DNA of 32,000 nucleotides from Candidatus Omnitrophota bacterium (GTDB taxonomy: Bacteria > Omnitrophota > Gorgyraeia > Zapsychrales > JANLHA01), in the NCBI GenBank assembly GCA_963662715.1, contig OY759724.1, forward strand, positions 810,001 to 842,000. The letters are read 5' to 3'. The first letter of the stretch is position 1. The number at the start of each line of letters is the position of its first letter. This document shows, piece after piece, positions 1 to 32,000 of this stretch. Under the pieces are notes generated by a model. That model ran no database searches. It was given only the letters and a program-made list of their open reading frames with translations, and had not been told where the DNA came from. Made by a program: the position numbers and the translations under genes.

Positions 1-537
1 AATGCCTTTTTTCCGGAATGCCTTCACAATATAGCGGAAAGCCGCCTGATACAAATCCGGGTCATAACGGTTCTCCGGATTATCAAATTCATATCCGATC
101 CTTAAATAAACGGGACAGGCCGCTTCCTCAATCCAGTCGCCCAGCTGGTCAATATTCCGGTCATACACCCCGTCCAGAATATCGGAAAGGGTCCCGACCA
201 TATACAATCCTATCTGTAAAACTGTCCCGGGATATTTCTCCACCCAGTGCCGGGCATGCTGGACGCCGGCCCCTTTATCAGACGGACGATCCAGGCCATC
301 CACTTCCTGGATAGACGTATAAACCATGAACCCCGCCGGTACGGTTTGAAAAGTTTCGACGTAGTCTTCCATGGCCCCTTTCTGCTGACCGATAATAAGC
401 AAATGCCCTTCAGAAGGAACAAAAGCCCTGTTTTCGGCGCCAAGAGCTAAAGGGGAAAAACCGTTAAACAGACATATCCCCAGACAAAACAGTCCTGTTA
501 TGAATATTCTTAAACGATCTGGTTTCATAATTTTCAT
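1..537 (-). CDS. Secreted glycoside hydrolase family 26-like protein, N-terminal part (C-terminus lies beyond the window start)
   Basis: Missing from the ORF track because it runs off the window edge. My translation of the minus strand from the ATG at 537 stays open to position 1 (179 codons): MKIMKPDRLRIFITGLFCLGICLFNGFSPLALGAENRAF... It has a signal peptide, then ILDGVYDRNIDQLGDWIEEAACPVYLRIGYEFDNPENRY, which resembles the GH26 block G-x-YD...PV-x-LR-x-x-HE-x-N. Track ORFs 18-450 overlap it in other frames. Confidence 0.6.
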   Translation of the reverse strand, partial: MKIMKPDRLRIFITGLFCLGICLFNGFSPLALGAENRAFVPSEGHLLIIGQQKGAMEDYVETFQTVPAGFMVYTSIQEVDGLDRPSDKGAGVQHARHWVEKYPGTVLQIGLYMVGTLSDILDGVYDRNIDQLGDWIEEAACPVYLRIGYEFDNPENRYDPDLYQAAFRYIVKAFRKKGI

Positions 538-547
538 ATTATATCCG

Positions 548-1321
548 TTACCAGACACTTCTGCGGATCGTTTTCCGGCATTCAGGACAGCTAAAGACCG
601 TATCCGGATCCGGCAGGTCAGTAAAAAACATATATCCGCAATGGGGACAGGAATAACGCGTGGAAGGGCTTTGCCCGGTAAAAAAAACAAACAGGCCGTG
701 AGGGATAGAGGCTATGGCTAGGATAGAAATCAGGGTTGCGATGAGAACAAGGAATCCCCTCCACATAGAAGGGATTGTTATCGTTCCGTTCAGGATGCCG
801 CCAATGGCTGACAGGTTTCTCGTCCCGCCCAAAACTTCCGGCGGTGTCGTCCATATGACCAGACTGTAAAGGCACAATCCTACCGCCAGACCTATCAGGG
901 TTATTAAAGAATGTATTTTCAAAACATGAAAACGCCCTTGAATGATTTTCTTCGTATGAACACTGATAAGAAGCTTGCCCCCGGCCCTGGCTTTCAGAAT
1001 GAACCGGGATATCATGCTCCAGCCTATGACATCGGCCATGATCATACCCCAGGAACGAAAACCTAAAAGGGAAAAAATACGGTCCAGATCCAGAAGCATC
1101 AGAATCCTGGAAAAGGGGCGGAAAAGCCACAGCGATAACTTTAAAAGAAAATAAGAGATAAGATACGGGGATACGTGGTCAGGAAGATAATAAGCCGGGA
1201 CGCCCTCCGGCCGCAGAGTATCGACCAGGAAACCCATGCCCCGCAGCATGAGTTCTGTAACAAAATAAATAAGACACCCGAAGATAAGGCTTTTCTTTAA
1301 TAAAGTCCTGTCGAACGACAC
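548..1321 (-). CDS. Multi-pass membrane protein with C-terminal CxxC...CxxC zinc ribbon, function unknown
   Basis: 257-aa ORF with several hydrophobic helices. The C-terminus reads YSCPHCGYMFFTDLPDPDTVFSCPECRK (two CxxC pairs). Its stop is 11 nt upstream of the start of the GH26-like gene. Confidence 0.7.
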   Translation of the reverse strand: MSFDRTLLKKSLIFGCLIYFVTELMLRGMGFLVDTLRPEGVPAYYLPDHVSPYLISYFLLKLSLWLFRPFSRILMLLDLDRIFSLLGFRSWGMIMADVIGWSMISRFILKARAGGKLLISVHTKKIIQGRFHVLKIHSLITLIGLAVGLCLYSLVIWTTPPEVLGGTRNLSAIGGILNGTITIPSMWRGFLVLIATLISILAIASIPHGLFVFFTGQSPSTRYSCPHCGYMFFTDLPDPDTVFSCPECRKTIRRSVW

Positions 1322-1482
1322 TTTCCCTCCGGCAGCAGCAAGACTGATCTTAGAATCCGAATCAAGGATATGATATAGAACAATTTCTTATATCACACTT
1401 ACAAGAGACAACTCAAGAGAATACTTTGAAAAGAGTGTTCAGCGGATCGCTCAGCGCGCTTGCCACAAGCCGACCTCCTGCT

Positions 1483-2511
1483 CTAAAAGAAAAAGTCTTG
1501 ATAGGCCCCGTAGCCCTCCTGTTCCAAATCTTCTTTAGGGATAAATTTTAAAGCCGCCGAGTTAATACAGTATCTGCGTCCGGTGGGCTGAGGCCCGTCA
1601 TTAAAAACATGCCCGAGGTGCGAATCTGCGGCCTTACTCCTGACTTCTGTTCTGACGGAGAAGGAACTCCTGTCTTCCTCCTCTACGATATTCGCCGGAT
1701 CGAGAGGCCGGGTAAAGCTCGGCCATCCGGTTCCCGAATCAAATTTATCGCGGGAACTGAATAACGGCTCTCCGGAAACGACATCAACATAAATTCCCTC
1801 CCTCTTATTGTTCCAATACTCATTTTTAAAGGGCGGTTCCGTCCCCTCCTTTTGCGTCACCTGATACTGCAGAGGAGATAATGTTCTTTTCACAGGGGCA
1901 GCCTCCTCCCAGGCTTTTTGAAGGAACCGGTCACGTCCAGAGCCAACGCGACATAATTGATATCTTGCCTGGTGTTTTTTGTAGTAATCCTGGTGATAAT
2001 CTTCCGCCGGATAAAAATGACCGGCCGGCAGTATTTCCGTGGCGATCGGCTCTTTAAATCTTTTTGATTGAACCAGTTTGTTTTTTGAGGCCTCGGCCAG
2101 CCCCTTTTGCTTATCATTCAGATAAAAAATGACCGGCCTGTACTGCGGCCCCCGGTCAACGAACTGCCCTCCGGCATCTGTGGGGTTGATCTGCCGCCAG
2201 TAAATATCTAAAAGCTGTTCGTAACTGACTTTCCGGGGATCGTAAGTCACCTGGATAACCTCCACATGCCCTTTCTGCGCATAATCATCATACGTGGGAT
2301 TCAGGCCCTGCCCCCCGGAATATCCGGACAGGACATTGAGAACTCCGGGCGTTTTATCAAAGGGCGGTTCCATAGACCAGAAACAGCCTCCGGCAAAAAC
2401 GGCTTTTTCCGTTGCCTCTGCATGACCATTTTTGACATCTTCCCCCCAAACAACATCTTGCGTGAGCGCGATTAAAAGGATTAAAAGGGACAGCACTAAA
2501 ACAGTTCTCAT
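1483..2511 (-). CDS. msrAB: Bifunctional peptide-methionine (S)/(R)-sulfoxide reductase MsrA-MsrB with signal peptide
   Basis: N-terminal signal peptide [17 protein letters not shown]. MsrA active-site motif GGCFWS, and C-terminal MsrB motifs GTGWPSF and [17 protein letters not shown] lies 6-7 nt upstream of the ATG. Confidence 0.95.
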
Positions 2512-2698
2512 AATTCTCCTCCTGTTAAAATTCTCTTCTTTACCCTTTTGTCATTTTTCGGTTAAAAACCTTACACTTTCCTGCATGACACAGGAAAAAC
2601 AATCGAATGCGCCGGAGCAGAAAAATGTCCTGTAATCAGAGGATTAACTTTACGACTTAACGGTAGGGTTAAAAAAGAATAAACCGGGACTTATCTGT

Positions 2699-2738
2699 GG
2701 GGCTTTGCGCGGCTCCGTATAAATATCCGCAAAGCCCC
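2699..2738 (-). terminator. GC-rich hairpin downstream of the hydrolase operon (possible terminator, no U-tract)
   Basis: ggggctttgcg (2699-2709) pairs perfectly with cgcaaagcccc (2728-2738), giving an 11-bp stem and 18-nt loop. It sits 30 nt after the stop at 2768. No T-run follows on either strand. Confidence 0.3.
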
Positions 2739-2767
2739 TTCCGGCGGATCATTGAAATGAATCATAA

Positions 2768-4057
2768 TTACTGAAGTTTGTATTTTATTAGAAATTGTCT
2801 TAACCTGTGACGATAGTCAGGTTCCACCAAAGTCGCATAATGGCCGGCGGATTCAACCCAGTAGAATTCCTTGGGGGACCGGGCTTTATCATAAAGGCTT
2901 TTCGACTCGCCCCAGGGGATCAACCGGTCGTTCTTTCCGTGAATGATGAGAACCGGCCGGTCGTGGATATGCGGGATGACCTGCTGCGGCGCATAATCCC
3001 TCAGAGGGAAGCCGCATTCCAAATCGACGAACATCAATCCCAGCCTGGCAATAGTATCTGTCAAAAACGGCGGGACAAACCTCACCAAATCAACAACCCT
3101 CTTTGCCATCGTCTCAACATCAGAAAAAGACGAGTCAACGACAAGGGCTTTGATACGAGTATCCTCCTTGGCCGCGTGAATGAGCGCTGCGCCGCCGAAA
3201 GAGACACCGTAGCCGATGATCTTATCCGGGGCCATATCCGGACGGGCCGATAAATAATGTACGGCAGCGATAATATCATATTTTTCTCTTGCCCCGAAAG
3301 TCACCGTATGCCCCTCGCTGTGGCCGTGTCCGCGGAAATCAAAAATGAGCACATTGTATCCCAGCCCATGCCACAAATCGACCAAAGGCAGAAAATTCGA
3401 TTTATTGGCCCCCAAGCCATGACCGATAACGACACTGCGGTCGCTCGTGGGACAAGCAACGAACCACGCATGCAGTCTCACCCCGTCTCTTGTCCGTAAC
3501 CAAACCTGCTCGTAGGAAAGGTTCAGCTCAGACCGCGGATCAACCTGGTCGCCTATCTTGGGACGGTGAATGCTGAATGCGGCCAGGATATACGGCAGGA
3601 TAATCAAAAACCATAAACAGACATAAATCAGGCCGGAGATAATCTTTCGTTTTTGCGGGTTCCGGAAAGGGCTGACAAGCCACGCCGCAAAAGCTTTGAT
3701 GATGCAACGGGTATAATAGATAATGATTCCGACAGCCAATAAAAAATAAGAAGCCAGAAACACCTCTTTCCAGATAATTTTCCACCGCATCGTGTAACTG
3801 AAATACCAAAAGAACGCCACGACACACACAAAATAGCCCGCGGCTTTGAAAGCATGGCGCCAGCGGAATAAATTTTTCAAAACATCTCTGCGGAACAAAA
3901 AATGGAAAAGGCCCCACACGAGGGGAAGGCTCATATAAAAAACTTCATTAGGGAAAGGAAGAATATTGTGGAAGGAAAACAAAATCCAGAGAGAGCCTGC
4001 GGAAAGAATCAAAATCCTGCCAATGTTTTCCGGACACAACAGTTTGCGTGAGCTCAT
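2768..4057 (-). CDS. Membrane-anchored alpha/beta-fold hydrolase
   Basis: About 170 aa of N-terminal TM helices, followed by HGLGANKSNF...FDFRGHGHSEG, the nucleophile elbow GYGVSFGG (GxSxG), and a late H in ESAGHY. Confidence 0.85.
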   Translation of the reverse strand: MSSRKLLCPENIGRILILSAGSLWILFSFHNILPFPNEVFYMSLPLVWGLFHFLFRRDVLKNLFRWRHAFKAAGYFVCVVAFFWYFSYTMRWKIIWKEVFLASYFLLAVGIIIYYTRCIIKAFAAWLVSPFRNPQKRKIISGLIYVCLWFLIILPYILAAFSIHRPKIGDQVDPRSELNLSYEQVWLRTRDGVRLHAWFVACPTSDRSVVIGHGLGANKSNFLPLVDLWHGLGYNVLIFDFRGHGHSEGHTVTFGAREKYDIIAAVHYLSARPDMAPDKIIGYGVSFGGAALIHAAKEDTRIKALVVDSSFSDVETMAKRVVDLVRFVPPFLTDTIARLGLMFVDLECGFPLRDYAPQQVIPHIHDRPVLIIHGKNDRLIPWGESKSLYDKARSPKEFYWVESAGHYATLVEPDYRHRLRQFLIKYKLQ

Positions 4058-4067
4058 AAAAATCCCG

Positions 4068-5105
4068 TCATTCCTTTTTGCTCATACTAAAGGTCCCGCT
4101 AAATCCGACGCTGTCTTTCCATTTTCCGAAAATAAACGTCTGCGATTTATCCATCCGGCCTTCAATGTCAATACGGACATCATTTTCACTGATAAATCCG
4201 TAGGCAAACTCGCCTGTTGAAGCCTGAAACGTATCCATTTTTTTCGGCTCGAAAACCAGCCCGCTGCCTAATGTCCCTTCTATAATCCGCCCTGTTTTAT
4301 CTACGTTCAACAAGACGTTTAAAGGGATCCCCAAAAGCATATATGTTCCGCGCCAGGCCCCCTGAAATGCTCCGCGATCATATTTCCCCTCTTTCCTATC
4401 TCTGGCGGGGAAAGACGAATACACCGTTTGGACCTTATCGGACAGCGCCAAATCTTCCGGAGTAATCATTTCCCGGTCAAGAGGCACATAACCGCCCGCG
4501 ATGTCCCGGATATCCTCTTCATAAGGACGCCATGACAAATCTCCTAACTTCACAAAACGCGCCAGGGGGATCCCCGCCCCTTCCCACGCAGCCTTGTAAA
4601 TCAACTCGGAGCAATAAATTTTCCTGTCATCCCACTCATACTGGATATCATAAGGACGGTTGAGATAGCGCTCCGCCTGGCGTACAATCCGGGGGATACG
4701 GGGCTGATAAGCTTCTTTCAACCGTACGATAGTGAATTTATCATTAACGCCCCGGCTGATCCATTCATCAATAGGAGTGAACTTAACGGGACCGATCGCC
4801 TCAAGCACAAACCATTGCTCACCTCTCTTTACGATAATGCCGCAATGGGAGTAGGGACTCTGCGTGACCGCGGCGACCATTTCCGTTAAAGGACCGGGCA
4901 AATGCTGAAAGATAAAATCACCGTGACGGATATGAATATTCTTCGTATAATCAACAACTTTGGATTTCGCGACAGTCAATGCGTAGGAACGCGGGGCTTG
5001 ATAAATAATATTGCCTATGCCCAATAACAGCACAACAAAAAGGATTTTTCTCTTTCGGGGGTGAAGGCTATGATGAGGACAATTCTGGTTTAAGGTCATA
5101 AACAT
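4068..5105 (-). CDS. YiiX/YaeF-type permuted papain-like (NlpC/P60-related, C92) hydrolase with extra C-terminal domain
   Basis: N-terminal hydrophobic anchor. SPYSHCGIIV...WFVLEA and YDIQYEWDDRKIYCSELIYKA match the permuted His...Cys arrangement of the YiiX family. About 110 extra C-terminal residues have no recognisable family. Confidence 0.65.
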   Translation of the reverse strand: MFMTLNQNCPHHSLHPRKRKILFVVLLLGIGNIIYQAPRSYALTVAKSKVVDYTKNIHIRHGDFIFQHLPGPLTEMVAAVTQSPYSHCGIIVKRGEQWFVLEAIGPVKFTPIDEWISRGVNDKFTIVRLKEAYQPRIPRIVRQAERYLNRPYDIQYEWDDRKIYCSELIYKAAWEGAGIPLARFVKLGDLSWRPYEEDIRDIAGGYVPLDREMITPEDLALSDKVQTVYSSFPARDRKEGKYDRGAFQGAWRGTYMLLGIPLNVLLNVDKTGRIIEGTLGSGLVFEPKKMDTFQASTGEFAYGFISENDVRIDIEGRMDKSQTFIFGKWKDSVGFSGTFSMSKKE

Positions 5106-5134
5106 TAACCATTCAACTATGTGGATAAAAAAAT

Positions 5135-5605
5135 TTAATCATGCGTCAGGCAAGACAACCATTTCACAAGATGTTTGGCTGTCGCCTCCTGTTCTTTTTC
5201 CGATAATTTTCCCATAAAATTTTTAAGCTTCGTGCAATAAGGCGCCCAGACCCGGTCCAGTAAAACCTCCGCCTTTTTCGTAACCCTGATCACATTGACT
5301 CTCCGGTCGCCGGGTAAGGCTGAACGCGTCACAAAACCTTCCGCCTGCAGTTTGTCAATGAGTTTCGTCATATTGGACGGCGTAACGATAAGATGTTTAC
5401 TGATCTCAACCTGGCTTACCCCATCACTGCCGCCATGAAAACGAATAGCGACCAGGATATTCAGCTTTCCCGGGGTTAAATGATACGGCTTCAAGTAGGA
5501 TGTCATTTCATTGTGACAAATATTATAAATCAAAGCGAGGCTATAAACAGCTTTTTCAAAATTTTGACTTTCTTCCAAGATGCCGTATCTCTGCAGGTCA
5601 CTCAT
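5135..5605 (-). CDS. MarR family transcriptional regulator
   Basis: Winged-helix core LTPGKLNILVAI...VSQVEISKHLIVTPSNMTKLIDKLQAEGFVTRSALPGDRRVNVIRVTKKA. AAAGGAA RBS. First gene of a same-strand trio separated by 29-nt and 10-nt gaps. Confidence 0.9.
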   Translation of the reverse strand: MSDLQRYGILEESQNFEKAVYSLALIYNICHNEMTSYLKPYHLTPGKLNILVAIRFHGGSDGVSQVEISKHLIVTPSNMTKLIDKLQAEGFVTRSALPGDRRVNVIRVTKKAEVLLDRVWAPYCTKLKNFMGKLSEKEQEATAKHLVKWLSCLTHD

Positions 5606-5628
5606 TCAGGATTCCTTTCGTTGATTAA

Positions 5629-5657
5629 AGTTTACCATTCAACCATCAACCTGTCAA
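5629..5657 (-). promoter_or_regulatory. Sigma70-like promoter for the marR operon with repeat motifs in the spacer
   Basis: The minus strand reads TTGACA (5657-5652), a 17-nt spacer, then TAAACT (5634-5629). The spacer and flank contain GTTGATGGTTGAATGG (GTTGA direct repeats) and GTTGAT...ATCAAC. Confidence 0.45.
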
Positions 5658-5703
5658 GTGGAGGACAAAAATGGCAATCTTGCAGGTTTGCCGTATCATT
5701 AAA

Positions 5704-6957
5704 CTAACCGGGCTCCGCATCACCGGACTCATCAGGAGGGTCCCCCTGAAAAATTCTGTCACAAGCCGTCTTAAAGCGCAACCAAAGCGCATCGGCCTGA
5801 TCCGAGGGAACAGCCCCTATGTTTTTCCACGCCCTCTGCATGTCTTTAACTTGTTCCCGGACCGTCGATAAATCCCGCAAAGGGAACAAACTCTCCGCCT
5901 CCTCGCAAAGGAGTTGTTTTTCCTTCAAATGGTTGAGACGCTCTTCATCTCTTGCCTTAAAATATTCATGCCTCCGCTCAAAAAAATGATCGTGGGCCCT
6001 TTTAAACCGCAGCCAAACGGCATCCGCTTCCTTTTTGGGGACAGAACCAATGTGTTTCCATGCTTCCTGGAGCTGTTTCAGCTCCTCTGCCGCCGCATGC
6101 CAGTCGTCAGATTCGGACAATTCCTCTGACCGCTCACACAAAGTTATTTTTTTTCGCAAATTATCTTCCCTTTCTTCATCAAGTTTTTTATAAAAAGCTT
6201 CTCGTCTCTGAAAAAAGGTGTCGCTTGCGGCTTTAAACCGCCGCCAGATATCTTCTGTCTTCCCCCGGGTCACAGGACCGATCTTCTTCCATTCCTCCAT
6301 CAAATGTTTTAATTCCTCAGCGGTGACCTTCCAGTCCGAGGAAAGGCCTAATTCCTCCGCTTTACGGCAAAGGTCTTCTTTTTTAAGATAATTGTCCGCT
6401 TTTTCACGATCCAGCTCGGCATAAAACAAACGCCTGTTTTCAAAGAACTCATCACAAACAGCACGAAAGCGGTCCCGCATATCACGCTTTTTGCTTTCCG
6501 GAACCGGTCCTGTTTTCTTGAACCGGGCCTGGATAGCTTTCACTTCCTCCGAAGCCGCGTGCCAATCGTCAGGATGAAGCAACTGCTCCACCCGCCGGTA
6601 TAATTCTTCCTGTTCGTCTAAGTTCCTGCTGAGCTCACGGTCTAACACGACTTTGATATCCATCAGCTTCTTTAACAGTCCGTCAAAGTCCCCAATCGCA
6701 TCAGACTCGGTTATAAAATCAAGCATCCGGTTGATCTTGTCCAAAAGCCCCGGCTTGTCTTTAGCTTCTTCAAATTGCGTCTGCAATTCCTCGTAATACT
6801 GTTCTAATTTCTCAAACCGTAATGCGTAGTAAGCTAAAACTTCCTGTGCACCTTTTCCGTCCAGCCGTCCGATTTGACGGCCCTTAAAAGCCTGGCAATC
6901 CTTTTGCCAAACCTGGCCCTGATCATCAACATACCCCCACTCTTCCGGGAAAGTCAT
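5704..6957 (-). CDS. DUF349 domain repeat protein
   Basis: Four to five repeats of the DUF349 signature DW..A.EELK.L...WK.IGPV......W.RFK.A.D.FF.RR. AAGGAGAG RBS. Confidence 0.85.
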   Translation of the reverse strand: MTFPEEWGYVDDQGQVWQKDCQAFKGRQIGRLDGKGAQEVLAYYALRFEKLEQYYEELQTQFEEAKDKPGLLDKINRMLDFITESDAIGDFDGLLKKLMDIKVVLDRELSRNLDEQEELYRRVEQLLHPDDWHAASEEVKAIQARFKKTGPVPESKKRDMRDRFRAVCDEFFENRRLFYAELDREKADNYLKKEDLCRKAEELGLSSDWKVTAEELKHLMEEWKKIGPVTRGKTEDIWRRFKAASDTFFQRREAFYKKLDEEREDNLRKKITLCERSEELSESDDWHAAAEELKQLQEAWKHIGSVPKKEADAVWLRFKRAHDHFFERRHEYFKARDEERLNHLKEKQLLCEEAESLFPLRDLSTVREQVKDMQRAWKNIGAVPSDQADALWLRFKTACDRIFQGDPPDESGDAEPG

Positions 6958-7062
6958 AACGAATATCTCTCCTTTTAGGACATAATTCTCTTACGGAACA
7001 ACTCCGGTATTTCTGCTGCGGAAGCATGCCCGAGACTCATGCCGTCATCCTGGCTTCTTGTA

Positions 7063-7314
7063 TTAAAGAAGACTGCCTCCCTGAATCAGCGCTATTTTCT
7101 GCCTTCGTGTCAAACCTTTGATCTGAGCTTCGCGGCTAAGGGCTAGCGCCCGGGAGGGGAAACGTTCATGATACAACAACTTTTTTACACCAAAAATCCT
7201 TGTGTATTTTGCTCCTTGACCTCGCGTATGTTCCGATATACGACGCTCCAGATTATTGGTTATGCCTGTATAAAGAGTTCCCTTGCCTGTCTCTAAAATA
7301 TACGCATACCACAT
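7063..7314 (-). CDS. GIY-YIG family nuclease (small stand-alone type)
   Basis: MWYAYILETGKGTLYTGITNNLERRISEH...GAKYTR...LLYHE matches the GIY...YxG...R...E core. The track ORF extends to 7371, but family members typically begin at MWY.YIL, so I use the ATG at 7314. The start is uncertain. Confidence 0.8.
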   Translation of the reverse strand: MWYAYILETGKGTLYTGITNNLERRISEHTRGQGAKYTRIFGVKKLLYHERFPSRALALSREAQIKGLTRRQKIALIQGGSLL

Positions 7315-7609
7315 ATAATTATTATAGCAAACAAACCGGTTTTCTTTCAAAGATATGGCACAGAAAATCATCCCGGGAGCAGAAAAATCCCGGCCCTTTT
7401 AAATAGAGGGGCTTACAGGATCATTTCTCATGACTTTAATAATCCAACAAACACGTCGGCAGACTACAAGCATGACCCTCGCAGAGATAGACCGCTGTTT
7501 GCCCGGCACAAAAGCGGCATGGTTCTTGATAAACGCCATGATACGCTTCCGCAAAACAAAATCTCATAAAAACAGCTATTCCAAATATTTTGGGGTTCAA
7601 AAATAATTT

Positions 7610-7639
7610 TTCGCAAATATATCCAAAATCAGGTAAAAT
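7610..7639 (+). promoter_or_regulatory. Candidate promoter of the DJ-1 family gene
   Basis: TTCGCA (7610-7615), an 18-nt spacer, then TAAAAT (7634-7639), about 37 nt before the ATG at 7676. GGAAAGGAG RBS. Confidence 0.35.
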
Positions 7640-7675
7640 ATTTCCGTCATTGATATCCAGGAAAGGAGTTGCCCT

Positions 7676-8242
7676 ATGACGAAAAAAGCCCTTATCATTC
7701 TGGCTGACGGATTTGAGGATATTGAAGCCATAACCCCCATAGATCTGTTAAAGCGCGCCGGGGTGCAGGTCACCGTCGCCGGGTTAAAAAGCCTGCAAGT
7801 GAAAGCCGCGAAATCCGGATTAACCGTCATGACGGAAACGACTCTGGAGTCCGTTCAAGATGATTTCGACGCCATCATTCTTCCCGGAGGCATGCCCGGA
7901 GCCGAAACCTTAGCTCAGTCCGAACCCGTTATTCATCTTATTCAAAACATGCATCGGCAAGGAAAGATTATCGCAGCCATCTGCGCGGCGCCGGCCCTTG
8001 TGTTAACTCAGGCAGGAATACTGGACGGAAAAAGCGCCACGTGTTTTACGGGTATGGAAAATCATTTTTCTGCTTCGACAAAATTTTCAGCGCAAGACGT
8101 TGTGCGGGATGGGAATATCATTACGAGCCGCGGGGCGGGAACAGCCTTTATTTTTGCGTTAACGATTATCGAAGCTTTGTTAGACAAAAAGGTCCGGGGG
8201 AAAATAGCCGCGACAACGATTTATCAGGAAAATCATACATAG
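7676..8242 (+). CDS. DJ-1/PfpI (YajL/ThiJ-like) family protein
   Basis: ALIILADGFEDIEAITPIDLLKRAG, LPGGMPGAETL, and the nucleophile elbow AAICAAP. Confidence 0.9.
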   Translation: MTKKALIILADGFEDIEAITPIDLLKRAGVQVTVAGLKSLQVKAAKSGLTVMTETTLESVQDDFDAIILPGGMPGAETLAQSEPVIHLIQNMHRQGKIIAAICAAPALVLTQAGILDGKSATCFTGMENHFSASTKFSAQDVVRDGNIITSRGAGTAFIFALTIIEALLDKKVRGKIAATTIYQENHT

Positions 8243-8317
8243 GAAATAAAAGAACCCGGTATAAGGATTAATCCTTATTTTAACGGACAGAACACTGCGA
8301 GGAAAGCCGCTCCCTGA

Positions 8318-8878
8318 TCATGCCTGCCAGTTCAGGACAAACTCAGCGACCTCTTTGTTGGCGGCGATAGATGTCTTAACATCAAACCGAACGTCATGCT
8401 TCCCGATCAATTGTAAAATCTTTATCCACCAGCCTTTCAGGATCAGCTCAAAAACCCGGTGTTGTTTCTCAAAGCCGGTGTAAATCAGCAAAAATTTATT
8501 CTCTTCGATCTTTTTAATCTCCGTCGAAACCCCTTGAAAGTACTGTCTGTTAATATTACCCAACTTTTCAAGGATGCTTTCCGGCGAGCCCAACCGGAGG
8601 AACGCGCGGTATATCGTATTAAACTGCTGTTCCACCCCCTTGAAAATCCGCTCCTCCACAAATGACTTTTCATTCCCCTGGCAGAATTCCCTTATTTCGG
8701 CTTTCAGGAGATTCACGTAAATATCCAAGGGATACCACTGAGTGCAAATGACAGAGCTCAAAACTTTCCGGTCGTCTTCACTGAGAGAATCCAAAACCGC
8801 CTTCACTCCGGCTTCCCCATGAGTCTGGCACCCAAGGTTCATTGACGTCATGAATGCGGAACCTTTAATCTTAACCAT
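8318..8878 (-). CDS. Hypothetical protein (weak resemblance to DUF2378 / H-NOX-like small-ligand-binding folds)
   Basis: 186-aa ORF with an AAGGGGGA RBS. N-terminal KIKGSAF... followed by W.P.D.Y..LL is reminiscent of the HNOB/DUF2378 families. This is not verifiable by eye. Confidence 0.6.
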   Translation of the reverse strand: MVKIKGSAFMTSMNLGCQTHGEAGVKAVLDSLSEDDRKVLSSVICTQWYPLDIYVNLLKAEIREFCQGNEKSFVEERIFKGVEQQFNTIYRAFLRLGSPESILEKLGNINRQYFQGVSTEIKKIEENKFLLIYTGFEKQHRVFELILKGWWIKILQLIGKHDVRFDVKTSIAANKEVAEFVLNWQA

Positions 8879-8920
8879 GTGTTCCCCCTTTTAAACAATA
8901 AATTATCCGGTCCCCGCAGT

Positions 8921-9781
8921 TCAATGCAATCGAATCTCCACCCAAACGGGAACGTGGTCACTCGCAGTCCGGTTATAAATACGATCGGCGCCAACGCTCT
9001 CCAGGCCCTTTGTAAATATTAAGTCCAGTTTAGACTTTTTATTTAACCAATACCAATGTTTATAGGTCCAGGCAAGATCATCCGTCGCCAGAAGGAATCC
9101 CGAACGCTCAAACACATCAACAATAGGCTGAAGATGATTCTGTGTATACGTATTAAAATCACCCGCGATCAGACAATGGGGGGATTCGCCCGGGACGGCA
9201 GCTAAGACAGCCACTGCCTGTTCCAGTCTTTTTTGAGGAGTCAGGATCGCGCCCAGGTGAGTCGAATAAACCAGAACCGGGGTTTCTCCGATTAATATCG
9301 TTGCTTCAACAGCAACCCGGTGCAGTTTGTACAACCGGTCCGCATCAGAATGCGGCAGATTGATCTTTCTATCCGCCAGGACAGGCCACTTGGATAAAAC
9401 GGCATTACCGAAATCACTGTTGTTCGCCGGATGAACGGCCGAGGGATAATAAACATAATTATACCCCAATATCCGAGCCACCTGAACGACAGACTCGGCC
9501 GTCATTTCCTGTAAACAGATAATATCCGCATCTTTCACCTCTTCGTTCTCTGTTAAAATCCTTACAGCTTCTTCGACCTTACGGCTCAGTTGGATATTAT
9601 AAGTCACGACTTTAATTGTTCCCGGGCTCTTCGTATTAAGAGGCGCTACATTAAAATCCGCATACCTGGGGCCATCCCCTGCCTCATAGTTTTGTACGTA
9701 CGCCAAATGCGTGCAGGACGCAAAAAACAGACAAAAGCATATAACGGCAATGCCCAAAATCCCTTTCAGTTTCACTTTCAT
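8921..9781 (-). CDS. Endonuclease/exonuclease/phosphatase (EEP) family lipoprotein
   Basis: Lipobox-like FFASC. VVTYNIQ, ADIICLQEM and the C-terminal SDHVPVWVEI are canonical EEP motifs. Confidence 0.85.
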   Translation of the reverse strand: MKVKLKGILGIAVICFCLFFASCTHLAYVQNYEAGDGPRYADFNVAPLNTKSPGTIKVVTYNIQLSRKVEEAVRILTENEEVKDADIICLQEMTAESVVQVARILGYNYVYYPSAVHPANNSDFGNAVLSKWPVLADRKINLPHSDADRLYKLHRVAVEATILIGETPVLVYSTHLGAILTPQKRLEQAVAVLAAVPGESPHCLIAGDFNTYTQNHLQPIVDVFERSGFLLATDDLAWTYKHWYWLNKKSKLDLIFTKGLESVGADRIYNRTASDHVPVWVEIRLH

Positions 9782-9896
9782 AACTCTTCATAGGCCTAAG
9801 CCATCTCTTTGATTCTCCCGGGGAACTCTGATTTACACTTTAAAACGGTCATCTATCTCTTTATCCTGAATAGTTTCAGGCTTCCCCGGACACCTG

Positions 9897-10619
9897 TTAT
9901 CTATTACGCATTTTAGATAATAGCCGTAATATCTCCATATACAGCCAAACTAAAGTCACCATGAGCCCAAAAGCTCCATACCACTCCATATACTTAGGAA
10001 CGCCTCTTCGCGATGCCTGTTCAATAAAATCAAAATCCAAGACCAAATTTAAAGCGGCAATAACCACGACAAATAAACTGAAACCAATCCCCAGAGGGCC
10101 ACTGCTGTGAATCAACGGGACATGAATGCTGAAGAAGCCCAAAACCAAACTCACGAAATAAAATAAAGCGATACCGCCGGTGGCCGCAAAAATGCCCAGC
10201 CGGAAATTATCCGTTACTGTCAACAGCCCGGACTTGTAAACCATCAACAAAGAAAATAAGGTTCCAAACGTCAGGCCTACGGCCTGCATAACGATTCCGG
10301 GATAAGCTTGTTCAAGGAACACAGATACTCCTCCCAGGAAAACTCCTTCCAGAAGGGCATAAACAGGCGCCGTTACAGGAGCCCATTCTTTATTAAAAAT
10401 CGTAAGAAGAGCGACAATAAACCCTCCGATCAAAGCCGGCCAGGCGAATGAAACAAAACGAATTGGATGAGCCCAGGCCCAGCTTGCGCTGAAAAAGATA
10501 AGAAAAAGAAGAATAAAACTCTTGTTTACTGTACCCTGTATTGTCATAACCTGATTCGTGTCGTATGATGTGACGCTGTTGAAGACATCACCTGATAAGG
10601 CAGGATTTCCTGTACGCAT
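9897..10619 (-). CDS. Bax inhibitor-1/YccA family membrane protein
   Basis: Starts MRTGNPALSGDVF, typical of this family, and has 7 predicted TM helices. GGAGG lies about 9 nt upstream of the ATG at 10619, so I trim the track start at 10688. Confidence 0.85.
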   Translation of the reverse strand: MRTGNPALSGDVFNSVTSYDTNQVMTIQGTVNKSFILLFLIFFSASWAWAHPIRFVSFAWPALIGGFIVALLTIFNKEWAPVTAPVYALLEGVFLGGVSVFLEQAYPGIVMQAVGLTFGTLFSLLMVYKSGLLTVTDNFRLGIFAATGGIALFYFVSLVLGFFSIHVPLIHSSGPLGIGFSLFVVVIAALNLVLDFDFIEQASRRGVPKYMEWYGAFGLMVTLVWLYMEILRLLSKMRNR

Positions 10620-10715
10620 CTCAACTCCCCTCCTTTTTTCCAAGTCTAAAGTTATGAATAACCGGGCCTCCGGAACGGCCGACAACACCGGCCTTACGGC
10701 GTCCTCCGGACCCCG

Positions 10716-11540
10716 TTAATTCGGTTTATAATATTTCATAGCTTCCGGGATATGGGCCAAAATGTTTTGAATACGGGTCTTATCGGAAGGATGTGTGCTC
10801 AAAAACTCCGGCAAGGAAGAACCATCCTTTTGTTGAGACATCCTCTCCCAAAATGCCACCGCCCGGGCAGGATCATACCCGGCCATAGCCATAAATATCA
10901 AACCCAGCCGGTCCGCCTCATTTTCATGAAGCCGGCTGTAAGGCAGTATCACGCCGAACTCGGCTCCGACACCAAAAGCCGTCATCCAAAGAGCCCTGGT
11001 TTCTTCCGGTTTGCTTTCCAATGCTTTTGAAAGGGCCATCCCCCCCATCCCGGCAAGCAGGCTATGGCTCATCCGTTCATCCCCATGCCGGGCAATGGCG
11101 TGGGCTATCTCGTGAGACAAAACAACCGCCAATCCATTCTCATCCTGCGTTGTCGGAAGAAGTCCGGTATAAACAACAACCTTTCCTCCCGGCATGGCCC
11201 AGGCATTCGCTTGTTCGTTTTCTATAAGATTAAACTCCCAATCATAGCCATTAAGCCGGGAAGACATATTATTGTCTATCATATAATCTTCAACAGCCCT
11301 TTGAATCTTTGCCCCGACAGATTGCACCATTTTTATCTGAGATTGATTGGTGCTGAGTTTATGGTCTTTCAGGAAATCATCATATTGCTGGTAGCTCATT
11401 GAAAGCATTGTTCTTGTAGGGATTAAATCAAGCTGGGTCCTCCCTGTTAAAGGAACCGTAGCGCAGGATAATCCCAAGGCCCCGAATATGACAGCATAAA
11501 AGAAAAATTTCGTTCTTTTTCTTATAAGAAATTTCTTCAT
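10716..11540 (-). CDS. M48 family zinc metalloprotease lipoprotein
   Basis: Lipobox GLSCAT. HEIAHAIARH (HExxH) and a downstream E in NEADRLG. Confidence 0.9.
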   Translation of the reverse strand: MKKFLIRKRTKFFFYAVIFGALGLSCATVPLTGRTQLDLIPTRTMLSMSYQQYDDFLKDHKLSTNQSQIKMVQSVGAKIQRAVEDYMIDNNMSSRLNGYDWEFNLIENEQANAWAMPGGKVVVYTGLLPTTQDENGLAVVLSHEIAHAIARHGDERMSHSLLAGMGGMALSKALESKPEETRALWMTAFGVGAEFGVILPYSRLHENEADRLGLIFMAMAGYDPARAVAFWERMSQQKDGSSLPEFLSTHPSDKTRIQNILAHIPEAMKYYKPN

Positions 11541-11885
11541 ATAAAATTATTTCCTTATTATATTCCCCTGTCCATCTCTTCAAGGTTAAAAGTGTTGATT
11601 ATATCATAACATAGATTTTTATTATAGTACTGACGGTTCTGTTATTCAACTCTTCCGCAGGCAGGGAGCTTTACGCCGTAAGTCATTGAAACATAATATT
11701 CCAGCCATCCTCCTTATCCGGAAAAAGGCCTTCATGCATGAAAAAATTATCCCTGCCAAACAGCCGATACGAAAAATTTATGTCAGGAGCAACAATTTCG
11801 TTTTGCTTTTTAACTAAATATATTTTATTATTATACAGTCGAAGATTGAAAGAATTTATTGAAAAAACGCCTACAGGAGTTCAAT

Positions 11886-13583
11886 ATGCGCAAAATATCA
11901 TTAATTGTCATTTTCCTCCTATTATGGGGAACAAATCTGTCCTATGCAGAATCTGTGGTCTTAAAAAGCGGGATGTTTGTGACGGGAGAGCTCATTGAAA
12001 AAACCGACGAATATGTAAAAATTGATACAGGCAAATCTGTCCTAAAAATTCCTTTCAGCCGGATGGATGAAGACAGTGAAATCGCTTACAGAGCCCTTCC
12101 CGACAAAAAGGCTGAGCCCAAAGAACTGCTTCTGTATAAAGGGAGAGCCTACACCAAAGAACAAGTCGATGAAGAGAGCATTTTAAAGAAAGCCCTGTTA
12201 AGATATCAGGACATGTCATCTTTTCAGTGTAACGGAGCCGGGATATCGAGCACCGATCATAGGACAGAGATCACGACAGGCCAAAGATATATATCCGTCA
12301 AGTTTCAACGCCCCAACTACTATCTTATTGTCGATAAAATAACAGACTCCTTTTTCGGCAAGGACACCCGCGTTGCCTGGTCTAACGGAGAAGGGATATA
12401 TTATTATCGGGGGAAAAAGGATAAACAGTATCAGTTCCCGACGGATTCTATGGCTTTAATGGGGATCGGCTATATAAAGGTGCTGTATCAATTTTTTCAA
12501 GGATGCGGCAACCTTAAGACTCAGGCCGGGCAACCTGCTCCTGCCGCGGGGGTCGCGGCAAAAACGAAAGGCACCGCCAGCCCCGGGGAAACCGGGAAAA
12601 CTTCCGAGGAGAAGGCCGAAGCAAAGACCGGGGCTCCCCAGGAAACAAAGCCTCTCGAAGAAACAAAAAACGACACACCTCCCGCCCAGACAGCAGCAGG
12701 AGAGAAAAAGCCTTCTGCCCCGGGACCAACCTGCGAATTAATTAAAGAGTTTAAATATTTTGGCAGCATGGCTCTGCTGGGAGAACCATGCTATCTTTTT
12801 AAACAGGAATTGCCAACGGGTTCTTACCTGATCTGGATATCCAAGGAAAGAAGCCTAATATTGAGAATGGATTTTGAATTTAAAGGACGCCCAGACGAAT
12901 TCTTCGCCCGAAGCATCGGGCTCAATGACATCAATGATGTGTTTAAAGCCCTGCAGATGGACGTAACCTTAGAAAACCAAAAAACAATCCGCAAGGCGAT
13001 CAAAGAAATTCACCGCATAAAATGGGGGTTCCCGCATACAACCTATGCGGAAATCACGTTTGATAATATTGAGTTCAACAAAGATCTTCAGCCGAAAAAG
13101 TTTAAGTACTATATCCCGGAAGAAACAGTCTGTGAATCGCTGAAAGACTTTCACGGGAGGCTGGAGCCGGAAAAGATAAAAGCGGAAAAAAAGAGACTCA
13201 AAAAAGAGGAAAAAGAGAAAAATAAAGATAAAAATAAATTTGTCAAGGAAATAGAAGCCACAGCAAAAGAATTGGAGAAAAAAGAAGCCAAGGAAAAAGC
13301 CGCTGAAGAGAAAAAGCTGAAAAAAGAGGAGGAAAAAAGGAAAAAAGAGGAAGAGGCTTTTAGGAAAGAAATAGAAGCCGTAGCGCAAGATTTCGAAGAT
13401 AAAGAGAATGGGAATGAAGCCACAGCAAAAGAATTGGAAAAAAAAGAAGCCAAGAAAAAAGCCGCTGAAGAGAAAAGGCTGAAAAAAGAGGAGGAAAAAA
13501 GGAAGAAAGAGGAAGAGGCTTTCAGGAAAGAAATAGAAGCCGCGGTGAAAGAATTCGAAGAAAAAGAAAATGAAGCGAAGTAG
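11886..13583 (+). CDS. Secreted protein with a central Pro/Ala-rich linker and a C-terminal Lys/Glu-rich helical repeat region
   Basis: The ATG at 11886 follows AGGAG and gives the signal peptide MRKISLIVIFLLLWGTNLSYA. Low-complexity segment QAGQPAPAAGVAAKTKGTASPGETGKTSEEKAEAKTGAPQETKP... The last ~140 aa are almost only K/E/A/R. The track start at 11859 is less likely. Confidence 0.8.
   Translation: MRKISLIVIFLLLWGTNLSYAESVVLKSGMFVTGELIEKTDEYVKIDTGKSVLKIPFSRMDEDSEIAYRALPDKKAEPKELLLYKGRAYTKEQVDEESILKKALLRYQDMSSFQCNGAGISSTDHRTEITTGQRYISVKFQRPNYYLIVDKITDSFFGKDTRVAWSNGEGIYYYRGKKDKQYQFPTDSMALMGIGYIKVLYQFFQGCGNLKTQAGQPAPAAGVAAKTKGTASPGETGKTSEEKAEAKTGAPQETKPLEETKNDTPPAQTAAGEKKPSAPGPTCELIKEFKYFGSMALLGEPCYLFKQELPTGSYLIWISKERSLILRMDFEFKGRPDEFFARSIGLNDINDVFKALQMDVTLENQKTIRKAIKEIHRIKWGFPHTTYAEITFDNIEFNKDLQPKKFKYYIPEETVCESLKDFHGRLEPEKIKAEKKRLKKEEKEKNKDKNKFVKEIEATAKELEKKEAKEKAAEEKKLKKEEEKRKKEEEAFRKEIEAVAQDFEDKENGNEATAKELEKKEAKKKAAEEKRLKKEEEKRKKEEEAFRKEIEAAVKEFEEKENEAK
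13257..13580 (+). repeat. Two tandem copies of a 162-bp (54-codon) in-frame repeat inside the Lys/Glu-rich tail
   Basis: Copy A is 13257-13418 and copy B is 13419-13580. The first ~123 nt differ at only 5 positions (ATAKELEKKEAKEKAAEEKKLKKEEEKRKKEEEAFRKEIEA vs ATAKELEKKEAKKKAAEEKRLKKEEEKRKKEEEAFRKEIEA). Confidence 0.9.
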
Positions 13584-13678
13584 CCGTGCCCCTCTTCCCT
13601 TAAACTCTTCTATTCCAAAAATTCAAGCCGTGACGGAAGCGGCGGGACACAGGTAGGGCCGCCGCCCGGCAGAATGAT

Positions 13679-14902
13679 TTACGACCCGGAACACACGCCT
13701 GCCTGCGTCTCAAAAATATGGCTTTTTCGAAAAGCCGCATCATTCATCCGGCAGGACGGAGAAAAATCAGCAAACGCCAAATCCTGAATCATCCTATTCC
13801 AAACAACAGAAAGCTTTTCTTCTTTGAGGTTCCCGTAATAACGCGGCATAAAATCACAAGGGCTCACACGCCCGTCTCCCCGGATATGCATCATAATCGT
13901 GCCGGCCGGGCAGCCTTGCACGCAAGGGTAAGCCAGTTTAAAAAGCATGCTTTCATGAATGATATTGGGATACTCCTTCTTTGGGGAAAAATGTTCCATA
14001 ACATCAGAAATAGTCTTTCTTTCCGAATCGCTCAAAATCACCTGATCTTCATCGAGCAAGGTTCCGGTCGCCACAACATCTAGAATAAAAATCTCAAAAA
14101 CATCCAAATCCTTTCCGATTTCGATAATGTTCAGCAAATCACGGTCAACAAGCCCTTCTTTCGTACAAACGGTGGAAATACCGACCGGGATATTATTACG
14201 CTTACAGTTTTCAATAGCCTCTATAGCCTTTCTGTAAAGCCCCGGCCGCTGTCTATTCAAATCATGCTTTTCCGGTGAAGAAGAATCCAGGCTGACAAAA
14301 ATGCCGTAAACCTGACTGTCGGCCAATTCTTTGGCTTTATCGGCCGTTAAGTATTCTCCGTTCGTAAAGATAGTGAACGTCGCTTTCTTTTTATCCAATC
14401 CCCGGATGATTTCAGGAAGGTCTTTTCTCAGAATAGGTTCCCCTCCCCCCAAAACAAACGTGGTCGTTCCCATGTCCGTAGCCTGCTTCATGCAGTCCAT
14501 AATCTGTTCTTTAGACATATAATCAGCCGCCGTTATGTCCCGGTAATGATCCGAACAACAATGTGAACACCTGCATTGACATTCATAATTAAACGCCAGG
14601 CTCACGATATGAGGTGTACGCGAGCCCCACTTAACAATCTGCTTATGTTCTATGACCGTTCCCGGAGCGACCATATCATGGAACAAAAAACGCATCCGTC
14701 TTCGGCCGACAGGGGAATTCACGGCCGGAGACAAAAGGCTGAAAATCGTCTGGCCGTCTCTTTTGAGCGTTCTTGCGTCCTTCACCGCATCAAAAGTAAT
14801 GTCGCGGTACTGCTTGATCATAGAGCTGGCGAGCTTCATCTTCCAGTTGATCGGCCCTTTGTTATTTTCGATACAAAAAGATCCCTGGTCAGGATGCGTC
14901 AT
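13679..14902 (-). CDS. Radical SAM enzyme with a Twitch / partial-SPASM C-terminal domain and a ~100-aa N-terminal extension
   Basis: CQCRCSHC (CxxxCxxC) at residues 108-115, and a GGGEP SAM-binding motif. C-terminal CPAGTIMMHIRGDGRVSPC fits C-x12-G-x4-C. GGGGAGG RBS. Overlaps the upstream ATPase gene by 14 nt. Confidence 0.85.
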   Translation of the reverse strand: MTHPDQGSFCIENNKGPINWKMKLASSMIKQYRDITFDAVKDARTLKRDGQTIFSLLSPAVNSPVGRRRMRFLFHDMVAPGTVIEHKQIVKWGSRTPHIVSLAFNYECQCRCSHCCSDHYRDITAADYMSKEQIMDCMKQATDMGTTTFVLGGGEPILRKDLPEIIRGLDKKKATFTIFTNGEYLTADKAKELADSQVYGIFVSLDSSSPEKHDLNRQRPGLYRKAIEAIENCKRNNIPVGISTVCTKEGLVDRDLLNIIEIGKDLDVFEIFILDVVATGTLLDEDQVILSDSERKTISDVMEHFSPKKEYPNIIHESMLFKLAYPCVQGCPAGTIMMHIRGDGRVSPCDFMPRYYGNLKEEKLSVVWNRMIQDLAFADFSPSCRMNDAAFRKSHIFETQAGVCSGS

Positions 14903-15581
14903 TTTCTACCTCCCCGTCTTTTATATGTATTATTCTTCGGGCGTACCCGGCGACTTGGCTTTCGTGCGTCACGAGAATGATCGTGCTTTTTCTTGTCTCA
15001 TTCAATTCTTTCAGGAAATCCATGACAAGGGCCGAATTCTCAGAATCGAGATTCCCCGTTGGCTCGTCCGCCAAAATCAGCGGCGGGTCATTCATGAGCG
15101 CCCGGGCAATACAGACACGCTGCCTTTCCCCGGCAGAAAGCAGATTGACCGGATTATTCTGTTTAGACTCGAGCTGAACTGTTTTAAGCAAAGACACGGC
15201 TTTCCCGACCCTTTCTTCCTCCATCCAAAGCGTGTTGACAAAGGGCAGTAAAACATTTTCCAGCACACTAAAATGAGGATACAGATAAAAGTCCTGAAAG
15301 ACATATCCGATGTTTTCCCTGCGGTAAACCGCCTTGCTTCCATAGGTGTCGAGAGGGCGGCCGCAGAAGAATATTTTTCCCGTTGTCGGCTCAACTAAGC
15401 CGGCCACAATATTTAAAAAAGTCGTCTTTCCGCTGCCGCTCGCTCCCTGCAGACAGACGAACTCCCCGGCAAAAATCGTGAGATCAACATTTTTTAAAGC
15501 TGTTGTCTGGGTCTTGGGATAAGATTTACACACATCAACAGCGCAGAGGCATGGCGGATGTTCTGAGGATTGACTATTCAT
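14889..15581 (-). CDS. ABC transporter ATP-binding protein (MacB/LolD-type)
   Basis: Walker A GASGSGKTT, signature LSAGERQR, Walker B LILADEPTGNLD, and H-loop VTHE. GAGGTGA RBS. Confidence 0.95.
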   Translation of the reverse strand: MNSQSSEHPPCLCAVDVCKSYPKTQTTALKNVDLTIFAGEFVCLQGASGSGKTTFLNIVAGLVEPTTGKIFFCGRPLDTYGSKAVYRRENIGYVFQDFYLYPHFSVLENVLLPFVNTLWMEEERVGKAVSLLKTVQLESKQNNPVNLLSAGERQRVCIARALMNDPPLILADEPTGNLDSENSALVMDFLKELNETRKSTIILVTHESQVAGYARRIIHIKDGEVENDAS

Positions 15582-16692
15582 TTTTTATCACCTCAACCGG
15601 GCTGTAATTCATAAGAATAACTGTCGGACCGATAATCGCAAAGAACGCGATTCCGCATATCAAACTGATGATTTTCACGAAGAAAAACACTGACAAAGAC
15701 GGGGTCAAAACGGAAATATCCGTCATCTGAAAGACGCAGGCCGTTAATTTCACACCTAAAAACGTTCCGAGGACTCCACCCAGGAGAACGATCAGCAATG
15801 ATTCCAATAAAAAGAAAAACGCGACTTCGTATTTCTGCCAGCCGACTGTGAGCAACAAGGACAAAAACCGTATTTTCTCCAAAAAAATTGTCAACATGAT
15901 GTTGGAAACACCGAACGTGATAGCGATGGTCATGATAATCGTAATGAGATAGGACATTTTCTCCCCCATCATGATATGCTTTGTCTTCTCAGCAATAAAA
16001 AAATCCGCTTTCTGCGCGCTGACCTGAGGGAATTCTGACTCGACTTTCGTTATAAAATCATTTATAGCTCGATCATTACGGTATTTCTTTTTTAAACGGA
16101 TATTAATTAAAGTTACCTTCCCGGTCTTTTTCTTGAGTTTTTGCAGAGCACTCAAAGGCATAATAATCGATCCCCGTTCAAAGGAATTAGAGCTCGTAAA
16201 CGTTCCGGAGACGGAAAACGTCCTTCTTTGAATCCTGAAGGTCTCCCCTGCGGTTTTACCAATATTATCGGCAATCAGGTCGCCGATTAAAATTTCCGGG
16301 CCGTCACTGGCCAGGAGACGACCTTTTTTCATCTGCAGATCTTCATATAAAAAAGAAGATCGTTCCCAGCCGAAAAGAGGGATATAGGTGCGCTTCAATT
16401 TCGTGAAGGATATCAGGGCAGGGGCGGTATTCTCTATTTCAGCAAACCCCTTGAGTTCGTCGAGCAAGGACTGCTCCAGTTCACTGGCCAAAAGGCTCAA
16501 CTGATCCCCTTCCACAAGAACGATGTCCGTTTCCCTTCTCTTATAAAGATCACTAAAGGACGTTTTCAGGCTGTCAGCAATACCCAGCATAATAATACAA
16601 GCAGAAATCCCCAGGCCGATACCTAAAATAGCGACAAACAGACGAATTTTATTGGTCAATAAATCTTTAACTGTAAAAGTGATAAAATTCAT
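15574..16692 (-). CDS. ABC transporter permease, FtsX/MacB-like
   Basis: N-terminal TM helix, a ~220-aa periplasmic domain, then three C-terminal TM helices (FtsX topology). Overlaps the ATPase gene by 8 nt. Confidence 0.9.
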   Translation of the reverse strand: MNFITFTVKDLLTNKIRLFVAILGIGLGISACIIMLGIADSLKTSFSDLYKRRETDIVLVEGDQLSLLASELEQSLLDELKGFAEIENTAPALISFTKLKRTYIPLFGWERSSFLYEDLQMKKGRLLASDGPEILIGDLIADNIGKTAGETFRIQRRTFSVSGTFTSSNSFERGSIIMPLSALQKLKKKTGKVTLINIRLKKKYRNDRAINDFITKVESEFPQVSAQKADFFIAEKTKHIMMGEKMSYLITIIMTIAITFGVSNIMLTIFLEKIRFLSLLLTVGWQKYEVAFFFLLESLLIVLLGGVLGTFLGVKLTACVFQMTDISVLTPSLSVFFFVKIISLICGIAFFAIIGPTVILMNYSPVEVIKNE

Positions 16693-16738
16693 AAAAGAGG
16701 GGTCTATTCCTTTATGGTATGAGTAGATGTATATTAAT

Positions 16739-16766
16739 ATTCTAGCGAATACGGATAAATTTGCAA
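16739..16766 (-). promoter_or_regulatory. Sigma70-like promoter of the permease-ATPase-radical SAM operon
   Basis: The minus strand reads TTGCAA (16766-16761), a 16-nt spacer, then TAGAAT (16744-16739). The -10 ends 47 nt upstream of the permease ATG. Confidence 0.5.
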
Positions 16767-16962
16767 GCTATCCCCAAACTTATCTCTCTTTCACCAGACA
16801 AGACAATTTTGAAACAAAACCGGAAAGCCGCTTCCAGGAAAAACACGAAATTTTTCCTGACCTAAAGTCTAAATTGTCAAATTCTGAACCTTTCCCTTTC
16901 AATCCGTTCTTTTTTCGCTAAAATGTCTTTATCCGCACATTTTATCGTTGAGGGAGATATAT

Positions 16963-18009
16963 ATGCAAATAAAAACCGCCCGTGCTTCGTGCCTGCTTCG
17001 TTTAATAAGTTTTTTCCTCTTTGGAGCCATGTGTTTCTTTGGAGGTTTCTATCTCGGCATGCATAAAGAGAGGATACTGGGCTTTCTGCAAAAAAACTAT
17101 CCCGCCATTCAAGCGGCTGTTGAGAAACGTGTGTCCCAGCTTCAACAAGGGCGGGGGCCGCAAATCATCGACATCCAGCCGGCAGAAAAACAAAAATCTT
17201 CCCGGCCGGCCCAGACGCCCATGCCGCTTCCGAACAAAGTCAAGAAAATAAGGATTTCTTCTTTTAATATCAGCAATTTTTCCAACAGCAACAACTCCGA
17301 CAATCTCATCCTGATGGCCCAGATCCTCAAATATTCTGATATTGTGGCTATTCAGGGACTCAAAGAGGAGGATACTCTCAAAAAAACTGTCGGCGTGCTC
17401 AGGAAGCTTGGACATAATTACAGCTATGACATCAGCCCTCCTGTCGGACGAGGCATCCAAGAACGATACGCGTTTCTCTATCGCCCCGATAAAGTGACCA
17501 TGATTCAGAAAGGGAAACTTTATCAGGAAAAGAAGACCCTTTTCTTCAGGGATCCTTTTTATACATCATTTCAAGCCGGGAATTTTGACTTTACCCTTGT
17601 AACTGTCCACATACCCGCCAGCGGTGATTCAGAAAGACAAATATCCGAAATAACAGCTTTAGCTGAAGTTTATGATGCTCTTCAAAAGGCAGCTCCCCTG
17701 GAACAAGACATTATTATTCTGGGAACGTTCAACCTTCCTCCCGATGACTCCTCCTGGAAAAATCTGCAAAGGTTTCCAACGATGACCTGTCTCATCAGGC
17801 CTCCGGAGACCACAACGATTACAGACAGTCTGCTGGGCGACAATCTCTGGTTTCAGAAGAAATACGTACGCGAGTATACAGGGACATCCGGTATTATAAG
17901 ATTTGATGAGAACATCTTCAAAAATGATGATAAAAAGGCTCAACAGGCCATTTCAAATCACAGGCCTGTTTGGGCGGATTTTTCTATCAGCGCTCCGGAT
18001 GACGACTGA
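16963..18009 (+). CDS. Membrane-anchored EEP / DNase I-like nuclease
   Basis: The ATG at 16963 follows GAGGGAG (the track start at 16948 is a TTG). N-terminal TM anchor, then IRISSFNISNF, DIVAIQGL and the C-terminal SNHRPVWADF. Confidence 0.8.
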   Translation: MQIKTARASCLLRLISFFLFGAMCFFGGFYLGMHKERILGFLQKNYPAIQAAVEKRVSQLQQGRGPQIIDIQPAEKQKSSRPAQTPMPLPNKVKKIRISSFNISNFSNSNNSDNLILMAQILKYSDIVAIQGLKEEDTLKKTVGVLRKLGHNYSYDISPPVGRGIQERYAFLYRPDKVTMIQKGKLYQEKKTLFFRDPFYTSFQAGNFDFTLVTVHIPASGDSERQISEITALAEVYDALQKAAPLEQDIIILGTFNLPPDDSSWKNLQRFPTMTCLIRPPETTTITDSLLGDNLWFQKKYVREYTGTSGIIRFDENIFKNDDKKAQQAISNHRPVWADFSISAPDDD

Positions 18010-18040
18010 GAGAACCCCGTTCCCCCTCTTTTTTTCTCCC

Positions 18041-18514
18041 CTATTCTTCAATAATGTAGGTATACCGGCCGTTTGGCGTCTGACGGAATTTTCCCATGGT
18101 CAGATCCCCGTCATCGACCGTAAGGTCTAATTGCTGTAATTCAATAAGCGTGGCTGTCGTCCCAAGAAGAGAAATCCCCGCATAAGGATAAGGCCCCCCT
18201 TCCCCCCAAGACGGGCCCTCCCAATTATAATGTCCGCCGAGGGCGTCGGAATCCCAGTTGCTTTGATTAATATACTGGTCCATTCCGGGCGGTAAAACGA
18301 TGTGGGCATCCGCAGGAAACATTCCAACGGTCAGCGAATACAACTGAAAGGCATCGCCAAATATGCGCAGGTCATTGGCAACCCGGGCAATCTTGGAATT
18401 TCTTCTCGCCCGGATCAGATTAGGGATCGCGATGGCCATTAAAAGCATAATCACCATTACGACGACCATAAGCTCAACCAATGTAAATCCGTTTTTTAAT
18501 CTCTTACCCGTCAT
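18041..18514 (-). CDS. GspG-like pseudopilin (prepilin-type N-terminal cleavage/methylation domain)
   Basis: KNGFTLVELMVVVMVIMLLMAIAIPNLIRARRNSKIARVANDLR is the classic G-FTLxE prepilin motif plus hydrophobic helix. I prefer the ATG at 18514 (MTGKRLKNGFTL) over the track start at 18547. Confidence 0.85.
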   Translation of the reverse strand: MTGKRLKNGFTLVELMVVVMVIMLLMAIAIPNLIRARRNSKIARVANDLRIFGDAFQLYSLTVGMFPADAHIVLPPGMDQYINQSNWDSDALGGHYNWEGPSWGEGGPYPYAGISLLGTTATLIELQQLDLTVDDGDLTMGKFRQTPNGRYTYIIEE

Positions 18515-18561
18515 AAAGCCCCCCTTGAGCACAAGGGCGTTATTCATAAAATCATTCGCGC

Positions 18562-18595
18562 AAAAAAAATGCCTATCCTTAAAATAAAAGAATAG
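18562..18595 (-). terminator. Intrinsic terminator forming the expression platform of riboswitch copy 1
   Basis: Minus-strand RNA CUAUUCUU-UUAUUUU-AAGGAUAG forms an 8-bp stem and is followed by GCAUUUUUUUU. The 5' arm CUAUUCUU can alternatively pair with AAGGAUAG in the aptamer. Confidence 0.6.
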
Positions 18596-18624
18596 ACAGT
18601 GACATAACGAGTCAATGATATTAT

Positions 18625-18735
18625 ATCGGTAACTGGCTATCCTTTTTTCAGGACCCTTTAGCTTTGCGCCCCCACCTTACGATGCACGCCCAGCGGCGTG
18701 TCAGCCTTTTCGCTGAGGTTTGCCTTTGTCGTATT
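18625..18735 (-). promoter_or_regulatory. c-di-GMP-I (GEMM-I) riboswitch aptamer, copy 1, with a 32-nt insertion in the first arm
   Basis: The reverse complement reads AGGCAAACC-[UCAGCGAAAAGGCUGA][CACGCCGCUGGGCGUG]-CAUCGUAAGGUGGGGGCGCAAAGCUAAAGGGUCCUGAAAAAAGGAUAGCCAGUUACCGA. The blocks GGCAAACC, a GNRA-capped hairpin, GGG(A/G)CGCAAAGC, GGGUC and AGCC..GUUACCGA match the Vibrio cholerae Vc2-type GEMM-I consensus as I recall it. Confidence 0.8.
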
Positions 18736-18753
18736 GACTCAAATCCTAATTAA

Positions 18754-18783
18754 ATTATAAACCAAACAAGACGGGGAATGCAA
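18754..18783 (-). promoter_or_regulatory. Sigma70-like promoter of the riboswitch-pseudopilin transcript
   Basis: The minus strand reads TTGCAT (18783-18778), an 18-nt spacer, then TATAAT (18759-18754). The predicted start lies ~10 nt upstream of the aptamer. Confidence 0.55.
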
Positions 18784-18944
18784 ATCTATTCAAAAACAGC
18801 CGCACGACATCCCTTTTTATCGCATCTCTCCCCTTCCGCAACAATTTTGGAGAACGACACAGTCTTAAATAGTTCAGCTTTCTTTTTTGGATTTTTCCTT
18901 TATAATAAAAAAATAGTCATTGTTTAACAACTTTAGTGCCCCAG

Positions 18945-20162
18945 ATGAAAACACTCATACTTACGAACGAATACCCCCCGAACATCTATGGCGGAGCAGG
19001 GGTTCATGTCGCCAATTTAAGCCGCGAACTCTCTCAATTATGTCAGATTGAAGTCCGCTGTTTTGGAGACCAGGAGCTGTCGCAGCCCAACCTCAAAGTC
19101 AGAGGTTATCAGAATTCGACTCTCCATTACTCGAATCCGGAAAACCATCACCGAGTGTTCGATGCCTTGCAGCGCTGCCTGCATTTCAACACAGACCAAA
19201 TAACGGCCCATATTATCCACGTTCATACCTGGTATACTCACTGGGGCGGTATTCTGGCAAAACTCAACTATTCCATCCCTCTGGTCGTTACCGTCCATTC
19301 CCTGGAACCTTTACGCCCGTGGAAAAAAGAGCAACTCGGGGGAGGTTATCATTTCAGCTCCTGGGTCGAAAAAACCTGTATTGAAATGGCCGATGCTGTG
19401 ATTGCCGTCTCGCAGGACACACAAAAAGATATTTTGCGTTTCTTCCATGTCCCTGAATCCAGAATCCATGTTATTCCTAACGGTATTGATCCGGAAAAAT
19501 ACCGGCCGGTCCAGGCCCCGGAACTCATTACGCCCCTGGGGATTGATCCCCATAAACCGTTTGTTCTCTTTGTGGGAAGAATCACGAGACAAAAAGGCAT
19601 TCTGCACCTCGTGAATGCCATTCCCTTTATGAAGAAAGATTTTCAAATCGTTCTCTGTGCCGGCTCTCCGGACACGAGAGAAATCTCCGAAGAGATGGAC
19701 GCCCATGTCAAACAAGCCAAAAAAAGCCATCCGGGAGTGATATGGGTCAAGAATCTTATTGATGAAAAAGTAAAAATAGCCTTATACTCTCATGCCGCCG
19801 TCTTCTGCTGCCCTTCGGTCTACGAACCTTTTGGCATTATCAACTTAGAGGCTATGGCATGCTCAACTCCTGTCGTTGCCTCAGCCGTCGGGGGAATCAA
19901 AGAGGTCGTTGAGGACAAGGCCACCGGATTCCTCGTTCCCGTAAAAATAAAAGATGATTCCCTCTTTGAACCGGACAATCCTGCTGAATTTTCTAAAGGA
20001 CTCGCAGAAAAAATTAACCAGCTGATGGAACAGCCGTCTTTGAGAGCCCGCTTTGGAGAAGCCGGTCGCCAACGCGTCCTCGAACACTTTACCTGGAAAA
20101 AAGTGGCGCAAGAAACATTAGAACTCTACCGGACTCTCAGGCCGGATATTCCGCATGTTTAG
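18945..20162 (+). CDS. GT4 glycosyltransferase, GlgA/GlgM-like (Corynebacterium-type glycogen synthase family)
   Basis: MKTLILTNEYPPNIYGGAGVHVANLSRELSQL...VRCFG resembles the N-terminus of the actinobacterial-type glycogen synthase family. The C-terminal EPFGIINLEAMACSTPVVASAVGGIKEVV is the GT4 E-x7-E region. There is no clear SD, and the track start at 18936 is a GTG. Confidence 0.8.
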   Translation: MKTLILTNEYPPNIYGGAGVHVANLSRELSQLCQIEVRCFGDQELSQPNLKVRGYQNSTLHYSNPENHHRVFDALQRCLHFNTDQITAHIIHVHTWYTHWGGILAKLNYSIPLVVTVHSLEPLRPWKKEQLGGGYHFSSWVEKTCIEMADAVIAVSQDTQKDILRFFHVPESRIHVIPNGIDPEKYRPVQAPELITPLGIDPHKPFVLFVGRITRQKGILHLVNAIPFMKKDFQIVLCAGSPDTREISEEMDAHVKQAKKSHPGVIWVKNLIDEKVKIALYSHAAVFCCPSVYEPFGIINLEAMACSTPVVASAVGGIKEVVEDKATGFLVPVKIKDDSLFEPDNPAEFSKGLAEKINQLMEQPSLRARFGEAGRQRVLEHFTWKKVAQETLELYRTLRPDIPHV

Positions 20163-20272
20163 CGTCCTCCGTCCATTTCCTCTCGTAAAAAATATACACA
20201 AGCCTTATCTCCCGGGCAGGTTCTGCGGACTCCCTCTTTAAAAAAATGGGGAAAAAATATGGTAACGGCAGG

Positions 20273-20986
20273 TTAAGGGTCGGCTAGGATATTACTGTTT
20301 CCAATAATATTTTCGATATCTGAAGACACCCTTTCAATGGAAAGGGAATAATCCCCGGCACAAAACAAAACAATATCTGCTTTTTTCTTTGTCGGGGCAC
20401 CGTAATGCCGGAATTCCCGCAAATTACTCCCGACAAATGTGGCGATGGCCTTTTTATGCGAATAACCGCGTTCTGTTATGTCGCGGGTGAAACGGGTTTT
20501 CAGTTGGGTATTCAAATCAGAATCAATAAAGATCAGAAAATCAATAAAACCCGAAAATTCCGGATAGGAAGCGATCTCTCCGTCTAAGATAATATACTTC
20601 GTGGGGGAAAAAGAAATTGTTCGGTCAATATATCCGAGCTGCGGGTTATAGACGGGCTTTGCAATGCTTAACCCCATCTTAAGCATAGCCAGCTGTTCAG
20701 AAATGAGATCCATATCATTGGCTTGCGGATGCGGGCCAAAAATGCCTTTCTTTTCCCGTACCGTCCTTGGTGTTTTATAATGATCCAAGGAAAGGACCCC
20801 GGCGTCCTTTAATTCCTTTTTCAGATGACGACAAAAAGAAGATTTGCCGCACCCCCCTGGCCCGCCCACGGCAATAAGCGCCGGCTCCTGACAGGAATGC
20901 TTTTCAGCAAAAAGCGCGGAAACAATACCGGCCATAATGACAGTAAGCCCTTGTTTCTCTAAGGCGGATGAGTGTGCTATCGACAT
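20273..20986 (-). CDS. Uridine kinase / phosphoribulokinase family P-loop kinase
   Basis: Walker A IAVGGPGGCGKSSF, plus LDHYK and ILDGE motifs spaced as in Udk/PRK family proteins. Confidence 0.65.
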   Translation of the reverse strand: MSIAHSSALEKQGLTVIMAGIVSALFAEKHSCQEPALIAVGGPGGCGKSSFCRHLKKELKDAGVLSLDHYKTPRTVREKKGIFGPHPQANDMDLISEQLAMLKMGLSIAKPVYNPQLGYIDRTISFSPTKYIILDGEIASYPEFSGFIDFLIFIDSDLNTQLKTRFTRDITERGYSHKKAIATFVGSNLREFRHYGAPTKKKADIVLFCAGDYSLSIERVSSDIENIIGNSNILADP

Positions 20987-21361
20987 AAAATATTATTCCG
21001 CTTGTCTGAATTGAATAAAGAATTTTAGAAACCGGATCAGTATAACTTTGCACAAGGCTTTTGTCGAGAGAAAGTTTTTAATGCCGCTGTCTCCTCCTGC
21101 AAAACTGCTCCATATCCGGGATACGGGCATCCCCAAAACGTTTGTGTAGCGTTCCAGATTAAAAGGATGATATACGGCCTAGGAGGCCAATTTCCCGGAG
21201 TAAAAGCAGCGGGGACATCTCTCTCCTTGGCTCCGGCAGCAAAATCTTGCCTGTATTAAAAACTATCGCAAGGATAATTCTTCAGGTAAAATAATTATAA
21301 ATTATTATAAAAACGCATATCGTATGATAAATGCCCATCATCTCAACTCAAGGAGGCGGAA

Positions 21362-22090
21362 ATGGGAAAGAATGTCCGGATGATATCATTGCTAACGTCT
21401 TTTCTGCTGTTTGTCATACCCTCTCGTTCTCATGCCATTATTATCGACTTTACCGGCGGAACGGTGACATTGGATAACGGCACGCAAGGGACAACAAACA
21501 ACTTTGAATTATGGATGGATACGGTCGATTATTATGAAGAAAACGGCATTAAAATAGATTTTATTGACGGATACGGCACCGTGGGTGACTATTATTCTAT
21601 CGGTCCCGGAGGATTTGTGGGGAATGATGTCCTCCATGCCCATTGGACAGATGTCAGCGCGGTCGTTTTCACTAAAATAGACGGCACACTTTTTGATCTG
21701 AATTATTTCGATGTCACTTCAAACACATCCTACGGAGGCGGGCAAACGCAGGGAGATGAGTTGTCCTATATTACAGCGTCGAACGGATATTCACTGCTTC
21801 TGCCTTCCTCTGACTGGGGATTCGATACAGATTTCTTCGGCGAGCCTGGGGACGGGGTGGCAAGGCTATGGCTTGACAGTCATTTCGATAATATTGCGTC
21901 TTTTACTGTCACGTCGCAAACAGCGTTTTGTTTCGGCTTGGACAATTTCTTCATCGATGAGGAGCCGCCCCCGCCTGTCCCTGAACCCGGGACATTGTTT
22001 CTCTTGGGAAGCGGGCTGGCCTATCTTTTAACACGAACTGAAAAACACAAACAAACGGGGGCCGGGAAGTCTCCTACGACTTTCGTTTAA
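21362..22090 (+). CDS. PEP-CTERM sorting domain protein
   Basis: Signal peptide. The C-terminal PVPEPGTLFLLGSGLAYLLTRTEKHK has the VPEP motif, a TM helix and a basic tail. AAGGAGG RBS. Confidence 0.9.
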   Translation: MGKNVRMISLLTSFLLFVIPSRSHAIIIDFTGGTVTLDNGTQGTTNNFELWMDTVDYYEENGIKIDFIDGYGTVGDYYSIGPGGFVGNDVLHAHWTDVSAVVFTKIDGTLFDLNYFDVTSNTSYGGGQTQGDELSYITASNGYSLLLPSSDWGFDTDFFGEPGDGVARLWLDSHFDNIASFTVTSQTAFCFGLDNFFIDEEPPPPVPEPGTLFLLGSGLAYLLTRTEKHKQTGAGKSPTTFV

Positions 22091-24227
22091 ATCCCTGTTT
22101 AGTCGAATAAAAGAACCACTTGATTCTTGTCCGCCAAGGGATATTAACTTTCCCATTCTTATACTCGTATTCCAAAATCACGTTACCTTCGTCATAATAC
22201 TTTGTCTTCCCGTTCAGCACTCCGTTTTCATAAGTCTTTTCCCACTGTAATTGTTCGTCCTTATCATAAATCCTCTCGATGCCGTGTTTTTTATTATGAA
22301 AATACGGTGTCTCCTGAATAAGCCGCCCCTGTTTATCATACTGTTTCTTAAATATTATCTGGCCCTCTTTGTAAACATGTTCATAATCTTTATATCCTGT
22401 GCCCCTGAATTCCGTGTACGTTCCATCATATTCTCCCTGACGATACGTCACGGCTGTCTGCACCGAGCCGTCTTCGTTATAAACAGTAAACAAACCGTGT
22501 TTTTTATTGTTCCGGTATTCCCCTTCGCTCCAAACCTGACCGCTTTCATAAAAAGCCCGGTATGGCCCGTTCCGGGCTCCGCCCTCGTAAGTTACCTCCT
22601 CGAGAACCTCGCCGCTGTCATAACGATTTACAATCAGGCCATCTTTCTTAGAGGATTGCACTTCCGAAGACGGCAGGGGGATTTCAAGTTCTCCTTGAAT
22701 ATGATCCTGCCCTTCGGTCCCATGCCCCCCGGGGGTTTCCCAGGATCCCTGCAGCCATTGTAGCGCGTGATCCCACATATCCGGAGGAGCATAACGGTGT
22801 CCGCCCGCAAACTCAATCCAGGCCGTCTCCCAGCCTAACTCTTGCAGGAAACGACGGTCATGCTTCATGTCTTCATAGCGGAAATCCGTCGGACTGGCTA
22901 AAAACACCGCCATCTTCTTCTCCGGGTAAAATTCCCGGCTGTTTTCGTCCCGGTAAGTCTTATGCATCATTCCGGTATTAACAATCACCCCGGAAACGGT
23001 ATCCGGGAAATGATACGAAAACGCGTGAGCGCCCATCCCCCCGCCGGAAAAACCGGCGGCAATAATCTTTGATTCGTCAACCGGCAAATTTGTTAAGACC
23101 CAGTCTAAAATCGAACAAATTTCCCTCAACTGCTTATCCATAGCGACACCGTTACGGAATCTTTTCGATGCATAAACAATCCACTGGTTCTCCTCAGCGG
23201 CTTTCTCGAGCGTATGAATCAATTTTTGGGCATCAGCATTCGGGGAAAGGGCAATGACCAAAGGGTACTTTTTATTGAAATCTATCTGGCTGGGGACATA
23301 AATCACACACGGTTCTTCTTCGATGATCTGCGGGTCAGGAGACAAAGAGATAAGTTGCGGTTTCTTTTCATAAAAATCATAAGAGATAATTTTCGGGGCC
23401 ATCGACAGGGGACATCGGCCTCCCGGGCATTTGCTGAACTTTTGCCAATAGACACCCAGACCGGCGTAAACACAAATAATCAAGAGCGTAAAAAGAATAA
23501 CTTCTATAAGGTCACGTCTGGGGTGGCTGGGATAAGTGTCGGTGACCAGTTTTTCCCCTTTGCAGGCTTTCAAACTAAAAAATGTCTGAACAAGAACAGC
23601 CTGGACGAAAGGAAAAATTAAAATCATGAGAATGTTCTGCAGCAGCGACTTCTCTTTAAAACCGATATCGGCCCAGGTCAGCAATCCGGGAAGCATGGCC
23701 AGGGTTATCATCATGATGTAAAGGACAAACAACCGCCAAAAATACCCCCGCACCAACTGCCAGCTTTTTCCAAAAGATTTCGAGACAGACGTATTCTCCA
23801 AAAGGACAAAAACATCAACAAAAACAAAGACAACGGACAAAAAAATTCCCGGGATGAGAAAAAGGAAATATCCCGCTCCCACCATAAAATAAAATAGAAA
23901 CGAAACAACAATATATTTCCAAAGCCTGTTTTTAATACTTAAAAACGCCTCTCCCAAAGAAGGGACGGGTTTCGACGGCCATTGAGATACGGAATAAATT
24001 AAGATAGCAGCCCCTAAAAAATAAAAAATTTTATAGAACAATGTCAGGGCATACCAGCTCCAGAGATGAGTGGGCCATTTCCAAGGCAAAAATATCAGAA
24101 GTTTCATGCCATGCGCCAGAAAACTCACGGCCATAAAGGAGATGAAATGGTCGCGGTAAACGCTCCAGGACCGTTGCAATATCCGGATCAGGCTAAATTC
24201 TTTCTTCATATTTAAGTCATCCACCAT
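22074..24227 (-). CDS. Three-part protein: N-terminal multi-pass membrane domain, central alpha/beta esterase, C-terminal MORN-variant (YwqK-like) repeats
   Basis: About 270 aa of TM helices. The esterase part has AAGFSGGGMGAH (GxSxG). The C-terminal repeats include YESGQVWSEGEYRNNKKHGLFTVYNEDGS, YRQGEYDGTYTEF, FHNKKHGIERIY and YENGVLNGKTKYY. An alternative start is the ATG at 24209. The 3' end overlaps the convergent PEP-CTERM gene by 17 nt. Confidence 0.8.
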   Translation of the reverse strand: MVDDLNMKKEFSLIRILQRSWSVYRDHFISFMAVSFLAHGMKLLIFLPWKWPTHLWSWYALTLFYKIFYFLGAAILIYSVSQWPSKPVPSLGEAFLSIKNRLWKYIVVSFLFYFMVGAGYFLFLIPGIFLSVVFVFVDVFVLLENTSVSKSFGKSWQLVRGYFWRLFVLYIMMITLAMLPGLLTWADIGFKEKSLLQNILMILIFPFVQAVLVQTFFSLKACKGEKLVTDTYPSHPRRDLIEVILFTLLIICVYAGLGVYWQKFSKCPGGRCPLSMAPKIISYDFYEKKPQLISLSPDPQIIEEEPCVIYVPSQIDFNKKYPLVIALSPNADAQKLIHTLEKAAEENQWIVYASKRFRNGVAMDKQLREICSILDWVLTNLPVDESKIIAAGFSGGGMGAHAFSYHFPDTVSGVIVNTGMMHKTYRDENSREFYPEKKMAVFLASPTDFRYEDMKHDRRFLQELGWETAWIEFAGGHRYAPPDMWDHALQWLQGSWETPGGHGTEGQDHIQGELEIPLPSSEVQSSKKDGLIVNRYDSGEVLEEVTYEGGARNGPYRAFYESGQVWSEGEYRNNKKHGLFTVYNEDGSVQTAVTYRQGEYDGTYTEFRGTGYKDYEHVYKEGQIIFKKQYDKQGRLIQETPYFHNKKHGIERIYDKDEQLQWEKTYENGVLNGKTKYYDEGNVILEYEYKNGKVNIPWRTRIKWFFYSTKQGFKRKS

Positions 24228-24253
24228 AGCTTGTTTCTAAGTTTCCTGCCTCT

Positions 24254-25162
24254 TTAGTCCAACTCAAAAATAAATTCAAAGTCGGCATCCTGTTTAGGAT
24301 CCGCCGGTTTCTTTTTCCATAGCCGGCAAAAAATTCTGGCCGGCAAGTCCGTAATCCGGAAATAAAGTTCTTTTTGATACGGACTTCCGTTATTACAGCC
24401 TCCCGGATAACCGCAACTGCCTCCCACATGAATGAAGCCCCTTAAGAGGCAAGGTTCTTTCAGGATAAGGCTGTCTTTCGTGCCTTTCACTCCGGAAGAC
24501 AGATCAGGATCAATGTAAATATAATTGTATCCGAAGTCGATGGCATTCATCCGGTCAAAAGTAAATGACGTGGACCACGAGGATAAATTTAAAGCCCGCT
24601 TTTCTCTGAAAAAGCTCCCCAAATCATATTTGGCCACAGCCTGGTGTTTCACCCGCGACCAAGATAACCGGCTTGGCCTAGGGTAAACAGGATAACACCC
24701 GCTCTTGAGACGAAAAGCCTGCCCTTCCAGCAGGTAAAGCAGATGGAAAGGATTGGCTATGATCCGGCTTTCTTCGGACAATCCTTCAATACTGCGTTCA
24801 CCGTTGCCATAACAAAACTGTCCCCTTAAACCCCACCAGGGCTTCCCGCTTTGAATGGCACCAAAGACAGAAGGAGCGGGACTGTATTCACCTTGAACGA
24901 GGTCCCGATACTCTTCGACATACTGCTTCCGTATTTCATATATCTTCTCCCGGGATAAGCCGTCCAATTCCAGGGGCGGATGGGTCGGGATACGGATATG
25001 CGGTTGGGCAGGAGCCCCCTTCACAACACGCAGGAAATTCACATCGCGGGGAAGAGCATGGGCAGGATGATAGGCGGGAGTCTTAGGTAAAGAGTCAAAT
25101 TTGTACTTGGCTATCAGGATACCCGCAAAAATAATCAGCAAATAAACGGTTGTCTTTCTCAT
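24254..25162 (-). CDS. Hypothetical exported/anchored protein
   Basis: 302-aa ORF with N-terminal hydrophobic segment MRKTTVYLLIIFAGILIA. No motif recognised. Only 26 nt from the next gene on the same strand. Confidence 0.7.
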   Translation of the reverse strand: MRKTTVYLLIIFAGILIAKYKFDSLPKTPAYHPAHALPRDVNFLRVVKGAPAQPHIRIPTHPPLELDGLSREKIYEIRKQYVEEYRDLVQGEYSPAPSVFGAIQSGKPWWGLRGQFCYGNGERSIEGLSEESRIIANPFHLLYLLEGQAFRLKSGCYPVYPRPSRLSWSRVKHQAVAKYDLGSFFREKRALNLSSWSTSFTFDRMNAIDFGYNYIYIDPDLSSGVKGTKDSLILKEPCLLRGFIHVGGSCGYPGGCNNGSPYQKELYFRITDLPARIFCRLWKKKPADPKQDADFEFIFELD

Positions 25163-25364
25163 CGTGGCCCCACTTTCAAAACCGGATCAACCCAGCATAA
25201 ATCATAATTTTTTCAACAACTGTCTGTAGCCGCAAATAGGCCTGTCTAAAATTAAATGTAGCACGTTCAGGCGCATAGAACCATTACAAACGTGACTTTT
25301 CTTTATAAAGCAGAAGCCGGGAATGCCCCGCCAGGCAAGAACTTCATTGAGTCCTCGCTTCAAA

Positions 25365-25718
25365 TCACTGTGATTTTTCAGAGAAGACATCCTCATAAAG
25401 ATCGCTGAAAGAACGATCACTCTCTTCTTGTTCCCCGGATGACTTTTGCCAATTCTCCGTCCTCTTCAGAGGGCATCTTGAGCGGGGGAAACTCTGGGGG
25501 GAATTGACCGCAACGGCAACGAACAGGGCCATACCGACGGCATAAAGGGCCAGGGGTTTATAGGCCCGTTTAAAATCCAGAACGATTACAACTAAAAACA
25601 TGACAGGGAAAAACAGACACACCAGGCCCCAGAGAACACCTCTTTCAAAAGCTAAAACAAGAAGCCAAATGTAGCTGACAAGCATGGTGCCAAGCCCTAA
25701 TAAAAGAAGAAGTTTCAT
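25365..25718 (-). CDS. Small membrane protein, unknown function
   Basis: 117-aa ORF with an AAGGAGG RBS, three hydrophobic helices, and an acidic C-terminal tail. Confidence 0.65.
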   Translation of the reverse strand: MKLLLLLGLGTMLVSYIWLLVLAFERGVLWGLVCLFFPVMFLVVIVLDFKRAYKPLALYAVGMALFVAVAVNSPQSFPRSRCPLKRTENWQKSSGEQEESDRSFSDLYEDVFSEKSQ

Positions 25719-25845
25719 GGTCGATGCCTCCTTGTTTTTACAATCACGCTTACCCTGTTAAAAAGAATTATTTATCATTACTATTTTATATCGGAAATCA
25801 GGCTTATGTTAATAATAATGATGAATAGATATCATCTCCATTTGT

Positions 25846-25883
25846 AAAAAAAACGGGGACAATTCTTCTGAAATTGTCCCCGT
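25846..25883 (-). terminator. Rho-independent terminator after the 84-aa gene
   Basis: Minus-strand stem ACGGGGACAAUU / AAUUGUCCCCGU (12 bp, 7-nt loop) followed by UUUUUUUU. Confidence 0.8.
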
Positions 25884-25920
25884 TTAACCGCACATAAGAG
25901 GCATAACTCAGCTTCCTCCT

Positions 25921-26174
25921 TTAAAAACGCGGGCGCCATTTGTTTTTCTGTAGTGCCTCCGCCATCTGGGCGCCCTTCAGCTTGCAGACATACGCAGCGA
26001 TTATTTTTCTTATCTCCTGTTTCCGGGCTCCGTACTGTCTGGCCGCCCGCAGAAGCTCAACACAATCCTCATATTGTTCTTTGTGCAAAGCTTCTTGAAA
26101 ATAAAATAACGCTGTCACTTTAAGCATATGATCCGAAGCTATTAACGGATTTTCCAACAATGTTGTCTGTCTCA
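25921..26174 (-). CDS. Small helical hypothetical protein (84 aa)
   Basis: The ATG at 26174 is preceded by AAGGAGGTG. The track start at 26202 would include that RBS. No family recognised. Confidence 0.6.
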
Positions 26175-26305
26175 TCTTCTCACCTCCTTTTCCTTTATTC
26201 ACGTCTCCTCTTTGCGTTTTGAATTCTCTAATTTCCTCAAGAAAAAAAAGAATTCGATGATCGTCGCCGTGTTGAAAACAACCATGTGCATAGACACCTC
26301 CTTTC

Positions 26306-27169
26306 TTATGAATACATATTGCTTAAACATAATCCAGCGGTAACTAAACTCCCGCCAACAAGCAGAGACGGAGTTACCCTTTCCCCCAAGAAAACAATGG
26401 CCAGGACAACAGCAAAAAAAGGTATTAAATTCATATATTGACTGGCCCGGGAAGCCCCGACCACTCTTATGGCTTCGTAATAAAAAATGGCAGCGATGGC
26501 CGAGGGGCCAACCGCCAGATACAAAACATTCAGCAAGAACGAATAGGACACCAATGCTAAAGGTCTTTGATTCATTTCAATCAAAGCCGGTAAAAATAAA
26601 AAAGCCGTGCCGATGGCAGAAATATAAACGATCGTGCGTCTCGGACTCAAGGTATATAACATTTCTTTCGAAAAAAACGTAAAAGCCGCCGCGCAAAAAA
26701 CACCGGCCATTAAACAGATCTCTCCCCTGCCCAGAGCATGTTGTAAAAATGATCCCGCTTGACCTTGGCTGATAACGATACCCGCACCTATAAACGAAAC
26801 CATGATTCCCGAGGACTTGACCATGGTCGCTTTCTCTTTAAACAGGAAATGCGAAATCAACGCCACGACAAAGGGAACAGTGCTCATGATGACCGAACCA
26901 CGCCCGGCTTCAACATATTTCATGCCGGTAAAAAACAGGTAGTTATAGCAAAACACTCCTAAAAAGGCTGCGCCCAGGGCATAAAGCAATAATTTAAAAT
27001 TCATCGGGACCTTATCCTCTCTTTTCATGCCGACGGTCAGGACAACCGTGGCCAAAAAAAACCGAAGGAAGGCTATTGTAAACGGTCCGGCCTGGAACGC
27101 AATCGTCCTGGCGGCTATGAATGCCCCGGCCCACAAGAGTGCCATTATTGTTAATTTGACGTGAATCAT
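26306..27169 (-). CDS. EamA/DMT superfamily transporter
   Basis: 287 aa with ten hydrophobic helices in two halves. The overall pattern (MALLWAGAFIAAR...) is typical of EamA repeats. Confidence 0.9.
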   Translation of the reverse strand: MIHVKLTIMALLWAGAFIAARTIAFQAGPFTIAFLRFFLATVVLTVGMKREDKVPMNFKLLLYALGAAFLGVFCYNYLFFTGMKYVEAGRGSVIMSTVPFVVALISHFLFKEKATMVKSSGIMVSFIGAGIVISQGQAGSFLQHALGRGEICLMAGVFCAAAFTFFSKEMLYTLSPRRTIVYISAIGTAFLFLPALIEMNQRPLALVSYSFLLNVLYLAVGPSAIAAIFYYEAIRVVGASRASQYMNLIPFFAVVLAIVFLGERVTPSLLVGGSLVTAGLCLSNMYS

Positions 27170-27332
27170 AACAAAATCTGTCCTTTTTGAAGCACGGCCC
27201 CTACGGGCCCACTTCCCTAAAGCTTTTTAAAGTCCTTTCATTTCAAACTGCGCTTCTCCGGCAACTCCCTGGAATGTTTCCTATCGGAAGCACATCCAAC
27301 CACAGGCTCTTGTCCGTGGTTTTCTTTGCACC

Positions 27333-27373
27333 AAATAAAAAAGCCACCGATCTCAGTTAAGAGTCGGTGGCTT
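27333..27373 (-). terminator. Rho-independent terminator, 310 nt downstream of the permease stop
   Basis: Minus-strand stem AAGCCACCGA / UCGGUGGCUU (10 bp, 13-nt loop) followed by UUUUAUUU. Confidence 0.7.
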
Positions 27374-27682
27374 GAAAAATTCGATCATACTATTTCATTA
27401 ATGAATCAAAACACACCTCCTCTTGCCCCGTTTCTCCAGGCGGGAAAAACGATAATACAAGAAACATGCATTTTGAGTTTCATTAATTTCTTCATAGTGT
27501 GGCAAGTGTAACATATCTTTCTGCTGTTGTCAAATTCTAACTTTTTATCCAGGACTTTTGTTCCCCGTTCAATCCCGGCCCCTTGGCCAATGGGCTCAAG
27601 ACCATTACCGCCGGAGAAAGAGCTCTTCCCCGGATAATATCAGGTAAAAAAATTGGTTCATTATCCGCCACACTTAATACTC

Positions 27683-28852
27683 CTAAAATATGACATTAGC
27701 CAGAATCCCCCAAAACATGACCTGCGGAACCGTAATAACAGGAAGCCACAGGGCCGTTTTCCTGCCGACATTATGCCACAGCAAACCTATCTCCGTATAA
27801 TCTGTCGCAACCCCCGCCATAAGAAAAACAAAACTATTCCCGAGCGCCCCTGTTTGCCGAAAAATCTCAAAAGCAAGCGGAGAAGATCCTTCCGAACAGA
27901 CTTCAATCACCGTTGCCGCCAGAAGCGTCACCAGCATCCCCGAGAAACTGGGCCCCATGTATTGCTGAAAAATATGTTCCGGGATATAGGCACCAGCGAA
28001 ACTGGCCAGTCCCACACCGATCAAAATCCACCACAACACCATATTTGATAAAGCCACCGCCCCCTGGCAAATGCCTTTCAGGTCATGTAAAATCTGTGCC
28101 TTTGTTAGCCGGTAATGTCTGACCCTCCGTTGAATATCTTTCAGGATCGAGACATCAGCGTCCGGGTGTAAACCGTTTTGATTGATTTCAACAAGATTTC
28201 GGGATTCCAGCCATTGATAAACTAATCCGGTTATAACCGCAACAATGATCGCACACAATATGATATATAACGCCTGTGTCAGGCCAAAAAACCCTATGAG
28301 CATAAATGTCAGGGGAAGATTGGCCCAGGGACTGGCTAAAAGAAACGCCACAACGGCGGAGGTCGAGGCCCCTTTTTTGTGAAGCTGTATCGCCAAAGCC
28401 AGTATCCCGTGACTGCATAGACTCATAAAAAAACCCAGGATAACAGCATGAAAAACAGTGCTTTTCTCCCTGCGGGCAAGAATTTTGGATATATATTCCC
28501 GCGGGATAAAATAATCAATGACGCCGCCCAAAAATAAACCTAAAAGAATAGCCCACCATATCACGCTGAAATACATAAAGAGCGCCTTGCGGAAGGGTGT
28601 CAGGAAAGGGATACCATAGGATGCGGCCGTAAGCACACCAAGACCGGCCGCCACTAAAAATATTTTGTTTCTATACCATTTGAGATTGTGAGTGCCGGAA
28701 CAATGTGAAATTTCCGCTGTATCCACAGATTGCTGCCGGGCAAAACTGTTTAAACAATGCTGTCCGCAAAAATAGTATCTTGTGCCGTTTTTCTGCAGAC
28801 TCAATGAATTCTTTGCATCCACATTCATTCCGCAAACCGGGTCTTTTGCCAT
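27683..28852 (-). CDS. Predicted metal (Cu/Zn-type) permease with an N-terminal YHS/TRASH Cys motif
   Basis: MAKDPVCGMNVDAKNSLSLQKNGTRYYFCGQHCLNSF is the DPVCGM...YYFC..C metal-binding motif. It is followed by a multi-TM permease of the DUF318/ArsP type, resembling SO_0444-like efflux proteins. GAGGAG lies 8 nt upstream of the ATG at 28852, which I prefer over the track start at 28867. Confidence 0.75.
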   Translation of the reverse strand: MAKDPVCGMNVDAKNSLSLQKNGTRYYFCGQHCLNSFARQQSVDTAEISHCSGTHNLKWYRNKIFLVAAGLGVLTAASYGIPFLTPFRKALFMYFSVIWWAILLGLFLGGVIDYFIPREYISKILARREKSTVFHAVILGFFMSLCSHGILALAIQLHKKGASTSAVVAFLLASPWANLPLTFMLIGFFGLTQALYIILCAIIVAVITGLVYQWLESRNLVEINQNGLHPDADVSILKDIQRRVRHYRLTKAQILHDLKGICQGAVALSNMVLWWILIGVGLASFAGAYIPEHIFQQYMGPSFSGMLVTLLAATVIEVCSEGSSPLAFEIFRQTGALGNSFVFLMAGVATDYTEIGLLWHNVGRKTALWLPVITVPQVMFWGILANVIF

Positions 28853-28974
28853 GATAAGTCTCCTCATATATTTCCGAAAGTTAACCTGAACGGGTTTGCC
28901 CTGTCTTGGGGTTTTCCTTAGGTTAATTTCTTTCTATCTGCCGGATTTTCTTCACTTTGGATTTAGCCCACCCT

Positions 28975-28999
28975 CTTCTTGATGTATACATACAATAAG
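28975..28999 (-). promoter_or_regulatory. Operator-like palindrome upstream of the metal permease gene
   Basis: Perfect 10-bp palindrome ATGTATACAT (28982-28991) flanked by imperfect arms CTTATTG / CAAGAAG, about 130 nt upstream of the ATG. Confidence 0.3.
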
Positions 29000-29076
29000 T
29001 CCTTGCAGATATGTAAATATTCCCCCTGCTATCCTTACAAACAAAAAAAGGCTAAAAGGGACTCCTTTTCCTCCCA

Positions 29077-29110
29077 TAAAAAAGATCCCGGCCTTTATAC
29101 AAGGCCGGGA
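29077..29110 (-). terminator. Rho-independent terminator after the DNA-repair gene pair
   Basis: Minus-strand stem UCCCGGCC / GGCCGGGA (8 bp, 9-nt loop) followed by UCUUUUUUAU. Confidence 0.75.
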
Positions 29111-29162
29111 CACTTCTGTCATAACTGCTTATAAAATAATAAGATGGCGGGACCCGGTCCCA

Positions 29163-29894
29163 CTATTCGACCAAATATGCCCAATACCGCTGCGGCAGAC
29201 ATTGACGCTGCAGTTTCGGATTTTTGCGCTCTTCGATAGCAATGGTCTCAAAATATTTCCGCCACATATCCTGATAAAAATATTCTTCTTCCGTGAAGAC
29301 AGGCTCACGCTCTAACCGGATATCGACGACTTGACACCTCCCCGAACGATAAACGGCAGCTCGCCGGCGGACAACGTCATGGATCACCCACGGGTCATGC
29401 CTCATGCGCCTGACAAAATGAGACGATATGAGCGGAAGAATATTATGGTCCGGCCCTATTTGCGCGTAGAACCCTCCCTGCTCAAGCTCTTTAAAACGCA
29501 CCAAACCCAGCATGCGGTGGGCTTCCCGGCGAACTTTCAAAAAAAGTTTTTCAACCTGCGCCACCGCATCTTCGGACAGGAAAAAATCTGTCTGCCGGCC
29601 GTGCCGCAAGGCAAAATCAAGATACCGGTATACCATCATCCCATGCTGTCGTTTTTCGGAAAGGTAGACATAAAACACTTTCCGAATGGATTCCAAGGCG
29701 GCCTCTTTCCTGATCTTGGCCACAAAATCACAAAGGCGTTCAGCAGAGGGCGCGACTTCTTTGGCCGTTCCGAATAAGCATGGTGTGTCAGCGCAGACCG
29801 GCACAATATCCCCGGGGACGATGCCCTGCGAAAAACATTCGTCCACAACAGCTAAAAGCCCCTCAAATGTCCCGTCATAAAGATATGTTGTCAT
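29163..29894 (-). CDS. TIGR03915-type putative DNA metabolism/repair protein (DUF4130), partner of the radical SAM gene
   Basis: The start MTTYLYDGTFEGLLAVVDECF is the family-typical N-terminus. Its ATG overlaps the upstream TGA (TGATG at 29892-29896). The track start at 30005 lies inside the upstream gene. Confidence 0.85.
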   Translation of the reverse strand: MTTYLYDGTFEGLLAVVDECFSQGIVPGDIVPVCADTPCLFGTAKEVAPSAERLCDFVAKIRKEAALESIRKVFYVYLSEKRQHGMMVYRYLDFALRHGRQTDFFLSEDAVAQVEKLFLKVRREAHRMLGLVRFKELEQGGFYAQIGPDHNILPLISSHFVRRMRHDPWVIHDVVRRRAAVYRSGRCQVVDIRLEREPVFTEEEYFYQDMWRKYFETIAIEERKNPKLQRQCLPQRYWAYLVE

Positions 29895-31189
29895 CACATT
29901 TCTCCGGTCAATGTTGAGAAGACATCCTGCCGGGCGGGAGCCCGGTCCGGGAAAAGCAGCAGTTGCTGAGGCTGCCGTCGCCCGGACTCCGGATCGAGCC
30001 TGCACCTGATCGCCCGCGGATCAAGCGGGACATCACCGCAATAACGCCCGTTCACCAAGAGAAAATACCGGGCTCTTTTCATCACAACACGCAGTTTTTT
30101 CAAGTCTTCATATCTGATCCGTTTGATTTTCCGCACAGCCAAAATTTTAGCCGCAGCACGCATCCCCACCCCCGGCACACGGAGCAACGTACGGTAATCG
30201 GCCTTGTTCACCTCAACGGGAAACTCGCCGATATGCCTCAGGGCCCAGCCGGCTTTGGGATCTAAACGCTCCTCAAGGTCAGGCTGCCGTTCATCCAGCA
30301 GTTCCTCCACGTCAAACCCGTAAAAACGCAGGAGCCAGTCTGCCTGATACAGGCGGTGCTCTCTTAAAAGCGGAGGCTGCCGCGCGACGGGAAGCTGCCG
30401 GCCGTCATTGACCGGGATATAGGCTGAATAATAAACACGTCTTAAACGCATCTTTCCATACAAAAACGCACATAACCTTAAAATCTGCAGGTCTCTTTCC
30501 GGAGTCGCGCCGATGATCAGCTGAGTGCTTTGTCCGGCAGGAGTGAAGCTCTTAATATGTTTAAATTTGCGGCGCTCTTCTTTATGCCGGACGATTGTCT
30601 CATGCACCTGCTGCATCCTCGACAAAATAGACGGATAAGTCTTTTGCGGCGCAAGCAAGGTCAAACTCTTAGCCGAAGGCAGTTCGATGTTAACACTGAC
30701 ACGGTCTGCCAAACACCCGGCCTGCTGAACGAGCGTCCTGCCGGCGCCCGGAATCAGCTTCACGTGAATATAGCCCTGAAATCCATGCGTCTCCCGCAGC
30801 AGGCGCATGGTCCTGATTAAAAGCTCCATCGTGTGGTCGGGATTTTTAACGATCGCGGAACTGAGGAAAAGCCCTTCGATATAATTCTTTTTATAAAAAT
30901 TGATCGTAAGTTTGGCCAGTTCTTCCGGGGTGAATTGTGTTCTGCGGATATCATTGCTTCTGCGGTTTACACAATAAGCGCAGTCAAAGACACAGATATT
31001 GGAGAAAAGGACTTTTAATAAAGAAACACACCGGCCGTCCGCTGACCAGCTGTGACAAATACCGCCTAAACTTGCCCGCCCCAGCTTTCCCCCCTGCCGC
31101 GTTGAACCGCTGGACGCGCAGCTGACATCATATTTGGCACTGTCTGCCAATACGGCCAACTTTTGCAATAAATTCACAGGCCCCCTCAC
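29894..31189 (-). CDS. Putative DNA modification/repair radical SAM protein (TIGR03916-type) with C-terminal helix-hairpin-helix
   Basis: N-terminal KLAVLADSAKYDVSCASSG, the cluster CVFDCAYC (CxxxCxxC), and C-terminal LLRVPGVGMRAAAKIL (HhH). The start is a GTG at 31189, and its exact position is uncertain. Confidence 0.9.
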   Translation of the reverse strand: MRGPVNLLQKLAVLADSAKYDVSCASSGSTRQGGKLGRASLGGICHSWSADGRCVSLLKVLFSNICVFDCAYCVNRRSNDIRRTQFTPEELAKLTINFYKKNYIEGLFLSSAIVKNPDHTMELLIRTMRLLRETHGFQGYIHVKLIPGAGRTLVQQAGCLADRVSVNIELPSAKSLTLLAPQKTYPSILSRMQQVHETIVRHKEERRKFKHIKSFTPAGQSTQLIIGATPERDLQILRLCAFLYGKMRLRRVYYSAYIPVNDGRQLPVARQPPLLREHRLYQADWLLRFYGFDVEELLDERQPDLEERLDPKAGWALRHIGEFPVEVNKADYRTLLRVPGVGMRAAAKILAVRKIKRIRYEDLKKLRVVMKRARYFLLVNGRYCGDVPLDPRAIRCRLDPESGRRQPQQLLLFPDRAPARQDVFSTLTGEM

Positions 31190-31255
31190 AAAGGTTTTCT
31201 GTTTTACCGGATATTTTCAGACAGTAATTTTACCGTATTCATAAGGCGTTTTATT

Positions 31256-31277
31256 TTACCACACTTTTGTGTGGTAA
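31256..31277 (-). promoter_or_regulatory. Perfect 9-bp inverted repeat in the promoter region of the DNA-repair operon
   Basis: TTACCACAC-TTTT-GTGTGGTAA. On the minus strand it fills the 19-nt spacer between a TTGTCA -35-like hexamer and a TAAAAT -10-like hexamer, 67-88 nt upstream of the GTG start. Confidence 0.35.
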
Positions 31278-31419
31278 TGACAATTAAATTTTTCAATTCA
31301 CAAAAAAAAGACTCGGCCTGTAGCGCCTAAAAACAGACATTAAAAACACCCTGCTATTGAAAAAAATCCCTTTAGAGACAATCATAATATCCCGGGATGG
31401 ATGGCCGGTTTTATTTCAC

Positions 31420-31455
31420 AAAAAAAGAAAGGCAGCCTTCCGCTGCCTTTCTTTT
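31420..31455 (-). terminator. Rho-independent terminator of the small-peptide gene
   Basis: Minus-strand stem GAAAGGCAGC / GCUGCCUUUC (10 bp, 5-nt loop) followed by UUUUUUUGUG, 25 nt after the TAA at 31481. Confidence 0.8.
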
Positions 31456-31480
31456 AAAACACCCTATCCCTTTAAAATTA

Positions 31481-31615
31481 TTACTTTGCAACCTGATTTC
31501 TAACCACTTTTCCCTTGCCTTTGTCGCCATGATGCTTTCCCCCGCTGGCGAGTACAGGAGAAGCGGTTATGCCGAGAATACATCCCAACAAAAGCATGCA
31601 AATAATTTTTTTCAT
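31481..31615 (-). CDS. 44-aa secreted Gly/Lys/His-rich peptide, no recognised family
   Basis: The ATG at 31615 is preceded by AAGGAGG with a 7-nt spacer. Product: MKKIICMLLLGCILGITASPVLASGGKHHGDKGKGKVVRNQVAK. It has a signal peptide with VLA-S cleavage-site-like context and a 21-aa basic mature part. It sits between a riboswitch-controlled leader and its own terminator. The track ORF (31672 start) includes the RBS and leader. Confidence 0.6.
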   Translation of the reverse strand: MKKIICMLLLGCILGITASPVLASGGKHHGDKGKGKVVRNQVAK

Positions 31616-31701
31616 GTTCCTGTCCTCCTTTCCACATCGTCCGTTAGACTCATCACAAAGATATCTGCCCAAGCAGGCCTTTGGTCCTTTTATCCTTAAA
31701 C

Positions 31702-31736
31702 AAAAAAATAACTGCCCACCTTTATGGATAGACAGT
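31702..31736 (-). terminator. Intrinsic terminator forming the expression platform of riboswitch copy 2
   Basis: Minus-strand ACUGUCUAUC-CAUAAA-GGUGGGCAGU forms a 10-bp stem including G-U pairs and is followed by UAUUUUUUUG. The 5' arm ACUGUCUAUCC is complementary (10 of 11) to the aptamer 3' strand GGAUAGCCAGU. Confidence 0.6.
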
Positions 31737-31759
31737 CACCGGATTGATCATAATTGGGC

Positions 31760-31835
31760 TACGGCAACTGGCTATCCTTTTCTCAGGACCCTTTAGCTTT
31801 GCGTCCCTACCTTGCGATAGGTTTGCCTTTTCGTC
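31760..31835 (-). promoter_or_regulatory. c-di-GMP-I (GEMM-I) riboswitch aptamer, copy 2 (compact canonical form)
   Basis: The reverse complement reads AAAAGGCAAACCUAUCGCAAGGUAGGGACGCAAAGCUAAAGGGUCCUGAGAAAAGGAUAGCCAGUUGCC. It contains GGCAAACC, the hairpin CCUAUC-GCAA-GGUAGG with a GNRA loop, GGGACGCAAAGC, and a second hairpin with GGGUCC...GGAUAGCC. It is near-identical to copy 1 outside the insertion. Confidence 0.85.
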
Positions 31836-31865
31836 CTTCTTTCCTGCTAAACTTTATTCAATTAA

Positions 31866-31894
31866 AAGATACACGAAAAAATCCGGGAAAGCAA
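31866..31894 (-). promoter_or_regulatory. Candidate promoter for the riboswitch copy 2 transcript
   Basis: The minus strand reads TTGCTT (31894-31889), a 17-nt spacer, then TATCTT (31871-31866), about 30 nt upstream of the aptamer. Confidence 0.35.
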
Positions 31895-32000
31895 ACAGAA
31901 GGAGAGAGCCTTATGTCTTTGCCCGGCTTTCGCGTACTGGATTCTTGAACCTCATATTAAATACAATCACAGAATTAATGCAGATTCAACAACACGGGGA

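Follow-up and report, generated by a model that had tools for sequence, protein, structure and literature searches.

Class I c-di-GMP riboswitches of the GEMM-I type usually control genes for pili, flagella, adhesins or DGC/PDE enzymes. Class I switches of C. difficile turn genes off by way of a terminator, as at flgB. Elements of this class also lie upstream of CD1424, CD1981.2, CD1990.3, CD2309 and CD3368.2 in C. difficile, which encode small hypothetical proteins of ~58 aa (PMC11477304). The type example of the aptamer is Vc2 from Vibrio cholerae (RF01051), in which c-di-GMP is contacted by residues G20, A47 and C92 (PMC4744006). Small Sec-exported periplasmic proteins from which the signal peptide is cleaved have been described separately, including DbfQ of V. 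cholerae (PMC12714742) and ExtJ of Geobacter (PMC6148476).

Here we analyse a stretch of 32,000 nucleotides from a Candidatus Omnitrophota bacterium (the window), in which a GEMM-I element precedes a gene of only 44 codons rather than the usual cargo. The arrangement resembles that in C. difficile, where GEMM-I elements likewise stand ahead of small domain-less ORFs whose products are uncharacterised (PMC11477304). The hosts differ, being Firmicutes in one case and a candidate Omnitrophota/Auribacterota-like lineage in the other, and an exhaustive HMMER search found no sequence relationship to the C. difficile small proteins, returning only the peptide family (GGKHHG) described below. A preliminary description of this DNA had presented such a cargo as unusual; since class I switches before ~58-aa hypothetical proteins are already on record in C. 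difficile, the arrangement is less unusual than was claimed.

RESULTS

The minus strand of the window from 31894 to 31420 is a self-contained unit made up of a promoter, an aptamer, a leader terminator with an antiterminator, an AAGGAGG and an ORF of 44 codons, closed by a strong terminator. All of the elements that the preliminary description had laid out were found, at coordinates that were exact or a few bases off, and the unit is complete and monocistronic as proposed, with a terminator directly closing the ORF. The whole unit recurs on one metagenome contig (L001), which carries the closest homolog of the peptide (84% identity) and whose flanks are unrelated; downstream, the window has a radical SAM gene and L001 an MMPL gene in convergent orientation. 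As a terminator follows the ORF and the neighbours differ between the two contigs, the riboswitch appears to have a single cargo. The E-value of the aptamer, together with the retention of the complete unit between unrelated flanks, places the unit beyond chance. We consider it probable, from the sequence comparisons set out below, that a class I c-di-GMP riboswitch acts here as a transcriptional OFF switch for one small exported peptide. The radical SAM neighbour has relatives that are 72-73% identical (P0031 and P0032), among the named relatives of a neighbouring gene the nearest come from Ca. Omnitrophota and Auribacterota MAGs, and genes for MacB/MFP-type pumps are present in both the window and L001.

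The candidate sigma-70-type promoter lies at 31866..31894 on the minus strand and consists of a -35 box TTGCTT (31894-31889), a 17-nt spacer and a -10 box TATCTT (31871-31866), followed by a conserved TTAATT. This sequence matches the consensus at 7 of 12 positions and was not flagged by a promoter scan. It is nevertheless conserved: the promoter block is 76% identical in L001, as against 20-33% for the flanks, and is also kept in a paralogous cassette upstream of a pilin-like gene. The candidate promoter given earlier is present, as a weak match to the consensus. Transcription would start ~7 nt past the TATCTT box.

The aptamer spans 31759..31836 (minus strand) and was matched by cmscan with 61.5 bits and an E-value of 2.2e-12. 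It has the two-hairpin form of Vc2, with the conserved junction AAAGGCAAAC...GACGCAAAGC...AGCC...GCC, and its first hairpin is capped by a GNRA tetraloop (GCAA in the window, GUAA in L001). The second hairpin, unlike that of Vc2, is short and lacks a tetraloop receptor, a form which we take to be the "type 2" GYRA-loop architecture. Judged on sequence features alone, the nucleotides of the interhelical C-G pair (GGGA-C-GC and AUA-G-CC) and both bulge nucleotides are present. The aptamers of the window and L001 are 91% identical, and two one-sided changes in the first hairpin preserve its pairing.

This aptamer had been labelled canonical GEMM-I, with RF01051 named as the model to check it against. 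The core is indeed of the c-di-GMP type, but the top-scoring model is RF03167 (c-di-GMP-I-GGC), of which the aptamer lacks the variant-defining nucleotide. Both models belong to clan CL00126, with gathering scores of 59 for RF03167 and 35 for RF01051. The match to RF03167 covers the full model (positions 1-80) and exceeds the gathering score by a small margin; RF03167 is also the best model for the aptamer of L001, at 61.4 bits. A second, lower-scoring overlapping match from the same clan reached its own gathering score and was suppressed by clan competition in cmscan; it is presumably RF01051, its score being hidden. These scores raise the question of whether the aptamer senses another ligand, either as a member of the GGC variant class or as a 3'3'-cGAMP riboswitch of the GEMM-Ib type, in which case only the signal would change and the logic would remain the same. 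We regard this as quite unlikely. In favour of another ligand, RF03167 is the best model in both contigs, each time just above its threshold. Its high score, however, is explained by the short second hairpin that the aptamer and the RF03167 model have in common, which is why RF03167 outscores RF01051; the other clan match, too, reached the gathering score set for it. The column that distinguishes the models is GACGC-G-AA in RF03167 and GACGC-A-AA in RF01051, and there the match line is blank for both aptamers: model position 37, the equivalent of A47, is A and not G in the window and in L001. Membership of the GGC variant was rejected on this basis. We take the meaning of the "GGC" label from the Rfam consensus of RF03167, and the primary description of the variant is said to be that of Weinberg et al. 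in PNAS in 2017. Switches of the cGAMP type reportedly carry A at the G20-equivalent position, as Kellenberger et al. and Nelson et al. are both said to have found in 2015, in papers that PMC11477304 cites; the window has G there, and the cGAMP assignment was likewise rejected. In the cmscan alignment the equivalents of G20, A47 and C92 are G 31827, A 31800 and C 31764, and L001 has the same three nucleotides. As these positions carry the canonical G, A and C, c-di-GMP is the predicted ligand.

The 3' strand of the aptamer, GGAUAGCCAGUUGCC (31763..31777, minus strand), doubles as the 5' half of an antiterminator. It pairs with 31740-31726 at 14 of 15 positions (-18.6 kcal/mol), and 31740-31726 is the 5' arm of the leader intrinsic terminator (31698..31740, minus strand); the complementarity proposed earlier between this arm and the aptamer is therefore real. 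The terminator has its 3' arm at 31720-31707 and its U-tract at 31706-31698; a terminator scan gave a G-U-rich stem (31740-31707) of 14 pairs, 4 of them G-C, and a T-run extending to ~31698. The platform of the terminator alone folds with -18.2 kcal/mol. In L001 the antiterminator has -17.5 and the terminator platform -19.3 kcal/mol, and the stem of the leader terminator is perfect over 10 bp, with U8 after it. The minimum-free-energy fold of the nascent RNA takes the antiterminator helix in both contigs. Against the proposed switch stand the G-U-rich stem of the window terminator and the leader of the window as a whole, which folds no better than shuffled sequence (z = -1.3). The same antiterminator logic is found in the window, L001 and the pilin cassette, with changes among the three cassettes that preserve pairing through wobbles.

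Because the 5' arm of the terminator competes with the 3' strand of the aptamer for pairing, folding supports an OFF switch, in which ligand binding would lead to termination, as the preliminary description had predicted; the competition is retained in L001. At low c-di-GMP, 31777-31763 would pair with 31740-31726, and antitermination would let the polymerase read into the ORF. At high c-di-GMP, the ligand-bound aptamer would retain its 3' strand, so that the hairpin at 31740-31707 and the U-tract could form and transcription would stop at ~160 nt, a length that corrects the earlier estimate of ~130 nt. Alternatively, the element could be an ON switch or could act mainly on translation or RNA stability, with the hairpin serving as a constitutive attenuator or processing site. 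The low G-C content of the window hairpin would fit such a role, as would the partly conserved leader of ~85 nt (UGUGAUGAGUC, GGACGAUGU) that separates the terminator from the ribosome binding site (RBS) and has no assigned role. However, no pairing that would hide the RBS was seen, and the sole long alternative pairing is that of the aptamer 3' strand with the terminator 5' arm, conserved in all three cassettes; we find this alternative very unlikely.

The ORF occupies 31615-31481 on the minus strand and is preceded by a Shine-Dalgarno sequence AAGGAGG (31624..31630, minus strand), 8 nt before the ATG at 31615, that is conserved in L001. Codons 1-23 (31547..31615, minus strand) encode a signal peptide of the Sec/SPase I type, MKKIICMLLLGCILGITASPVLA, with a basic n-region (MKK), a hydrophobic h-region (IICMLLLGCILGITA) and SPVLA. 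Codons 24-44 and the stop (31481..31546, minus strand) encode a predicted mature peptide of 21 residues, SGGKHHGDKGKGKVVRNQVAK, with a mass of 2.19 kDa, a pI of 10.6 and a net charge of ~+4.6. The closing intrinsic terminator, AAAAGAAAGGCAGC-GGAAG-GCUGCCUUUCUUUU plus a U-run (31420..31455, minus strand; terminator scan), is 75% conserved in L001, and homology between the contigs stops right after it. The two parts of the ORF have evolved very differently. The signal peptide diverges fast: relative to L001, 7 of its codon changes are non-synonymous and 10 synonymous. The mature part, in contrast, is 100% identical in the two contigs; its 8 changes are all synonymous (0 non-synonymous), and each falls on a third codon position. 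This pattern in the mature part argues that the ORF is a real gene, and its reading frame, with which the preliminary description had let the gene stand or fall, is kept in L001 and in members of the peptide family. It also bears on whether the terminated riboswitch RNA could be the main product, as a small RNA or a c-di-GMP sponge, with the short ORF secondary. There are precedents in C. difficile, namely an orphan c-di-GMP riboswitch and riboswitch-driven antitoxin RNAs (PMC11477304). Against this stand the strong purifying selection on the ORF, its perfect and conserved RBS and the occurrence of its protein family elsewhere without riboswitches, and we judge an RNA product to be highly improbable.

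The preliminary assignment of a Sec-type signal peptide agrees with the n- and h-regions and with a cleavage-site motif conserved in 18 aligned homologs, in which Ala is invariant at -1 and the residue at -3 is V, A or S. Signal peptidase I probably cuts after VLA23. The 44-aa product would enter the Sec pathway, and this cut would free a disordered, cationic 21-mer rich in Gly, Lys and His into the periplasm or beyond. The product may instead stay attached to the membrane, either as an uncleaved signal-anchor peptide of the small membrane or type I toxin-like kind, with its cationic tail on one side, or, acylated at Cys12, as a lipoprotein. In favour of this, the one helix that AlphaFold2 predicts covers residues 2-17, with the mature part as coil; most of the positive charge lies in the C-terminal tail, which by the positive-inside rule could tend to stay in the cytoplasm; and LLGC (window) and LVGC (L001) look like a lipobox (L-L/V-G-C). 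However, the Cys at residue 12 is absent from the other 16 of the 18 members, on which ground processing by signal peptidase II was rejected, and a lipoprotein signal peptide of 11 residues is too short compared with typical lengths. Conservation covers the Ala at -1 and a small residue at -3, the family motif begins exactly at +2, and a fast-evolving hydrophobic segment joined to a frozen tail is the usual pattern of a cleaved signal peptide. Retention in the membrane is thus unlikely, and release remains the favoured reading. As for the secreted extracellular factor suggested earlier, the signal peptide supports export, but Sec alone would carry the peptide only as far as the periplasm if the host is diderm, which we assume. 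The roles offered for it then, in the matrix, in binding eDNA, as a signal or as an antimicrobial, are guesses.

A second copy of the regulatory cassette, with promoter, GEMM-I aptamer and terminator, lies at 18555..18790 on the minus strand of the same window (aptamer 18734-18625; RF01051, 42.6 bits). It precedes a prepilin-type gene (18547-18041) whose product has an N_methyl domain. Its riboswitch and that of L001 are 77% identical over 128 nt (blastn), and a three-way alignment shows that it shares promoter, aptamer and platform with the peptide units of the window and L001. This cassette is outside the peptide unit and of the same design, and we infer that it belongs to the same regulon. 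The peptide gene would have been placed behind a copy of a cassette that also serves a pilin-like gene in the same genome; given the common design, we propose that both genes are expressed at low c-di-GMP.

The preliminary description could not assign the peptide to any family. An HMMER search shows that a rare one exists, uncharacterised and included in neither Pfam nor NCBIfam. Its ~20 protein clusters (40-89 aa) come from Ca. Auribacterota, from Desulfobacteraceae and from metagenomes. Its members carry the motif G[GD]K[HN]HG[DE]KG[KQ]G after the signal peptide, with conservation starting right past the cleavage site; by sequence, the peptide clearly belongs to this conserved and unstudied family. 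Searches of Pfam-A and NCBIfam gave no match for the window peptide, all matches in a PDB sequence search had E >= 0.076 and fell mostly in the signal-peptide region, and a plasmid search was negative or far below cutoff. The NCBIfam ExtJ model matched four family members weakly (best E 2e-4), mostly in the signal peptide; the best curated match of any member was to this model (NF040942), whose cutoff of 52.5 bits is far above the 21.6 bits obtained, and a match to DUF6488 had E 0.066. The similarities to ExtJ, CpxP (PRK12750) and DUF6488 were discarded, since they reflect the signal peptide or low complexity. The first of the HMMER matches, a Kazal-type repeat protein (P0003), was dropped as a repeat artefact, and two EF-hand proteins with EGGKHHG after the signal peptide (P0021 and P0022; E >= 0.7) were kept out of the family. 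Narrow peptide patterns had no match in genome or metagenome collections, the window genome evidently lying outside the species-representative set, and rescans of the collections with the family profile found only 3 and 9 loci. No conserved partner gene was found beside family members across the loci examined.

The suggestion that homologs of the peptide would also follow GEMM-I elements holds for the closest homolog, in L001, but not for ~13 further distinct loci, at which no GEMM-I or other Rfam riboswitch was detected by gathering score, by E <= 1 or by a GEMM-core regular expression. Seen at two loci only, the pairing is lineage-specific, and the family as a whole is not marked by control through c-di-GMP.

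DISCUSSION

The riboswitch of this unit is ordinary; the peptide is the unknown part. As regulatory RNA, the element adds nothing new mechanistically, and the value of the finding lies in its cargo. One point about the RNA has a wider bearing: the RF03167 model can capture aptamers with a canonical GEMM-I core and a short second hairpin, which matters for counts of "variants" in metagenomes.

For the exported peptide, periplasmic regulator or accessory proteins such as DbfQ and ExtJ offer an analogy only: they are likewise small and exported, but the window peptide has no match to the ExtJ model. A bolder, tentative reading, which we hold to be possible but somewhat doubtful, is that the GGKHHGDKGKG peptides represent a new class of effectors or signals that bacteria export, wired to c-di-GMP in the lineage of the window, where the peptide would be made only at low c-di-GMP and alongside a pilin-like protein. 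Examples of what such a peptide might be are a periplasmic or extracellular peptide that binds metals or polyanions, or a ligand of an envelope sensor.

Gene annotation has a systematic blind spot for small exported peptides. If the reading of these peptides as a new class is true, the riboswitch would offer the first clue to function in an orphan family that occurs only in uncultured anaerobes; the organisms concerned are Omnitrophota/Auribacterota-like lineages and Desulfobacteraceae. A well-understood and independent sensor would tell when the peptide is made, namely at low c-di-GMP and together with a pilin-like gene. Hence, the unit may provide a testable physiological context for a strongly conserved peptide family from candidate phyla without cultured representatives.

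Results

Every element of a complete transcription unit was found in order on the minus strand, in agreement with the preliminary description, whose coordinates were all right to within a few bases. A candidate promoter read from the sequence (TTGCTT, 31894-31889, and TATCTT, 31871-31866, with a 17-nt spacer) is followed by a class I c-di-GMP aptamer (31836-31759; cmscan against Rfam 15, 61.5 bits, E = 2.2e-12) and by a leader terminator, a hairpin (31740-31707) and then a U-tract, found by a terminator scan. About 85 nt of leader then separate this terminator from an AAGGAGG ribosome-binding site (31630-31624) and an ATG-initiated 44-codon ORF (31615-31481), both read from the sequence. The final terminator, a long G+C hairpin with A/U flanks (31455-31420), was evident in the sequence and from the terminator scan. 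The promoter agrees with the consensus at only 7 of 12 positions and for this reason was missed by the scan.

When 5.8 billion proteins were searched through a word index, the peptide was recovered as P0001, from a 3.36-Mb contig, along with a single 44-aa protein of 84% identity (P0002), encoded on a 592-kb metagenome contig, L001. Each window protein that was looked up forms a cluster of its own and maps to that 3.36-Mb contig. The arrangement in L001 is as in the window, from TTGCTT-N17-TATCTT through aptamer (61.4 bits), leader terminator (a perfect 10-bp stem, then U8), AAGGAGG and ORF to final terminator. Identity between the two loci is 91% in the aptamer, 88% in the mature-peptide codons, 81% in the ribosome-binding site, 76% in the promoter block and 75% in the final terminator; it falls to 28-44% in the promoter-to-aptamer spacer, leader and 3' UTR, and to 20-33% outside the unit. 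The neighbours are also unlike (a radical SAM/DUF4130 pair downstream in the window; DMT_6 upstream and a convergent MMPL gene downstream in L001), so that the module behaves as a unit in its own right, with a single cargo.

Several features lie in or beside these units. A promoter-like site within the unit (TAGCCA-N16-TATGAT, 31747-31774, minus strand, 9 of 12 positions) overlaps the aptamer 3' end and linker, and L001 has TAGCCA-N17-CATAAT at the matching place; a transcript from this site would be without the antiterminator partner. The site may be coincidental, with its -35-like part conserved for aptamer reasons. The overlapping radical SAM and DUF4130 genes (29163-31189, minus strand) lie directly downstream of the unit and outside it, with the strong terminator between them and the peptide gene. 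The radical SAM protein (431 aa, HHH motif) is of a putative DNA modification or repair type; its identity is 70-73% to proteins from Ca. Omnitrophota MAGs and from other contigs, and about 60% to those from Auribacterota. In a 394-aa ORF (27683-28867, minus strand), a YHS domain (PF04945) at the N-terminus is joined to a predicted permease domain, ArsP_1 (PF03773). In L001, a c-di-AMP (ydaO/yuaA) riboswitch (9073-9208, plus strand, 51.5 bits) precedes the gene for the 109-aa DMT_6 (PF04342) membrane protein immediately upstream of the peptide unit, so that two cyclic-dinucleotide riboswitch units adjoin.

The best Rfam model for the aptamer was RF03167 (c-di-GMP-I-GGC) and not RF01051, a high score that is due to the short second hairpin which the aptamer has in common with RF03167. 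The two consensus sequences differ at the equivalent of Vc2 A47 (GACGC-G-AA in RF03167 versus GACGC-A-AA in RF01051), and this position is A in both the window and L001. The equivalents of G20 (31827) and C92 (31764) are G and C; G20, A47 and C92 are the contacts for c-di-GMP (PMC4744006). From these core nucleotides we conclude that the aptamer is a canonical-core member of class I, with c-di-GMP as its probable ligand. The RF01051 score itself was hidden, but cmscan suppressed one clan match that was at or above its own gathering score, and hence it is very probable that RF01051 does not fall below threshold here.

Between GGAUAGCCAGUUGCC, the 3' strand of the aptamer, and GGUGACUGUCUAUCC, the 5' arm of the terminator, 14 of 15 positions can form pairs. 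The antiterminator helix was computed at -18.6 kcal/mol in the window and -17.5 kcal/mol in L001, the terminator platform alone at -18.2 and -19.3 kcal/mol, and when nascent RNA ending at the terminator loop was folded, the minimum-free-energy structure contained the antiterminator in both. Ligand-stabilised folding of the aptamer would free the terminator 5' arm and so allow termination. The OFF switch proposed earlier is thus supported by computed pairings and folds, with the caveats that the window's leader terminator has six G-U and only four G-C pairs and that the whole leader is no more stable than shuffled sequence.

The window has a second GEMM-I element (18734-18625, minus strand; RF01051, 42.6 bits), whose first hairpin is enlarged by a 42-nt insertion. 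It stands before a prepilin-type gene (18547-18041, minus strand; 168 aa, N_methyl domain). In a three-way alignment, this cassette and both peptide cassettes share a promoter (TTGC(A)TT...TATAAT/TATCTT, then TTAATT), which supports the promoter call, together with the aptamer core, the terminator 5' arm CUGUCUAU and the antiterminator design. The likeness suggests that the peptide and the pilin-like protein may be co-repressed by c-di-GMP.

Codon comparison of the window with L001 shows that the ORF is a gene. Beyond the predicted cleavage site there are eight differences in 21 codons, all third-position and synonymous; among the 23 codons of the signal peptide, 10 codon changes are synonymous and 7 nonsynonymous. 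As judged from the codons, this pattern is the signature of a cleaved signal peptide followed by a mature peptide under strong constraint. The predicted mature product has a mass of 2.19 kDa and a pI of 10.6, and AlphaFold2 with the family alignment gave a helix at residues 2-17 only, the rest being coil.

HMMER, run exhaustively over 1.84 billion representative proteins, found three true relatives and one repeat artefact, and a subsequent profile search extended these to about 20 clusters of 40-89 aa. Their N-terminus is variable, basic and hydrophobic, with an invariant Ala at -1 and V, A or S at -3, followed directly by x-G-[GD]-K-[HN]-H-G-[DE]-K-G-[KQ]-G-x-V; the closest subgroup adds a short basic tail (...VVRNQVAK, ...VVRTQVQVKK). 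The window peptide has two Cys, neither of them conserved, which is an argument against a lipobox. No family was matched in Pfam, NCBIfam or PDB: ExtJ, the best sub-threshold match (21.6 versus 52.5 bits), was covered mostly over the signal peptide, as were CpxP and DUF6488. Family loci numbered only 3 among 185,579 species-representative genomes and 9 in the JGI metagenome collection; family members with a named source come from MAGs of Ca. Auribacterota and from one of an uncultured member of the Desulfobacteraceae. The family is rare and unrecognised.

In L022 and L025, two homolog loci from metagenomes, a same-strand gene directly before the peptide gene (269-649 and 271-648, plus strand) encodes a secreted K/Q/R-rich protein of about 125 aa with repeated "...GSC" motifs, and an 89-aa family member, P0005, ends in a comparable extension ("DGSCG/DGSCR") at its C-terminus, pointing to a partnership or fusion that recurs. 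Two periplasmic EF-hand proteins of about 105 aa (P0021, P0022) carry the family's N-terminal motif, as EGGKHHG, right after the signal peptide; their overall match to the family is not significant (E ≥ 0.7), but the shared motif gives a hint that GGKHHG could be an N-terminal module able to move between proteins.

Discussion

The interpretation first placed on the unit held in part. Whether homologs also follow GEMM-I elements had been put forward as a check, and only the closest, P0002, does. At about 13 further distinct loci (among L002-L027), Rfam scans at gathering score and at E ≤ 1 and a regular expression for the GEMM core found no riboswitch of the c-di-GMP-I, c-di-GMP-II or any other kind. 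The homologous genes mostly stand alone behind short leaders, and most have their own terminators; clear sigma-70-like promoters precede several of them. Their genomic surroundings are not conserved. In three cases (L011, L012 and the P0006 locus) PilZ or HDOD genes occur within 3 kb, which we treat as anecdotal. The link to a riboswitch was therefore acquired within this lineage and is not a trait of the family. The arrangement is also less unusual than had been believed, because class I c-di-GMP riboswitches likewise stand before small hypothetical proteins of about 58 aa, without functional study, at five loci in C. difficile (PMC11477304).

MacB/FtsX pump genes occur in the window beside the prepilin-type gene, and L001 has MFP/MacB genes, all of them consistent with a diderm cell; in such a cell Sec export alone would leave the peptide in the periplasm. 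Its His/Asp/Lys/Gly composition suggests that it may bind metal or polyanions. Alternatively, by analogy with DbfQ, a small periplasmic modulator of sensors (PMC12714742), it could act on sensors. In one Ca. Auribacterota MAG (L002), the peptide gene (3001-3135, plus strand) lies between feoB and a gene for a Cache-domain methyl-accepting chemotaxis protein (3520-5802, plus strand), a single instance that is possibly relevant to a ligand or sensor-modulator role.

In summary, we consider it probable that a c-di-GMP OFF riboswitch controls a 21-residue cationic peptide that is exported by Sec, processed by SPase I and part of an uncharacterised family. The RNA adds one member to a well-known class, and its expression platform is of the textbook kind; the novelty lies with the peptide family and with its connection, in this lineage, to c-di-GMP.
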